Positions 1 to 50,014 of a DNA stretch of 50,014 bases are shown here, one piece after another (the first letter of the stretch is position 1; each line of letters begins with the position of its first letter). The translations under genes were made by a program, and so were the position numbers. The notes under the pieces were generated by a model. That model was given only the letters and a program-made list of their open reading frames with translations. It had not been told where the DNA came from and did not search any database. The stretch lies in the IMG/VR virus record IMGVR_UViG_3300036801_000108, positions 1 through 50,014 of that record; one strand, 5' to 3'. This stretch comes from a virus. Its lineage: Duplodnaviria; Caudoviricetes.

Positions 1-127
1 TGGGGAGGACGTTGATCCCGCCGAACTCGAAGAAATGGGCGGCATCGCCGACAAGTCGATCAAGGACACCTACTACACCACGCCCGATGCCTTGTTCCGA
101 CTGACCCAAGTCCTCGAAAACATGGGC
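1..127. repeat. Terminal direct repeat, copy 1 (circular assembly overlap)
   Basis: Bases 1-127 are identical to 49888-50014; 127 nt matches a common assembler k-mer overlap. Confidence 0.95.
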
Positions 128-271
128 ATCGAAGACCTCGACACCAAGACGGTTCGACAGGCATTGTCCGAAACCCCGAACTGCGCCATCCGCATCGTCG
201 TCGGCCATCGCGCTAGCGAAGACGGTCAGCAAATCTTTGCCGAGGTTAAGCGAACGATGCGCGCCGACTAA
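1..271 (+). CDS. C-terminal part of SSB-like (DUF669-type) protein that starts at 49703 and spans the join
   Basis: 49703-49887 plus 1-271 is 456 nt in one frame (151 aa); follows the Sak4-like ATPase. Confidence 0.7.
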   Translation, partial: GEDVDPAELEEMGGIADKSIKDTYYTTPDALFRLTQVLENMGIEDLDTKTVRQALSETPNCAIRIVVGHRASEDGQQIFAEVKRTMRAD

Positions 272-322
272 CCCTACCCACTTCCCCTACGCTCGGGTGC
301 CGACCAGACACCCAGCGCAACT

Positions 323-357
323 CTCCCGAGCGCCGCGAATGGGCTCGGGAGCCTTTT
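323..357 (+). terminator. Possible intrinsic terminator
   Basis: CTCCCGAGC/GCTCGGGAG stem followed by CCTTTT, downstream of the SSB-like gene. Confidence 0.45.
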
Positions 358-376
358 CCCAACAACCGAGGCCCCG

Positions 377-841
377 ATGCTAGATGAAAACCGAGTATTC
401 GATATATCTTCGATCGAAGCGGAAGTCGCCGAAGCGGTACGTCCATATGCGCCCCGAGGAAATCGACACCCTGCGCAAGCTCCGTTACGAAGGTTGGTCA
501 CTATGCCAGATAGCGAAGTTCATGAAGCGGCCGCAGACCACGCTCAGCCGATGGGTGAACCAGCCCGGCCCGCGGATGCGAGCCAAGCTCTCCTTGCCGA
601 TCGTGGCAGCACCCATGGTTCGTTTGAAAACAACGCCCGCGTCTCCCAGTACATCAAACGCGCCTTCCGTAATGAATCGGGTTGGCACGGTCTTACGGAC
701 GTTGAACGCGAAGCTATGGACATGATCGCGTTGAAGTTCTCGCGATTGCTAAGTGGGAAGTCCCTAGAAAAACAACACTGGGAAGACGTGGTCGGCTACG
801 CTCAGCTTGCGCTTAACCAATGCGTTGTTGAGGCCAAATGA
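377..841 (+). CDS. DUF6378-like phage protein
   Basis: C-terminal RGSTHGSF...MIALKFSRLLSG...HWEDVVGYAQL pattern; GAGG RBS; ATGA coupling to the next gene. Confidence 0.75.
   Translation: MLDENRVFDISSIEAEVAEAVRPYAPRGNRHPAQAPLRRLVTMPDSEVHEAAADHAQPMGEPARPADASQALLADRGSTHGSFENNARVSQYIKRAFRNESGWHGLTDVEREAMDMIALKFSRLLSGKSLEKQHWEDVVGYAQLALNQCVVEAK
384..725 (+). CDS. Possible overprinted helix-turn-helix protein
   Basis: EEIDTLRKLRYEGWSLCQIAKFMKRPQTTLSRWV resembles an IS30/HTH_38-type HTH; lies in the +1 frame inside 377..841. Confidence 0.4.
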   Translation: MKTEYSIYLRSKRKSPKRYVHMRPEEIDTLRKLRYEGWSLCQIAKFMKRPQTTLSRWVNQPGPRMRAKLSLPIVAAPMVRLKTTPASPSTSNAPSVMNRVGTVLRTLNAKLWT

Positions 842-1935
842 CAAAGATTATAGTGCTGGGTGAGGCCTGGGGCGAAGCCGAAGCCCGCATCTCCCAAGGC
901 TTCTGTGGACCTAGCGGAATCGAACTATTAAGGATGCTACATGAAGCAAGAATCATCGAACTCACTCGAGTTGATCGAAACTACATCTCTGACTATTACC
1001 GGCGGGGGGACCCAAAGTCTATTGACTCTATTTGGCGGCTTCACGAAGAGGTCTTTCGCACGAACGTGTTCAATATACATCCGCCCGGGAACCGCCTCGA
1101 ATGGTTCTGCGGTGCTAAAGGTGAGGGTATACAATCCTACCCCACCCTCATCAAATCCGGCTACGTCCGTCGCGAGTTCGAGCCGGAGTTGGATCGGCTT
1201 GGTGAAGAGATTCTCTATCATGATCCTAATCTCATTATCTGTCTCGGAAACACTGCTCTTTGGGCTCTCGCAGGTCGGACTGGAGTTAGCAAACTTCGGG
1301 GTACTACAAGCACTAGCAGTCATTGCGTTAGCGGTTATAAGCTCCTTAGCACTTATCACCCTGCTGCTGTCCTCCGCGAATGGTCCCACCGACCCACCGT
1401 CATCTTCGACCTGATCAAAGCCGCGCGCGAAGCCGAGTTCCCGGAAGTCCGCCGCCCGGCATGTGAAATCTGGATCGAGCCAACTTTGGAGGATATCGAT
1501 GTCTTTACCCGCACCTACATCCAAGGCTGTCGACTCCTTTCTGTGGACATTGAAACGTCTGGAACGCGAATCACATGTCTTGGCATGGCTCCATCAACAG
1601 ACCGAGCCATCGTTGTTCCATTTGATGACGAACGAACAAAGAGCGGATGCTATTGGCCAACTGCGAGTGACGAGAGGCTTGCTTGGGCTGCGATTAAACG
1701 AACTCTTGTCGATCCTGGAATCCTCAAGCTGTTCCAAAATGGCGTCTATGACATCGCCTTCCTCTGGCGAGCATATGGAATCGGAGTAATGGGAGCGGTG
1801 CATGATACCATGCTGGCGCAGCATTCGTTGCAGCCAGAATCATTGAAGGGCCTTGGATATCTCGGCTCCATCTATACCGATCATGGTGCTTGGAAAAGCG
1901 AACGGAAGATGCCGACGATTGGGAGAGACAAATAG
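838..1935 (+). CDS. Uracil-DNA-glycosylase-like domain fused to the N-terminal part of a 3'-5' exonuclease (PolA N-terminal subunit)
   Basis: UDG family 4-like GEAWG, FCGPSG, LGNTA and YHPAA motifs; ExoI VDIETS and ExoII QNGVYD; HDTM. Confidence 0.85.
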   Translation: MTKIIVLGEAWGEAEARISQGFCGPSGIELLRMLHEARIIELTRVDRNYISDYYRRGDPKSIDSIWRLHEEVFRTNVFNIHPPGNRLEWFCGAKGEGIQSYPTLIKSGYVRREFEPELDRLGEEILYHDPNLIICLGNTALWALAGRTGVSKLRGTTSTSSHCVSGYKLLSTYHPAAVLREWSHRPTVIFDLIKAAREAEFPEVRRPACEIWIEPTLEDIDVFTRTYIQGCRLLSVDIETSGTRITCLGMAPSTDRAIVVPFDDERTKSGCYWPTASDERLAWAAIKRTLVDPGILKLFQNGVYDIAFLWRAYGIGVMGAVHDTMLAQHSLQPESLKGLGYLGSIYTDHGAWKSERKMPTIGRDK

Positions 1936-3444
1936 ATGGCCCGCATAATTCGCACAGATCAGTCGAAGCCAGATGATTTTATAAATCAGTGGGAAAGGGA
2001 TCAAATTTATAATGGATTGGATGTATGCATCACCGCCGAATGCCTAGCCGCTCAGCTTCCACAATTCGACACCACCACCCGTGAGACCTATCACTTCTCC
2101 CTCGCGCTCCAAGCACCAGCCCTCGAAATGCGCCTGCGCGGTGTCCGGATCGACCAACAGCGCAAGGCCGAGGTTATCGATGACTTCTACGACAAAATCG
2201 AACGCCTCGAACGCAACCTCGAACGCATTGTCCTCGAAGGCGTGGGGATGTCCGGCTTCAACCCCCGCTCCAACGCCGATCTCCAGGACCTATTCTACAA
2301 CCGCCTTGGCATTCCCGTCATCCGCAAACAAGGACGCCCCACCGTTGACCGCAACGCGCTTGAGAAGATGGAATCCTACACTGTCGCCCGGCCGATTGTC
2401 TCGCACCTGTCCGCGATCCGGGAGCTATCCAAGAAGATTTCGGTACTCAAGACTGAGATCGACCCGGATGGACGAATTCGTACTAGCTACAACATCGCAG
2501 GAACTGACACCGGGCGGTTTAGTTCTAGTTTCTCAGAATTCGGGACTGGTGGCAATCTCCAGAACATTGAAGAAAACCTTCGATCGATCTTTGTGGCCGA
2601 TCCCGGAATGAAATGGGCCAAGTGCGACGCCAAGTCTGGCGAATCCTTCGTCGTTGGCGCTTTGGAATGGAACCTGTTTGATGACCCACGATATTTGGAA
2701 GCATGCGAATCCGGCGATCCTCATACCGCTGTTGCTCGAATCTGTTGGCCACAACTTGCATGGACCGGTAACCTTAAGCGAGATAAAAATCTCGCAGAGT
2801 CACCCTACTACCGACACTACACGTATCGTTTTATGTGCAAGAAGCTCGGACATGGAAGCAACTATGGTGGTAAAGCTGCGACCTTGTCGGCGCAAAGCAA
2901 GCTCCCAATCGAAACGGTCCAAGCCTTCCAGCCCCTCTACTTCCAAGCCTTCCCCGCGCACCTGCTCTGGCAGCAATGGGTCCCGCAACAACTCGCGACC
3001 AAGGGCTACCTAACCTCGCTCGGCGGCCGCAAGCGCTGGTTCTGGGGCAGGAGGACCGAACCGGACACCATCCGCGCGGCCCTCGCGTTCGATCCACAGG
3101 AAACCCTGGCCAAGGTCGTGAACCGGGCCATGCTGCATATCTGGCGCCAGAATTACTGCACCGTTATGCTCCACGACCACGACGCCCTCACCTTCCAATA
3201 CCCCGCACACCTCGAAGACGAAATCATCCCCCGCCTCATGCGTGATCTGATCCAACCTATCCAACTCAAAAACGGACGAATGTTAGCAATCCCATATGAC
3301 TGCAAGGTCGGCTGGAATAAAGGGGAATATGATGCACGATCGAACCCGGATGGGCTCCGCGATTACGAAGCCGGGGACCAAGGGCGCAAGCGGCAGCCGG
3401 AAGTTGGGGTCTTGGATCGAGTCGTTCGTAGAGCATACCGATAA
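1936..3444 (+). CDS. DNA polymerase family A, catalytic subunit
   Basis: ExoIII YNGLD, TDTGRFSS, NLQNI, motif A DAKSGE, motif B KKLGHGSNYG, motif C HDAL. Confidence 0.93.
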   Translation: MARIIRTDQSKPDDFINQWERDQIYNGLDVCITAECLAAQLPQFDTTTRETYHFSLALQAPALEMRLRGVRIDQQRKAEVIDDFYDKIERLERNLERIVLEGVGMSGFNPRSNADLQDLFYNRLGIPVIRKQGRPTVDRNALEKMESYTVARPIVSHLSAIRELSKKISVLKTEIDPDGRIRTSYNIAGTDTGRFSSSFSEFGTGGNLQNIEENLRSIFVADPGMKWAKCDAKSGESFVVGALEWNLFDDPRYLEACESGDPHTAVARICWPQLAWTGNLKRDKNLAESPYYRHYTYRFMCKKLGHGSNYGGKAATLSAQSKLPIETVQAFQPLYFQAFPAHLLWQQWVPQQLATKGYLTSLGGRKRWFWGRRTEPDTIRAALAFDPQETLAKVVNRAMLHIWRQNYCTVMLHDHDALTFQYPAHLEDEIIPRLMRDLIQPIQLKNGRMLAIPYDCKVGWNKGEYDARSNPDGLRDYEAGDQGRKRQPEVGVLDRVVRRAYR

Positions 3445-4567
3445 TTTGGAGTCCCCAACGCTGTTCCGCAAATGGGCTGCGATCTTCACCATCGCAGCGG
3501 CTATGGAGATGAAGTGTTGGCTTCAAACATCCAGCCCGCTTTATCCTAACCTCTATGTCTTTATCGTGGGCCACCCAGGCGTAGGAAAGAATCGGATCAT
3601 CCGCGTGGCGAAGCGATATATGGGAGAGATTCATGAGTTTCACTTTGCACCGACTTCGCTTACTGGAGCGTCCTTGGTGGACACTCTCGCTGCTAGTAAA
3701 CGATTCATCGCTCGCTTACCAGACCCACCGCTTGAATATTTTAACACTACCATCACCGCAGAAGAGCTTACTGCTTTCATGCACAAGTATGACGACGAGA
3801 TGGTGGGGCTACTCAGCGCGTTCTACGACCCAGACCCTTACGCTCAATCGCGACGAGGTCGAGATATTAAGATCAAGATCGATCGCCCACAAGTCAACCT
3901 GATCTCCGGCACCACCCCCAGCAATCTAATCGGTCTTATGCCCGAGTCCGCATGGGATCAAGGCTTTACCTCCCGCGTTATCTTAGTACACTCGGACGAA
4001 CGGATCGTTGGCGATGACTTTGCCGGGACCTCGCGCGAGATGGATACCTCGCTGGTTAATGATATCAAAATGATAGGAGCGTTAAGTGGGGAGTTCAAGG
4101 TCACCGAAGACTATCGTAATGCGGTTAACAATTGGCGGGCGCTGGGTGAGCCCCCTGTCGTCAACCATCCAAAGCTTCTACACTATAAAACGCGAAGGCG
4201 CGTACACTTGTATAAGCTTTCAATGGTTTCGGCTGCGGACCGAAGTGACGTACTTCTCCTCACGAAGGAGGATTTCAATCGGGCTATGGGTTGGCTACTC
4301 GAAGCCGAATGCTTTATGCCTGATATTTTCACCGCAGGCAGTACAGGAACGGATGCTCGCGCGATCGACGAAATCGCCCACTTCATCAGCGTGAGCGATA
4401 AGGGCGAAGGCGTTCCCGAGAACCGAATCGTGAACTTTGCCCGAGCCCGAGTGCCGATGCATTCGATCCTGCGCGTGATCGATATCATGGTGGCGAGTGG
4501 GCAGATTAGCAGCCGAGGCATCGACAAGCACGGGCTGCGATGGTTCCGTGCTGTGCGTCGGGATTAA
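3296..4567 (+). CDS. DUF3987-like P-loop NTPase, probable replicative helicase
   Basis: PNLYVFIVGHPGVGKN Walker A, AEEL Walker B-like, GFTSR, C-terminal wHTH-like region; follows PolA; start uncertain. Confidence 0.7.
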   Translation: MTARSAGIKGNMMHDRTRMGSAITKPGTKGASGSRKLGSWIESFVEHTDNLESPTLFRKWAAIFTIAAAMEMKCWLQTSSPLYPNLYVFIVGHPGVGKNRIIRVAKRYMGEIHEFHFAPTSLTGASLVDTLAASKRFIARLPDPPLEYFNTTITAEELTAFMHKYDDEMVGLLSAFYDPDPYAQSRRGRDIKIKIDRPQVNLISGTTPSNLIGLMPESAWDQGFTSRVILVHSDERIVGDDFAGTSREMDTSLVNDIKMIGALSGEFKVTEDYRNAVNNWRALGEPPVVNHPKLLHYKTRRRVHLYKLSMVSAADRSDVLLLTKEDFNRAMGWLLEAECFMPDIFTAGSTGTDARAIDEIAHFISVSDKGEGVPENRIVNFARARVPMHSILRVIDIMVASGQISSRGIDKHGLRWFRAVRRD

Positions 4568-4854
4568 GGATACTCCCGATCAATCGTCCGGGCTCCATGG
4601 TCTTGCTTATACCCGATCCCGCGTTTCATATCAGCAATATCCTGCTCGACCCGCTCGATCTGGACCTTCTGCACAGCCATTGTGGTTAAGGCCCCAGCAA
4701 TAGTCTTTGCGGTGTCTTTCAATTCTTCAATCTCCTCTTGCATCATGTCGATTGTCTCCGCGAATCGGCCAGATTTGAAGGCATAGATCATCATAGTCCC
4801 GCCGAGACCTGCAAGAACTAGCAGGTCTCCAACACGCACGTTCCAATCGATCAT
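4564..4854 (-). CDS. Small membrane protein (TM helix plus coiled coil), last gene of the late operon
   Basis: N-terminal hydrophobic helix followed by a heptad-rich segment. Confidence 0.65.
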   Translation of the reverse strand: MIDWNVRVGDLLVLAGLGGTMMIYAFKSGRFAETIDMMQEEIEELKDTAKTIAGALTTMAVQKVQIERVEQDIADMKRGIGYKQDHGARTIDREYP

Positions 4855-4877
4855 GATGCAAGCCTGAGGGTGCGTGG

Positions 4878-5576
4878 TTAGTACTTAAAGCTAGCGCCAA
4901 CGACCCCGCGATTGCCCAAACTGGCACAAGCAAGGCCATTGCCGGGGCAGAAGGTCTGGGATCGCGGTTCGAACCCGGCCCAAGTATCGACCACCACATT
5001 GTTGGATAACCGAGTCAACAAGCCGATCCCAACCATTCCCGAGACTGCCCAGACATGGCCCGAGGTCCCGTTGCCAAGTTGCGGGGTCATATCTTGTTCT
5101 TCGAGCCCAACAAAGAAGTAAGGCTGGGCGTTAGGATTGGCAGTGACGCCATTGGGAAGTAAGGGCAGTGATGGCACCGACAGCGAAGTACTGAACGGAT
5201 TGAACACCGAGTTGATCGGCGACCCAGCACCAAGGCGTTCGCGCAGGACTACTGGCCCAGACAGTGCTAGCCCGTTCACCGAACCATTGACATTGGTCAT
5301 CCCGACCGAGCCCTCGGCAAACCAGAACGCCGAAGTGGCGAATGGGCAGGTGTAACCGACCGTGGCATTGAGTTCGCCTTGCACGATCTGAGTGCCGACT
5401 ACAGCACCATTCACCGCACCAGCGGACCCAGCGGTGCCGAGGCCATAATAGAACCCGCATCCGACCGGGTATCCATTGAAGCCCCCGCCCTTGGTAATCA
5501 ACGGCGGCAAATCAGCCCCAAGTACCGGGCTCCCCAGCCCAAGCGCAACAGCAAGCAGAAGACCTTTCTTAATCAT
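4878..5576 (-). CDS. Exported outer-membrane beta-barrel-like protein (rhizobial Omp25/RopB style)
   Basis: Sec signal, mature N-terminus ADLPPLITKG, GFYYG strand, C-terminal GVVGASFKY beta-signal. Confidence 0.7.
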   Translation of the reverse strand: MIKKGLLLAVALGLGSPVLGADLPPLITKGGGFNGYPVGCGFYYGLGTAGSAGAVNGAVVGTQIVQGELNATVGYTCPFATSAFWFAEGSVGMTNVNGSVNGLALSGPVVLRERLGAGSPINSVFNPFSTSLSVPSLPLLPNGVTANPNAQPYFFVGLEEQDMTPQLGNGTSGHVWAVSGMVGIGLLTRLSNNVVVDTWAGFEPRSQTFCPGNGLACASLGNRGVVGASFKY

Positions 5577-5785
5577 AACTTATCCCCTTTTACAAAGTTA
5601 ATGATCTCTGAAAGCACAGGTGCAACGGCGTCGAGATCAGGTTTCGCCTTTGCATAGAGAGCTTCAACCGCGGGCAAGAGTGCAAGTAGGCGCTCGGCTG
5701 CCGGGATCGCGGCCTCGATATCGGTGATGGTCTTGCTTGGCATTCCTGCAATACCAAGCGCGAATTTGATTTCCCCACGCATCAT
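5573..5785 (-). CDS. Small amphipathic helical protein in the lysis region
   Basis: 70 aa ORF packed between the holin candidate and the OMP gene. Confidence 0.6.
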   Translation of the reverse strand: MMRGEIKFALGIAGMPSKTITDIEAAIPAAERLLALLPAVEALYAKAKPDLDAVAPVLSEIINFVKGDKL

Positions 5786-5786
5786 G

Positions 5787-6134
5787 CTATGCGCCCTTCG
5801 CAGTTTGGATTAAGGTTGCGCGCACTTCTGGCGTAGTGGCAGCGGCCTTCGGTTGCGTTGGGTCGGTAGCGATGGCAGCAGCCGCAGGTGTGGCTTGCTC
5901 ATTGAACAAGACCTTAGCCACTCCCGGCATCGCGGTCACGTCTTTAATCTGTGCAGTTTGCGTGGTCAAGGCCACAGTCACCGATTGCAGAATCATATTC
6001 GCTAGGCCTGCGATGGTGACGATGTACTTGGCCCATCCAGCACCAATTAGGTCGGTGAGTTGCGCCGATGACACCATCAACACACTGATGATAGCGCCGA
6101 TGATAGCGATGATCTGCTTGCTGTTTAGGTTCAT
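5787..6134 (-). CDS. Putative holin
   Basis: Two TM helices; ATGA-coupled to the endolysin. Confidence 0.65.
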   Translation of the reverse strand: MNLNSKQIIAIIGAIISVLMVSSAQLTDLIGAGWAKYIVTIAGLANMILQSVTVALTTQTAQIKDVTAMPGVAKVLFNEQATPAAAAIATDPTQPKAAATTPEVRATLIQTAKGA

Positions 6135-6658
6135 GCTGCACTTCCTTTCTGAACCATTTTCAAAGCATTGGCTTTCACAAACTGCACTCGATTCAACCAG
6201 CCTTTCAAGAATCGGGGCTGATGCAAGGATCGGTAGAAGGCTTCCTTGGCATTGGAGTAAGACTGAATAAGCGCGGTTGGGTTAGCATTAGCAATCGCTT
6301 GTCGTGTAATCGGCCCAATTCGTCCATCCGAAGCAACACCGAGGGCGCGTTGGAGGAGTACTGTCGCACGTCCTGGGCCGGCGTTAACCGCCATATCGAA
6401 GTACATGTAGTCGGTTCCATTCGGTAGCAGGTCACAGTACGGCTCCCAATATTCATCGTGATAGATGATTTCGATATCGGATTGTGGGGCACGCCAAACA
6501 TCAAGGGTTGGCTCGCGATGCTCTCTACGCCATGCATCGTATTCACGCTGGGTGATTCCGCGTGATGTTCGCCCGCCATGATCATTGGGATCATCATCAT
6601 TGCCTCCTTCGGATTGAAGGATATAACCAAGACTCTGTTTCCAGTTTGCCTGCATCAA
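6131..6658 (-). CDS. Endolysin, glycoside hydrolase family 108 with peptidoglycan-binding domain
   Basis: EGG..DDPNDHGGRTSRGIT, FDMAVNAG, LQRALGV..DGRIGPIT, FLKGWLNRV. Confidence 0.92.
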   Translation of the reverse strand: MMQANWKQSLGYILQSEGGNDDDPNDHGGRTSRGITQREYDAWRREHREPTLDVWRAPQSDIEIIYHDEYWEPYCDLLPNGTDYMYFDMAVNAGPGRATVLLQRALGVASDGRIGPITRQAIANANPTALIQSYSNAKEAFYRSLHQPRFLKGWLNRVQFVKANALKMVQKGSAA

Positions 6659-9600
6659 TCTACCCTCGTTTTCTGTTGCTTGCCAGTTACTACTCCACGG
6701 AAGACTTCACCTGCGGTCCGGGGCTTGGGCTGCGCGCCGGTAGCGAGGTCGATGCCATAGTGCGCGAGCGAGCCGATATGCGCGCTGCCGATTCCGGTGA
6801 AATCGCCGAGGGTGGTCAGCGCGTCATGCACGAACTTGCCTGCGTTCTGTTTTGCCAATGGCCGATCCTTTTTAGCATCGCGAATCAATTGCACTGGATC
6901 GTGGAGCAAGGTCGATAGGGTCCCGATTGCTGGCTCGCGGTTGTGTTCCAGCGCATAGAAGATATCACGAATGCCGATGACTGATTGGCCAAGGGTGCCG
7001 AAGGTGTAGGCAAGCGCATGCGAGAGCAGTCCGCCCTTCTTGCGTTCTTCATAGAACTGGGCCGATACCGCTTCCTCAACTAACATCGGCCAAAGCATGT
7101 ACACAAAGGTCTTGCGGGCGATCGTGGGAAACATCTTAGCAGCTTCGGTGAATTCGCCACTGGTGCCAAGGTGATAAGCATCGGCAGTGTCATGCCCGAG
7201 CTCGATCAACCGCTGCATCCGTGTGCCCCAGAAGCCGTAGATGGTCGAGAGCCAAGGCGCAAGGACACCACGATTGGTGGCGACGGGTGGGGCGTTGGTG
7301 ACGGCAGTGGACCCATGAGCCCGTCGCACAGCGCGGTCGGCAACGTCACGAGCGCGGGCCACATCGCCGGTTTCTTCAATTGCATCACGATACACCGCCA
7401 ACCACGTCGGGTCCGCCGACAACCGATCCGAGAACGCCACGCCCTTGGACCCGATCTCGATGAACTTGCGGCGAAAGGCTTCAAAGCGTGAGCCGGTCGC
7501 AGTGAGATGGGACCCGGAGATGGTTTCCTGGAAGTTCTGGGTCCGCCGTTCGATTTCCTCGGACTCATGCTCAATGAACTTGGTTACCGAGTCGCCAAGA
7601 TCACGAGACTTGCCAAACAGATCAAGCGTGGCATCGGCGAATGCTGATGGTGTGGTTTCGGCCCAAGCCTTGGCGAAGGATTTGTACCCGGCTTCTTCGG
7701 TCGAGAACATTGCCGCAGTGGGCCCGTGCTTCATGATAGTTGTGGCGCTGTAGGCAATATGCGAGGCTACCACGTTCTGCCGCATCCAGCTTGACCAACG
7801 AGCCATTAGGCCAATGGTATCGGAATCGTAGCTCGCGTTACCCGCGATCTTGGTGAGCCAGTGGTTGATGGTTTCGACATATTCAGCGCCGTAATGATCC
7901 CGCACTGCGGCTTGAAAGGATTTGTTCCGGGTGATCTTCGCGGTTTCGTGCACGAATTGGCGGAACGCGACATCGTGTAGGACTTGGTTCAGCTTGACCG
8001 GGATCATGTCCTGCGCAAGACTAATGGTATAGATCGCACCGGTGCGTCGTTTGGTGTAGCTGTTCGAGGTCGAGGGCCAGAAGTTGGCGTATGCCGGATT
8101 GTTTGGGTCGTCTTCGCGGATTGGAGACCGGAGTTCGTCGCGGATCAGCGGATGGTACCATCCGGGGAGTTGACGGCCATCAGGAAGATCGACCGGGCGC
8201 ACGCTGATCTTCTCAGGCGCGATGCCGTAGAGTTGGCCATAGACATTGCGCGTGAGTTCATAGGCTTCGTTGAACACATCCCCAAGCTTCTGTGCGCGGT
8301 CGAACATTTCCGGTGGTGCCACTCTCATCACCGTGTCCCACAGCCCCTGTGGCGACTTCGGGCCTTGCTTCTCACCATAGCCCCAGCCCTTCGCGAACAC
8401 GCGCCAGTTGTAGTCGTTGCCCATGTTCGAGACCACGGTCATCATGTTCGCGCGGGTGAAGTCGCGAACGGGCTCGCCGGTCTTAGGATCGATGATTGGT
8501 GAAACCATCTTCTTGTTCGGGTCCGCGATGTCGCCAATGGCCTTGTACTTGGCCGAGAAGTCTCGATCGAGCTTGTTGTAAGCATTGGCCGCGCGGGCTG
8601 CTGGGTAGCTAAAGGTCCGGGTGAATAGACCGTCCGGGTCCCGGCCATCGAATCGGGCGAATAGTGTTTCCAGTCCGGTGTGCCACGCGACCCCGCGCTT
8701 GATCATGCTAGGTTTGCCCTCAGCGCCGTAGTCGATCACCCGAGGAAACTTAGTCTGGACTGTCTCGTTCAAGCGGCCGACCAGATCGGTTAGGTCAGCC
8801 GAGCGCCCTTGATCATCCCATTGTTTGATACTGCGACCGAAGTTATGTAGTGAGGCAACCGAATCATTAAGCTCGCGGAACTCGGCAACGGTCAAGTCCG
8901 GCACAGCCTTGCCCGGGCCTTTGTCATAAAGCCAATCCGCGATCGGAAGCTCGATGCCTTCTAGGCCATATTCCCGATTGGTCCGCTCAACGAAGTCCTG
9001 CAAGCCTTTGTATCCAGAATCCGCTAGGCTTTCCTCCAACCACTGCACTGACATGCCGTATGGTCGCTGGACCTTGGACAGGATATCTCGAATCATCAAC
9101 TGGAACGATGGGTCCACCGAGCCGGGCTTTGTCGGGTCCCAACGCTTGGCATAGCGCTTTGCCAAGGTATCGAACTTGCCGAGTTCGGCTTGGACCTTCT
9201 TCATCTCGGCAACCCGAGTGAGGTTGTATTCTCGTTGTTGCGCTAGCTGAAATGCCGTGTTCCAATCCTCGGCCCGGTGCGCGGCTTCGATCGCGCGACC
9301 TTGCTGGCCAATCTTGTTCATCAACCGCTCGGTGTCGATCGCGGCCATCGGGACCCCTTGAAAGTCCTCACGAACCTTGGCCCGGATGTTATCGCGCGAC
9401 GCTGGCAGTTCGCCGATCTTGTTGGCGTAGTATAAGGTTTCCTGATGTACTCGTTCTTGGTAAACATCACTGGCAATATGTTCTTGCGCAGCGTCAATGA
9501 TGTTGTTCTCCAACACACCATGCTGCAATTGCATCTGCCGATCGGTTTCGGTGTCGATCACGCGTGATACGAAGTCCCGAGCCGACATCTTGGACATAAC

Positions 9601-12456
9601 CTTCGCTACGTTGTACGCGCCAAGCTGCGCTACCATGACATCGCCCGAGGGATATCCAAACATCGGAGCCACATCGTCCGGATCGAGCCCGTGCTCGCCA
9701 TAGTATTGCCGCGGTAGCATGGCTTTTTGTTCCGGGGTTAACTTGCTGGCATCCATCTTCACCGAGGTCATCGGGACTTTCTTGCCATGCAACTCGCCAG
9801 CGCCGAAGAACAAGTCCGCTGCCACATCCGGCCGTTGTTTAATCGATTCCGCTACCTCCTGCCGCAGCGCCTTGCGATTGTCCTTCCACTCCTTCGTCTG
9901 CTTCCGCGCCTGCTGTGTCATTTCTTGCTTCAACGCGTGGGCCGAATCGGCCTCGAATTGCTTTTGGGTCAGCCGGTCATAGTCACGGAATTGGCCAACC
10001 GGCATGCCGAAGGTGTTGGCGCGTTCGTAGGGTCGGGAGCCGCCGTCTTCGGGCACGGAGAGCTTCTCATCAAACGCCCTAGCATCCAACGGCTTGCCTT
10101 CCCGCGATCCAACTTCGCCGGTGGAGACCTTTTGGAAGATGTCTTCCCAAGTCGGGTCCTTGCCAAGGAGTTCGCCAATGCGGTTACGAATGGATTCGAA
10201 TAAGGCCTTTAGCTTTTCAAAGATGGTGTGGATTTCTGGGGTTGGTGCTTTGGCTCCACCTTCCCATTCTTTATAAGCGTCTGCTATCGCTTCTTCTAAT
10301 CGCAGTAAATGAGAGAGCTTTGGATAGCGCCCACCAATGTCAAATCTACCAAGCCAGTCATTGTCTATGGCTGCTTTTTCTAACGTACCCCATTCGCCTT
10401 TGTTAAAAAATCCATAGTTACGTAAATGATGTATAGCCTCATGTCTCATTGTACCTAAGGGCTCGGGTCCGTCAAGTGAATACAGAATAATTGGATATGA
10501 TTCACGTGTTGTTATATAAGCACCATGCGGTTCAATAGTTCCGCGTTGTTGTCCTTCAATACTATGTGCTTGTATACCTTGTACTGCTTGGACTGAAACC
10601 TTATTTGGAATAATCCTAGCAGCTTCTTCATTCACGATACGTGTGATTTCGGACTGTTTAGGAGTTAGTTCCCATTTAGGCTTGATATAAGCATTGATAT
10701 TATGCCCAAATTGTTCCCATTCCCCGCCAGCCAATGCTCTACCAAATGCTTCTACCTGCTTTTCCCACGCGGTGTCAGTTGTATCCAGCTTAACCGACGC
10801 CTCAGGCATCGACATCTCTTTGCCCGCACGCTCCCGCGCACCTGAGACTCGGTGGCCGGAAATGGATTCGGCATTGGGGAATTCGGCTTTGATCTGACGT
10901 AGGAGGTCACGCATCAATGCAGGGCCGAAGTCGCGTGGGCCTAGGCCATTGACGCCGGTGATGTTATCGACGTAGAGTTGCTTACCGCCTTTCTGTTCGG
11001 AGATGTTTAGGGCACCGATGGTATTGCCCTTTTCGTCAAGCATGTTAAAGTCATGGAAGCCTTGAGCAGGACCCCATCTATCATTTATGTTTATATCATG
11101 CGCAGTATTGTCATAACTTCTTTGTTCTGTTGAATTTAGTTTGTTCCAATCTATACCCTCATTCTCAGCAATATCCCTTCCTGTCTTCGCTTTCACCATC
11201 CGCTGTAATTCCAGCTTCCGGTCCCCAACACTCAGCAACGGCTCCAACGCTGCGGCTCCGCGTGAGGCTGAGAGGGGGTCGCCGAATGGAATCGGAGGCG
11301 GTTGGGCGGTATCGGCTTCGGCTTGGAGCTTGGCTTCGTTAGCAGTGATGCCAGTCGGGCGCATGCGGATATCGTCGCCGATTGCGTCAAATAGCTCAGG
11401 CTTGGCGTAGGCGACCCAGTCCGAGAACGGGACCCGAACATCGTCACCGGACGCACGAGCGGCGTTGAGTTGGGCCTCGATATCCGGCACCCAGCCGAGC
11501 AGGCCATCGTCAAGAGCCGGTGGCTTGTCACCATAGAGCCGGGCTACCGCGTTGCCGTCAATGCCGATCGAATCGGTTGTGTGGAGGTTGATGTAATCCT
11601 TAAGCTTCTCCGGCGCGAGTTCGGTTAGCGGTATCTTCTGCGCAGTGTCGGTGATGTCTTTGAGTTGCTCGACATCCTGTGCGTTTTGCTCAGTGCGGAA
11701 TTTGTCGTATTCAGGCAGGGCACCATGTGGTGGTTCTTTGCCATTGCGCAGGAATGGTAGTGCTGGTCGGAACTTGCCCAATGCGGACGATAGCCCAGCG
11801 AGCACTGCGCCATGCGGACCTAAACCTTGCAGCGTGGCTTGGAGCCCTGGGTCGGTTATCATCGAAGCTAGCTGTTCGCCAGATTCCTCACCTGCGGCAC
11901 CATAAGCCGCGCCGTAGATCAGTGCGTTGATCGGCCGGATCACGAACTCGGCAGCCATTGCACCGGCCCGGGCCTCGGCTTCGAGCAATCGGTTCTCGGG
12001 ACCCAGGGTTTGGTTGGGCGGGAACAGCATCTCGCCAAACGGCTGCTCACCAAGGCCACGAAGGAAGCCTTTTTGAATGGTGTTGGATTGTAGCCATTTG
12101 TTCACGTTCGATGGTAAGAACGACATCGACGAGATTTTTTGGCTCAGTTCGTCTAGCGCCGCGTAGTCATTACCTGCAATCTTCGGCACCATTGGATCGC
12201 TGGCGATGAATTGACGCAGGTAGTTATCGTTGTTAAGCAAATCGGCAGTGAGCGCGGCTTTGTGCTGGTGCTCGAAATTCTCCAGATCGCTATGAATCAC
12301 CGGAGCCGGGATGCCGGTTGCATCGGATAGCTGGACTGCGCGCGCGGCTTTGGCCGGATCATCCTCCAGCCCACCAATCGCCGCAGCCGTGGTCTGTCGT
12401 TGGAACGAGGTGATGAAGTCAGTCGGATCGGAGTTCAGGACCGGATCATTTTCCAT
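6655..12456 (-). CDS. Giant internal virion/ejection protein (T7 gp16 position), polyvalent-protein-like
   Basis: 1933 aa, last of three ejection-position genes; contains HEAIH and a GNAT-like segment. Confidence 0.75.
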   Translation of the reverse strand: MENDPVLNSDPTDFITSFQRQTTAAAIGGLEDDPAKAARAVQLSDATGIPAPVIHSDLENFEHQHKAALTADLLNNDNYLRQFIASDPMVPKIAGNDYAALDELSQKISSMSFLPSNVNKWLQSNTIQKGFLRGLGEQPFGEMLFPPNQTLGPENRLLEAEARAGAMAAEFVIRPINALIYGAAYGAAGEESGEQLASMITDPGLQATLQGLGPHGAVLAGLSSALGKFRPALPFLRNGKEPPHGALPEYDKFRTEQNAQDVEQLKDITDTAQKIPLTELAPEKLKDYINLHTTDSIGIDGNAVARLYGDKPPALDDGLLGWVPDIEAQLNAARASGDDVRVPFSDWVAYAKPELFDAIGDDIRMRPTGITANEAKLQAEADTAQPPPIPFGDPLSASRGAAALEPLLSVGDRKLELQRMVKAKTGRDIAENEGIDWNKLNSTEQRSYDNTAHDININDRWGPAQGFHDFNMLDEKGNTIGALNISEQKGGKQLYVDNITGVNGLGPRDFGPALMRDLLRQIKAEFPNAESISGHRVSGARERAGKEMSMPEASVKLDTTDTAWEKQVEAFGRALAGGEWEQFGHNINAYIKPKWELTPKQSEITRIVNEEAARIIPNKVSVQAVQGIQAHSIEGQQRGTIEPHGAYITTRESYPIILYSLDGPEPLGTMRHEAIHHLRNYGFFNKGEWGTLEKAAIDNDWLGRFDIGGRYPKLSHLLRLEEAIADAYKEWEGGAKAPTPEIHTIFEKLKALFESIRNRIGELLGKDPTWEDIFQKVSTGEVGSREGKPLDARAFDEKLSVPEDGGSRPYERANTFGMPVGQFRDYDRLTQKQFEADSAHALKQEMTQQARKQTKEWKDNRKALRQEVAESIKQRPDVAADLFFGAGELHGKKVPMTSVKMDASKLTPEQKAMLPRQYYGEHGLDPDDVAPMFGYPSGDVMVAQLGAYNVAKVMSKMSARDFVSRVIDTETDRQMQLQHGVLENNIIDAAQEHIASDVYQERVHQETLYYANKIGELPASRDNIRAKVREDFQGVPMAAIDTERLMNKIGQQGRAIEAAHRAEDWNTAFQLAQQREYNLTRVAEMKKVQAELGKFDTLAKRYAKRWDPTKPGSVDPSFQLMIRDILSKVQRPYGMSVQWLEESLADSGYKGLQDFVERTNREYGLEGIELPIADWLYDKGPGKAVPDLTVAEFRELNDSVASLHNFGRSIKQWDDQGRSADLTDLVGRLNETVQTKFPRVIDYGAEGKPSMIKRGVAWHTGLETLFARFDGRDPDGLFTRTFSYPAARAANAYNKLDRDFSAKYKAIGDIADPNKKMVSPIIDPKTGEPVRDFTRANMMTVVSNMGNDYNWRVFAKGWGYGEKQGPKSPQGLWDTVMRVAPPEMFDRAQKLGDVFNEAYELTRNVYGQLYGIAPEKISVRPVDLPDGRQLPGWYHPLIRDELRSPIREDDPNNPAYANFWPSTSNSYTKRRTGAIYTISLAQDMIPVKLNQVLHDVAFRQFVHETAKITRNKSFQAAVRDHYGAEYVETINHWLTKIAGNASYDSDTIGLMARWSSWMRQNVVASHIAYSATTIMKHGPTAAMFSTEEAGYKSFAKAWAETTPSAFADATLDLFGKSRDLGDSVTKFIEHESEEIERRTQNFQETISGSHLTATGSRFEAFRRKFIEIGSKGVAFSDRLSADPTWLAVYRDAIEETGDVARARDVADRAVRRAHGSTAVTNAPPVATNRGVLAPWLSTIYGFWGTRMQRLIELGHDTADAYHLGTSGEFTEAAKMFPTIARKTFVYMLWPMLVEEAVSAQFYEERKKGGLLSHALAYTFGTLGQSVIGIRDIFYALEHNREPAIGTLSTLLHDPVQLIRDAKKDRPLAKQNAGKFVHDALTTLGDFTGIGSAHIGSLAHYGIDLATGAQPKPRTAGEVFRGVVTGKQQKTRVD

Positions 12457-14191
12457 CAGAAGCCTTGGCTTTCGGCGGGTAGAGCTTCATAAGTTGGGTC
12501 CGGGTGTACGCGCGGTCCAGTTCGGATTCGGTCGGCTCACGGCCTTGATCAGCCAGATCGCCACGAGCCTTAGCCACAAAGTCTTGGTATTGCTTAGAAT
12601 TCCGGTCGGGCTTGAAGAACGGCTCGTCATTGGTTCCCCACCACGCACCCGGCACCGCGCGTGATTGGATCACCTGCGGGCCGATCTTGTCGATGACTTC
12701 TTCATACGTCGCGGGCTTGCCGTGGGATTGCTGCCACAGGTCTAGTGCCGATTGCAGGGTCCCAGTCATATGATCGTAGTCATCAGGGTTGCGGGCATCC
12801 CGGTGATAGACGCCAAGAGCCGCTAGCTCGCCACCACGAGCCGCGCGGAGCCAGCCTAGTGCTCGGTTCACCCGAGGATCGGAGTTTTGATTCTTCTTGT
12901 CGGCTTGTTGCCAACCCATTACCTCGCGCTGCTGGGCTTGGTTTAGCTGGAGCTTGGGATCGGACGGATCGAGCGAGAGGAAGGATTCGACATCGTTGTT
13001 GCGTAGGCCCATAACACGGGTTAGGGATTCTTGAGACCCGATCTTGTCTCGCGCGGCGTTGTAGGCGTTGATGCGTGCAGGAATCTTGAGTTGCTCGGAT
13101 TTTGGCAACGCGTCGATAGCAGCTGCAACCTTAGGATCAGTACGGAGTTCTTGGATATCCTTCACGCCATTTTGGATACCAGCAGCAATCGTTTGATTGT
13201 TATCCCAGCGAAATTGCTTATCGGCGTAGATTTTTTGGTTATACAGCCCGCGAAGGGCATCGGTGGTGTGCTTTGCAAGCATCGCGTCGTCAGGAGCGCG
13301 GGACTTGGCTTCGGCTTCGGCCTCGGCCTGCATCTTTTCAAATGAGACATCTGGCTTGCCGTCATCGCCGATGTGTTTGTTGATTATGTCTTGCGCGATA
13401 TTGACCGACCCCACCGCGCGCTTGGTGTTGTCAACGATGGTCAGCGCGCGGTCGTAGTCTTGCTGCGTCATCCCTTCTTTGCGTTTTTCCAATTCATCAG
13501 CCGCAGCGAACGGCTGGGTCCGGGTCATGTGTTGGATGACATTGAAGTCGAGCGAGGAGTTGATGGTTTTCTCTTGATACGCAGCGGAACTCTCGTCTTG
13601 CCCATGCAGCGCAGATAGCTGTCGACTGAGGCCTTTTAGATGCTGCCGCGCGGCATCGACATCATCGGGATTGTTGCTGGTCGCCGCGAGATCGGTCTGA
13701 GCCTTGATCTGGCTCTCAGTAGCATTGATCGCGTATTGTTTGTTAGCACTCGCCGCAACCCCGGCACCATTGAACACAGTCCGCGATCGGATGTTCAACG
13801 ATTCCGAATCGAACATCTTTTGCGACATGCCATTGCTAAGGCCATCGCGAATGGTCTTGCGTGCGGTATCGAGGTCTTGTTTGAAGCCGTTAGCGTAGTA
13901 ATCGACCGCGTCTTTGCCTTGCATCGCGCCGAGCTTGGCATGGATGTCGCCTGCGGCATCGGAGAACTTGGCTGTGGCTTCTTGCGCTTCGCTATGGTTC
14001 GCAAGGTCCTGCATGGCGAGGCCACGCTGGAAGATTTCACCGCCAACTTTATCGGCAACATCGCCAAGGTGCTGGGTCGCTGCGGCGATGTTAACGCCGA
14101 ATGCCTCGGGCCGCGCATCGACTTGGTACCGCGGAATCGGGTCCAGCGCTGGGGCAACGGACGGGACGCCGGTGTAGGGAACGGTTGGCAT
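12446..14191 (-). CDS. Internal virion protein (gp15 position)
   Basis: 581 aa helical protein starting MPTVPY with TGATG coupling; synteny. Confidence 0.7.
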   Translation of the reverse strand: MPTVPYTGVPSVAPALDPIPRYQVDARPEAFGVNIAAATQHLGDVADKVGGEIFQRGLAMQDLANHSEAQEATAKFSDAAGDIHAKLGAMQGKDAVDYYANGFKQDLDTARKTIRDGLSNGMSQKMFDSESLNIRSRTVFNGAGVAASANKQYAINATESQIKAQTDLAATSNNPDDVDAARQHLKGLSRQLSALHGQDESSAAYQEKTINSSLDFNVIQHMTRTQPFAAADELEKRKEGMTQQDYDRALTIVDNTKRAVGSVNIAQDIINKHIGDDGKPDVSFEKMQAEAEAEAKSRAPDDAMLAKHTTDALRGLYNQKIYADKQFRWDNNQTIAAGIQNGVKDIQELRTDPKVAAAIDALPKSEQLKIPARINAYNAARDKIGSQESLTRVMGLRNNDVESFLSLDPSDPKLQLNQAQQREVMGWQQADKKNQNSDPRVNRALGWLRAARGGELAALGVYHRDARNPDDYDHMTGTLQSALDLWQQSHGKPATYEEVIDKIGPQVIQSRAVPGAWWGTNDEPFFKPDRNSKQYQDFVAKARGDLADQGREPTESELDRAYTRTQLMKLYPPKAKASDGK

Positions 14192-14769
14192 CAGGGTGCT
14201 GTGCCTCCCCATGAGATTGGGCTAGAGGACTTGGTCCCGCCCCACATTCCGGCTTGTTGCCCAGCGCCCCATTTGCTAGAAACGGAGCCGATAGTGCCGA
14301 GGATCGAGGCCGTGGCATTGATATCCCCAGCAGTCTTGGCGTTTTGCCCTGCCATCACGTCGAGGCTCGCTTGGTTCAGGTCCATATCGGATTTGACACT
14401 AAAGTCGTAGGCCACCTTCGCGGCATTGGCGCGGATTTGTGCGAGATCGATCCCGGTGATGGCGCGTTGGGAATCCTGCACCCGTGCATTGGACCCGGAG
14501 TTCACATCAATATTGCTCGCGCCTTGCACCGCGCGGATTTGTCCAGCAACCTGCGCGCCTTTCATCCCTTCGATCCCGGCCTGCCGCTCGCCTTGGTCCA
14601 GCGCGTAGTCCCGGTTCTGGAGATCAATCTTGGAATTGATCCGCGCGACCCCGGCTTGGTAGTTGTACATCTGCTGCTGGGCTTGACCCTGCCGCTCGGC
14701 GCCGAATGCCGAAAGCAGGCCCCCGGCCAGCGAGGTGCCTAGGCCAATCGAACCGACCGCTGCTGCCAT
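14191..14769 (-). CDS. Internal virion protein (gp14-like)
   Basis: Gly/Ala/Gln-rich; starts MAAAVGS; GASNIDVNSGS motif; synteny. Confidence 0.75.
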   Translation of the reverse strand: MAAAVGSIGLGTSLAGGLLSAFGAERQGQAQQQMYNYQAGVARINSKIDLQNRDYALDQGERQAGIEGMKGAQVAGQIRAVQGASNIDVNSGSNARVQDSQRAITGIDLAQIRANAAKVAYDFSVKSDMDLNQASLDVMAGQNAKTAGDINATASILGTIGSVSSKWGAGQQAGMWGGTKSSSPISWGGTAP

Positions 14770-15191
14770 TGTGATGCTTCTATTGTGAATGGAAGGAATC
14801 GACCCTGTGGCTCGCCGAACTTGGCGCCGAGCCAGTGAAGCCAGCGGAGGGAGCGTGGTGCATCGGTAGTGCCGTGGCCAACGATGACTGGGAATTCTTG
14901 GAGCATTTCCTGAACCATGCGCTGGGAATGGCGGATGAAGACGAAGACATGCTCGGTCATGTGGTGCGTGGTGTAGAGCCAGAGGTACGCGCGGTTGCTG
15001 AGCATGGTTGGCGGGATCAGGCCGAATGCGCAAAGGATCGCATCGTCGTTGAACCCGATCCACACCCGTGAAGAATTGCTCATGGTCCGTTGCATGGTTT
15101 CCTGATCCACGCTAGATAGCATTGCAAGGTGATCGGGAAAAATCAAGTCGTATGCTTCGGCACCGGGGATGCTGGTGATGCGCGCGGTCAT
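14739..15191 (-). CDS. T7 gp13-like (GNAT-fold) virion assembly protein
   Basis: AFGL...YLWLYTT...SLRWLHWLGAKF pattern; follows tail tubular B. Confidence 0.7.
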   Translation of the reverse strand: MTARITSIPGAEAYDLIFPDHLAMLSSVDQETMQRTMSNSSRVWIGFNDDAILCAFGLIPPTMLSNRAYLWLYTTHHMTEHVFVFIRHSQRMVQEMLQEFPVIVGHGTTDAPRSLRWLHWLGAKFGEPQGRFLPFTIEASQWQQRSVRLA

Positions 15192-18019
15192 CGGTCGCGT
15201 TGACCTCCATCGCCAATAGTGACTTCGGGAAATACGCCAAGGACGGTGGCAGGGTAGGGAAGGGATTGTTGGATGCAGAACTGGCCCGGGACGGTGTAAG
15301 TTGGATCGAGGATGGTGCGCGCGTCGCCGTTGACGAGGTTGGTGACGACTTGGGATGGTTGGCCGGTAAGCATCGAGGACACGTTGCCTTGGATCAGGTC
15401 TTTCATCGGGGTCATTGCCGCGTCAAAGCTGGAGCCGATGGATAGGCCAAGGGTGTCGGCCACGCGGACATCGACAGAGTTGATCTTCTTGACCTTGCCT
15501 TGGATAGTGGGATCGCCAAGGTCAAGGGGCAGGGTTTGAAGGCTGCATGTGTAGGCAAGGCCGATGATGACGTTGGAATAGCCGCCGGATGGGAATGGCT
15601 GGCCGGGCAGAGTGAAGGTGCCGTCTGTAGGCATCACGAATGGAGTGATCACCGTAGTATTGCCGAGGTTATCGGTCTGGAGCCCGGTGACGAATTGGCC
15701 GCCGAGGAAGCCTGCGCCGGAGAAGGTGAGCGCAGGGGTGCCAGTGTATTGGATGCCGCAATCCACACACCAAGCGTTTTCGACACCGCCTACGAAGGTC
15801 CGCTCGGCTATGCGTTCGATATATTTCACTAGCTGGCCGTTGATGAACCGGGTGACCACGACATAGATCGCGTCCACTTCGCCTGCGGTGATGGTGTTCT
15901 CGACCACAGTGGCAACGGACTGAAACACGCCATTGGTAATATGGTGAGCCCAGCCAATGAATTCTTGCTCTTTGAGAAAGGTCAACGAGAGCAATTGGCC
16001 ATCGTTGCGTACGGCCCAGACGACTTTGAAGGGTTCTTCCGCCCATGCCCATTCGGTGATCTGATAGCCGTAGAAGAGGTGGGAGCTTATGATTGAAATG
16101 TCGGTACCGGTGAAGACGTTGGCGTAGATGTTGTAGCTGGAATCGCGAATGACCGAACCTTTGGCCTGGATGTAGAGTACGTCAAAGTTCGCGACAATTG
16201 GCGGGACATCGGAGATGCCGCTGAATGATTGTGGGTTCGCAGCGATCGAGGTCGGGGTTACTGGCGATCCGGAGGTGCCGCCGTTCACGAGCCAGGAATT
16301 GCGGTCGGTGAAGAACAGAAGCCCGGCGGTCTGTGGGATCATCGCGCGGATGGTGTTGAGTTGGCCTGAGACCAAGGTCGCGGTGATGGAATCGTCGGGC
16401 TGGGTAATGGTAGAGATGTCGAAGTTGTAATATGCCCCAGGCTTGGACATGATGAATTCTTGCGGACTGTTGACCAGCCCAGCAAGCACGAGGCGTTGTT
16501 GGAAGAAGCCTGGAACGGTAGGGTTGCCATTGGCCGTGGCGCCAATGGCCGCGGTTCCGGTTGCCCCGCCACCGGAGAAGGTAACGGTTGGTGGAGAGCC
16601 ATAGCCAGTGCCGGGAGAGGTGACGCCAACGGAGGCCACGCCGAAGGTCAGGGTGACTTGACCTGTGACGATCACGCCGCTACCGACTACGTTGACTGGC
16701 TGGCCAGACATGGAGCCGCTGTATAAGCCACCAGTGGATACAATTGCGCTGGCAATGCCTTCATTAATATCGACCGCAGTGACTTGAATAAAGGTACCAC
16801 CGCCTACGGAATAGACTTGGCCCACAGTGTAACCAGCACCCGGAGTGGAAACGACGAGGCTGGTAGCGGTCATAAAGGCAATAGCTGAGGCTCCAGAACC
16901 ACCACCGCCAGAGAAGGAAATAGTGGGGGCTGCTATGGGGACCGAGCCCGGAGTATAGGACCCTGGAGCAGTTACTGCAACCGATGCTACTCCCGTGCCG
17001 ACAAATGGATTCTGTGGCAGCGGTGGCACTTGGGAGAAATCCGGGCCGATGTTGGAGTCGATGAAGTTGACATCGGTGCAGTTGCCAACGAAGCCGAATT
17101 GAGAACCGGCAGGGACCGCACCAGCTAGGGAGATTTCGGCCCGATAGACATTGTAGCTAACGGCACCGCCAACTGCGGACCATGAAACAGTATTGGTGCC
17201 AGGGGTAGTGCGAATGTCCTCAGATGAAGCAAGGACCGCGAAGTTGGATGGTGCGGATTCTTGACCGGTGGTATCGACCGCGGTGATGACGTAAGCATAG
17301 TTCGCGTCGCCAGCGCTGAGGGTAGTGGCGACTGACTGGCCAGTGGGAGCAGGTAATGTGGCGCCGAAAGTAATTTGACCAAGGGTCCAGTTGGCCGCGG
17401 AGTTGAGGACAAGGGAGTAGGGTAGGTGGTTGGGGTGGCAGAGGATCAGGTTGTTGACGGACTGGGCGAATTTGAGTTGGGCTAGTTCGCCTCCGGTGTA
17501 TGGCGAGGTAATGACATAGACCCGTTGAACCGAAGCCGGGATGGTGAATGGATTGACGTTGATGGCGTTGCCAAATAGATCGGTAAGGGTAAATGCGTCG
17601 GTTGATGCGGTGCCAATGCGGTAGTAGTTGCCTTGGATGAATACCCAATCGCCAACGCCATAGCCGTGGGCTGTGTCGTTGAAGGTCCAAGGAGCAGAGG
17701 GAGTGGTGCTGGTGATGGTGGTAGCGGTTTCAAGAACCGGCGCGCCGTTGTTGTAGAACCGGACATAGCCGTCACCGAACTCGCAGATATAGCCAACGGC
17801 AAAGCTGGCTTGGAAGGGGATTAGGCGGACGGGAGCGGTGGAGTTGAAGCATTGGAGGATATATTTGGTGCCGGGCCGGGTGGATGCACCGCCGCGATAG
17901 TCGACGAAGAAGTTCTCAAGCAGCGCGGCACCTGAGCGGTACTTGGCCATATCCACGCGAGCAAAGAGCTTAGGGCTCCATTCGCCTGAGTTGAAGGATG
18001 CTTGGAGAGCGGTTGGCAA
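15188..18019 (-). CDS. Tail tubular protein B (nozzle)
   Basis: QASFNSGEWSP..ARVD...RPGT N-terminus, FFQQRLVLAG and WAHH motifs; 943 aa. Confidence 0.88.
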   Translation of the reverse strand: MPTALQASFNSGEWSPKLFARVDMAKYRSGAALLENFFVDYRGGASTRPGTKYILQCFNSTAPVRLIPFQASFAVGYICEFGDGYVRFYNNGAPVLETATTITSTTPSAPWTFNDTAHGYGVGDWVFIQGNYYRIGTASTDAFTLTDLFGNAINVNPFTIPASVQRVYVITSPYTGGELAQLKFAQSVNNLILCHPNHLPYSLVLNSAANWTLGQITFGATLPAPTGQSVATTLSAGDANYAYVITAVDTTGQESAPSNFAVLASSEDIRTTPGTNTVSWSAVGGAVSYNVYRAEISLAGAVPAGSQFGFVGNCTDVNFIDSNIGPDFSQVPPLPQNPFVGTGVASVAVTAPGSYTPGSVPIAAPTISFSGGGGSGASAIAFMTATSLVVSTPGAGYTVGQVYSVGGGTFIQVTAVDINEGIASAIVSTGGLYSGSMSGQPVNVVGSGVIVTGQVTLTFGVASVGVTSPGTGYGSPPTVTFSGGGATGTAAIGATANGNPTVPGFFQQRLVLAGLVNSPQEFIMSKPGAYYNFDISTITQPDDSITATLVSGQLNTIRAMIPQTAGLLFFTDRNSWLVNGGTSGSPVTPTSIAANPQSFSGISDVPPIVANFDVLYIQAKGSVIRDSSYNIYANVFTGTDISIISSHLFYGYQITEWAWAEEPFKVVWAVRNDGQLLSLTFLKEQEFIGWAHHITNGVFQSVATVVENTITAGEVDAIYVVVTRFINGQLVKYIERIAERTFVGGVENAWCVDCGIQYTGTPALTFSGAGFLGGQFVTGLQTDNLGNTTVITPFVMPTDGTFTLPGQPFPSGGYSNVIIGLAYTCSLQTLPLDLGDPTIQGKVKKINSVDVRVADTLGLSIGSSFDAAMTPMKDLIQGNVSSMLTGQPSQVVTNLVNGDARTILDPTYTVPGQFCIQQSLPYPATVLGVFPEVTIGDGGQRDR

Positions 18020-18028
18020 GGAAGGTCC

Positions 18029-19171
18029 TCAGAACATCGGGAAGTAGGAGCCCCAGTCGTAGCCTTGATAGGGGCCGGAGTACATAGTGCCATCAGCGTA
18101 GGCGATGCCGCGAATTCGAATCCAATCCGGGGTCACGTCGTTGATGGTGAGGCCTTCGTTGCCGTCGTCTTGGCGTGCGGACATAATGGCGTCGTTAGCC
18201 ATTTTCACGAGTTGGTTCGAGAAGTCCCGGTTGCCTTTGAGCGCCATTTGCAACTGGGCGCCACCGATCATGTAGAGGGCTTCGCGGAATGTCGGGTCGA
18301 AGAGGTTCGGGTCGGTGACCTGTTGGGTGTAGGCGAGCGTGGCGAATTCTTGATTAGTGAGGATAACGCGCTGGGAGGCTGGAGCGGTGGTGAAGGTTAG
18401 GTTGAAGGTCGCGCCAGTGCCTGCACCAGTGGTCGAGCCTTGGGGCACAGCGTTGTTGCCGACGGTGCCGGAGTAATCGTAGAAGTACGAGCCGCCAATT
18501 GGTGTGGCATCGCCAGTGACTTGACCAACCACGGCGACGGTACCGATAACCCCGGCTGGTGCGGTAAGGACTTGAAGGACAACGGCTGCGCCCTGTGGTG
18601 CGCCAGCAAGGAAGGTGGTGAGCTTGTTGGTGAGACCGTTGACGGTGGGTTCGAGAGCGACCACGATAAGATCGCCAACAGCGTAACCGGTTCCACCAGC
18701 ATTGATCGCCGCTGCGGATACTGAATAGAACTGATCGTTCTGGACCTTGAACCGAACTGGTTGGCCCCACCAATAGGACGAGGCGCCACCAGTAACGGCT
18801 GTGGTGATCGGGACCCCGCCAGCGAAGCCGGTTTGGGTCGATGGAATCACCCAGCGCGGTTGAAGGCAATCGACGGGGTATTGGTATTCATAGGCCCAAG
18901 GCGGGGCTGGTTGGCCAGGGGCCCAGAGGTTGGTGGCTGCCGAAGTGTTCTCCGGGGTCCCGGTTTGCGAGGTGATGTAAGTCAGGTTCGCGGTCCGCAT
19001 TGCGCAGTTCCAGGGTGCCTTGCGCAAGAGGGTATCGCGGAGTTCGGCGTAGATCAAGTTGAATTGGATGGCTTCGTTGGTGGTGTTGCCTGCGATCTCA
19101 GCATCAGTCACGGACGTGCGTGTGCCGATCTTTTGAAGCATTCGGTTGCATACGTCCGTGACCGAGGTCAT
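18029..19171 (-). CDS. Tail tubular protein A (adaptor) with an inserted domain
   Basis: VCNRML.KIG, PWNCA, WAYEYQYPVDC and FDPTFREAL motifs; Gly/Thr-rich insertion. Confidence 0.8.
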   Translation of the reverse strand: MTSVTDVCNRMLQKIGTRTSVTDAEIAGNTTNEAIQFNLIYAELRDTLLRKAPWNCAMRTANLTYITSQTGTPENTSAATNLWAPGQPAPPWAYEYQYPVDCLQPRWVIPSTQTGFAGGVPITTAVTGGASSYWWGQPVRFKVQNDQFYSVSAAAINAGGTGYAVGDLIVVALEPTVNGLTNKLTTFLAGAPQGAAVVLQVLTAPAGVIGTVAVVGQVTGDATPIGGSYFYDYSGTVGNNAVPQGSTTGAGTGATFNLTFTTAPASQRVILTNQEFATLAYTQQVTDPNLFDPTFREALYMIGGAQLQMALKGNRDFSNQLVKMANDAIMSARQDDGNEGLTINDVTPDWIRIRGIAYADGTMYSGPYQGYDWGSYFPMF

Positions 19172-19446
19172 TTCACATTACCTTTTATAATGAATCCATG
19201 CCATCCGCAGCAATCTGGACCATTGCAATTTATTGATGGAGTGAGCGTTGGAGCTTCTTCATTATGATCCCAATCCCATGTATTTGCTCCAATAATCGGC
19301 CAAGGCTTGAGGAGTACACTACATTCATGCCTTGGCCGATGTGGGCAATTGAAATATATACGATCTCGGTTAGGTCCATAATGATCAATACGGACCATCC
19401 TTTTAGTGGCGTCCTTGCGTTCCGCAGCAACCGTGGTTGGTTCCAT
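19168..19446 (-). CDS. DUF6527-like Cys/His small protein
   Basis: FNCP...WDW....PTLTPSI....CGWHGFIIKG pattern; AT-rich; start uncertain. Confidence 0.65.
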   Translation of the reverse strand: MEPTTVAAERKDATKRMVRIDHYGPNRDRIYFNCPHRPRHECSVLLKPWPIIGANTWDWDHNEEAPTLTPSINCNGPDCCGWHGFIIKGNVK

Positions 19447-19594
19447 TGCGCCCGACTTCGGTCTTGTTCCGTGGACCGACTGGTTCGGAATACGGGATCG
19501 GCTTCACTTCCTGCTGACCGCCGTTGGTGGCGCGGGGTTTCTGGCCAGCACCGGAGTCCCGGCCATACATATCAAGGATATCATCCGCCATCAC
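19403..19594 (-). CDS. Small Gly-rich protein
   Basis: 63 aa, coupled to neighbours; ends HGCCGTQGRH. Confidence 0.6.
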   Translation of the reverse strand: MMADDILDMYGRDSGAGQKPRATNGGQQEVKPIPYSEPVGPRNKTEVGRNGTNHGCCGTQGRH

Positions 19595-19875
19595 AGTCTC
19601 CTTGCTACATCTGCTTGGGTTGTTGCTTCCTGGCCCTCAGCTTCTACGTTCGCATCAGGCCACTCCACTTGCTGCTGCTGGGCTTGGGCCGCGGCCACTG
19701 CATCGGCCTTGATCTGCGCGTTGATATCCATCAACTCAGTAATAGCCCACGATTGCAGATTGCTGAGTTTGCCTGTATGGCCATTGGCCTTCTCGGCGAT
19801 TTCGAGCAGATAGAACGCGCGGGCGAGTTGTTCGGTAGAGATATCGGTCATTTGTGCTTTCCTTGGCTGCCGCAT
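19591..19875 (-). CDS. Hypothetical protein
   Basis: ORF in the late operon; ends ARRL; start may be MTDIS. Confidence 0.6.
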   Translation of the reverse strand: MRQPRKAQMTDISTEQLARAFYLLEIAEKANGHTGKLSNLQSWAITELMDINAQIKADAVAAAQAQQQQVEWPDANVEAEGQEATTQADVARRL

Positions 19876-20054
19876 TCGTGAACAGTGGTACCGACCATCG
19901 GCGCTTCGAGGCCGCGGCCTTCATATAGCGGAAGGCTGGTGCCGCGGACTTGATGGATGCCGATCTCCGACACCGCAGCCGGGGACACAGCATGGGCAAT
20001 GGGCTCGCGCTTGGTGCTGCCCATGCTAGAGGTAGAGGCTTGGCCTTGTTTCAT
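19848..20054 (-). CDS. Small Gly-rich protein
   Basis: Starts MKQGQAS with AGGAG RBS and ATGA overlap; ends HECGSQGKHK. Confidence 0.65.
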   Translation of the reverse strand: MKQGQASTSSMGSTKREPIAHAVSPAAVSEIGIHQVRGTSLPLYEGRGLEAPMVGTTVHECGSQGKHK

Positions 20055-20452
20055 TGTGCATCGCTCCTTTTGAAAGTTAGTTGCTTCTTGTGATCCCATC
20101 TATTGTCTGGGTCTTCTGCCATTTCGCGTCGAATCTTTTCAATTGACCCTCCTTCGGTATTGTGGCCCTTAAGAATTTGACGATAGCGGTCGTCGAGGCG
20201 TTCTAGCTCGTCCAATGTGTGCTTCGGCGGCTTGCTGCCATGTTCTTCATACATGTACTTGATATCATGCACATCATGCATATAGTTCGCGAACCGCCGT
20301 AAGGACTCAGGTACTTCCTTCTCTGCATCACGATAGAAGCTCAGCAGTTCAGTGTTTTGCTTACGCAAAGTAACAAGCTCGCGGAAGATGCGCCATAGCA
20401 AATCGCGTTCGGTGATGCTATCGTCCAGTTTGAATTCGGGTTCATCGGTCAC
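20051..20452 (-). CDS. Hypothetical protein
   Basis: 133 aa charged helical ORF in the operon. Confidence 0.65.
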   Translation of the reverse strand: MTDEPEFKLDDSITERDLLWRIFRELVTLRKQNTELLSFYRDAEKEVPESLRRFANYMHDVHDIKYMYEEHGSKPPKHTLDELERLDDRYRQILKGHNTEGGSIEKIRREMAEDPDNRWDHKKQLTFKRSDAQ

Positions 20453-20541
20453 TATGGGTTTCCTTCAATACCGAGTGAGAGCCATACAGCGAATGCGGCT
20501 AGGAGAAATATCGCACCAAGTATGCATAAGAACACCGTCAT
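20452..20541 (-). CDS. 29-aa single-TM micropeptide (MTVFLCILGAIFLLAAFAVWLSLGIEGNP)
   Basis: Translated by hand; ATGA-coupled to the upstream gene and fills the gap exactly. Confidence 0.45.
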   Translation of the reverse strand: MTVFLCILGAIFLLAAFAVWLSLGIEGNP

Positions 20542-21959
20542 CTCGGGTCCGTGGATCGCCAGCCGATCACATAAATCGACAGGGCGGCCCCGCCGGTGAC
20601 CTTATAGCCGAACTTGATATTGCTATCCATTTGCAACCACCACATGGCGGTATCGGAGATGGTGGCAACGGCGGTGTTACCAGCCGGGATACCGGTGCCG
20701 CCGACTCCATTGACGCTGATGAAGCATTGGCCCAAAGTCACAGCGCTAGTGCACACCGTCATCAACAGCGCCATGCGATTGATGTTGGAAAGGACCGGTG
20801 TGGCATCGACTTGGGCAACGGAGGTTGAGGTGCCGTTGGCTAGGACTTGGAACGGAGTACAGGCGCAGGCATCGGTTAGGGTGACATCAACACCGTTGGG
20901 CGTGCCTTGGAAGTCGGGGATGCCGTTGGTGCCGCCCGGGATGCCAGAGGAGCCCCACCGGGTCCAAGACCAGATGAATGAGCCCCAAGGGAGCCCGCGA
21001 TCGAATTTGACTACATTAGCACCGAGTTGGAAGTCGATATCGGCTTGGGTGCCCCATTGACCCTCAACAGAGCCGATAGCATCAGTGGTGGTAGTGAGGC
21101 AAGACCCCGCGTTGGCATTGGCAACAGAAGTGGCAAGGGTGATTTGATCAACGTCTGGGACGGTGCAGACGTAGTAGTGAACTCCTTGGGCTAATGGCGA
21201 AGGCAGAGTGCCACCGTTAGATAATAGATATATAGACTGTCGTGGACGCAGGCCGTGTGGTGCAGAGAAGACAAGGATGCCTGGAGCCCCTGCTGTTGAG
21301 GCAAAGGTTAGCGAGAACGGGCCCTGGATGTCAGAGGAGTCGGCAAAGAAGATCGGAGCGTTGTTAGAGATGCAGTGGCCCATATAGAGATAGACCTCGA
21401 CTCCATCGGTGGAGTCGGAGGTTGGATCGAGAGCACCGGACATCATCCCGCCGAAGGATGGTGATGGCGCGTTATTGCAGGTGACGGTCGAGACGGTTAG
21501 ATCGGCTTTGAGGGTATTGTTGAGTAGGCCATTGGACCAGACCTTGTCGCCGGTGTTGTTGCACCATGAGCCGTAGTTGAGTTCTAGTTCGCCACCGCCA
21601 ACCTTGCCCGGGAGCAGGCCGTCGATATAGCCGATGCAGTTAGCGACTGTGGCAAATGGACCGTAGGTGTTGCCGTTGGTCTTGGTACAGGTAATGGCAC
21701 CAGTAGTGGTATCGGTGGTACAGTCCCCGGACATGGTGAAGCCACCAAAGAGCCCGGAGTTGTTGTATTGAATTTGGCCATTGGTGCCACCAGCGCCCAC
21801 AGAGAAGCCACTGGGCGAGGTGGGACGTGGGACGTTGCTCGAGCCAGTGGCATTGCCACAGACAGTGTTGGTGGGGAAGACACCGTTGCACTGGGCCCAT
21901 GCGAAGGACGGGGCGAGGAGTACGACGAGAGTGGCAAGGGTGAGTAGAAGCTTTCTCAT
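20538..21959 (-). CDS. Signal-peptide-bearing tail-fibre-like protein
   Basis: Signal MRKLLL...AWA|Q; fibre-type GGTNGQIQYNNSG motif; 14 Cys. Confidence 0.7.
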   Translation of the reverse strand: MRKLLLTLATLVVLLAPSFAWAQCNGVFPTNTVCGNATGSSNVPRPTSPSGFSVGAGGTNGQIQYNNSGLFGGFTMSGDCTTDTTTGAITCTKTNGNTYGPFATVANCIGYIDGLLPGKVGGGELELNYGSWCNNTGDKVWSNGLLNNTLKADLTVSTVTCNNAPSPSFGGMMSGALDPTSDSTDGVEVYLYMGHCISNNAPIFFADSSDIQGPFSLTFASTAGAPGILVFSAPHGLRPRQSIYLLSNGGTLPSPLAQGVHYYVCTVPDVDQITLATSVANANAGSCLTTTTDAIGSVEGQWGTQADIDFQLGANVVKFDRGLPWGSFIWSWTRWGSSGIPGGTNGIPDFQGTPNGVDVTLTDACACTPFQVLANGTSTSVAQVDATPVLSNINRMALLMTVCTSAVTLGQCFISVNGVGGTGIPAGNTAVATISDTAMWWLQMDSNIKFGYKVTGGAALSIYVIGWRSTDPR

Positions 21960-22381
21960 TGCAAAAGATTCCAGCCGCCGGTGTCGAGGAGTGGTTCGAG
22001 AATGATGGAGCCGAAGTTCGAGGCAAGGTCCACGTTAGCGAGGCCAGAGATTAGTTCGGTGTCGAATGGGACTATGCGAAAGGTGTTCGCTGCGGCGTTG
22101 CCACCGATATCGACCACGGTGACTGGGTTAATGACCCATTGGCCCGGGATGGCTTGTGGGCCTTGGGGCGTGGCCTTGGAGGAGGATAGGTTCAGGGTCA
22201 CATTGCCGTTCGCACTGATCTTGATCAAGCTGGTGCCGCGGGCAATGGAAAAGGTGCCCGCGGCGGTAATGGGGAGGACAGCAGCGACCGGGACCAGCAA
22301 GTGACCGACCGACGGCCCCATGTAGGTGCGTTGGAACTGCCGAAAGGTCCCGCCTTGATCGAGATCGGTTTGGGAGCCCAT
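21956..22381 (-). CDS. Small beta-rich structural protein (no signal peptide)
   Basis: 141 aa; VTLNL, VVDIGG and GGWNL resemble fibre-associated beta domains. Confidence 0.6.
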   Translation of the reverse strand: MGSQTDLDQGGTFRQFQRTYMGPSVGHLLVPVAAVLPITAAGTFSIARGTSLIKISANGNVTLNLSSSKATPQGPQAIPGQWVINPVTVVDIGGNAAANTFRIVPFDTELISGLANVDLASNFGSIILEPLLDTGGWNLLQ

Positions 22382-22927
22382 TTATGCTCTCCGGATTGCG
22401 GCCTCAGGGCTAGCCTTGACCGAAGTCAGTGTGGCGATCAATGCAGCGTTCTGCTGCATCATTGCTGTCATAGCTTGCAGCATATCCGACATGCCTTCGA
22501 TTTTGACGTTGCTGTCTTTGTTCGCCGCGGACTCTTTCATATTGGCAAACTGTTGCATGAGAGCGTGGCCATAGTTGTTATCTTCGCTCGGCTTGGCTTG
22601 CCACTTCTCAGTGAAGCTTTCGGAGATTTCTCGAGCTTCGTCATCAAGCGGAAACATATCGGGGGTTGGATCGCCGGTAAAAAGGTAGTCCCGCGATTCA
22701 TGGGCTTTGTCTTTGTAGGCGACAATGATATCACCATCGAGGACTTCGCCACGGGGGTTACGAATGACATTGCCGTTCCAGAGCTTGGGGTCTTTTACGT
22801 CAAGAAGATAGGGAACAGCATAACGCTTACGGACTTCTTGCCCGGTCATTTGATCAACTTCCATCTGTTCCCATTCTTTGCCTTCGACGCTGAGGTAATG
22901 AGCAACAATGAGTTTCCATCGAGCCAT
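22382..22927 (-). CDS. Hypothetical protein
   Basis: Starts MARWKL with AAGGA RBS; GDPTPDMFPLD motif; ends AIRRA. Confidence 0.7.
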   Translation of the reverse strand: MARWKLIVAHYLSVEGKEWEQMEVDQMTGQEVRKRYAVPYLLDVKDPKLWNGNVIRNPRGEVLDGDIIVAYKDKAHESRDYLFTGDPTPDMFPLDDEAREISESFTEKWQAKPSEDNNYGHALMQQFANMKESAANKDSNVKIEGMSDMLQAMTAMMQQNAALIATLTSVKASPEAAIRRA

Positions 22928-23009
22928 AGTTAGGTTCCTTTCTAAGTTTCCACGCAAGAAGAAGCATGGATGGGGTTAAGTAAAGCATGATCAGGTGCCA
23001 AAAGGTCAT
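22854..23009 (-). CDS. Possible single-TM micropeptide (MTFWHLIMLYL...)
   Basis: TGATG-coupled start; hydrophobic N-terminus followed by KLRK. Confidence 0.35.
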   Translation of the reverse strand: MTFWHLIMLYLTPSMLLLAWKLRKEPNYGSMETHCCSLPQRRRQRMGTDGS

Positions 23010-23116
23010 CAGTACACGTTGATCCCTTGAGCCATCATCATCGAATTGACAATCAGCGGAAATTCTACCGGATCGACTGAGCCATCGCCGAGGAAGCCCA
23101 TTGCGACTTTGGTCAT
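23009..23116 (-). pseudogene. 35-aa remnant paralogous to the C-terminus of the upstream beta-helix protein
   Basis: MTKVAMGFLGDGSVDPVEFPLIVNSMMMAQGINVY aligns without gaps to SQVAFAAIGSGAIDYTALNLVVMSGMMAYGINQQ. Confidence 0.6.
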
Positions 23117-25599
23117 TGTTGATTAATCCCATAAGCCATCATCCCGGACATGACAACTAGGTTGAGCGCGGTGTAGTCAATTGCTCCGCTACCAATCGCA
23201 GCGAATGCAACTTGGCTTGTGGAAAAGTCTTGTGGAGTTCCGTTGTTATTGGCCGCGAGCAAGAACACGCTAAATGCTGGCAGGGTTGACGGCGCAGCCG
23301 TGTTGAAGTGCGTTGATGTGCCATTGTAGATATTATCGGCCCGGTTGGATGCAGAGCGTACTACACCATTCAGACCGACGGCAGCGTTAGGGATGGTCCC
23401 GCCCGGCGAAGATGGGCCATTATTGTTGTTGATCGAGGCGTACTGCGACCCATCGGTAAATGTATAGATGCCAGCTTCTGTGGTGTCCCCGATATTGGTC
23501 GCAAAGATCGGAGCTTTGTTGGTAGCGCCCCCGGTTAGCAGATAGACAAATATCGACCCGCTGTTGAGTGTGTAGACGCCGCCCGCCGTCAAAGGTGTAT
23601 ATTGCGTGTCGATGTAGCTGGTGGTGCCATTGCTGGTATAGCCGTGCAAAGCGGAGAAAGTAGGGGAGTTATGCGTGACAAGGCTAAACGAAGAACCGTT
23701 AAGATTGAGCAGCGACGCTGCCGCATTAGGCGCTGCTAACCAGTACGCAGTATCAAGCGACGAGGCAAAAATGCCGTTGCATAGCAATGAATTGTATACG
23801 ACGTTATCGAGTTTTGCGAACGACGATACGCGCGCAAGGAAAGTCGTCGCTGGTGTGCAGGACGCCGCGAATGACGTGAAGTCCCCGGCCGCCGCGCCAA
23901 CCGGCAGCGTCGATGCCGTGACGGCTGTGCCGTAGTAATCGGTCGAGAGCGGCGTGATGCTGAACTGCGTCGTGACGTTCTGCCCGGTGCCGATCATCGG
24001 CGATCCGGATTGCAGGTTGTTGGCCATGTCTTGCAGGGGCAGATAGCCGCCGGTTGTAAACAGGCCACCGGGAACGTAAAGCGACGGATTGGAGGTCAGG
24101 CCGACGTTCGATCCGCTGATCTTCTCCTGAGAGGTTGCAGTCTGCCACGCGGCAAAGGCCGTTGCGACCGAGGCGTTGGTATAGGTCGAGCCGTTCCACG
24201 CCCACGTCGCGGTGGTGCCGTAGGTGTAATAATCGTTCCCGATAAAGGTGAAGGTCGAAGGGTGCGTGAAATTGGTGAACTTGCCGCCGTTGTTGACCGC
24301 GAAGATGTTGTTGGCGACCTTGAGCGTGTAAGCCTGGTTCGACGAGCCGACATCGCCAATGGCCGAGCCGCCGCGAGATTGAACGACGGTGTTGTTGTAA
24401 ATATAATACGGCCCGGTGGCCGCCTGCGAGAACAACAGCAGGATTTCAGAAGCCGAGGTCTGATCCTTTAGATTATTTTGAAACAGGTTGAAGGCGGCGG
24501 TGTTGTTGCCCCAAACTGCGCAACAGGTACCGTCGCTGTAGTTTTCTCCGGACCAAGCGAAGCCCGCGTTATCGTGAATTTTGTTGTGATGTGCTATTGA
24601 ATTGGTTTGCCCACCATCGAAGCCGCCACCGTCCGCGTGATTGCCAGCAGGGCCGGTCAATCCATTGTACATCTCGTTGTAGCTGATCTCGACCTGATCG
24701 GCATCCGCGGACCAAATACCACCGGGCTCGAACGGGCCATTGTTGAGACCGCCGAAATCGTGCGCGACGTTTGAGCAAGTGGAGCATCCGCCAATAACAA
24801 AGCCACGCGCCTCGAATACACCAATACCAGAACCAGACCAATTCGTCATGCCCGCGCCATTAGTGCCGGTGCAATTAAAAACTGTGTTGTTCGTGATCGT
24901 ACCGCCGATGTGAGCAGGTGTTGTGGCACCGGAGCCATAATTGGTTTTTGAAAAAACGTGGATGCAGGCAGTGCCGAACGTGTCCGTAGAATTGCCCGTT
25001 ACATCGTGAACCGTGCTTCCTGTAATTAATGTATTGAAGAAACCAGAGCTCCCATTCGATCCTTGAATTGCAATTCCATCGTATCCATACCCCGAAACCG
25101 TCACCCCCGAGATCGTCGGTCCAGCAAGCTTGGTGTTGCCTGCTTGATTGTTGATGAAGATTATTCCTGCCGTGGTGTTGGTGAGATTGCCGCCGCCTGT
25201 ACATGTTATATTGCTAATTGTTACCGATGCAATATTGGTTGCGGTTATGCACGAAGTCGAATTATCCGAACTGATCGTTGCTACGCCAGTTCCGTAGGAA
25301 TTGATCGTGAGACCAACTTGCGCAGTGGCCGGAGTGAAGACCAGCGGCGCGGCCGAAGTCTGTGTAAACGTATCGCCGCCATTGAATAAGATCGTGACAT
25401 TCGGTCCGAACCGCTGCGCCGCGACCTTGGAAACGGTTTGCCATGGGTTAGCCTGGGTACCAGGGTTGCTGTCGGAGCCGGACGCGGCGACATAGTACGT
25501 GCCAGTTAAGCGCGCACTTCCGCCTGCCAGTGGAAACCAGCCCGCAACTGCGAGGCCAGACCAAAGCCAGAGGATGATAAGGGCGAGGATACGTTTCAT
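23113..25599 (-). CDS. Signal-peptide-bearing right-handed beta-helix protein (tailspike/depolymerase-like) with a C-terminal lectin-like region
   Basis: Signal MKRILAL...AVA|G; YYVAASGSDSNPGT..NPWQT motif; Asn/Gly beta-helix repeats; ATGA coupling. Confidence 0.8.
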   Translation of the reverse strand: MKRILALIILWLWSGLAVAGWFPLAGGSARLTGTYYVAASGSDSNPGTQANPWQTVSKVAAQRFGPNVTILFNGGDTFTQTSAAPLVFTPATAQVGLTINSYGTGVATISSDNSTSCITATNIASVTISNITCTGGGNLTNTTAGIIFINNQAGNTKLAGPTISGVTVSGYGYDGIAIQGSNGSSGFFNTLITGSTVHDVTGNSTDTFGTACIHVFSKTNYGSGATTPAHIGGTITNNTVFNCTGTNGAGMTNWSGSGIGVFEARGFVIGGCSTCSNVAHDFGGLNNGPFEPGGIWSADADQVEISYNEMYNGLTGPAGNHADGGGFDGGQTNSIAHHNKIHDNAGFAWSGENYSDGTCCAVWGNNTAAFNLFQNNLKDQTSASEILLLFSQAATGPYYIYNNTVVQSRGGSAIGDVGSSNQAYTLKVANNIFAVNNGGKFTNFTHPSTFTFIGNDYYTYGTTATWAWNGSTYTNASVATAFAAWQTATSQEKISGSNVGLTSNPSLYVPGGLFTTGGYLPLQDMANNLQSGSPMIGTGQNVTTQFSITPLSTDYYGTAVTASTLPVGAAAGDFTSFAASCTPATTFLARVSSFAKLDNVVYNSLLCNGIFASSLDTAYWLAAPNAAASLLNLNGSSFSLVTHNSPTFSALHGYTSNGTTSYIDTQYTPLTAGGVYTLNSGSIFVYLLTGGATNKAPIFATNIGDTTEAGIYTFTDGSQYASINNNNGPSSPGGTIPNAAVGLNGVVRSASNRADNIYNGTSTHFNTAAPSTLPAFSVFLLAANNNGTPQDFSTSQVAFAAIGSGAIDYTALNLVVMSGMMAYGINQQ

Positions 25600-26402
25600 T
25601 GCTGCACGTAAGTCAGGACGCCTTTGGCAAACACGGCATTCCCCAGTGTCACGGCGCATACTCCATTGGACGCAGGGGCTGTAATGATCGTGCCAGCACC
25701 GTTGCCGTAATCGATCTGCGTTGGGGTTGTAGAGACTGCCGCGTCATTCGAGCCATAGGCACCGGTCAAATCGGTCGGTGACGTGCAGGCTGCGCCAGTG
25801 CCGTATTCGAATTTGATGGAGTTAGCAGTAGTCGCTGAGCCCGCGAGCGCTAGAGAATAACCGCATACGTAAACCGTGGTCGATCCAGACACAGCGACTA
25901 GCGAAGTCGTGGTTGCTGACGTGATGCTGATCGCAACCGATGATTTCTTGGCGTAACTGCACGGGTCTTGATCAGATGCAAAGGTGACTGGAACTGAGTT
26001 GGCTTTGGTTGCTTGGCCAAGGGCGATAACGCCAGGGGAAAGCGGGTTGAGTTGGACAGTGAGGGATGGATCGGTGGCGACTGCGGCCGTGGATGCAGGC
26101 TTGACTGCAACGGGACCATTGGTTGCATCGCCAATGCGAACCCACCACGCTTGAGCATTGGTTCCGGCGTTGCCTTGATTTGCTGTGGCCGAGCCAGCGG
26201 CGTTGGTGCAAAGGGAGCCTTGGGCATTCATCGCAACGTAGGCTACGGCGTTGTTTGTAAGCGAGGCCGCACCACAGGTGGTGACGACTTGGACTCCCAT
26301 CACAGTGACGCCCGCGGGCGGAGGCATGGTAAAGGTAGACTGAGCCCTAGCTTGGCCGAAGCTGAGGCTTAAGGCAAAGGCTAGGAGCAGGATTCGTTTC
26401 AT
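25596..26402 (-). CDS. Signal-peptide-bearing Ser/Thr/Ala-rich structural-like protein
   Basis: Signal MKRILLL...ARA|Q; GGAG RBS; 6 Cys. Confidence 0.75.
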   Translation of the reverse strand: MKRILLLAFALSLSFGQARAQSTFTMPPPAGVTVMGVQVVTTCGAASLTNNAVAYVAMNAQGSLCTNAAGSATANQGNAGTNAQAWWVRIGDATNGPVAVKPASTAAVATDPSLTVQLNPLSPGVIALGQATKANSVPVTFASDQDPCSYAKKSSVAISITSATTTSLVAVSGSTTVYVCGYSLALAGSATTANSIKFEYGTGAACTSPTDLTGAYGSNDAAVSTTPTQIDYGNGAGTIITAPASNGVCAVTLGNAVFAKGVLTYVQQ

Positions 26403-26426
26403 ATCAGTCTCCAAGACCGAACGTGG

Positions 26427-27518
26427 TTATTGAATGGGAATAGGCGAAGGCCGAGGCTGATCGAGCCAAGGTCGCGATGGGTTAGGCCGTGATAGCTGAT
26501 CGCGTCGCCGGTGAGGCATAAGATGCCGAAGCTGGCCCCAACCACGACTAGCGCGACCCGTAAGAACACAGCCGATGAATGCAAGAACCGGGCACCAAAG
26601 CGGGAAGTAGAAGAGGCCGAGAATGGCGAAGGCGAGGAGAGTGCCGCGATAGGGGAAGGCTGAGCGGAGGAGGGCGAGGGCCAGGATGGCGTAGGCGGCG
26701 ATGGCTGCCGGGCCGAACTCGAAATAGAGTTGGAGATAGTCATTGTGAACGAACTCCGCATGGACGAGGCGGGGGATTTGGAGCTTGGGGTCGATATCGA
26801 CGTAGTAGAGGGAATTGAAGGCACCGACTCCGTTGCCCAGCCATGACCAATGGCGCAGGGCTTCGCCCCAGAGCATCAGGCGTTGGGTGTCGGTGCGGCC
26901 AAGGATCGCAGTGGCGAAGATGGCGACGGCGAGAATGGGGATGGCGATCAGCCAACGAGGGAATATGCGGGAGAGTAGGCCGCAGGCGAGGATCAGCCAA
27001 GCGCCACGGGAGTTGGCGAGGTAGAGAGATGGGGCGAGGCCTAGGAGCCAGCGGCGGTCGCCCATTTCGAAGATGGCAATCGCGACGAGTGCGGCCGCAG
27101 CGCCGAGGACGGTTGGGTTGTAGAACAGGCCCGGTGGCGCGTTCTCGGGGATGGCGAGGACTGGAGAGAAGCCGAAGGCTTGGGCAATGGCGATTGTGGA
27201 AGAGATGGTGATACCGCAAGCAAGGCCGTGGAATAGAGCACGGAGATCGATTTCGGTAGCGCCAAGGCGGAAGCATAGGGCCCAGATAGTGGCTTGCCAT
27301 AGGCCAAAGATCGCGTCGTAGGAGATAGGGGACCAAGCAAGCGAAGCAGCGGCCCATGCGAGAAAGGCAGCGCCCAACCAAAACGCAGGACCGGATATGG
27401 TTGGGCGCCAGAGGAAGAACGGCAAGATGATGGATAACACGGCCCATTGCGCAGGGATCGTGGCACCGATGTAACCGGGCACGTAGCAGACTGCGATGAT
27501 GAGGCCGAGGTAGAACAT
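26427..27518 (-). CDS. O-antigen ligase / O-oligosaccharyltransferase family (Wzy_C) membrane protein
   Basis: About 10 hydrophobic segments; GLFYNP, SRGAW, RLMLW, WLGNGVGAF and HNDYLQLYFEFG WaaL/PglL-type motifs. Confidence 0.85.
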   Translation of the reverse strand: MFYLGLIIAVCYVPGYIGATIPAQWAVLSIILPFFLWRPTISGPAFWLGAAFLAWAAASLAWSPISYDAIFGLWQATIWALCFRLGATEIDLRALFHGLACGITISSTIAIAQAFGFSPVLAIPENAPPGLFYNPTVLGAAAALVAIAIFEMGDRRWLLGLAPSLYLANSRGAWLILACGLLSRIFPRWLIAIPILAVAIFATAILGRTDTQRLMLWGEALRHWSWLGNGVGAFNSLYYVDIDPKLQIPRLVHAEFVHNDYLQLYFEFGPAAIAAYAILALALLRSAFPYRGTLLAFAILGLFYFPLWCPVLAFIGCVLTGRASRGWGQLRHLMPHRRRDQLSRPNPSRPWLDQPRPSPIPIQ

Positions 27519-27982
27519 CAGCTAGCCGATGGGCAGTAGTAGGTGGCTTTGTTGTTGGCACCGACGGCACCGGAGCCGGTGATGGCGAGTGAGGTAGTAG
27601 CGACGGTGTAGGAGATGGTGGTGGTGATGGTGCCGTTCATCGAGACAAGGCACCAAGGGACGCTGGCGAATGCAGTGCCAAAGGTGACGGTCGCGGTAGT
27701 GGCGACCGCGCTCATGGTGACCACGCCAGCGGAATCGGTGCCGACGATGGTGGGGGTGGTGGCGCCCGAGGACACGGTGGGTGCTGGACGAGTGCCGCCG
27801 GTTGGCCAGAGAAGATGGCCGGGGAGGGCGAGGCCGAGGTTGGTATCGACACCGAACTGGCCCGTGGCGTCTTGGGAGAGTTGCAGGGCCTTGTTAATGG
27901 TCTGGGCCCCAGCGAAGCCGATGCCGAGGGCAAGGCCCAAGCCAAGAGCGCTAGAGAGTAGGCGAGAGCGGAGGTTGCGCAT
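27518..27982 (-). CDS. Signal-peptide-bearing Thr-rich fibre/decoration-like protein
   Basis: Signal ...FAGA|Q; TVTFGTAFASVPWC fibre-tip-like motif; 2 Cys; TGATG-coupled to the ligase. Confidence 0.75.
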   Translation of the reverse strand: MRNLRSRLLSSALGLGLALGIGFAGAQTINKALQLSQDATGQFGVDTNLGLALPGHLLWPTGGTRPAPTVSSGATTPTIVGTDSAGVVTMSAVATTATVTFGTAFASVPWCLVSMNGTITTTISYTVATTSLAITGSGAVGANNKATYYCPSAS

Positions 27983-27984
27983 GG

Positions 27985-28467
27985 CTATCTGATCCTATAC
28001 CATTTGTTTGCTGTGGTGGAATACTGCCAAGTGCTGGAAGTTGCAGTCGAGGCAGTGCAAGAGGTAGGGTTGGTGCCAACGAGGGTAGTGCTCGCTGGGG
28101 CGGATGCAGCAGCGATAGTAAGGGTCGTGGTGTCGCCACCGGGGCAGGAAATGGAGATGGTCTGCCCGGTGTAGGGGTTAGCGGGGAGGGTTACAAGCCA
28201 TGTGGTGATGGCGCCAGTGGCGATTAAGGCGTCATCTTGGGCCCGGGCCAAGGATGTGGCGGTGGTGGTGGTGGCAACGAGAGTATGGTTGCCGCCAGAG
28301 CGGAGGACGTAGGCTGGGACTTGAATGCCTGAGCCACCGGCAGGGAGTGATGCGTTGACGATCTCGGTGCCGACGAGGTTCTTGGTATAGAGACCTTGGG
28401 CCCAAGTCGCGCCAACTGCAAGGGCCCCGAATAAGGCCCCTGCGAGAAGTGTGCGTTTGAGGTGCAT
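27985..28467 (-). CDS. Signal-peptide-bearing Thr-rich structural-like protein
   Basis: Starts MHLKRTLL...TWA|Q with GAGGT RBS; VTLPANPYTGQ motif; ends KWYRIR; 2 Cys. Confidence 0.75.
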   Translation of the reverse strand: MHLKRTLLAGALFGALAVGATWAQGLYTKNLVGTEIVNASLPAGGSGIQVPAYVLRSGGNHTLVATTTTATSLARAQDDALIATGAITTWLVTLPANPYTGQTISISCPGGDTTTLTIAAASAPASTTLVGTNPTSCTASTATSSTWQYSTTANKWYRIR

Positions 28468-28478
28468 GGGATGTGACC

Positions 28479-29024
28479 TCAGTTCGCTACGTTGATGCCA
28501 GCGACGTAACCACCCATCACCGCGTTGTTGGTGGAGGAGTAGAACTGGTCGTCGCGATCGAGGACGATGCCGGCGATGACGGCGCCAGCGGTGATGGTAG
28601 CAGTGGCGATGGCGTATTGGAGCTTGACATAGCGAGGGATCGCGACGCCCTGCGGCGGGCGAGGGAAGTCCATGTCGAGCAGGCGGGCGCCAGCGACCAT
28701 CTGGGCAATGGTGTAGATGGGGGAGGTCCACCAAGTGGAGAATGCCGCGGGGGCTCCAGCGCCGTTGTCGACTGCACCGGCGAGGTTGATGGCGAGGGTG
28801 CCACCACCAGCGGAGACGAAAGCGGTGGAGACCTGGACAAGGAGCTTCATCGCCGGATCGTCACCGATGCCGATGTCTCGGGCGCCACCGCCATTTGCGG
28901 AAGTGGGGATTCCGGAGATGACACCGAGGTCGATGATGTTGGTGGAGTCGTAGGTCGCTACGATCTGCGCGAGGTTGCGCGGAGCCAGCGGGGAGTCGAA
29001 CATGAGGAGATTGTCGAGGATCAT
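28479..29024 (-). CDS. Capsid cement/decoration protein (Bbp16-like)
   Basis: MILD.LLMF, STNIIDLG, RDIGIG and RYVKLQY motifs; directly after the major capsid gene. Confidence 0.8.
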   Translation of the reverse strand: MILDNLLMFDSPLAPRNLAQIVATYDSTNIIDLGVISGIPTSANGGGARDIGIGDDPAMKLLVQVSTAFVSAGGGTLAINLAGAVDNGAGAPAAFSTWWTSPIYTIAQMVAGARLLDMDFPRPPQGVAIPRYVKLQYAIATATITAGAVIAGIVLDRDDQFYSSTNNAVMGGYVAGINVAN

Positions 29025-29036
29025 GGTGCTGGCTCC

Positions 29037-30080
29037 TTAAACCACTTGGGCTTCGTTCGAGAGGATCGCGTCGCAGGTGCGAACGGGGATGCCTCGGAAG
29101 GTTGTAACTACCTTGCCGTTGAATTCCTCCAAACGCAACAACACGTTCGTTTTATTCATTGCCTGGAGATCGAGGTAGGTTCGGATGATGCGGTTGCAGT
29201 AGATCATCAACCGACCCATATTGGCCCGAACCTCAGGGGAATCGGAGGTCTGGATCGCGGTGGCTTGGGCAGGCGCAGTGGGCAGGCGATAGAGTGCGCG
29301 GACGATCAGGTTGATCAGGTTCGCGGCCGAGACGCCGGTGAGTTGGGTCACGTCGATGTTGGCGATGCGAGCGGTGTAGCGCCAATCACGGAGGCAGAGC
29401 CCGACTTCCCATTTGAAGTGGTCGCGATAGGCTTGGTAGGTGTTGCCCGATGCGTCTTGAACTGGCCACTCGCCCATGTCCCGGTGCTGGAGCCCGGTGA
29501 TTTTGCCTTTGGGGAAGATGCCGTGGATGGTGTCGTTGCCCCAAGTGACGAGCCACATGGAGGTGTTGGTGTTGGAGGTGCCGCCTGCATCGAGGACGTT
29601 GTTGGCGGTTTGGGAAGACGCAGTCGAGACGGTCGAGTAGCGTGGGGCAAGGCCGGTGAAGCGTTCCGGGTTGATGTGCTGGTTGCCGTAGATGAACGTG
29701 GCGGCGACCTGTTGGGACATGCCTTCGAGGAAGGCTCGAACCTCCGACAACCGGAACTCGGCGGTGTTGCCATTGAGGTCCGCGATGTCCTTGTCGATCA
29801 CTGCGTAGGTTTCGAGGTTGCCGCAGGTATCGGTGATCTGGGCCGTGGTGGACTTGGCATTGGGGACGCCCGCGTTGAGGAGTCGCCAAGTGGCTTGGGG
29901 CAGCCCAGTGCGGACGGTGGTCTTGTGACCGGTAGGGAGATTGCCTTCCATGACCATGATGTCATCGAGGATTTCATTGGTCTGGGAGAGCAGTTCGATG
30001 ATCATCGCAACGCGATAGCCGTCATCGAGACGTTTGGCCCAGTCCGCGTAAGTTAGCGCGACATTGCCGATTATAGCCAT
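29037..30080 (-). CDS. Major capsid protein (BPP-1 Bbp17-like)
   Basis: IELLSQTNEILDD, RTGLP..TWR, DWRY.ARIANID, FRGIPVR.CDAI. Confidence 0.92.
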   Translation of the reverse strand: MAIIGNVALTYADWAKRLDDGYRVAMIIELLSQTNEILDDIMVMEGNLPTGHKTTVRTGLPQATWRLLNAGVPNAKSTTAQITDTCGNLETYAVIDKDIADLNGNTAEFRLSEVRAFLEGMSQQVAATFIYGNQHINPERFTGLAPRYSTVSTASSQTANNVLDAGGTSNTNTSMWLVTWGNDTIHGIFPKGKITGLQHRDMGEWPVQDASGNTYQAYRDHFKWEVGLCLRDWRYTARIANIDVTQLTGVSAANLINLIVRALYRLPTAPAQATAIQTSDSPEVRANMGRLMIYCNRIIRTYLDLQAMNKTNVLLRLEEFNGKVVTTFRGIPVRTCDAILSNEAQVV

Positions 30081-30181
30081 TTATGGCTCCTAAGGAAAGG
30101 TGGAAGGGGTGGGTGAGGCATCCTCGTTCCGATCTGGCATTGTGCGTTCAACCCACTCTGGGGCTCGGGCGGTGGAAAGGG

Positions 30182-30940
30182 TCAGCCTGCGGATGGCAGG
30201 TTGGGGTACATGGCCGCTGCGGGTGATGGGCGCACGGGCTTAGAAGGGTCGACTTGACCAGCGGGCGATGGGCCACGGCCGGTCACGGGCTTGCCTTCGA
30301 GTAGTCCTTGGGACAGCTTCCAGAAGGCTTTGACGAATGCAGGGTGGTCGCCCGCGCCGGTGAGGTCCATAGCGGCACGGAATTCGCCAGCGAGAGTCGG
30401 GTCCAAGGTGCCGAGGGCGCGAGAGATGTCGATCTTAACCGCGTCGATGCCGGTCTTGCCGTCGGTGGTATAGGCGCGGATGTCGGTGTCGGCGGTGACC
30501 TTGGCACGCCAGTCCTTGCGCAGGTTTTCGTAGGTTTCTTGGGGGGCCTTGGCGAGGGCCAGTTCGCGTGCGACTTGGATGTCAACGAGGCGCTGGGCTT
30601 GGTCTTGGGTCAGATTGAGTTCTTTGAATGCTGGCAGCGCGGCTTCGAGTAGGACCTTGTCAATGATATAGCCTTCGGGGGCCTTGAAATCGGCATAGGC
30701 TTCGGGAGCACCAGCGACCGGGGCCTTGATGTCCTCAGGCTTGGGTTCGGTGAGAAGGGTTTCGCCGGGCTTGGGGTCAGCTGTAGTAGTTGGCTTTACC
30801 GTCTGGTCCCCAATGCTCTGGGATGGGTCCGTCGGTTTCGTCTCCGTCGGCTTGGTCTCGGTCGGCGCTGTCGCCTGATCCAGTATCTCCCCAGTCGTCG
30901 ATCGTGCTGCTTCGTCGTTCATCAACTGCGGCTCGCTCAT
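30182..30940 (-). CDS. Scaffolding protein
   Basis: Pro/Thr-rich N-terminus, APEAYADF, LTQDQAQ, ends MYPNL; upstream of the capsid gene. Confidence 0.8.
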   Translation of the reverse strand: MSEPQLMNDEAARSTTGEILDQATAPTETKPTETKPTDPSQSIGDQTVKPTTTADPKPGETLLTEPKPEDIKAPVAGAPEAYADFKAPEGYIIDKVLLEAALPAFKELNLTQDQAQRLVDIQVARELALAKAPQETYENLRKDWRAKVTADTDIRAYTTDGKTGIDAVKIDISRALGTLDPTLAGEFRAAMDLTGAGDHPAFVKAFWKLSQGLLEGKPVTGRGPSPAGQVDPSKPVRPSPAAAMYPNLPSAG

Positions 30941-31229
30941 TGTGTTCTCGCTGTGCTTGAATGTATTGATCGGGGCAGGCTAGCATGACCTCGGCTAGGA
31001 GGGATAGGCCGATGGCGCGCTGGCCCTCGTTGAAGGCAGTGGCGTCGGATTGGCCAAGGGCGAAGGTGGTGGTGAAGAGGTGGCAAGCGGAGAGTTTGTG
31101 CCAAAACCACGCGCGGCCTTCGGTGGTGGACATTAGGTTGCGGACTATAGCAAGGCGGGAGGCAAGGTCGATCGCGGCCTGCTTTTCGCGGCGTCGGATG
31201 TCTTTGCGGTTGGCGGTGGAGTCGGGCAT
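30777..31229 (-). CDS. Bbp19-like protein
   Basis: LMSTTEGRAWFW...AFNEGQRAIGL motif; lies between portal and scaffold. Confidence 0.75.
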   Translation of the reverse strand: MPDSTANRKDIRRREKQAAIDLASRLAIVRNLMSTTEGRAWFWHKLSACHLFTTTFALGQSDATAFNEGQRAIGLSLLAEVMLACPDQYIQAQREHNERAAVDERRSSTIDDWGDTGSGDSADRDQADGDETDGPIPEHWGPDGKANYYS

Positions 31230-31411
31230 CAGTGGACCGGGTAGATGGGAATTCGTCGGGCTTCGGTGCTCCACCAGTGGTCGTCGTCGAGACGGACCAC
31301 GCAGGTCACGGCGATGGCTGAGTTGGTGGTTTCGTTGCCGAATTGATCGAAGAGATCGGTTACGCGATAGATGTTGCCGCGGGAATCGACAGTGCGGTAT
31401 TCGATGCTCAT
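31229..31411 (-). CDS. Small hypothetical protein
   Basis: 60 aa, coupled on both sides. Confidence 0.6.
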   Translation of the reverse strand: MSIEYRTVDSRGNIYRVTDLFDQFGNETTNSAIAVTCVVRLDDDHWWSTEARRIPIYPVH

Positions 31412-33153
31412 TGAGTTGCTCCGACTCCGCCACCGGGCGGGGCGATCGCGGCGAGGTTGCCCGCGGATTTGGACAACTGCTCGGCGATCTGGGCCTGCTG
31501 TGCTGCCTGCTGGGCCTTCGCTTCCTCGGCACGGATTTGGGCCAATGCTTCCGGACTCCTGATTAACTTGGGATCATTGTTCTGTAGCGCGGAGTATTTG
31601 TCAATAGCATAGTCGATGTCGATATTGGCCATGGAGCCGGGCTTGATGCCTTCGAGTTCGCCTGCGAGCTTGAGGACGAGTTCGATGCCGGATGCGGCCG
31701 CGGCCTCTTGGGCCTGTTTGAGCATGGAGATGTAGGTGATGTTGATCATCTGGCCCTGGATTTCGGGCGGCGGGGGCGGGAGGATGCCGGCGCGGGAGGC
31801 GATGCCGAAGACCCGATCGATGATTGGGTTGAGGCCTTCATAGTCGATGCGGTCGAGGGCCGGGCCGAGAGCGACCATGGATTCGGACTTGCGCATGTTC
31901 CATTCCACCGCGGTGACGTTGGAGCGGGTTTCGAATTGGGAGGCGGTCATCAGGACATCGTTGAAGAAGGTCTTAGCGAGTCTGGTTTTGACCTCGGTCA
32001 GGTCCTCGGTGATGGCCTGGACTGGGAACTGGTGGGTGTCGTAGATCGAGGTCATGGCGGCTTTGCCACCGGACTGGGCCATGCCTTGGATGTAGGTGAT
32101 GCCGCCGGGAAGGAGCGAAGCGGGCTGGTTCTTGAGTTGGACATCCGCGACGAGTGGCGGGTTGACCATCTTGTCGATGGCTTGGGCCTTGCGCCGGGTT
32201 TCGAGTTGGCATTGCTTTTGGTCGGGGAGTGCGTCCATGCCGGGGGATCGGCCATAGGCGTCGTTGGAGACGATGTCCCAGCGGCAGGCGATGTTGGGTT
32301 GGTCGTAGTAGCCGCGTCGGCGAAGGAAGCCGCGGGGCTGGTAGTTGGAGCCTTGAGGGGATGCAGAGCCGCCCCATTCCCAGTAGAGTTCGCGGAACTT
32401 GAATCGCGGGGAGAACCCGAACTCAGCAGCGCGGCCATCGTCGTTGGGCTCGATGGAGTGAGCGATGATCAGTTCGCGGGTGAGGTTGGCGCCACCGGGG
32501 TCGTTATAGAGTTGTCGGACTGAGTCGGAACAGTTCTCGTAGCCAAATTCATTGACGACGGCGGAGACAGTGAGAGTGAACTCTCGATAGAATATTGTGG
32601 GTCGATATTTGCCATCAATATCAAGGTAGTACTCACCAGCGCAAGGGTTGATGCAGTTGATAACATTTTCGTAGTCCTCGTAGATGAGCATCACCGCAGT
32701 GCCGAAGATGACGAGGTCGAAATAGAACTGGGCGATGGAGTTGTAGAAGTTGGATTCGGAGAAGATGAGGTAGAGGATGCGTTCGCATTCGGCGAGCCAG
32801 AGGGAGACCGGTGAGGTAGTTGTGGAATCCATAGTGCCCACACGTAGCTTGAACCAAGGGCGGGTCGGGGAACTTTTGCCACTTACTAATCCAGAAGCTA
32901 GGTTCCTTGCACAGATGACACCTGTCGAGTCGAGGATGTGTTGGTTGATCGGGGACCCGCGGGCCATCTGATTCGGAGTGACTATCCATTTGTACCTCCT
33001 AGGTAAGAAATAATCAGCAAGCTCTCGCCAATGCGTCCACCAAGAGTATCGGTTGACTCGCAGCCCAAGCAATCGGCCTTCGGAATAGTGCAAGGCGCGC
33101 TCGTCCGGGGTTTGGTACGACCGGTCGGTGCGGGGAAAAGCCGATGCGTTCAT
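31408..33153 (-). CDS. Portal (head-to-tail connector) protein
   Basis: LASGL.SG.SSP.RPWF, DLVIFG, YGRSPGM.AL and TAVE motifs. Confidence 0.92.
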   Translation of the reverse strand: MNASAFPRTDRSYQTPDERALHYSEGRLLGLRVNRYSWWTHWRELADYFLPRRYKWIVTPNQMARGSPINQHILDSTGVICARNLASGLVSGKSSPTRPWFKLRVGTMDSTTTSPVSLWLAECERILYLIFSESNFYNSIAQFYFDLVIFGTAVMLIYEDYENVINCINPCAGEYYLDIDGKYRPTIFYREFTLTVSAVVNEFGYENCSDSVRQLYNDPGGANLTRELIIAHSIEPNDDGRAAEFGFSPRFKFRELYWEWGGSASPQGSNYQPRGFLRRRGYYDQPNIACRWDIVSNDAYGRSPGMDALPDQKQCQLETRRKAQAIDKMVNPPLVADVQLKNQPASLLPGGITYIQGMAQSGGKAAMTSIYDTHQFPVQAITEDLTEVKTRLAKTFFNDVLMTASQFETRSNVTAVEWNMRKSESMVALGPALDRIDYEGLNPIIDRVFGIASRAGILPPPPPEIQGQMINITYISMLKQAQEAAAASGIELVLKLAGELEGIKPGSMANIDIDYAIDKYSALQNNDPKLIRSPEALAQIRAEEAKAQQAAQQAQIAEQLSKSAGNLAAIAPPGGGVGATQ

Positions 33154-33341
33154 TTACCATTCCTTCGAGAGGTTCGGTCGCTGCTTCGGCTAGCGAACTC
33201 TGACAGGTCAGGTTTGTTTGTGATTAGGCGACCTTCCGAATGCATCTGCGCGGCGGCCATCAAGGCAAAGGGCTCGGTCGGGGGAGTGGGGAGTGGAGGT
33301 TGGCCGGGCTGCTGGGGCGCGCCGAAGGGGACTACGGGCAT
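33150..33341 (-). CDS. Small hypothetical protein
   Basis: 63 aa, ATGA-coupled to the portal gene. Confidence 0.5.
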   Translation of the reverse strand: MPVVPFGAPQQPGQPPLPTPPTEPFALMAAAQMHSEGRLITNKPDLSEFASRSSDRTSRRNGK

Positions 33342-33508
33342 GGGACCTCATAAAGATCATGTACCAAATCCCAAAAAATTGGCGCTGTAATTATAATCTT
33401 GTTTGCTATATCTTCTTGTCCACCACCGCGCAAATCACACTCCAAGTAATCGATTTGTTTTGCGATGATGGTTGCGCGTTCTTTAATCTCGTCCCTAGTC
33501 ATCATCAT
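33332..33508 (-). CDS. 58-aa AT-rich hypothetical protein (MMMTRDEIKERA...)
   Basis: Translated by hand; fills the gap; lower GC than neighbours. Confidence 0.45.
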   Translation of the reverse strand: MMMTRDEIKERATIIAKQIDYLECDLRGGGQEDIANKIIITAPIFWDLVHDLYEVPCP

Positions 33509-33540
33509 ACGCTTTCAGTTAGAGAATACGGGCATCGGGG

Positions 33541-33834
33541 TTATTGTCCTAGCAGGGTTTTAGTTCCAGATTGCTGGGGCGTGGGAACGGTGCTGGTGCC
33601 GAGGTAGGTCGGGGATTGGGACTGGGGCCGGGGCTTGGTGCCGGTTGGGGCTTGGGCCGGTGGGATCACTGCGGCCTCGGGTGCTGGGGCGGTCGCGGCC
33701 GCTGGGGTGTCGGGGGATTTGAAGGCACCACCAGCGGCTGCGCCAGCTAGGGACCCGGCTGCGCTGAGGGCTAGGCCAGTGAGGGTGATGGGGTCCACGG
33801 AACAAAGGCCGTGGGGTTGATCGTGAGGCTTCAT
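33541..33834 (-). CDS. Small virion protein (T7 gp7.3-like position)
   Basis: Hydrophobic N-terminus, Pro/Ala-rich, ends KTLLGQ as is typical upstream of podovirus portals. Confidence 0.7.
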   Translation of the reverse strand: MKPHDQPHGLCSVDPITLTGLALSAAGSLAGAAAGGAFKSPDTPAAATAPAPEAAVIPPAQAPTGTKPRPQSQSPTYLGTSTVPTPQQSGTKTLLGQ

Positions 33835-33858
33835 GCAACAACTCGCAGCTTGGGATGG

Positions 33859-34035
33859 TCATGCAACCACATCGGAAGGCTCCATAAGATCGAGATTGCG
33901 ATAGATATAGATGCTGCAAGGAATGCAAGACCAACGAATACACTGAAAGGTCATTGTGGGTTTGCGATCTTGCTGATGCGAATAAGGCCATTCGCCTTCG
34001 TTGAGCAAAGGCTGAGTGCAATTGGGGCAGTTCAT
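33859..34035 (-). CDS. 58-aa zinc-ribbon-like protein (MNCPNC...CIPC)
   Basis: Translated by hand; two CxxC pairs; ATGA-coupled to the terminase gene. Confidence 0.5.
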   Translation of the reverse strand: MNCPNCTQPLLNEGEWPYSHQQDRKPTMTFQCIRWSCIPCSIYIYRNLDLMEPSDVVA

Positions 34036-35618
34036 GCCAGCATCCTTTTCTCTTCATACGGATCGTATTCGGTTTCGACCATTGGCGGGTGCGGGTGCTC
34101 GCCACCAGCGGTTTGGTTGGTCTTGTTGATTGGGCCGCCGAAGGTGCAGAACAACGCATCGAGTTCGTCTAGTTCGAGGTCGGGGTTGTCGTCGAGGAGG
34201 TCTTCTTTGGAGACGAGTTGGATTTCGTCCTTCTTGTTGAAGATGTATTTGATCGAGAGCATGGCGGTGCGGAGGCTGGCGGATTGGGGCAGGAGCCCGG
34301 TCTTGAGCCATGCGCGGCAGGCCCCGGCCATTGCGGAGCGCTTGTTGGCGTAGCGCTCGCCTTGGTTATCGAAGACGACGCCGGTGATGTCGTCCTTGCC
34401 GCCGAATTGAATTTCCCAGACGAAGAGTCGTTGGTTGCGGCAGTTGTCGACTACGCCACCGCCGACACCGCCGCCATCGACGAAGATTCCGTCAGGTCGC
34501 CATTCGGTCCAGGCATCGTGGATTCGGTTGGCGAGTTCGACGGTGTTGAGACCTTGGTAGATGCGAGTGGGAATGGTGCGAGCGTCGCGGCCTTTGCGCG
34601 GGAAGAGAACGGACTTGTTGCGACCGTAGCGGGCTACGTCGACGCCAAGGGCGAGCGGGGTGAAGGCATCGACATAGACCTCGCGCTCGGGCGACATCGC
34701 AGTGTCGATCTCGGTCGCGGAGAAGAATTCCATCTCGCCGAGCCGGGGGAACTGGCCCAGCCAGCGGACTCGGATATAGTCGTTGTCGGCATCGCCATAG
34801 GCCGCGATCTTGGCGTTGATGTATTTCTTGTCGGTGATGGCAACGGTACGGGAGTCGATCTGACGGTGCTTCCACATGAAGGCGAATCGGCCGCCATCGA
34901 AGCAATCGCGGAAGCGGCCGGTGTTGCGGGTCGGGTTGCCGAAGACGAGCCAGATGCGTTGGGTGTCGGAGTCGGAGAATGCGCCTTCGATGGTTTCCCA
35001 GATGATGTCGGCGATGGCGGATGCTTCGTCGAAGATGATTAGAAGGCGTTTGCCCTTGTTGTGCATCCCGGCGAATGCTTCGGGATTGGTCTCGGACCAT
35101 GCAATCATATCGATGCGCCATGTTCGCTCGCGGGATGGGTCTTTGGAAACGAGTGAGGTGGCGTTTAGGATGAAGTGGTCGCGGGCGAAGAAGCAGAGGT
35201 TGAACCAGCGGCCGAGTTCGGCCCAGGTCTTTGTCTTTAATTGGGTTTCGGTATTAGCCGTAACCACTCCGCGACAGTCAGGATAGGTGGTAAAGGCCCA
35301 GAGTATGAGCATTGAAACGAGTGCGGATTTGCCAACTCCATGACCTGATGCCGTCGCAAGTTGAATGGCCTCATCGATGCTGAGGAGCCCCGTCCTAATC
35401 TGCTCCATGATCTCCCGTTGCCAATCGAGCGGTCCATCGTATTTCTCCAATACTGTTCCGGGTTCGGACCAAGGGAAGGCGCCGAGGCAGAAGGCGAGTG
35501 GGTCATCAGCGACCGAGGCTAGCCATCCGAACAGTTCGGCCGACATGGCTTCGGGGCCAGAGGACGCGAGCAGTGCGCTGGGTGTCCGACTTGCATCCAG
35601 TGTTTGCTCTAGCGACAT
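34032..35618 (-). CDS. terL: Terminase large subunit
   Basis: Walker A SGHGVGKS, Walker B IIFDEAS, GNPT, nuclease LGVDVAR and VDGGGVG. Confidence 0.93.
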   Translation of the reverse strand: MSLEQTLDASRTPSALLASSGPEAMSAELFGWLASVADDPLAFCLGAFPWSEPGTVLEKYDGPLDWQREIMEQIRTGLLSIDEAIQLATASGHGVGKSALVSMLILWAFTTYPDCRGVVTANTETQLKTKTWAELGRWFNLCFFARDHFILNATSLVSKDPSRERTWRIDMIAWSETNPEAFAGMHNKGKRLLIIFDEASAIADIIWETIEGAFSDSDTQRIWLVFGNPTRNTGRFRDCFDGGRFAFMWKHRQIDSRTVAITDKKYINAKIAAYGDADNDYIRVRWLGQFPRLGEMEFFSATEIDTAMSPEREVYVDAFTPLALGVDVARYGRNKSVLFPRKGRDARTIPTRIYQGLNTVELANRIHDAWTEWRPDGIFVDGGGVGGGVVDNCRNQRLFVWEIQFGGKDDITGVVFDNQGERYANKRSAMAGACRAWLKTGLLPQSASLRTAMLSIKYIFNKKDEIQLVSKEDLLDDNPDLELDELDALFCTFGGPINKTNQTAGGEHPHPPMVETEYDPYEEKRMLA

Positions 35619-35636
35619 CTGGCCCCGAAAGCTTGG

Positions 35637-36284
35637 TTAGAGGCGGCGAAGGGTGGACGGACCCGAAGTCGAGGGAGGTGGCGACGGCTTCGGGTCCGAT
35701 CGAGGCACAGGCGACGTGGGGACACCGGAGGCCTCAATTTGGCGCAGGGCTGGGGCGCGGGAGGAGCGGGATCGGGCTTGCTCCAGCTTGGCTGCGAAAT
35801 CGACATTGATGTTGACATTCTTGTTGACCTTGCCGTAGCCGGTGCGGTCGGCACCAAACTCGGCAATGCCAAGGAGATCACGGGTGGGGAGGAACTCGTT
35901 GCGCTCGGCCGCGTCATCGAGCTTGTCCGAGATCATGGCCTGGGCCTTAAGCGCGTTGGTGCGCATGAACTCGATTACGGTGTCCTGGGATGCCCATTCG
36001 TCGGTGAGGACCGCGCGGTAGTGAGCGGTAAGGTCGCGGAAGGCGGGGTCAGCGCGGAGTTGGACCACGCGACCAATCGAGATGCCGCAGACGCCCGCGA
36101 CTTCGGCATTGGACATGCCGGACGCAACGGCGCGGGCGACCCGGTGATGATTGTCGCGGAGGGTTTGGATTTGGTTGGGCGGGCGCGGGATGAGGAGGTG
36201 GTTGAGGTCAGCGCGCGCGAGTTCGCGGATGCCCGAGACCTCGGGGGTTTCGGTGATGATCTTGTGGATCGCGCGGGTGGCCAT
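35637..36284 (-). CDS. HTH protein, probable terminase small subunit
   Basis: HHRVARAVASGMSNAEVAGVCGISIGRV HTH; immediately upstream of terL. Confidence 0.6.
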   Translation of the reverse strand: MATRAIHKIITETPEVSGIRELARADLNHLLIPRPPNQIQTLRDNHHRVARAVASGMSNAEVAGVCGISIGRVVQLRADPAFRDLTAHYRAVLTDEWASQDTVIEFMRTNALKAQAMISDKLDDAAERNEFLPTRDLLGIAEFGADRTGYGKVNKNVNINVDFAAKLEQARSRSSRAPALRQIEASGVPTSPVPRSDPKPSPPPSTSGPSTLRRL

Positions 36285-36289
36285 GGCGG

Positions 36290-36688
36290 TTACAATCGTC
36301 GTTCGAAGTATGGGGCTGGCGGTCGGTGGTTCAGGGTGGCGAGGATTGCGCCGTTGCGTTCGAGGGTTAGGGGGACGGAGACGGCGGTCGGGGACTTGAG
36401 CGCGATGTTGTAGCGGGGTTTGTAGATGTCGATCATTGCGCGTTCGAGGGTGTTGAGGTCTTCGACTCGGCAGGGCAGGACGTAGACTTGATCGAACAGG
36501 ATTCCTCGGGTCGATGCCGGGAGCCAAGCCGGCACTGACTTCCGCCCCCAATTCGACTTATGGGCCGAGATGCGCGAGAGCATGCGCTTGCTCTGGCCGA
36601 TGTAAACCACAACTCCATCGCGCAGCAGGGCATAGACCCCGGCGGCTAGAATCGGCGTGACCTCGATAAACCCGTCAAGCATCGGCAC
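36290..36688 (-). CDS. GIY-YIG nuclease family protein
   Basis: GVY...VYIGQS..R..H...E...PRYN. Confidence 0.85.
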   Translation of the reverse strand: MPMLDGFIEVTPILAAGVYALLRDGVVVYIGQSKRMLSRISAHKSNWGRKSVPAWLPASTRGILFDQVYVLPCRVEDLNTLERAMIDIYKPRYNIALKSPTAVSVPLTLERNGAILATLNHRPPAPYFERRL

Positions 36689-36887
36689 AATCTTCCATTC
36701 TCAAGTTCCACCATCGCACGTAACGCGCAAGAAGTCAAGCCCCCGCCCGCGCCATCGCCACCAATCATATGCATGTTTCAAAAATCGAACGCAATATTTG
36801 GGGGCACACTGCGGCCGCGCGGGAGACAAAGTTTTGGCCCGCCCCCGGTCGATGAGGGCGGGCCAAGGGATTGCGCGGGATGGCGGG

Positions 36888-37136
36888 CTAGTCCTTGGTC
36901 GCGAGCAGGGCAACATTGGCCTTGGCGAATGCGCGCAGGTCATCGGAGAGCGAGAGCAAGCGGTCCCACTGGCCAGCGTACAGGGTGACGGGGAAGCGGC
37001 CGAGGCCATAGACCGAGATCGCGCCCTTGTCGCTGACTTTCATCGAGAGCTTGCGTGCGGGTTGCGCTTGGGCCGCAGCAAGGGCTTCAATCAATTGCTC
37101 GCGGGTGAGTTCGTTCAGATTGCGAAGGATGGCCAT
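36888..37136 (-). CDS. Conserved-looking small phage protein
   Basis: Starts MAILRN with AAGGGA RBS; KVSDKGAISVYGLGRFPVTLY motif. Confidence 0.7.
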   Translation of the reverse strand: MAILRNLNELTREQLIEALAAAQAQPARKLSMKVSDKGAISVYGLGRFPVTLYAGQWDRLLSLSDDLRAFAKANVALLATKD

Positions 37137-37188
37137 GTGTGATGTTCCCTTAGCGGTTTGCAATGATGGCGGGTTTGCCAACAACGCC

Positions 37189-37217
37189 ACAATGGACGCA
37201 TTCGGCTCGATTGTCCA
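37189..37217 (-). promoter_or_regulatory. Possible leftward sigma70 promoter
   Basis: TGGACA-N17-CATTGT upstream of the first minus-strand gene. Confidence 0.3.
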
Positions 37218-37253
37218 ATCACGAAATGTTACAACCACGCCGCACCGCACCAT

Positions 37254-37470
37254 CCCGCCATAATCCTTGGTACCCCTCTGATACCCCTCTGATCCTCTCA
37301 TTCACCCACCCACACTGCCCGGTGGCCCTGCACTCGTGCTTGCTTTGCGAAAAAAAAAATTTGAAGAGATAGACACTAGCAAGGCCCTAACCCTACCGCC
37401 ACGGGGTGTGGGGAGCTGAATGAGAGGGTGAGGGGGGGATGAGAGGGGTATCAGGGATTATGGGCGTGGG
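37254..37470. repeat. Imperfect inverted repeat (~70 bp arms) around an A10 tract at the strand-switch point
   Basis: CCATAATCC..TACCCCTCT..CCTCTCATTCA..CCCACAC..GTGGC mirrored by GCCAC..GTGTGGG..TGAATGAGAGG..AGAGGGGTA..GGATTATGG. Confidence 0.75.
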
Positions 37471-37488
37471 ATTGGGGAGCGATTGTGC

Positions 37489-37517
37489 TTGCTTTGTTCA
37501 CGGTTTGGTGGTATACT
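37489..37517 (+). promoter_or_regulatory. Early sigma70 promoter
   Basis: TTGCTT-N17-TATACT with extended -10 TG. Confidence 0.65.
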
Positions 37518-37543
37518 GTGATGGTAAGCTGGAGAGAGGGAGG

Positions 37544-37804
37544 ATGCCGATGGCCAAGCTGAACAATCGACCGATGGTGTTGCGTTTGCAACGGCTGAGC
37601 GATGGACGCGAGCCGAATGCTGGCACGTTCGTGGATGATTTCACAGGCGAGGTGCTGCCGAGTGCTGTGCCGTTGGAGCCGGCCAAGGAGTTGGCATCAG
37701 GCTTGGAGCTTGCTGCCGATCGATCACGCGCGAAGGCTGCCGCGCAGCGTGCACTCCTTGATCGCGCAATGGCAGAGCCCAAGCCATTCGTGCGGCGGGT
37801 GTGA
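37544..37804 (+). CDS. Early hypothetical protein
   Basis: Purine-rich GGAGAGAGGGAGG RBS; ends FVRRV. Confidence 0.65.
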   Translation: MPMAKLNNRPMVLRLQRLSDGREPNAGTFVDDFTGEVLPSAVPLEPAKELASGLELAADRSRAKAAAQRALLDRAMAEPKPFVRRV

Positions 37805-37882
37805 TGCAGAGCCCTCGGCAACAAATGAACGAAGTTTCGATTGATGCGGCGCAACAAATGAATTCACAATTCCGTGATCGAT

Positions 37883-37918
37883 GTTCGCAGTTCGTTCCGG
37901 GTTCGTTCGCAACGGTTC
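37883..37918. promoter_or_regulatory. Overlapping GTTC-N7-GTTC boxes (alphaproteobacterial LexA-type)
   Basis: GTTC at 37883, 37894, 37905 and at 37890, 37901 (11-bp period), plus one at 37915. Confidence 0.55.
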
Positions 37919-37920
37919 GC

Positions 37921-37950
37921 TTGCAATGCTGCGGTGCGGTGTGCAATAAT
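37921..37950 (+). promoter_or_regulatory. Sigma70 promoter
   Basis: TTGCAA-N18-AATAAT, 27 nt upstream of ORF 37978. Confidence 0.5.
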
Positions 37951-37977
37951 GGGCGGTGAAGCAGGGAGCACAGGCCA

Positions 37978-38199
37978 ATGATTAAAGCTGAAACCCTACC
38001 ATATACTGCAATGGTCGATGGTCTTGGTGTTGTCCATATCTATCGTAATGAGAATGGTAGGATTGCGGTTGATATCAATGGCAAGATTGCATGGACATAT
38101 ATGGTTGGGTTAGAGCAGACCTTGTGGTATGTAAATGAGGATATTCGGCGCTGGCGATACGTCAATTCCTTTAGCAAGCCTTGCGGCGAAGCCCTCTAG
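37978..38199 (+). CDS. Early hypothetical protein
   Basis: GGGAG RBS; 73 aa. Confidence 0.65.
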   Translation: MIKAETLPYTAMVDGLGVVHIYRNENGRIAVDINGKIAWTYMVGLEQTLWYVNEDIRRWRYVNSFSKPCGEAL

Positions 38200-38205
38200 C
38201 AGAAG

Positions 38206-38418
38206 GTGATGGTGATGAAACTCCCAAAGGGACTGACTGTGGACACAGTAATTGACGCAGCCAAGCGTCAGATGTTCGGCTTGGACAATCCGGGCTTCTG
38301 TCTTGCTTGTGGCTATGAACAGGATGGTTGTGAGCCCGATGCTATGGGTTATGAATGTGAGGAATGCGGTGAGCCTAAGGTTATGGGTGCTGCCGAATTG
38401 GCTATGTGTCTTGCCTAA
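38206..38418 (+). CDS. Small zinc-finger protein
   Basis: GFCLACG..DGCEPDA...CEECG. Confidence 0.8.
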   Translation: MMVMKLPKGLTVDTVIDAAKRQMFGLDNPGFCLACGYEQDGCEPDAMGYECEECGEPKVMGAAELAMCLA

Positions 38419-38419
38419 A

Positions 38420-38478
38420 GGTCGAAACCCAAGGCTAATCCCTTGGGTCTGCCAGTGATGCTGGTACTGATGATGACC
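38420..38478 (+). ncRNA. Hammerhead ribozyme, type II
   Basis: GGUC-GAAA, stem III CCCAAGG/CCUUGGG, GUC cleavage triplet, stem I UGCCAG/CUGGUA, CUGAUGA-U-GACC; complete catalytic core. Confidence 0.9.
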
Positions 38479-38549
38479 ACTAGGCCGCCCACCTCAACGG
38501 CCTAGCGTGGGCTATCTCCCACGGGCTGTTTGAAACGATGTAAGACTAT

Positions 38550-38683
38550 GGGATTGTATCGGCGGAGGCAGAGTGCTAGTTCGCTCCTAGCATTGCCGCT
38601 ATAGTGTGGAGCGTGCACTATAGATAGGCTAAAGTGATTGGCTAAGAACCAGTTGCTGTGTCTGCCTCCACCCGTGCAATCCC
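38550..38683 (+). ncRNA. Structured RNA domain with a multi-way junction and kissing loops
   Basis: Closing stem 38550-72/38661-83, three internal hairpins, complementary loops CGCUC and GAGCG. Confidence 0.6.
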
Positions 38684-38898
38684 GCACGACCAATATGCCA
38701 CGATCCAAGACCGATGGGGCCTAGGGGCTCTGCCCTTGCCAACGCAATGGTAGCGACTGCCGCGAAGCGTTCACGCCTAGCAATAGTCCAAAGACCACTG
38801 CCGAAGCTCGGCCAACCCTTGCGACCGCCATAACCATCAGTGACTACCTTGGCATATACCCCGGTGGCAATCCCGCCACCACAAAGAGGACTGTAGTT

Positions 38899-39585
38899 AT
38901 GACAGACCTAGCGACTGATGTTGCGGCCGACGCCGCGGTACCCTCCACTGACATCACCTTTGCCCTTAAAAACGGCGCAGGCGAGTTCACGGTCAATACC
39001 TTACGGCTCCCAATCGACGTATACCGCGAAGCCCTCATGCAGGGCCTCAAGGCCATCGCCGAACGCAACATGAGCAAGCTTACCAAAGCTGCATTCCCCG
39101 AGGACAACGCTGACGGCACCAAGCGCAAAGCCGCTATCCGTGCCAAGGCCGAGGCCAACATCGAGGACATGTACTCCGGTAAGACCAAGATCACCGGCCA
39201 GTCTAAGGCCAAAAAGGCCGGTGGGAATAAGGAAGTGGTCGCCGAAGCCATGCGGCTGGCGCGAAACCTCGTCAAGGACGCAATCAAAGCGGCCAAGGGC
39301 AAGATTTCGCACTACAAGGCTTCGGAAATCACCGAGGGCGCCAAGCAGCTTATCGCTGCCGATCCCTCGATCTTGGAGACAGCCAAGGCCAATCTCGAAG
39401 CGCGGGCAGCGACCCCGGTGAAGCTCAACGTCATGAGCGTCATCAAGGCCGATCCCAAGCTGGTGGCCGAGGACGAAGCCAAGAAGGCCAAGGCCAAGGC
39501 GGACAAGCCCCTTAGCGCAAAGCAGGCCGGTAAGGTCGCGCCGAGGGCAAAGGGCTCGAAGCCGCAGCCGCAGGCTAACGCCTAA
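38899..39585 (+). CDS. Lys/Ala-rich basic protein (possible nucleic-acid binder)
   Basis: AGAGGA RBS; 228 aa; strongly biased codons; K/A-rich tail. Confidence 0.8.
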   Translation: MTDLATDVAADAAVPSTDITFALKNGAGEFTVNTLRLPIDVYREALMQGLKAIAERNMSKLTKAAFPEDNADGTKRKAAIRAKAEANIEDMYSGKTKITGQSKAKKAGGNKEVVAEAMRLARNLVKDAIKAAKGKISHYKASEITEGAKQLIAADPSILETAKANLEARAATPVKLNVMSVIKADPKLVAEDEAKKAKAKADKPLSAKQAGKVAPRAKGSKPQPQANA

Positions 39586-39869
39586 CGGAACGTCCATCGT
39601 GACTAAACTAGCCGAGTAATTGGAACCTAGGGTACGCAAGACGGAGCCCCCGCTCCTGATCTACCCTCTGACAACAGCCAAGGATCGGCTAGTTCTCCTT
39701 CCAACACCCATCCAGAGTTAACAGCTTTAGTATGGAATGGGACTAAAAAGCTGATTATGACGACCCAACTCTCCCCCAAGGGCACCCGGCGGTATATCCG
39801 CGCTGGCCCCTTGGGCTTCTTCCAGCAACGATGTGAGCAAGTGCCAGCATTGCTAGGCCATAGGCCCAC

Positions 39870-40613
39870 ATGACGCAAACCCAAACAGGGCATCCGACTG
39901 CCCTAACGGAGCACCATCTAATGACCGGACATCAAATCAACAGCCTCGTTGGCGATCTTGTCGCTATGGCACAAGCCATGGAGCGACTGCCACAGGTCGA
40001 AACAGAACTTCATCGGCTTGAACATGAGCTTGAACAGGCTCACGCAACTATCAGCCATCGCGAGCTTCGGATCATCGACCTTAAGCAGCAGATTGAGGAC
40101 TTGCAGTCCAAGCTCTCGCAGGCGGAGGTAGCCCGTGACGACGCCGAGCTTCGGTTTCTCGAAGCTGACGAGAAGTCTTCCAAGGTGGTTCGCTTCTTGG
40201 CTCAAATTCAGGGCATGGCTGTCCAAGCTGAATGCGAACTGAACCCGCCCAAGCCAATGCCGCAGCCCGAAGTAACGGCCGAGGCAGTCTATCACGTTGG
40301 CGATCGTAGGCTCAGCGATAACGGCTCCGTGGTCAGTGTGCAAACGGACCCTACGAATGGCGCTTCCGTCAGCGAGGAACCGAGCCAGTCGGACCCTACT
40401 GGAGTCGTCCCCGATACTGTGGCTGTGGAGCACTCCGGTACTTCTCCCTTGATTGTCGATGCCCCAAGTGCGGTCGAGACTAATCCCGGCCCCTATCACG
40501 GCCGCCGCTACATCGACGTCCCCGGCTGGATTTCCCGCGCTGATTGGCTCGCTGGTGGCGGGACCAATGAGGACTATGATTGGCGCGAGGGCCAGCAATC
40601 CGCAGCGCAATAG
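39870..40613 (+). CDS. Coiled-coil protein
   Basis: Heptad-rich N-terminal half, low-complexity linker, small C-terminal domain. Confidence 0.75.
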   Translation: MTQTQTGHPTALTEHHLMTGHQINSLVGDLVAMAQAMERLPQVETELHRLEHELEQAHATISHRELRIIDLKQQIEDLQSKLSQAEVARDDAELRFLEADEKSSKVVRFLAQIQGMAVQAECELNPPKPMPQPEVTAEAVYHVGDRRLSDNGSVVSVQTDPTNGASVSEEPSQSDPTGVVPDTVAVEHSGTSPLIVDAPSAVETNPGPYHGRRYIDVPGWISRADWLAGGGTNEDYDWREGQQSAAQ

Positions 40614-40673
40614 GCTTTGCATCCATCAATCCTTGGGGCTGGCCGAAGCCAGCCCCAAACAATGGAGGGACCA

Positions 40674-40832
40674 ATGATTACTCTTTGGTTTTGTATGCCA
40701 TCTTCAACGAACAAAGACAATTATGCAAGCTGTGACAAGCGGTTCAAATCACACGATGAGCTTGTTACATGGCTAGAGGACGCCACTACCACTAAAGGCC
40801 CTATTCTAGTTACAAAAGTCATATACAAATGA
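40674..40832 (+). CDS. Small hypothetical protein (MITLWFC...)
   Basis: GGAGGG RBS before ATG 40674. Confidence 0.55.
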   Translation: MITLWFCMPSSTNKDNYASCDKRFKSHDELVTWLEDATTTKGPILVTKVIYK

Positions 40833-40902
40833 CTCCCCAACCTACCAACTACTCCCACCATATCCTCACATACCTCATGTGGCAATTTTGGAAAGGAAGG
40901 CG

Positions 40903-41043
40903 ATGATGCTAAAGCCTAATCTCAAGAAACTTCAACGCCAAGCCAAGCGCAATCTCAAGATGCGCGATTACAAGCCGAACGGCGAGCGCGAGGTAGCACG
41001 ACGCAAACGCCAGCTAGACCAAGGACGCTTGCGTTCGACCTAA
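40903..41043 (+). CDS. 46-aa basic peptide (MMLKPNLKK...NGEREVARRKRQ)
   Basis: Translated by hand; AGGAAGG RBS; followed by a terminator. Confidence 0.55.
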   Translation: MMLKPNLKKLQRQAKRNLKMRDYKPNGEREVARRKRQLDQGRLRST

Positions 41044-41052
41044 CCTTCCCTC

Positions 41053-41085
41053 TGGCCCTAGCCCTCACCCGGCTAGGGCCATTTT
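41053..41085 (+). terminator. Intrinsic terminator
   Basis: 11-bp stem TGGCCCTAGCC/GGCTAGGGCCA followed by TTTT. Confidence 0.75.
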
Positions 41086-41116
41086 CATTAGCCCCATATC
41101 TAACCACACTAGGCCA

Positions 41117-41145
41117 TTGACTTTCGCGGCTTGGTGTGGTACAAT
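41117..41145 (+). promoter_or_regulatory. Strong sigma70 promoter
   Basis: TTGACT-N17-TACAAT with extended -10 TG. Confidence 0.8.
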
Positions 41146-41171
41146 GGTAGTCATAATGGAGGATTGCTCCA

Positions 41172-41393
41172 ATGAAATCATTTATAGTTGGTCATATTGA
41201 CTGGAGCGAGAACGAACTTAGATTAGAACACCACATGGGCGAAGACTGGCGTGCGGCAGTAGCACAACACAGCAAATACCCATGGCGCGAATACCCTCAA
41301 GACGATGAATTGTTCACAAGCAGACTAAATCCCGAGGCTTTCAAACAAACTTGCTTTGATTGTGACTGCATGATGTCTTGGATAGAGATTTAG
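41172..41393 (+). CDS. Hypothetical protein
   Basis: GGAGG RBS; 73 aa. Confidence 0.7.
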   Translation: MKSFIVGHIDWSENELRLEHHMGEDWRAAVAQHSKYPWREYPQDDELFTSRLNPEAFKQTCFDCDCMMSWIEI

Positions 41394-41395
41394 CC

Positions 41396-41563
41396 ATGCC
41401 CATGATCCTCGACGCTTATGAATGGTACATCGAACGTGCCAAGCTGATGCACTGGCACATCCCCACTCGCGAGCAATGGAACGAATGGTGCGCTCGTCCT
41501 CGACCTGCGCCACTGCTCCCCCATTGGACCTTCTCACCTGCCGATTGGAGCCGAGAGTCATGA
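41396..41563 (+). CDS. Small hypothetical protein
   Basis: Starts MPMILDAYEWY; packed in the operon. Confidence 0.5.
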   Translation: MPMILDAYEWYIERAKLMHWHIPTREQWNEWCARPRPAPLLPHWTFSPADWSRES

Positions 41564-42120
41564 CCGAACCTGCGAACACCCGCGCCCCTCCCTCCCCACA
41601 AGCCGCGCAGCCGGTCGCGTGGGACGACAACAGGTTAGCCGCGTGGGCTCGCAACTGGCACTGGAACGATTGCGCCGAGGATAGGCCAGTCGATCCGTCG
41701 ATTTACTTCCGCGACATGCGAATGCTCAAAGCGTTCGTTGCCCTCTTCTCCGCACCCCCACCCGCTCAAGGCTCGGAGGTCAAGCCACATATTTACGCGC
41801 CGGATTATCAGGCAATGGGCGATTGCCGAGTGTGTGGGCACGAGGAAAACAAACCTTGGCATTTGTATTCTGGAGCGGCGCAGGTTCAAGGCTCGGATGA
41901 GGGGGAGCATCGCAAGTGCTCTGAGGGAAGCGCGGACGACTTGAGAGCGCAGGGATGGTCAGTGGCCGTACACAACGATTATTCCCTTCATGGGACGCCT
42001 CACACTTTTTGGCTTTTGACCAAAGATGGCAGAGCGATCAAGGGCGAGGGCTTTACCGACGCCGACGCTTTGAACGCCATCCGCGCCCTCGCACAGCAAC
42101 CTGAACACCATGGGGAGTAA
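41560..42120 (+). CDS. Mosaic multi-domain hypothetical protein
   Basis: ATGA-coupled start MTEPAN; QPVAW, CRVCG and GWSVAVHNDY modules. Confidence 0.65.
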   Translation: MTEPANTRAPPSPQAAQPVAWDDNRLAAWARNWHWNDCAEDRPVDPSIYFRDMRMLKAFVALFSAPPPAQGSEVKPHIYAPDYQAMGDCRVCGHEENKPWHLYSGAAQVQGSDEGEHRKCSEGSADDLRAQGWSVAVHNDYSLHGTPHTFWLLTKDGRAIKGEGFTDADALNAIRALAQQPEHHGE

Positions 42121-42123
42121 CCA

Positions 42124-42585
42124 ATGACCACCACCCTCTACAACCTCCGCACCGACGGCGACCAATACCGCATCACCAAGTTCACCGACGGCAACCCCGA
42201 ATCCTCCTACCTCATCTCCCACTTCGAATGCCAATGCCCGGCTGGCGAGCGCGCGACCTGCCGACATCGAGCAATGCTACCTGTAATGCTCAATCACGAG
42301 ATGGCCAACACGCCCTATTTCTGGGATTTCGATATCAGCCGCATGTGTGATTTCGAGGGTAATACTCTTGAAATGATGCCTGTGGCCGAAGGCCCTCCAG
42401 CCGAAGCTTTACCTACATCAATTCCTCCACCTGCCGCGACAGCGATGCACGCCGAACCTGCGCCCCATGGTGTAGTGGTTAGCACGAGGGACTTTGCCCA
42501 CAATGAACTAATCGATCAAGCAGTAGCTGCGGGACCAATCAAGATCACAACTCCACTTCCTTTAATACGCTGGCGCAGGCTCTAA
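42124..42585 (+). CDS. SWIM-type zinc-finger protein
   Basis: CQCPAGERATCRH (CxC...CxH); ends WRRL. Confidence 0.75.
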   Translation: MTTTLYNLRTDGDQYRITKFTDGNPESSYLISHFECQCPAGERATCRHRAMLPVMLNHEMANTPYFWDFDISRMCDFEGNTLEMMPVAEGPPAEALPTSIPPPAATAMHAEPAPHGVVVSTRDFAHNELIDQAVAAGPIKITTPLPLIRWRRL

Positions 42586-42589
42586 CCCC

Positions 42590-43228
42590 ATGCCCATCCC
42601 CCCACTCAACCCCCTCGCCTACCTGCGGTCCCCAATCACCGCCCACACCGATTCGCGACTAATCGACGCGGTGTTTCGCAAGACCCAAGCATTCCGTTGC
42701 GAGCAGCTTGCCTTCAAGGACTACCCGCGCCACGTCCTCGACTTCGGCGGCGGCTTCGGGGTGCATTATCGGCAGTTTGGCTACCGAACCCAACGCTGGG
42801 CCGTGGTGGAAAACATCGAGATAGTTCGCAAGGCCCAAACCTGCGATCTCGAATCCTCTAACCTCCGCTTCTTTCCCAACATCAGCGAGGCCATGGCTTG
42901 GCTCGGCACCTGCGATCTTGTCTATTCCAACGGCGCGTTGCAATATACCCATGTGCCTATAGCCATCCTTATTCAATTAATCGCTTTTGGCATCCCCACC
43001 ATCCGCTGGGACCGAACCGAGCTATCCTTCGATTCCTCTACTACCGACATCGAACGCACTTGGCTCTCTTGGCACGGGCCACGCACCAACGTCCCTATCA
43101 CCGAGCGCCGAGTCCTACTCCCCCGTACCCTAATCCCTTGCTCCACCTTCCTCGCTGCGCACTCGGCCTACACCGCACGTGCGTCCTCGCGCACCAGCTT
43201 CCACTTCCAGCTAAAGGCATCACCATGA
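42590..43228 (+). CDS. Class I SAM-dependent methyltransferase (TIGR04325-like)
   Basis: VLDFGGGFGVHY motif I, WAVVE, DLVYSNGALQY. Confidence 0.8.
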   Translation: MPIPPLNPLAYLRSPITAHTDSRLIDAVFRKTQAFRCEQLAFKDYPRHVLDFGGGFGVHYRQFGYRTQRWAVVENIEIVRKAQTCDLESSNLRFFPNISEAMAWLGTCDLVYSNGALQYTHVPIAILIQLIAFGIPTIRWDRTELSFDSSTTDIERTWLSWHGPRTNVPITERRVLLPRTLIPCSTFLAAHSAYTARASSRTSFHFQLKASP

Positions 43229-43416
43229 CCCCACGATATCTAGTCTTTGCTTGCGAAGCCTACTACCCCAGTGGTGGTTGGGGAGACTTCCAAAAAGCAT
43301 TCACTTCCTACCAAGAAGCACGCGACTACGCTGATAGCATCCGGCATAAGTGGAGCGGTAGCGTAGAACTTGTGGACCTTAACTATGTTTATCCAGATCG
43401 TAGGGGACAGCTATGA
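43225..43416 (+). CDS. Small conserved-type phage protein
   Basis: RYLVFA..YYPSGGWGDF; ATGA coupling. Confidence 0.7.
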   Translation: MTPRYLVFACEAYYPSGGWGDFQKAFTSYQEARDYADSIRHKWSGSVELVDLNYVYPDRRGQL

Positions 43417-43754
43417 TGGGCACCCTCGACACCGACCCCCCACCTCATGCCGTAACCCTATGGCTCACCGACCACGACATCATCGTCCAACTCCCGATGA
43501 CCGCCGGCGGCATCCCCTACCTGCTCAAGCTCCCGCTCTCCGAAGGCGGCCTCATGCAGGCCCTCGAACTCCTGCGCAAGCGCAAGCACGAGGTCCTATC
43601 CCCATTGGAGGCCCAAGCCCTCTACGAGCCCCCGCGACATCAACCCCAAGTCAAACTCACCAAGGCTCAAGAACGGCTCAATGCCGAGACCACACCCGAG
43701 CAACGGGCCGCGGCTAAGGCATTGATTGAGCGGTTGGGATTGGTGAAGCGATGA
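43413..43754 (+). CDS. Hypothetical protein
   Basis: 113 aa, coupled on both sides. Confidence 0.7.
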   Translation: MMGTLDTDPPPHAVTLWLTDHDIIVQLPMTAGGIPYLLKLPLSEGGLMQALELLRKRKHEVLSPLEAQALYEPPRHQPQVKLTKAQERLNAETTPEQRAAAKALIERLGLVKR

Positions 43755-44245
43755 CCGATCTCTTCCTAATTGCCCACACGGCAGCGGCAGTTAGTCTAGA
43801 AAGACGATTGCTTGAGAAAACAACTAAGCTGGAAAATGGCTGCTGGTATTGTAGCGCTGGCGGTGAAGAAAGTCGTTATGGCACCATCTGGTTTAAGCAC
43901 CAAAATATCGGTAATCATGTTGCGTCATATTTAGTGCATAAAGGTTCAATTCCCAACGGTATGTTAGTCTGTCACACCTGCGATTACAAGCGATGCATTG
44001 CACCAGATCATTTGTTCTTGGGCAGTAACCAAGACAACACAGATGACATGATACGCAAAGGGCGTAAAGATAGGCGGGTTGGTAGTTTGAATACACGGGC
44101 CATTCTTACTGAGGATCAAGTTCGTGAAATCAAATACTTTCTTGAACACGCAGGTATGACACAACAAGCCATTGCCGATTATTTTGGCGTATCTCGGGTT
44201 ATTATCAGTCAAATCAATACAGGCAAGAGGTGGGTGCATGTCTGA
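43751..44245 (+). CDS. HNH homing-type endonuclease with C-terminal HTH
   Basis: GCW, VCHTCD...CIAPDHLFLGS..DN..DM, LTEDQVREI..TQQAIADYFGVS; AT-rich. Confidence 0.9.
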   Translation: MTDLFLIAHTAAAVSLERRLLEKTTKLENGCWYCSAGGEESRYGTIWFKHQNIGNHVASYLVHKGSIPNGMLVCHTCDYKRCIAPDHLFLGSNQDNTDDMIRKGRKDRRVGSLNTRAILTEDQVREIKYFLEHAGMTQQAIADYFGVSRVIISQINTGKRWVHV

Positions 44246-44639
44246 ATTATATTTGGTGGCGCATAAAGTTAGAGGCGAACCTGCTTTCGATATCGCGACG
44301 CGGATCGAGTGCGCCGAATGCAAACAAGATAATGGCAATATCCCCGGTTGCAGCGAATGCGACGGCCTCGGCTATTGGTGGATCATCCCCACCTCTGGCC
44401 ACCGGGCATATCCGTGGCGTTGGTGGGGATTAGATCACTTGCGTTATCAATCACAAGCCGAGGTACAGGATTGGGATGACGTAGTACAACCAATGGATGA
44501 AATCCAAAATGGTGTTCCAGACCACCTCCCCGACCACTACCCTACCCGCTCCGCCTCTACCCCATCCTTGACCGATATCCTTGGCCTGCGAAAGCCTAAG
44601 CCAGCAACACCACCCGCACCAATCGTGAGGCGGCTATGA
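44238..44639 (+). CDS. Zinc-finger protein
   Basis: Starts MSELYLVAHKVRGEPAFDIA; CAEC..CSECDG; WIIPTSGHRAYP; ends VRRL. Confidence 0.75.
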   Translation: MSELYLVAHKVRGEPAFDIATRIECAECKQDNGNIPGCSECDGLGYWWIIPTSGHRAYPWRWWGLDHLRYQSQAEVQDWDDVVQPMDEIQNGVPDHLPDHYPTRSASTPSLTDILGLRKPKPATPPAPIVRRL

Positions 44640-44845
44640 GGAAACCTAAGTCACCACCCGACCTACGCCCCAACTGGCGCGACCCAGCAATGAAAGTACT
44701 TGTCCAATCCAAAACCGAGGGCCAAATCTACATCGAGCCCGAGCGCTTGGTCAAAGTCGCGCAGCATCGCTTGGCCTTTGCCAACGAACCGACCTACCAC
44801 ACCGACCCGACCTACAACCTGCGAAAGGACCACCGCAAGCCATGA
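44636..44845 (+). CDS. Small hypothetical protein
   Basis: 69 aa, ATGA-coupled. Confidence 0.6.
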   Translation: MRKPKSPPDLRPNWRDPAMKVLVQSKTEGQIYIEPERLVKVAQHRLAFANEPTYHTDPTYNLRKDHRKP

Positions 44846-45078
44846 CCGAACCCTTCTCCACCATCGGCGGAATCGCCACCAAAGACGAAGCCTACCGCAA
44901 ACTAATGCACCACATTGAAGAAGCCATCAACCAATGCCTCGCCATCGGCCATTTCTACAACACCGAAGACGACAACACCTCGCGCCTGATCGCCAAGGGC
45001 TGGTACGGGATCGGCAACGAATTGCTGCCAAGGTTCAAGGAACAGGTTCGGCAACTCGCAATGAGGAGGGCGAATTGA
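44842..45078 (+). CDS. Small hypothetical protein
   Basis: 78 aa, ATGA-coupled. Confidence 0.65.
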   Translation: MTEPFSTIGGIATKDEAYRKLMHHIEEAINQCLAIGHFYNTEDDNTSRLIAKGWYGIGNELLPRFKEQVRQLAMRRAN

Positions 45079-46505
45079 CCCCAACCCCCGAACAATTCGC
45101 CATCCTCGATCACTGCACTACCAAGGACCATCCCAACCTCATGATCAACGCCTTAGCAGGCACAGGCAAATCCGCAACGCTCAAGCTAATCGATCAAGTC
45201 CATCGAACCAAGCCCGCGCTCTATCTCGTATTCAACAAACGTAACCAACTCGAAGCCATTGAGGCCCAAAAGGCCGGCGACTTCGCCTCAACCACCACGA
45301 TCAAAACCTTCAACTCCCTCGGGCACGGCATCTGGGCCAAGGCCATTGCCCACGATATCCACCTCGACAAGTCCAAATCCCGAACCCTCTGGCGCGAGAT
45401 GATCGACGAGATGTCCCGCGCCGATGCCAATGCCGCGTGGAAGGAATATTCCGTGGTGATGGATGGAATGGAGAAGGCTAAGGCCTTAGGCTATGTGCCT
45501 AAGTCGGTCAAGCTTCCACACCAATCCCTAATCGATCACACCGCGCTCCACCACGCAATGGATGAAAGGCCTAACGAATATGCCGGAGAACTCATTGATC
45601 AACTGCTCAAGGCCTCGATCACCAAGGCTTACTCCGGCCTTATTGATTTCAACGATCAGATTTACATGCCCGCATTGTTTGGAGGAACATTCCCAAAGTT
45701 TCCCCGCGTCATGGTTGACGAGTACCAAGATCAATCGCCGGTTAACCATGCGCTGCTCCAACGTCTCGTCAAAGGTCGTCTTATTGGAGTTGGCGATCCA
45801 TATCAAAACATCTATGGCTTCCGCGGGGCCAAGTCGGGAGGGATGTCCTCGGCAATCGACACTTACTCCATGACCCAACTCCCACTCTCCATATCCTTCC
45901 GCTGCCCATCCGCCATCGTCGAAGCAGCCCGCTGGCGCGTCCCCCACTTCCAATGGTCCAAACGCGGAGGCAATGTCAGTGTGGCCAACACCTACAACGG
46001 TTGCGATTTCCCTGACGATAGCACTATTATCTGTCGCAACAATGCACCATTGCTTCGATTGGCCTTTAAGCTTATCTCAGCAGGTCGCTCTGTTAGCGTT
46101 GTCGGTAGCGAACTTGGTCCTCGTCTGGTCGCTATCATGAAGAAACTCGGCGATGCCACTATGCCGCGCGCGCGCTTGTTCACCGAAATCGAATCATGGC
46201 GCGAGGCCCGCCTAATCGCGGGCTCCAAATCCGCCAACGACCTCGCCGACTGCATGCGGGTCTTCGCTGAACACGGCGACACTCTATCCTCTGCCATTTC
46301 CTACGCCGAACACATCTTCGCTCAATCCGGCACCATTCGCCTGCTCACCGGACACAAGGCCAAGGGGCTAGAATTCGAAAACGTCTTCTGGCTCGATCGG
46401 CGCCTGTGCGGTGACAACGAGCAAGACCTTAATCTCCAATACGTCATCACCACCCGCAGCCAACATTCGCTCACCGAGCTTGACTCCTCTAGCATAGTGT
46501 GGTAA
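45075..46505 (+). CDS. UvrD/Rep-family SF1 helicase
   Basis: TTG start after GAGGAGG; ALAGTGKS, VDEYQD, VGDPYQNIYGFRGA, SFRCP, HKAKGLEF. Confidence 0.92.
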   Translation: MTPTPEQFAILDHCTTKDHPNLMINALAGTGKSATLKLIDQVHRTKPALYLVFNKRNQLEAIEAQKAGDFASTTTIKTFNSLGHGIWAKAIAHDIHLDKSKSRTLWREMIDEMSRADANAAWKEYSVVMDGMEKAKALGYVPKSVKLPHQSLIDHTALHHAMDERPNEYAGELIDQLLKASITKAYSGLIDFNDQIYMPALFGGTFPKFPRVMVDEYQDQSPVNHALLQRLVKGRLIGVGDPYQNIYGFRGAKSGGMSSAIDTYSMTQLPLSISFRCPSAIVEAARWRVPHFQWSKRGGNVSVANTYNGCDFPDDSTIICRNNAPLLRLAFKLISAGRSVSVVGSELGPRLVAIMKKLGDATMPRARLFTEIESWREARLIAGSKSANDLADCMRVFAEHGDTLSSAISYAEHIFAQSGTIRLLTGHKAKGLEFENVFWLDRRLCGDNEQDLNLQYVITTRSQHSLTELDSSSIVW

Positions 46506-46535
46506 GATGGTAGCTATCATCGTGAAGGAATCCTG

Positions 46536-46940
46536 ATGTCACTTCCCAATGCCCTCCGCGCCTATGAGGACTGCCGCACACTATTCGAGGCCGCGGCAGC
46601 CGACTCCAAAGGCGCGCGTGCCAAGCTCATCAGCCACGACGCTTGTATCAACATGCGTTCACGGCTCCACAACTTCCGTGCCCTCGACCGCGCGGCCAAC
46701 GCCGAGACCTACCCCGATCCCAACGACCCGCTCCACGGCCAGTCCGTCTACGATGAATACGTGGTCCAAATCTTCCCCGACGAGGATGGCGAATGGTGGG
46801 TTTATGTCTCGCTCCGTACTAGTCAACTCCTCGCCATCGAGCCGCTCTCCGACACCCCACCGTTGCTCGAACTGAACGCCAATCCAACCGACACTACGGC
46901 CCATGAAGTCCACTTAATCGAGGACCATAGCGATGGCTAG
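46536..46940 (+). CDS. Hypothetical protein
   Basis: AAGGA RBS; 134 aa. Confidence 0.7.
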   Translation: MSLPNALRAYEDCRTLFEAAAADSKGARAKLISHDACINMRSRLHNFRALDRAANAETYPDPNDPLHGQSVYDEYVVQIFPDEDGEWWVYVSLRTSQLLAIEPLSDTPPLLELNANPTDTTAHEVHLIEDHSDG

Positions 46941-47169
46941 ACCTTCCCCCCTAACCTGGCTCCCGCTCTGGCAGCGCGCGCTAGAAACCGAAATCGGCAT
47001 CGCGTTCGTCATCTCCGGGGTCCGCCGCGAATACTTTCGCAAAACCCTATACGACGCGAAGAAGGCGGCTGGGGACCCGGCGCTGGAGGATTTGGTCATG
47101 TTCCTACCTGCGGCGCCGTTTGATAACGAGATTTGGATATGTAAGAAACAGGTGGAGCTTGAATCATGA
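46933..47169 (+). CDS. Hypothetical protein
   Basis: 78 aa, packed in the operon. Confidence 0.65.
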   Translation: MARPSPLTWLPLWQRALETEIGIAFVISGVRREYFRKTLYDAKKAAGDPALEDLVMFLPAAPFDNEIWICKKQVELES

Positions 47170-47390
47170 GCCCGGCCCGCTCCGATGACCCACTCCGCCG
47201 CACCACCCTCAACCTCTACGCAGCCGATTGCGCTTATCTCGAAAAGACCGTAGGCCAAGGCTGGACCGAACTAATTCGTCAACTGGTTCATGCCGAAGTC
47301 CAGCACCGTGTGACATCTAGCCGTCCTGTTCTAATAACCGTAGCCGACCTCCAAACCCGATCCGACCGAATTGGAGATTATGACGAATGA
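47166..47390 (+). CDS. Small protein, possibly ribbon-helix-helix
   Basis: RRTTLNLY strand followed by two helices (TELIRQLV). Confidence 0.6.
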   Translation: MSPARSDDPLRRTTLNLYAADCAYLEKTVGQGWTELIRQLVHAEVQHRVTSSRPVLITVADLQTRSDRIGDYDE

Positions 47391-47686
47391 CCAACCCCCT
47401 CCTCGACTCCCTCGCCAAACCTCCGCCCCCACCTTCCGAACTCGACGAGCTAATCTCCCGTGACCCACTCGACCTATCGGCCCAGGACATCGACTCCATC
47501 ATCGCCATGCAGCGCCAGCATCGCGCACGCAAAGAAGCCGGTGGCCGCACCCGCAAGTCCGCTGCCGATGCACCGAAGCAGACCCTCGATCTCGCCGCGC
47601 TGGGCCTGCTCAAGCCCAAGCCCGCGCCTGCAATCGCCGCACCGGGCACGGTTCCGGCTGTGGTGTCTAGCTTTAGGCGCCTATGA
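47387..47686 (+). CDS. Hypothetical protein
   Basis: LDELISRDPL; ends FRRL. Confidence 0.7.
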   Translation: MTNPLLDSLAKPPPPPSELDELISRDPLDLSAQDIDSIIAMQRQHRARKEAGGRTRKSAADAPKQTLDLAALGLLKPKPAPAIAAPGTVPAVVSSFRRL

Positions 47687-48684
47687 TGAACATCCACCCC
47701 GCCCACCTCACCGAAGGCACACAGTCCCCATTCCTCCCGGGCACCAAAATCCAGTACGCTTGGGACTCCACCTCGCTAGGCTATCTCAAAACCTGTCCCC
47801 GACTCTACCAATACATCCTAATCGACGGCTGGGGTTCCCGCGACGAATCCATCCACCTTCGCTTCGGCATCGAATACCATACCGCCCTCGAAGACTACGC
47901 CCGATCCCGCGCTCAAGGCATCTCCCATGACGACTCTATCCATGACACTATCCGCGCTCTTCATTCTCGGGTGTGGGATTGGCGCCCTGATCGGTCGAGT
48001 CGCGCTGGGCGTTACAAGAATCCAGAAACACTCATTGGACTAGTTGTGGATTATCTGGACCACTTCCATGATGACCCGGCAGAGACGTTCATCTTGGAGA
48101 ACGGGTCCCCGGCGGTGGAGCTGAGCTTTAGGTTCGAGCTTGATTGGGGTCCTGAGCGCAGCATGAGTGATGGCTATGGTGCCCCTCCACACAACCAACC
48201 CTACCTCCTCTGCGGCCATCTCGACCGGGTCGTAGACTTCAACAACGATCTCTACGTCATGGACCGGAAGACCTCCGTGAGTACGCTAAGCGGCTACTAC
48301 TTTGATCAATGGACCCCCAGCAACCAAATGACCCTCTACACCCTCGCCGGCAAGGTCATGCTCAACTCGCCAATCAAAGGCGTGATTATCGACGCGGCCC
48401 AAGTCTTGCTCGAAAAGCCCAACGCCTTCGCCCGCGGCTTTGCCTACCGCACTGCCGATCAACTCGACGAATGGCTGCTCGATCTGCGCTATTGGTTAGG
48501 CCAAGCCGAGGCATTCGCCACTGCCGACTACTGGCCCCAGAACGACACCGCCTGCCACAAGTTCGGCGGGTGCCAATTCCGCGAGGTGTGTTCGCGAAGC
48601 CCACAGGTGCGGGAGCAATACCTCAAAGGCAGCTTCGACAAACTGGCACCGGAGGATCGATGGAATCCGCTCAAAGCTCGCTAA
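47683..48684 (+). CDS. PD-(D/E)XK Cas4/RecB-like exonuclease
   Basis: CPR, FGIEYH, GHLDR..DRKT, QMTLY, C-terminal C...C....C. Confidence 0.88.
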   Translation: MMNIHPAHLTEGTQSPFLPGTKIQYAWDSTSLGYLKTCPRLYQYILIDGWGSRDESIHLRFGIEYHTALEDYARSRAQGISHDDSIHDTIRALHSRVWDWRPDRSSRAGRYKNPETLIGLVVDYLDHFHDDPAETFILENGSPAVELSFRFELDWGPERSMSDGYGAPPHNQPYLLCGHLDRVVDFNNDLYVMDRKTSVSTLSGYYFDQWTPSNQMTLYTLAGKVMLNSPIKGVIIDAAQVLLEKPNAFARGFAYRTADQLDEWLLDLRYWLGQAEAFATADYWPQNDTACHKFGGCQFREVCSRSPQVREQYLKGSFDKLAPEDRWNPLKAR

Positions 48685-48872
48685 GAGCCCGCCTAATCCT
48701 CGGCAAGTTCCGGGTCCTCGAACGATCCGAAGCCGAAATGAAAGTCGCCCTCGGTGGCTCCACCACCATGACCGTCCGGCTCGAACCATTTATGGATGTG
48801 AAGGCTGGAGATTTGATCACGCTATACACGGAGGTGTTCCTTGCCAAGCCTAGCCAATCATCAGTCGAATGA
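48660..48872 (+). CDS. Small hypothetical protein
   Basis: GGAGG RBS before MESAQ; fills the gap. Confidence 0.5.
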   Translation: MESAQSSLRARLILGKFRVLERSEAEMKVALGGSTTMTVRLEPFMDVKAGDLITLYTEVFLAKPSQSSVE

Positions 48873-49671
48873 CTTTACGAAGCTGCTTCTTACCGGAGAT
48901 TCTGGCTCTGGCAAGTCCGGAGCGCTCGCTTCGCTTGTCAAAGCTGGCTACAAGCTGCGAATCCTTGATATGGACAATGGACTTGATCCCCTCAAAACCT
49001 ATGTCCTCAAAGAGTGCCCTGCTCTTGTCGACAATGTTGAATTCAGAACATTACGTGATAACTACAAGACTACTGCTGCGGGGCCTAAGGTGGACAAGCC
49101 CACTGCCTTCGTCGCCGCGATGAAAATGATGGACCACTGGAAATACGACGATACCGATCTTGGCAAGCCCGGCGACTGGGGACCCGAGTGCATCCTCGTC
49201 CTTGACTCCCTCTCCTTCTTCTCCGATGCCGCATTCGACTGGGCCGAGTCCATGAATCCTGGTGCCAAGGACCCAAGGCAATGGTTCTACAGCGCACAGC
49301 AAGCGGTGGAGGCTGCCCTTGCCCTCCTCACCTCGGCCAGCTTTCGCACTAACGTCATCGTCACCGCCCACGTCCGCTACTCCACCGGTGACGACGGCCG
49401 TACCAAAGGCTACCCTAACGCAATCGGCTCAGCCCTAGGCCCCACCATCCCCCGCTACTTCAACCATTGGGCCCAATGCGAGAACAAGTCCGGCAAGCGC
49501 ACCATCCAAACCGCCGCCACCGCGATGTTTGACCTCAAAAACACCAAGCCGTTTGAAATGTCCAAGACCTACGACCTTGCCACCGGTCTTGCTGAATTCT
49601 TTGCCGTGTTACGAGAGCCACCGGCAACGATTCCGACTAAACCCAAGGCTCTCACTCTCAAGCGTGCATAA
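48841..49671 (+). CDS. Sak4-like / AAA_24 ATPase (recombinase)
   Basis: GGAGG RBS with TTG start; GDSGSGKS, ILDMDNG, VLDSLS, IVTAH; lies between the exonuclease and the SSB. Confidence 0.85.
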   Translation: MPSLANHQSNDFTKLLLTGDSGSGKSGALASLVKAGYKLRILDMDNGLDPLKTYVLKECPALVDNVEFRTLRDNYKTTAAGPKVDKPTAFVAAMKMMDHWKYDDTDLGKPGDWGPECILVLDSLSFFSDAAFDWAESMNPGAKDPRQWFYSAQQAVEAALALLTSASFRTNVIVTAHVRYSTGDDGRTKGYPNAIGSALGPTIPRYFNHWAQCENKSGKRTIQTAATAMFDLKNTKPFEMSKTYDLATGLAEFFAVLREPPATIPTKPKALTLKRA

Positions 49672-49702
49672 CCCCACCACCAACCAAGGACCCATCCACC
49701 AC

Positions 49703-50014
49703 ATGGCAAAACCAGCAACACAGCAATCTTTTGAATCCATCCTCGACACTCCGGTCGCTGATGTCCAGCGACCGAAACCTATCCCCGCAGGCACCTACGA
49801 CTGCATCGTCCGCGGGCTCTATGAAGAAGACGTGAGCACGCAAAAGAAGACCCCATTCGTCCGGTTCACCTACGCGGTGCAGGCGGCTGGGGAGGACGTT
49901 GATCCCGCCGAACTCGAAGAAATGGGCGGCATCGCCGACAAGTCGATCAAGGACACCTACTACACCACGCCCGATGCCTTGTTCCGACTGACCCAAGTCC
50001 TCGAAAACATGGGC
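49703..50014 (+). CDS. SSB-like (DUF669-type) protein, N-terminal part (continues at the window start)
   Basis: AAGGA RBS; RPKPIPAGTYDC motif; open through the terminal repeat. Confidence 0.7.
   Translation, partial: MAKPATQQSFESILDTPVADVQRPKPIPAGTYDCIVRGLYEEDVSTQKKTPFVRFTYAVQAAGEDVDPAELEEMGGIADKSIKDTYYTTPDALFRLTQVLENMG
49888..50014. repeat. Terminal direct repeat, copy 2
   Basis: Identical to 1-127. Confidence 0.95.

Follow-up and report, generated by a model that had tools for sequence, protein, structure and literature searches.

What does a hammerhead ribozyme do when it stands alone between two genes of a phage transcript? The question is raised by a 59-nt element at positions 38420–38478 (plus strand) of a virus record of 50,014 bases, which was analysed over its whole length and is referred to here as the window. 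The record has direct terminal repeats and is rated complete. A first-pass annotation of this DNA had placed a type II hammerhead in an early operon and had proposed that it cuts the early transcript and defines the 5′ end of a structured RNA that follows. The question therefore has two parts: whether the element is a genuine ribozyme, and what its cleavage would bring about.

Layout of the locus

According to the ORF list, long minus-strand ORFs occupy about 6.6–35.6 kb of the window, and a block of plus-strand ORFs extends from about 36.6 kb to its end. The hammerhead lies within the latter, as does a UvrD-like helicase (44934–46505); this block holds the early/replication genes of a complete 50-kb phage. 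The cistron upstream of the element is a 70-aa ORF which belongs to no Pfam or PHROG family. The cistron downstream, separated from the stop of the 70-aa ORF by about 480 nt, encodes a 228-aa protein for which no Pfam, PHROG, PDB or Atlas family was found. A scan of the window revealed no promoter-like or terminator-like sites above chance between the two genes, and among 50,697 phage records blastn found nothing that matched positions 37900–39600.

Relatives were sampled by way of the proteins, 46 loci through the helicase and 80 loci through an alignment of the 228-aa protein. As a single-sequence query against viral contigs the latter found no relative, but the alignment query did retrieve homologues, in 92 viral stretches, 80 of which were kept for analysis. 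Nine distant viral relatives of the 70-aa protein were also found; none of them (0/9) has a hammerhead downstream, so the ribozyme is not carried along with that gene. Comparisons of the ribozyme itself refer, unless stated otherwise, to a set of 13 distinct related copies taken from the window and 11 other contigs. The parts of the locus are the following.

38206–38418, plus strand: 70-aa CxxC...CxxC ORF (zinc-ribbon-like), the upstream cistron, from the ORF list and its translation; TAA stop at 38416–38418
38419, plus strand: unpaired A, position −1 of stem II; A in 13/13 related copies
38420–38423, plus strand: GGUC, stem II strand 11.4–11.1, pairing with 38475–38478
38424–38426, plus strand: core G12 A13 A14, invariant in the alignment of the 13 related copies (13/13)
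38427–38448, plus strand: stem III, 38427–38434 with 38441–38448 (A15.1-U16.1 and CCCAAGG/CCUUGGG), loop 38435–38440; from sequence and fold
38449–38450, plus strand: C17 and the predicted scissile bond C38449/U38450, by hammerhead numbering; C17 in 13/13 relatives
38450–38466, plus strand: stem I, UGCCAG (38450–38455) with CUGGUA (38461–38466), pentaloop UGAUG (38456–38460); from sequence and fold
38467–38473, plus strand: core C3 U4 G5 A6 U7 G8 A9 (CUGAUGA); CUGANGA invariant in 13/13 related copies
38474, plus strand: extra U between A9 and G10.1, an insertion in the Rfam model and in the covariance model R1 described below
38475–38478, plus strand: GACC, stem II strand 10.1–10.4; from sequence, fold and covariation
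38479, plus strand: unpaired A, position +1 of stem II; A in 12/13 related copies
38886–39585, plus strand: GAGGA ribosome-binding site (38886–38890) and the 228-aa gene with its ATG at 38899, from the ORF list

Together these parts give a hammerhead of type II topology, in which stem II is open and stems I and III are capped by loops. All that the hammerhead core rule asks for is present, namely C3–A9, G12 A13 A14, the A15.1-U16.1 pair and a base other than G at position 17. The GAAA tract occupies 38424–38427, its last A pairing with U38448, and the GUC triplet occupies 38447–38449, with the cut predicted between 38449 and 38450. G38475 and C38423 (10.1-11.1) can pair, U38474 intervening between A9 and G10.1. 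Every coordinate that the first-pass annotation gave for 38420–38478 on the plus strand is correct base by base, and the complete core does begin 1 nt after the stop of what it called the zinc-finger gene: TAA at 38416–38418 is followed by A38419 and then by GGUC from 38420.

Evidence for the ribozyme and its viral subfamily

The minimum free energy fold of 38415–38485 is exactly the hammerhead three-way junction (−26.2 kcal/mol, z −3.5), and none of 200 shuffles of this segment reaches its energy. The core, the A15.1-U16.1 pair, three stems and any base but G at position 17 were combined in a descriptor, which matched the real window once (stem lengths 8/7/4 bp). Applied to both strands of 200 Markov-simulated 50-kb windows with the dinucleotide make-up of the real one, it gave 2 loose matches and none with stems of at least 6/6/4. 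The same descriptor found type II hammerheads in the related loci L012 and L038 and two in L052. From these four syntenic copies, the window being excluded, a covariance model (R1) was built, which scores the window element at 44.8 bits (E 3.5e-10 over 740 kb, both strands), the next match to a non-member standing at 15 bits. On the second set of loci, gathered through the 228-aa protein, R1 revealed further hammerhead copies. A model R2 gives the window 57.3 bits, the window itself being among its 13 training sequences; run over 172 sources, R2 found no further hammerheads.

Among the 13 related copies all 208 pair cells (208/208) hold standard pairs, in an alignment fitted to the model, which favours pairing. 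Compensatory changes occur at 13 of the 16 pairs and are plain in the raw alignment rows. They affect all six pairs of stem I (6/6) and five of the six modelled pairs of stem III, and two of the four pairs of stem II covary. The covariation score amounts to 0.949, compared with 0.192 in shuffles, none of 500 reaching the observed value, and it is at most 0.150 in a control in which the partners are slid by 1–3 columns. Core, topology, family model and covariation in all three stems thus agree, and the type II hammerhead proposed for 38420–38478 by the first-pass annotation is strongly supported as real by this comparative sequence evidence.

The same annotation had named the Rfam covariance models as a check and the lack of a covariance-model hit as a refutation, and here the outcome is divided. 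At gathering thresholds an Rfam scan of the window returned nothing, including no other known ribozyme family. A permissive scan matched Hammerhead_II over the full length of the model at 23.3 bits, below the threshold of 37 bits, with E values of 0.025 for a 601-nt stretch and 5e-4 for the whole 50 kb. Sub-threshold Rfam matches (E up to 10) were also obtained in 11 of 14 control genomes, and the Rfam evidence by itself would leave the hammerhead call open. The gathering cut-off was missed, but the R1 model matches well. Moreover, of 25 copies verified by the descriptor in 11 loci, Rfam Hammerhead_II passes just 3, and it passes none (0/11) of the clear hammerheads of close relatives. Since Rfam misses the whole subfamily, the low score of the window ribozyme is explained; and since the hammerheads of the relatives are missed too, the lack of a covariance-model hit is a formal one and not a refutation. 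The systematic failure of the Rfam type II model on this subfamily also means that annotation pipelines under-count such ribozymes.

In the consensus type II ribozyme of Perreault et al. 2011 (PMC3088659) stem II is very short, and a pseudoknot joins loop I to the 3′ tail; the pseudoknot is seen in the majority of type II hammerheads and is critical for fast cleavage. Neither the window nor the 12 other related copies showed consistent loop I/3′-tail complementarity of at least 4 bp; the pseudoknot is common among type II hammerheads, not defining. With the type II hammerheads of RF02276 (PMC3088659) the window element shares the common core, the circular permutation, C17 and a sense-strand phage intergenic site. 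It departs from RF02276 in a stem II of 4 bp, where the Rfam model has 2 modelled pairs, in the lack of a detectable pseudoknot, in the extra U after A9 and in its score (23.3 vs 37 bits). Three of the 13 related copies have the extra U, namely those of the window, L052:3772-3824 and L082:2244-2302. At the same A9/G10.1 site an extra residue is tolerated in the (+) hammerhead of chrysanthemum chlorotic mottle viroid, and a U there raised the rate 3–4 fold over the natural A (PMC3705267). The viroid ribozyme is of type III, its extra A being natural and the U engineered (De la Pena and Flores 2001, via PMC3705267), whereas the U of the window is natural and present in 3/13 relatives.

How widespread the design is was gauged in a wider sample, obtained by scanning viral contigs for the pattern of the subfamily, which comprises 80 loci among the matches listed. 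At least 120 copies, 118 of them distinct, were verified by the descriptor in 72 of these 80 listed loci, 21 of the 72 holding two to nine copies. Among the matches listed, stem II has 4 bp in 108/120 copies, an A stands at −1 in 110/120 and at +1 in 84/120, the stem I hairpin is 17 nt long in 98/120, with a loop that starts with U, and position 17 is a C in 116/120. The related copies have a 6-bp stem I and a pentaloop whose first base is U and whose last is G. Judged by these likenesses in sequence, the window ribozyme is unexceptional within a viral subfamily that is defined by R1/R2 and is very common. The traits of this subfamily are a 4-bp open stem II, flanking unpaired As, a 6-bp stem I with a U-first pentaloop and the absence of the pseudoknot. 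It adds one case to thousands of phage hammerheads.

The structured RNA downstream

The structured RNA that was said to follow the ribozyme is real, structured and conserved, as indicated by its fold z score and covarying helices. The 482-nt intergenic region folds with a z of −4.5, and DNA sequence conservation in relatives extends to parts of the downstream RNA. Neither gathering nor permissive scans matched it to an Rfam family. Its elements are listed here in order.

38480–38533, plus strand: two hairpins (38480–38487/38498–38505 and 38506–38511/38518–38523), then GGCUGUUUGA at 38524–38533; from the fold
38549–38683, plus strand: long-range helix of 38549–38581 with about 38654–38683, enclosing three hairpins; from fold and comparison
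38673–38689, plus strand: invariant 17-mer CGUGCAAUCCCGCACGA, with an alternative local hairpin of loop AAUCCC; exact in 36 IMG/VR stretches
38718–38850 (approximate), plus strand: second long-range helix, the CUAGGGG region with the CCCUUGCGA region; from RNAalifold
38863–38880, plus strand: second hairpin with an AAUCCC loop, GGUGGC/GCCACC, placed 5 nt upstream of the ribosome-binding site

The hairpin with GGCUGUUUGA was found again in 10 other loci (9 distinct), its stems covarying by eye, and GGCUGUUUGA is found exactly at only one site in the window. The first long-range helix is present in 20 of 22 distinct relatives, its outer part conserved and its inner part covarying. The second consists of 9 long-range pairs in the RNAalifold consensus of 17 relatives, and both sides have changed in 6 of them. 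The 14-mer core of CGUGCAAUCCCGCACGA is exact in 27/81 sources. The AAUCCC hairpin occurs in stem variants with compensatory changes, and in 45 of 149 distinct contexts its flanks pair over 4 bp or more; at 38867–38876 the exact GCAAUCCCGC is found.

Several simpler readings of these motifs were tried and rejected. As a sigma-70 −35 box, GGCUGUUUGA lacks a properly spaced −10 box (11 sequences, by eye), and a promoter scan remained at chance level, so that it is not taken for a promoter. The 17-mer is likewise rejected as a repeated promoter of this phage: its exact 10-mer core stands at two sites only, both intergenic, and matches with one mismatch number 7 in the window against 6.85 expected. 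Relatives have small ORFs within the intergenic RNA, but these were dismissed as genes, having TTG starts and sharing neither a common frame nor a common protein.

Because the RNA always precedes the 228-aa gene, it likely serves as a leader. Its link with the ribozyme appears loose when loci are compared, each occurring without the other: a hammerhead lies upstream in 7 of the 23 distinct RNA-bearing loci, and only 10 of the 80 loci with the 228-aa gene carry one, within about 1.1 kb upstream of it. The hammerhead is therefore dispensable for this phage group. The idea that another known ribozyme replaces it in relatives found no support, Rfam gathering scans of 8 loci yielding only tRNAs; a permissive Rfam scan of L022:3600-4400 gave nothing credible. 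Supported by covariation and without an Rfam family, the downstream RNA is the more novel item of the locus.

The 17-mer is also found in a compact setting. In L169 an element of about 70 nt containing it is present in five copies, which start at or next to a stop codon and end at the next ribosome-binding site. Each copy is built of a variable, covarying hairpin, the 17-mer and a small hairpin holding the ribosome-binding site, after which comes the start codon. The L169 element occupies a niche held by hammerheads in other phages. Single copies of similar build exist in L149, L157, L166 and L144; four of the 12 new 17-mer stretches (L140, L153, L156 and L171) resemble chance matches inside coding sequence, L140 and L153 carrying identical sequence. 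The compact copies match no Rfam family.

Sharing the intercistronic niche of hammerheads makes the compact element a candidate processing site or new ribozyme. By extension, the downstream RNA of the window might represent a new class of intercistronic processing element, either a self-cleaving motif or a target of a phage or host endonuclease, an idea that we put forward tentatively and regard as unlikely. If it were true, the hammerhead and the 17-mer element would jointly produce the mature mRNA of the 228-aa gene.

Proposed processing of the early transcript

The position of the ribozyme relative to genes is informative in this respect. All 13 related copies are on the same strand as the genes that flank them. 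Upstream of nine an ORF of at least 30 aa was called; eight of these copies start no more than 5 nt from its stop codon and one 23 nt past it. The remaining four have no called upstream ORF of that size, and one of them lies at a contig end. The first base of stem II is also part of the stop codon in L012 and L116. The two copies of L052 each begin at the base after the stop of successive genes, and the next start codon, with its ribosome-binding site, follows 14–25 nt past each copy.

In the wider sample, which was selected by sequence pattern and in which ORF calls are mechanical, 113 copies among the matches listed have an upstream ORF of at least 50 aa. Among these listed copies, 77 of the 113 start between −3 and +5 nt from the upstream stop and 84 within 10 nt of it; the next ORF begins 11–50 nt past the ribozyme in 59/113. 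The trait common to the copies is a site directly after a stop codon, not the downstream RNA. This abutment may partly reflect the tight packing of phage genes rather than function. No statement of it was found in the main text of PMC3088659 or in a full-text literature search; the supplements of PMC3088659 may hold one. Taken together with the flanking As, it offers a testable geometry for the idea that such ribozymes process transcripts into gene-length mRNAs.

The lack of promoter-like and terminator-like sites, the position at the stop codon and the related copies make intercistronic processing the most economical reading. We consider it probable (about 0.7) that the element is a type II hammerhead of a widespread viral subfamily which acts as an intercistronic processing/insulating element of the early transcript. 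As the polycistronic transcript emerges, the 59-nt element would fold locally and cleave its own bond between C38449 and U38450, leaving upstream a zinc-ribbon message that ends about 30 nt past its stop codon with the stem III hairpin and a 2′,3′-cyclic phosphate. The downstream RNA would carry a 5′-OH directly at the stem I hairpin, followed by the structured leader and the 228-aa gene. Such a cut would uncouple the stability and translation of two neighbouring units, and the 5′ end of the leader would be its local consequence, not a conserved purpose. In the minimum free energy fold of the whole 482-nt intergenic region GGUC pairs with a distant partner instead of GACC, so that correct folding would depend on co-transcriptional order. 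Precedents exist in part. Hammerheads flank prophage genes, and processing into gene-length mRNAs has been proposed for them (PMC3088659); in one bacterium, in vivo cleavage has been shown for three type II hammerheads situated near phage-like genes (PMC8782182). As presented in PMC6155905 and PMC6765202, gene-length mRNA processing is proposed but unproven, and the role of phage hammerheads is still described as open.

The first-pass annotation had assigned the cut a more specific purpose, the production of the 5′ end of the RNA that follows, a proposal which the comparison of loci bears out only in part. That RNA exists and is truly structured and conserved, but 16 of the 23 distinct loci that bear it have no hammerhead in the 2.5 kb upstream, which speaks against a dedicated maturation ribozyme selected to make the exact 5′ end of the RNA 38480–38898. 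For such a role one can cite that the earliest conserved motif of the RNA lies 46 nt past the end of the window ribozyme, that motifs of the RNA lie 11–220 nt past 7 of the 13 copies (window, L012, L038, L115, L070, L077 and L068), and that the ten of 80 loci mentioned above have their hammerhead within about 1.1 kb of the 228-aa gene. However, the very spread of the distance, from 11 to 220 nt, does not suit an exact end; the other 6 copies (L052 twice, L116, L082 twice and L127) precede ordinary genes without the RNA, and in the wider sample the ribozymes among the matches listed usually stand 11–50 nt before a gene start. We therefore hold this purpose to be possible but doubtful. A different constraint is suggested by the stop codon. 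A ribosome footprint is large enough to cover the start of the element, and a ribosome terminating on the 70-aa ORF would cover GGUC, GAAA and the 5′ strand of stem III, cleavage then depending on upstream translation. The abutment seen in 8/13 related copies and in 77 of 113 wider copies among the matches listed is in line with this, as is the overlap of the stop with the first base of stem II in L012 and L116. Compact phage genomes can explain the same spacing, though, and the conservation of A at −1 is consistent with a structural function within the ribozyme. Gating by translation, which is a refinement of the processing explanation and not an exclusive rival to it, appears improbable on balance.

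Two further explanations were considered. It might be a chance motif, or a decayed and inactive relic whose activity was abolished by the extra U and the missing pseudoknot; the sub-threshold Rfam score, the single core insertion without a pseudoknot and the patchy distribution among loci could all be understood in this way. This is very unlikely in view of the absence of strict matches in 200 simulated windows and the R1 E value of 3.5e-10. Furthermore, all core bases are intact, and the U insertion recurs in 3 of 13 copies that are otherwise well paired, while in the viroid ribozyme an extra U raised the rate 3–4 fold (PMC3705267). Still less credible, to the point of being almost negligible, is the notion that the hammerhead marks one end of an RNA excised or circularised by two flanking ribozymes, as in retrozymes or viroid-like RNAs. 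Tandem copies in L052 (218 nt apart) and L082, and two or more copies in 21 of 72 wider loci among the matches listed, speak in its favour. In the window, however, R1, R2 and Rfam together detect a single hammerhead in the whole 50-kb genome, and Rfam detects no other known ribozyme family; for the clustered prophage hammerheads, PMC3088659 reports that spliced or circular products were not detected.

The intercistronic processing reading can be set beside known systems. The clustered prophage hammerheads (PMC3088659, PMC6155905) are alike in lying between cistrons, among small non-conserved genes, and in the gene-length mRNA role proposed for them. Their gene-flanking arrangement is seen in the relatives L052 and L082; in contrast, the window has a single copy, and its neighbour is a long conserved structured leader and not a gene start. 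Another parallel is the hammerhead upstream of the early helicase operon of haloviruses HF1/HF2, which likewise belongs to an early polycistronic unit and for which a transcript 5′ end has been mapped within 3 nt of the hammerhead cut (PMC3088659). That ribozyme is a core variant from an archaeal virus and lies 13 nt before a start codon (PMC3088659). The window ribozyme, by comparison, has the standard core with one insertion and lies 421 nt before the next start codon.

In insulators of the RiboJ type, a hammerhead placed before a cistron removes the upstream RNA and leaves a 5′-OH end with a hairpin. RiboJ was engineered from a satellite-RNA ribozyme and is evolutionarily unrelated; the window ribozyme may be likened to it by mechanism only.

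Position and Rfam detection of the type II hammerheads

Many type II hammerheads of the design with a 4-bp stem II lie close to stop codons. In the 80 viral loci returned by a pattern scan of viral contigs for this design (L173-L252), 77 of the 113 ribozymes with an upstream ORF, among the matches listed, begin between -3 and +5 nt from the stop of that ORF. Among the same listed matches, an unpaired A immediately precedes stem II in 110 of 120 copies, and a single locus carries up to nine copies. In the window, a local fold predicts three additional pairs (CUA/UAG, 38415-38417 with 38481-38483), which would lengthen stem II past the flanking A residues and take in two bases of the stop codon.

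Only three of 25 type II hammerheads verified with our own descriptor of core and stems pass the gathering score of the Rfam Hammerhead_II model (loci L012, L052, L038, L116, L070, L077, L068, L082, L127, L176 and L194). Rfam thus under-detects the viral type II subfamily that has a 4-bp stem II and lacks the pseudoknot.

Structured RNA upstream of the 228-aa gene

The region 5' of the 228-aa gene is occupied by a conserved RNA with covariation support:
window 38480-38898, plus strand, conserved structured RNA

Two of its helices are long-range, two hairpins have AAUCCC loops, and a 17-mer at 38673-38689 is invariant. The RNA is found in 23 distinct related loci, some of which carry the hammerhead while others do not. 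No Rfam family corresponds to it.

Three relatives devoid of the hammerhead have a hairpin-rich stretch in common:
L022, about 3690-3760
L024, about 2830-2885
L018, about 3850-3895

In these contigs a CCGGGC stem and an inner hairpin, together with ACCCGGCUUGAG, form the stretch, which is located 5' of the GGCUGUUUGA motif. A permissive Rfam scan of L022 returned no credible family.

tRNA genes and a tmRNA-like match in relatives

The window contains no tRNA gene. Four related contigs encode one, which is located 3' of the homologue of the 228-aa gene and shares its plus-strand gene block:
L012:8543-8614, tRNA gene
L013:5737-5809, tRNA gene
L018:5192-5267, tRNA gene
L022:7533-7604, tRNA gene

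In two further relatives (L004:2114-2196 and L005:2114-2196), some 800 nt 5' of the homologue of the zinc-ribbon gene, 83 nt match both ends of the tmRNA model (59.5 bits vs a cut-off of 47); this match covers the tRNA-like domain only, 9 nt standing for the middle 302 model positions.

A compact 17-mer element in other phages

The 17-mer also occurs in a compact element of about 70 nt, which has no match in Rfam:
L169:128-5127, minus strand, five copies repeated between the genes of one phage
L149:5827-5920, single copy
L157:15-108, minus strand, single copy
L166:9502-9595, single copy
L144:8971-9064, single copy

Each L169 copy spans the interval between a stop codon and the ribosome-binding site that follows, and the niche of the compact element is the same as that of the intercistronic hammerheads.

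Follow-up and report, generated by a model that had tools for sequence, protein, structure and literature searches.

A conserved, covarying RNA region upstream of the phage p228 gene is probably a structured mRNA leader

A region with little coding capacity is conserved as RNA

The window analysed here (the whole 50,014-nt stretch of IMG/VR record IMGVR_UViG_3300036801_000108, a virus of the Caudoviricetes) contains, directly upstream of the gene for a conserved basic protein that we refer to as p228, several hundred nucleotides with dense predicted pairing. Is this region a free RNA, part of an mRNA, or an element that acts as DNA? A sequence-only reading had proposed an undescribed phage non-coding RNA that is released by a ribozyme, contains a kissing-loop domain, and perhaps forms a ribonucleoprotein (RNP) with the downstream protein. 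Our preferred reading, held with moderate confidence, is that positions 38450-38898 are the long, untranslated, structured 5' leader of the p228 mRNA, and that p228 is the first conserved gene of a rightward early/replication operon in an epsilon15-like podovirus.

Plus-strand open reading frames in 38450-38898 encode at most 39 aa, in keeping with the earlier impression that a convincing ORF is lacking, and every pairing named in that reading was recovered in its place by folding and sequence checks. The plus strand of the region folds with a minimum free energy (MFE) of -169.3 kcal/mol (z = -3.24), better than all 100 shuffled sequences. The minus strand folds equally well (z = -3.70), so folding energy by itself proves neither strand nor function.

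Screening with Rfam unmasked no family that matches the structured region in the whole window (gathering threshold and E ≤ 1), consistent with its supposed novelty, and no ribozyme or riboswitch in 20 related leaders (E ≤ 1). A scan of 38150-39000 at E ≤ 10 gave a sub-threshold type II hammerhead as the sole family match; the Rfam screens otherwise gave chance-level matches and one tRNA outside the leader. A tRNA/tmRNA search found none. BLAST of the region against 50,697 phage records returned nothing useful, and full-text literature searches with the core string and its sub-strings retrieved only papers that, judged by title and abstract, are unrelated.

Covariation among the leaders of 40-44 related phages, which were gathered by alignment-based scans (an earlier single-protein scan for close relatives gave none), bears out a conserved, structured RNA-level element on the plus strand. 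Both domain-closing helices covary heavily. Three further elements described below, the P_B hairpin, the inner helix of domain 2, and the start-site hairpin, are jointly 94.6% paired in 40 leaders compared with 76.9% after shuffling, and their covariation score of 0.468 (shuffled, 0.141) was reached by 0/500 shuffles. Sliding the partner strands of P_B, domain 2, and the start-site hairpin lowered the score to 0.03-0.095. Doubly changed cells in P2 (the long-range helix of domain 2), P_B, and the start-site hairpin numbered 176 against 43.8 expected (0/500 shuffles), which places support for these helices far above chance. The hammerhead, a boxA-like element, the Shine-Dalgarno hairpin, and one conserved G.U pair are all plus-strand features. 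The earlier argument that G-U pairs favour the plus strand held in part: U.G occurs in 7/44 leaders at one position of helix P1, and one G.U pair in P2 is kept in 34/40, but G.U and A.C are nearly balanced (26 versus 21) once that single column is dropped.

A candidate hammerhead and a boxA-like element lie at the 5' end

The following elements were located at the 5' end of the region.

38420..38478, plus strand: candidate type II hammerhead-like ribozyme (Rfam RF02276), directly 5' of the region
38450-55/38461-66, 38467-73, and 38420-23/38475-78, plus strand: hammerhead stem I, CUGAUGA, and stem II
38480..38505, plus strand: hairpin hp1, 8-bp stem CUAGGCCG/CGGCCUAG, loop with GCCCACC
38506..38523, plus strand: hairpin hpB, CGUGGG-CUAUCU-CCCACG, in the fold of the window
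38525..38536, plus strand: boxA-like element, GCUGUUUGAAAC in the window, family consensus GCUGUUUGA(C/A)A

The hammerhead candidate scores 23.3 bits against RF02276 (E = 0.036 in 851 nt searched), below the gathering score of 37, and a gathering-mode scan, which requires these 37 bits, returned no match. It has the CUGAUGA and GAAA core sequences, three stems with stem II open, and a cleavage triplet whose last base is H, and its predicted cleavage site lies between C38449 and U38450. Six hammerheads from the family could be aligned; the core is invariant and all three stems covary. Genes flanked by hammerheads are known from transcripts of phages and prophages (Perreault et al. 2011, PMC3088659). 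Judged from its sequence, the ribozyme probably produces the 5' end of the leader in this phage by a cut after C38449, and would probably cleave a polycistronic early transcript just 5' of the gene block. A hammerhead descriptor was positive in just 12/60 unique leaders and the ribozyme is missing from the other 48, which argues against release by a ribozyme as the defining feature of the region.

Hairpin hp1 is present in both the MFE and the centroid fold; these are folds of the window only, and the relatives are unaligned there. Its loop is similar to part of a "motif X" that lies 5' of hpB/boxA in other leaders. A phage RNA polymerase as the reader of motif X was considered and rejected, as no RNA polymerase domain turned up in the large ORFs.

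At the place of hpB, relatives have, directly before the boxA-like element, a hairpin with another stem and a hexaloop that resembles CAYUCU. These stems differ yet pair (GCGGCGG/CCGCCG, CGGCG/CGCCG, GUGG/CCAC). The hairpin and the boxA-like GCUGUUUGA(C/A)A were found together in 34/43 unique leaders, 25-372 nt 5' of P1. In all 34 carriers the covarying hairpin is directly 5' of the motif, the arrangement expected of a boxB-type hairpin, and seven positions of the motif are invariant and two nearly so. The element has one exact copy within the window and stands ahead of a conserved operon. Compared with GYTCTTTAANA, a gamma-proteobacterial consensus that may not be that of the host, GCTGTTTGA(C/A)A matches at 9/11 positions; the departures from the consensus are C-to-G and A-to-G, and transversions at the C-to-G position abolish function of the lambda boxA (Stagno 2011, PMC3177189). 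Literature searches with boxA-variant strings gave primer matches only. The TTGACA inside the motif was rejected as a sigma-70 -35 box because no -10 element lies at 16-18 nt; the best -10 matches at promoter spacing (1-3/6) equal background.

In rrn operons, boxB, boxA, and boxC are followed by a leader-trailer helix that is cut by RNase III (Warner 2023, PMC10250234), and a boxA located in a 5' UTR can govern translation as well as Rho termination (Baniulyte 2017, PMC5725501). By analogy, we infer that the boxA-like element may be a Nus-type loading site.

A long-range helix encloses a hypervariable insert and competes with a second hairpin

The boxA-like element is followed by a long-range helix composed of P1 and P_A.

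38550..38572, plus strand: 5' strand of the long-range helix, the closing helix of what had been called Domain 1
38550-58, plus strand: P1 5' strand, GGGAUUGUA
Between P1 and P_A, 5' strand, plus strand: U.G, C.C mismatch, GG, 1x1 mismatch
38564-72, plus strand: P_A 5' strand, GGAGGCAGA
38573..38660, plus strand: hypervariable insert inside P_A, with three hairpins in the window
38582-86 and 38609-13, plus strand: complementary loops CGCUC and GAGCG within the insert
38661..38683, plus strand: 3' strand of the long-range helix
38661-69, plus strand: P_A 3' strand, UCUGCCUCC, then A, CCC, G
38675-83, plus strand: P1 3' strand, UGCAAUCCC
38673..38688, plus strand: alternative hairpin P_B, C-GUGC / AAUCCC / GCAC-G, which excludes inner P1

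P1 and P_A comprise about 22 bp with fixed mismatches in 44 leaders. P_A, the part of the helix beyond the invariant portion, differs in sequence by lineage and retains complementarity: it is 86.9% paired in 44 unique leaders, and 1000 partner shuffles gave a mean of 50.0% and a maximum of 56.8%. Since P1 proper is sequence-invariant, covariation for it is thin and consists of one A-U for G-C exchange (leader L187) and the variable position mentioned above, which has U.G and never A.C. The strands that flank the insert form a duplex of about two helical turns in all 44 leaders, which is the geometry of an RNase III stem.

The insert ranges from 34 to 461 nt among relatives, is unalignable, and in leader L011 holds a small ORF. 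The loop complementarity from which kissing loops had been proposed is real in the window and was reached by 1/40 shuffles, but complementarity of at least 5 nt recurs in just 2/37 related inserts. We therefore rejected kissing loops as a conserved unit.

P_B (CGUGC-AAUCCC-GCACG, 5 bp) is 99% paired in 40 leaders. The 16-mer that forms it, CGUGCAAUCCCGCACG, is identical in 17/29 of the first loci collected, whose p228 proteins share 37-71% identity. It is single-copy in the genome, so we rejected it as a repeated operator or promoter; a 10-mer allowing one mismatch occurs at chance level in the window, apart from two leader copies. P_B shares nucleotides with the P1 3' strand and can therefore form only when P1 is open. 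MFE folds contain P1 in 36/37 leaders and P_B in 0/37, yet compensated variants of P_B are kept (CUGC/GCAG in L207; U..A as the closing pair in both L187 and L206). The AAUCCC loop is extremely conserved, beyond what pairing accounts for, which points to a partner such as a host or phage factor.

A second long-range helix precedes a start-site hairpin that joins the leader to p228

38693-700 with 38850-57, plus strand: outer helix of domain 2, AUAUGCCA/UGGCAUAU, sub-clade only
38710-27 with 38816-41 (span 38710..38841), plus strand: long-range helix of domain 2 (P2)
38713-17 with 38835-39, plus strand: inner helix GAUGG/CCAUC
38863..38880, plus strand: hairpin GGUGGC-AAUCCC-GCCACC with a second AAUCCC hexaloop, just 5' of the Shine-Dalgarno sequence
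38884-90, plus strand: AAGAGGA, Shine-Dalgarno region of the AUG at 38899
38887..38909, plus strand: translation-initiation hairpin, AGG 38887-89/CCU 38907-09 and UGU 38892-94/ACA 38902-04
38899..39585, plus strand: p228, gene for a conserved basic 228-aa protein, directly 3' of the leader

The outer helix of domain 2 covaries within its sub-clade (AUAUGCUC/GAGCAUAU in L186, AUUCGCCA/UGGCGAAU in L002); most leaders are without it and have GAUUAAGCC in its place. Of the 16 pairs in P2, 12 show compensatory changes, and both sides are changed in up to 22/40 sequences. It encloses variable hairpins and the conserved single strands GCUCUG, CCAAAGAC, and CCAACCCUU. The stems of the hairpin at 38863-80 covary in the sub-clade (GGGGC/GCCCC, GCCGC/GCGGC, GUGGGC/GCCCAC). 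Exact copies of GCAAUCCCGC in the window number two, both in the leader.

In the initiation hairpin, the Shine-Dalgarno sequence is paired with codons 3-4 and the AUG (38899-901) lies in the loop. Five of its six pairs have compensatory changes among 40 leaders. AGG/CCU is replaced by ACG/CGU in 11-12/40, which couples a change in the Shine-Dalgarno sequence to a Leu-to-Val codon change; compensatory evolution thus couples the leader with the coding sequence. No terminator-like site was detected on the plus strand between 38450 and the AUG, and this, together with the covarying Shine-Dalgarno/codon hairpin, ties the RNA to the mRNA.

We found 901 homologues of p228 (E ≤ 1e-3), many of them encoded by complete genomes (about 50 kb) that come from metagenomes of soil and freshwater. 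The leader accompanies every p228 member that has at least 54% protein identity and sufficient upstream sequence. The gene is syntenic with the next gene, p247, and the small ORFs upstream are not conserved. The protein has no match in Pfam or PHROG, none by Foldseek in PDB and BFVD (E ≤ 0.001), and protein BLAST against the 50,697 phage records returned nothing useful; its AlphaFold model is weak (pLDDT 68, pTM 0.34), and in the Atlas it falls into unnamed viral clusters only.

The P1/P_A/P_B module recurs between genes of other phages

A portable module, UGAUUNCA - hairpin - GUGCAAUCCCGCAC, is present in at least 25 other viral contigs; its form in the present phage is GGGAUUGCA ... CGUGCAAUCCCGCACG. 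Some of the genes downstream of the module resemble inovirus coat genes, and judged from these coat-like genes, the unrelated phages that carry it apparently include filamentous ones. The 14-mer has 109 unique matches in viral contigs, and GAUUNCA lies at most 80 nt upstream in 26 of them (about 2 expected by chance). The stop codon of the upstream ORF is within 6 nt of GAUUNCA in 20/25 cases, with UGA overlapping it in 14/25, and 3-49 nt 3' of the module lies the next start codon with its ribosome-binding site.

P_A covaries in these modules as well, and the two bases that close P_B are complementary in 81/110 contexts and in 25/28 aligned modules. Across unrelated phages, at least 21 nucleotides within about 60 nt are invariant. 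A mismatch at one P1 position, present in 21/28 modules, fits a pseudoknot of 4-6 bp (GAUU/GGGAUU with the P_B loop) equally well as a continuous helix. Ten module loci had no match in Rfam at E ≤ 1, and BLAST of two module instances against the 50,697 phage records gave nothing useful. From this arrangement, the module in other phages most likely couples or processes neighbouring cistrons. A bolder and rather doubtful proposal is that UGAUUNCA - variable hairpin - N-GUGC-AAUCCC-GCAC-N' represents a new functional RNA class, either a self-cleaving ribozyme or a two-state switch driven by a factor or the ribosome, that processes or couples adjacent cistrons, to which the p228 leader would add an antitermination site like that of rRNA leaders, without a phage N protein.

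An mRNA leader is a more probable explanation of the region than a free RNA or a DNA element

As shown by comparison of the related sequences, the predicted order of the leader from 5' to 3' is a hairpin with the boxA-like element, P1/P_A around the insert, P_B, P2, and the Shine-Dalgarno hairpin. The hairpin and boxA-like site would load a host Nus-type elongation complex, which would protect RNA polymerase from Rho termination on its way across the long untranslated leader and would help the distant strands of P1/P_A to meet in the fashion of rRNA leaders. P1/P_A would be the ground state, and opening or cutting, for example by RNase III or the ribosome, would let P_B form. The leader fold would set how often the Shine-Dalgarno hairpin opens, and hence the amount of p228, which may itself feed back on its own leader.

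A tentative alternative, which overlaps with the mRNA leader and does not exclude it, is that P1/P_A is chiefly a stem for host RNase III, comparable to the rRNA leader-trailer helix, T7 early sites, and the lambda N leader. A cut would remove the insert and the upstream RNA, and P_B would become a protective 5'-terminal hairpin. In its favour, the helix has about 22 bp with 1x1 mismatches at fixed positions and surrounds an arbitrary insert that sometimes holds an ORF, rrn leader-trailer helices are RNase III substrates (PMC10250234), P_B requires an opened P1, and in other phages P_B lies 3-49 nt ahead of the next start codon. However, RNase III does not need much sequence specificity, which leaves the invariant 14-mer and the loop unexplained.

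The conserved core might instead act as a ribozyme of a new self-cleaving class, or as a ligand-sensing, riboswitch-like pseudoknot, built from P1/P_A/P_B or P2, and would process or gate polycistronic phage mRNAs; we consider this unlikely. The GAUU/GGGAUU strand would pair with the AAUCCC loop, with P_A stacked on P_B, and the conserved, unpaired-looking CA and CC and the tolerated mismatch suit such a fold, as do the at least 21 invariant nucleotides in unrelated phages. The module is intercistronic and, in the p228 leader family, near hammerheads, which are dispensable (48/60 leaders); other small ribozymes were found in such neighbourhoods. Against this, the plain long helix is thermodynamically favoured, Rfam 15 covariance models of known small self-cleaving ribozymes besides the hammerhead (twister, pistol, hatchet, HDV-like, and others) gave no match in 38150-39000 (E ≤ 10), in ten module loci, or in 20 related leaders (both E ≤ 1), and neither did its riboswitches. 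P1 and P_B are competing helices, but the domain that P1 closes is hypervariable, unlike an aptamer, and the single strands of P2 match no known class.

We consider it about as improbable that the region is, as first proposed, a stand-alone RNA that is released by the hammerhead and acts in trans as an RNP with p228 or as a kissing-loop oligomer. The hammerhead would define a 5' end, the conserved domains covary, the conserved and very basic p228 is the neighbour in every case, and the loop complementarity in the window was matched by only 1/40 shuffles. However, no 3' end signal precedes the gene, and the structure instead continues into the covarying helix that joins the leader to the 228-aa coding sequence; the hammerhead is confined to 12/60 leaders, both the length and the sequence of the proposed kissing-loop domain are hypervariable, loop complementarity of at least 5 nt recurs in 2/37 inserts, and Rfam gave no match to a pRNA or other ncRNA. 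A DNA-level element (an origin, an operator for a protein, or a small mobile element with its inverted repeats) would be compatible with the equally well folding minus strand, the conserved inverted repeats around variable cargo, and the operator-like palindrome GTGC-N6-GCAC, but is very improbable given that P_A differs per lineage yet stays complementary, that the variable position of P1 has U.G in 7/44 leaders but never A.C, that a G.U pair is kept in P2 (34/40), that the element has a fixed orientation to stop codon, ribosome-binding site, and gene, and that the Shine-Dalgarno/codon hairpin covaries.

The RNA upstream of p228 is a large motif that is new to Rfam, well backed by covariation, and found in an abundant protein family, and it offers a test case for how a phage might protect and fold a long untranslated leader. 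The 14-nt module between stop codon and ribosome-binding site points to a widespread, undescribed processing or coupling of phage cistrons, and the conserved AAUCCC loop implies that a host or phage factor recognises it.

Comparison with known leaders and structured RNAs

The closest likeness is to rRNA operon leaders and lambda nut sites, which also have a hairpin directly 5' of a boxA sequence; in the rRNA leader, leader helices come before a long-range helix formed by strands on either side of a long insert (PMC10250234). Being long and untranslated like an rRNA leader, the p228 leader would need protection from Rho. It differs in that the boxA-like element agrees with 9/11 consensus positions with one critical C replaced by G, in that the insert is a short hypervariable RNA and not rRNA, and no N-like protein was recognised in the present phage. 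The suhB boxA likewise lies in an mRNA leader and acts on downstream translation and Rho termination (PMC5725501). It is located at most some 50 nt from the start codon, whereas the element here, which matches the boxA consensus incompletely, is separated from the start codon by about 370 nt and two structured domains. The present phage shares with the phage cases of Perreault et al. (PMC3088659) an intergenic type II hammerhead 5' of a gene block; the portion of that paper considered here describes no conserved RNA 3' of the ribozyme, and in the p228 family the ribozyme is optional (12/60).

The phi29 pRNA, offered earlier as an analogy, is also a structured phage RNA with complementary loops. 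The likeness does not extend further: Rfam gave no pRNA match, the loops are unconserved (2/37), no link to packaging genes was seen, and the region here is an early leader fused to an mRNA. P_B is reminiscent of Pistol-type ribozymes and H-type pseudoknot riboswitches, a resemblance that serves as a lead only. Shared features are a 5-bp hairpin with a 6-nt loop that is fully complementary to a nearby strand (GGGAUU/AAUCCC), a very highly conserved sequence, and occurrence in phages. In the leader, however, the partner strand is 5' of the hairpin and can also form a plain helix of 9-10 bp, and Rfam yielded no match to Pistol or to any ribozyme or riboswitch. Autoregulated mRNAs of phages and ribosomal proteins have leader hairpins that sequester the Shine-Dalgarno sequence. 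The p228 leader resembles these in pairing its Shine-Dalgarno sequence with early codons and placing the AUG in a loop, but its size and complexity go far beyond those of typical operators.

Genomic setting and relatives of p228

The 50,014-bp record is complete, with direct terminal repeats at its ends, and it encodes a capsid and a portal like those of epsilon15/phiV10 podoviruses (Pfam matches GP7 and Head-tail_con; capsid identity up to 57% with cultured phages of Proteobacteria). Structural genes on the minus strand extend up to ~36.5 kb, and a plus-strand operon begins at ~37.4 kb with small ORFs, followed by the structured region, the basic 228-aa protein p228 (38899-39585), and the coiled-coil protein p247; genes for helicase, nuclease, and polymerase come after these. 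Two endonuclease-like genes, one at 36290-36688 (-) with a weak PHROG 'endonuclease' match (phrog_1111, E = 3e-06) and one at 43751-44245 (+) encoding an HNH_3 and HTH_3 protein, are possible homing-type mobile genes of the early region. DNA polymerase A (838-3444) apparently comprises two ORFs, 838-1935 (N-terminal UDG-like and 3'-5' exonuclease) and 1936-3444 (polymerase).

Searches of Pfam, PHROG, folds, and the Atlas gave no assignment for p228, which has 901 homologues at E <= 1e-3. A 20-homologue alignment used as query returned 29 viral and 60 metagenome loci; synteny is kept for p228 and p247, and the small ORFs upstream of the structured region are not conserved. The p228 start was assigned in 100 loci, 77 of which have the core motif (49 unique leaders after collapse), and the motif is present in every locus that reaches 54% protein identity and has 250 nt or more of sequence upstream. 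One relative has a tRNA gene downstream of its p228 homologue (66 bits, L181:1982-2057); a tRNA search of the window itself found none.

A long-range helix and an alternative hairpin

Every pairing named in the sequence-only reading, which proposed a structured ncRNA of ~400 nt at 38480-38890 with a kissing-loop domain, is present at its position. The stretch 38450-38898 folds better than shuffled controls (z = -3.24, 0/100 shuffles as good), its complement folds equally well (z = -3.70), and no Rfam family reaches its gathering threshold. The AUAUGCCA/UGGCAUAU helix is limited to a sub-clade, yet covaries there.

Comparison of the leaders identifies domain 1 as a conserved long-range helix (P1 and P_A, 38550-72/38661-83) around a hypervariable insert. 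Its 5' strand in 44 unique leaders has GGGAUUG(C/U)A. Beyond this come U.G (or A.G), in most cases a C.C mismatch, then GG and a 1x1 mismatch; the 8-10 bp after these have a sequence of their own in every lineage, with complementarity to the 3' strand retained; the 3' strand terminates in CCC-G-UGCAAUCCC. The variable part is 86.9% paired in these 44 leaders, versus 50.0% with partners shuffled among sequences (1000 shuffles, sd 1.9, maximum 56.8). The enclosed insert is unalignable and ranges from 34 to 461 nt. That of the window houses three hairpins and their complementary loops, which had been read as kissing; loop-loop complementarity of at least 5 nt occurs in just 2/37 inserts and is therefore not a family feature.

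A small ORF of ~50 aa (...LAEF...L.PED..YF..EF.K.G...) lies in the insert inside P_A in L011 (2099-2323), and the same type is found upstream of the hammerhead or leader in L015, L159, L006, and L165; this difference in position suggests a small gene moving around the leader region. The window has a start-stop mini-ORF (AUG UAA, 38538-38543) 7 nt before P1, and in many relatives a stop triplet directly adjoins GGGAUUG (UAGGGAUUG or UAAGGGAUUG); no conserved reading frame was found.

The 16-mer CGUGCAAUCCCGCACG (38673-38688), identical in 17/29 of the first loci and present once in the genome, can fold into an alternative hairpin, P_B (C-GUGC/AAUCCC/GCAC-G), which shares the 3' strand of P1. 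The P_B sequence does not vary within the close set, and distant leaders have compensated forms (CUGC/GCAG in L207; U..A as the closing pair in both L187 and L206), and L195 has a different local hairpin built on the same strand instead. Minimum-energy folds of 37 leaders hold P1 in 36 and P_B in none, so P_B would be expected to form only once the P1 5' strand is occupied or removed. In the window's sub-clade, a second AAUCCC-loop hairpin with covarying stems lies just before the Shine-Dalgarno sequence (38863-80). Both the invariant loop AAUCCC and the single strands conserved in domain 2 point to a partner.

Domain 2 and the p228 start site

For domain 2 and the start site, an alignment of 40 leaders, running from the core through codon 6, was analyzed by RNAalifold and pair counting. 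Covariation supports the long-range helix 38710-27/38816-41, which incorporates the previously noted GAUGG/CCAUC pairing, with changes to both partners in up to 22/40 sequences and one G.U pair kept in 34/40. In the start-site hairpin (38887-94/38902-09), the Shine-Dalgarno AGG pairs with the CCU of codons 3-4 and the AUG lies in the loop; AGG/CCU becomes ACG/CGU in 11-12 of 40 sequences, the Shine-Dalgarno change being matched by a Leu-to-Val codon change. Overall, 94.6% of cells are paired versus 76.9% after shuffling, and the covariation score is 0.468 versus 0.141 (0/500 shuffles reach it), with 0.03-0.095 for slid partners. A search of the plus strand from the ribozyme to the AUG found no terminator-like site. 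This, together with the covariation of the start-site hairpin, which reaches into the codons, argues against the free-standing ncRNA that had been proposed and ties the structured RNA, on comparative grounds, to the p228 mRNA.

The p228-p247 intergenic region is also long (39586-39869, 284 nt), with a folding z-score of only -1.73. Blocks within it, which include a hairpin CCCCAAGGG...CCCUUGGG near 39772-39815, reach 84-95% identity in L168, L008/L009, and L150, and another conserved RNA element may lie here.

Upstream elements

Under permissive settings Rfam gives one meaningful match alone, a hammerhead of type II at 38420-38485 (23.3 bits, threshold 37), with a complete catalytic core and a predicted cut between 38449 and 38450. 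A strict descriptor scanned over up to 1 kb upstream of p228 found it in 12/60 unique leaders, invariably upstream of the hairpin/boxA-like site, and in six aligned copies the core does not vary and all three stems covary. The ribozyme proposed earlier is thus a genuine, if optional, accessory of the leader, and the window's copy probably cleaves. Cutting of polycistronic transcripts by phage hammerheads is already known (PMC3088659, in excerpt). Two further elements follow:

38506-23, plus strand: hairpin hpB, with a covarying counterpart in relatives that has a CAYUCU-like loop
38525-35, plus strand: boxA-like element, family motif GCUGUUUGA(C/A)A

In 34/43 leaders the motif lies directly 3' of the hairpin, and the pair sits 25-372 nt before P1. 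The boxA-like sequence matches 9/11 positions of the consensus of Baniulyte et al. as excerpted (PMC5725501), which is gamma-proteobacterial and may not be the host's. At the position of the family's C-to-G mismatch, transversions inactivate lambda boxA, according to an excerpt of PMC3177189. A promoter -35 box was rejected, there being no -10 at the right spacing.

Roughly one third of leaders, among them L140, L012, L008, L203, L166, L176, L178, and L190, carry a ~20-nt 'motif X', GGUG(G/A)CCCACC(G/A)UAUAGGG(C/U), directly before the boxA-like element or hpB. It can form a covarying 4-bp hairpin, (G/A)CCC...GGG(C/U), and window 38487-38500 is partly similar to it; a search of the large ORFs for a phage RNA polymerase domain found none.

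The P1/P_A/P_B module in other phages

The 14-mer GTGCAATCCCGCAC turned up in viral contigs at more than 118 loci among the matches listed, many of them by chance. Among these matches, flanking bases add exactly one hairpin pair in 81/110 unique contexts (~38% expected), and GAUUNCA lies at most 80 nt upstream in 26/109 (~2 expected). The unit spans ~60-85 nt: UGAUUNCA, a covarying hairpin, and N-GUGC-AAUCCC-GCAC-N'. In 20/25 cases the unit lies no more than 6 nt from the end of an upstream ORF, whose UGA overlaps the motif in 14/25, and a start codon follows 3-49 nt downstream; the stop triplets adjoining GGGAUUG in p228 leaders echo this adjacency. Several of the proteins encoded downstream resemble major coat proteins of inoviruses, as judged by eye from signal-peptide-like sequences.

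Across 28 aligned units there is covariation in the P_A hairpin; 25 retain the closing pair of P_B, with four pair types, and 21 have a mismatch at one P1 position. The CUGC/GCAG variant was found by targeted search and therefore does not count as independent evidence of that exchange; the extended signature UGAUUCCAG occurs in 3/112 matches to it. The boxA-like element is not linked to the module (4/25, one-mismatch matches). No Rfam family covers the module, and a literature search for its sequence found no relevant paper. It could conceivably be a ribozyme or ligand switch. The contigs L086 and L101 each have two copies of the 14-mer module, spaced 387 nt in the former and ~7 kb in the latter; one phage can therefore carry the module before several genes.

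A probable composite cis-acting leader

The best explanation of the region is a composite leader acting in cis, for which the alignments and folds demonstrate conservation, helices, their mutual exclusivity, and Shine-Dalgarno sequestration. The hammerhead would cut the transcript, Nus factors would load, P1 would be opened by RNase III or a ribosome, and p228 might feed back on the leader. Points of comparison are lambda N-leader processing, T7 RNase III sites, and the pistol fold. As in the rrn leader described in part of PMC10250234, a hairpin, a boxA-like element, leader hairpins, and a long-range helix flanking an insert follow in the same order, from which we infer, as a working view that is possible rather than probable, Nus-factor loading at the hairpin/boxA-like site.
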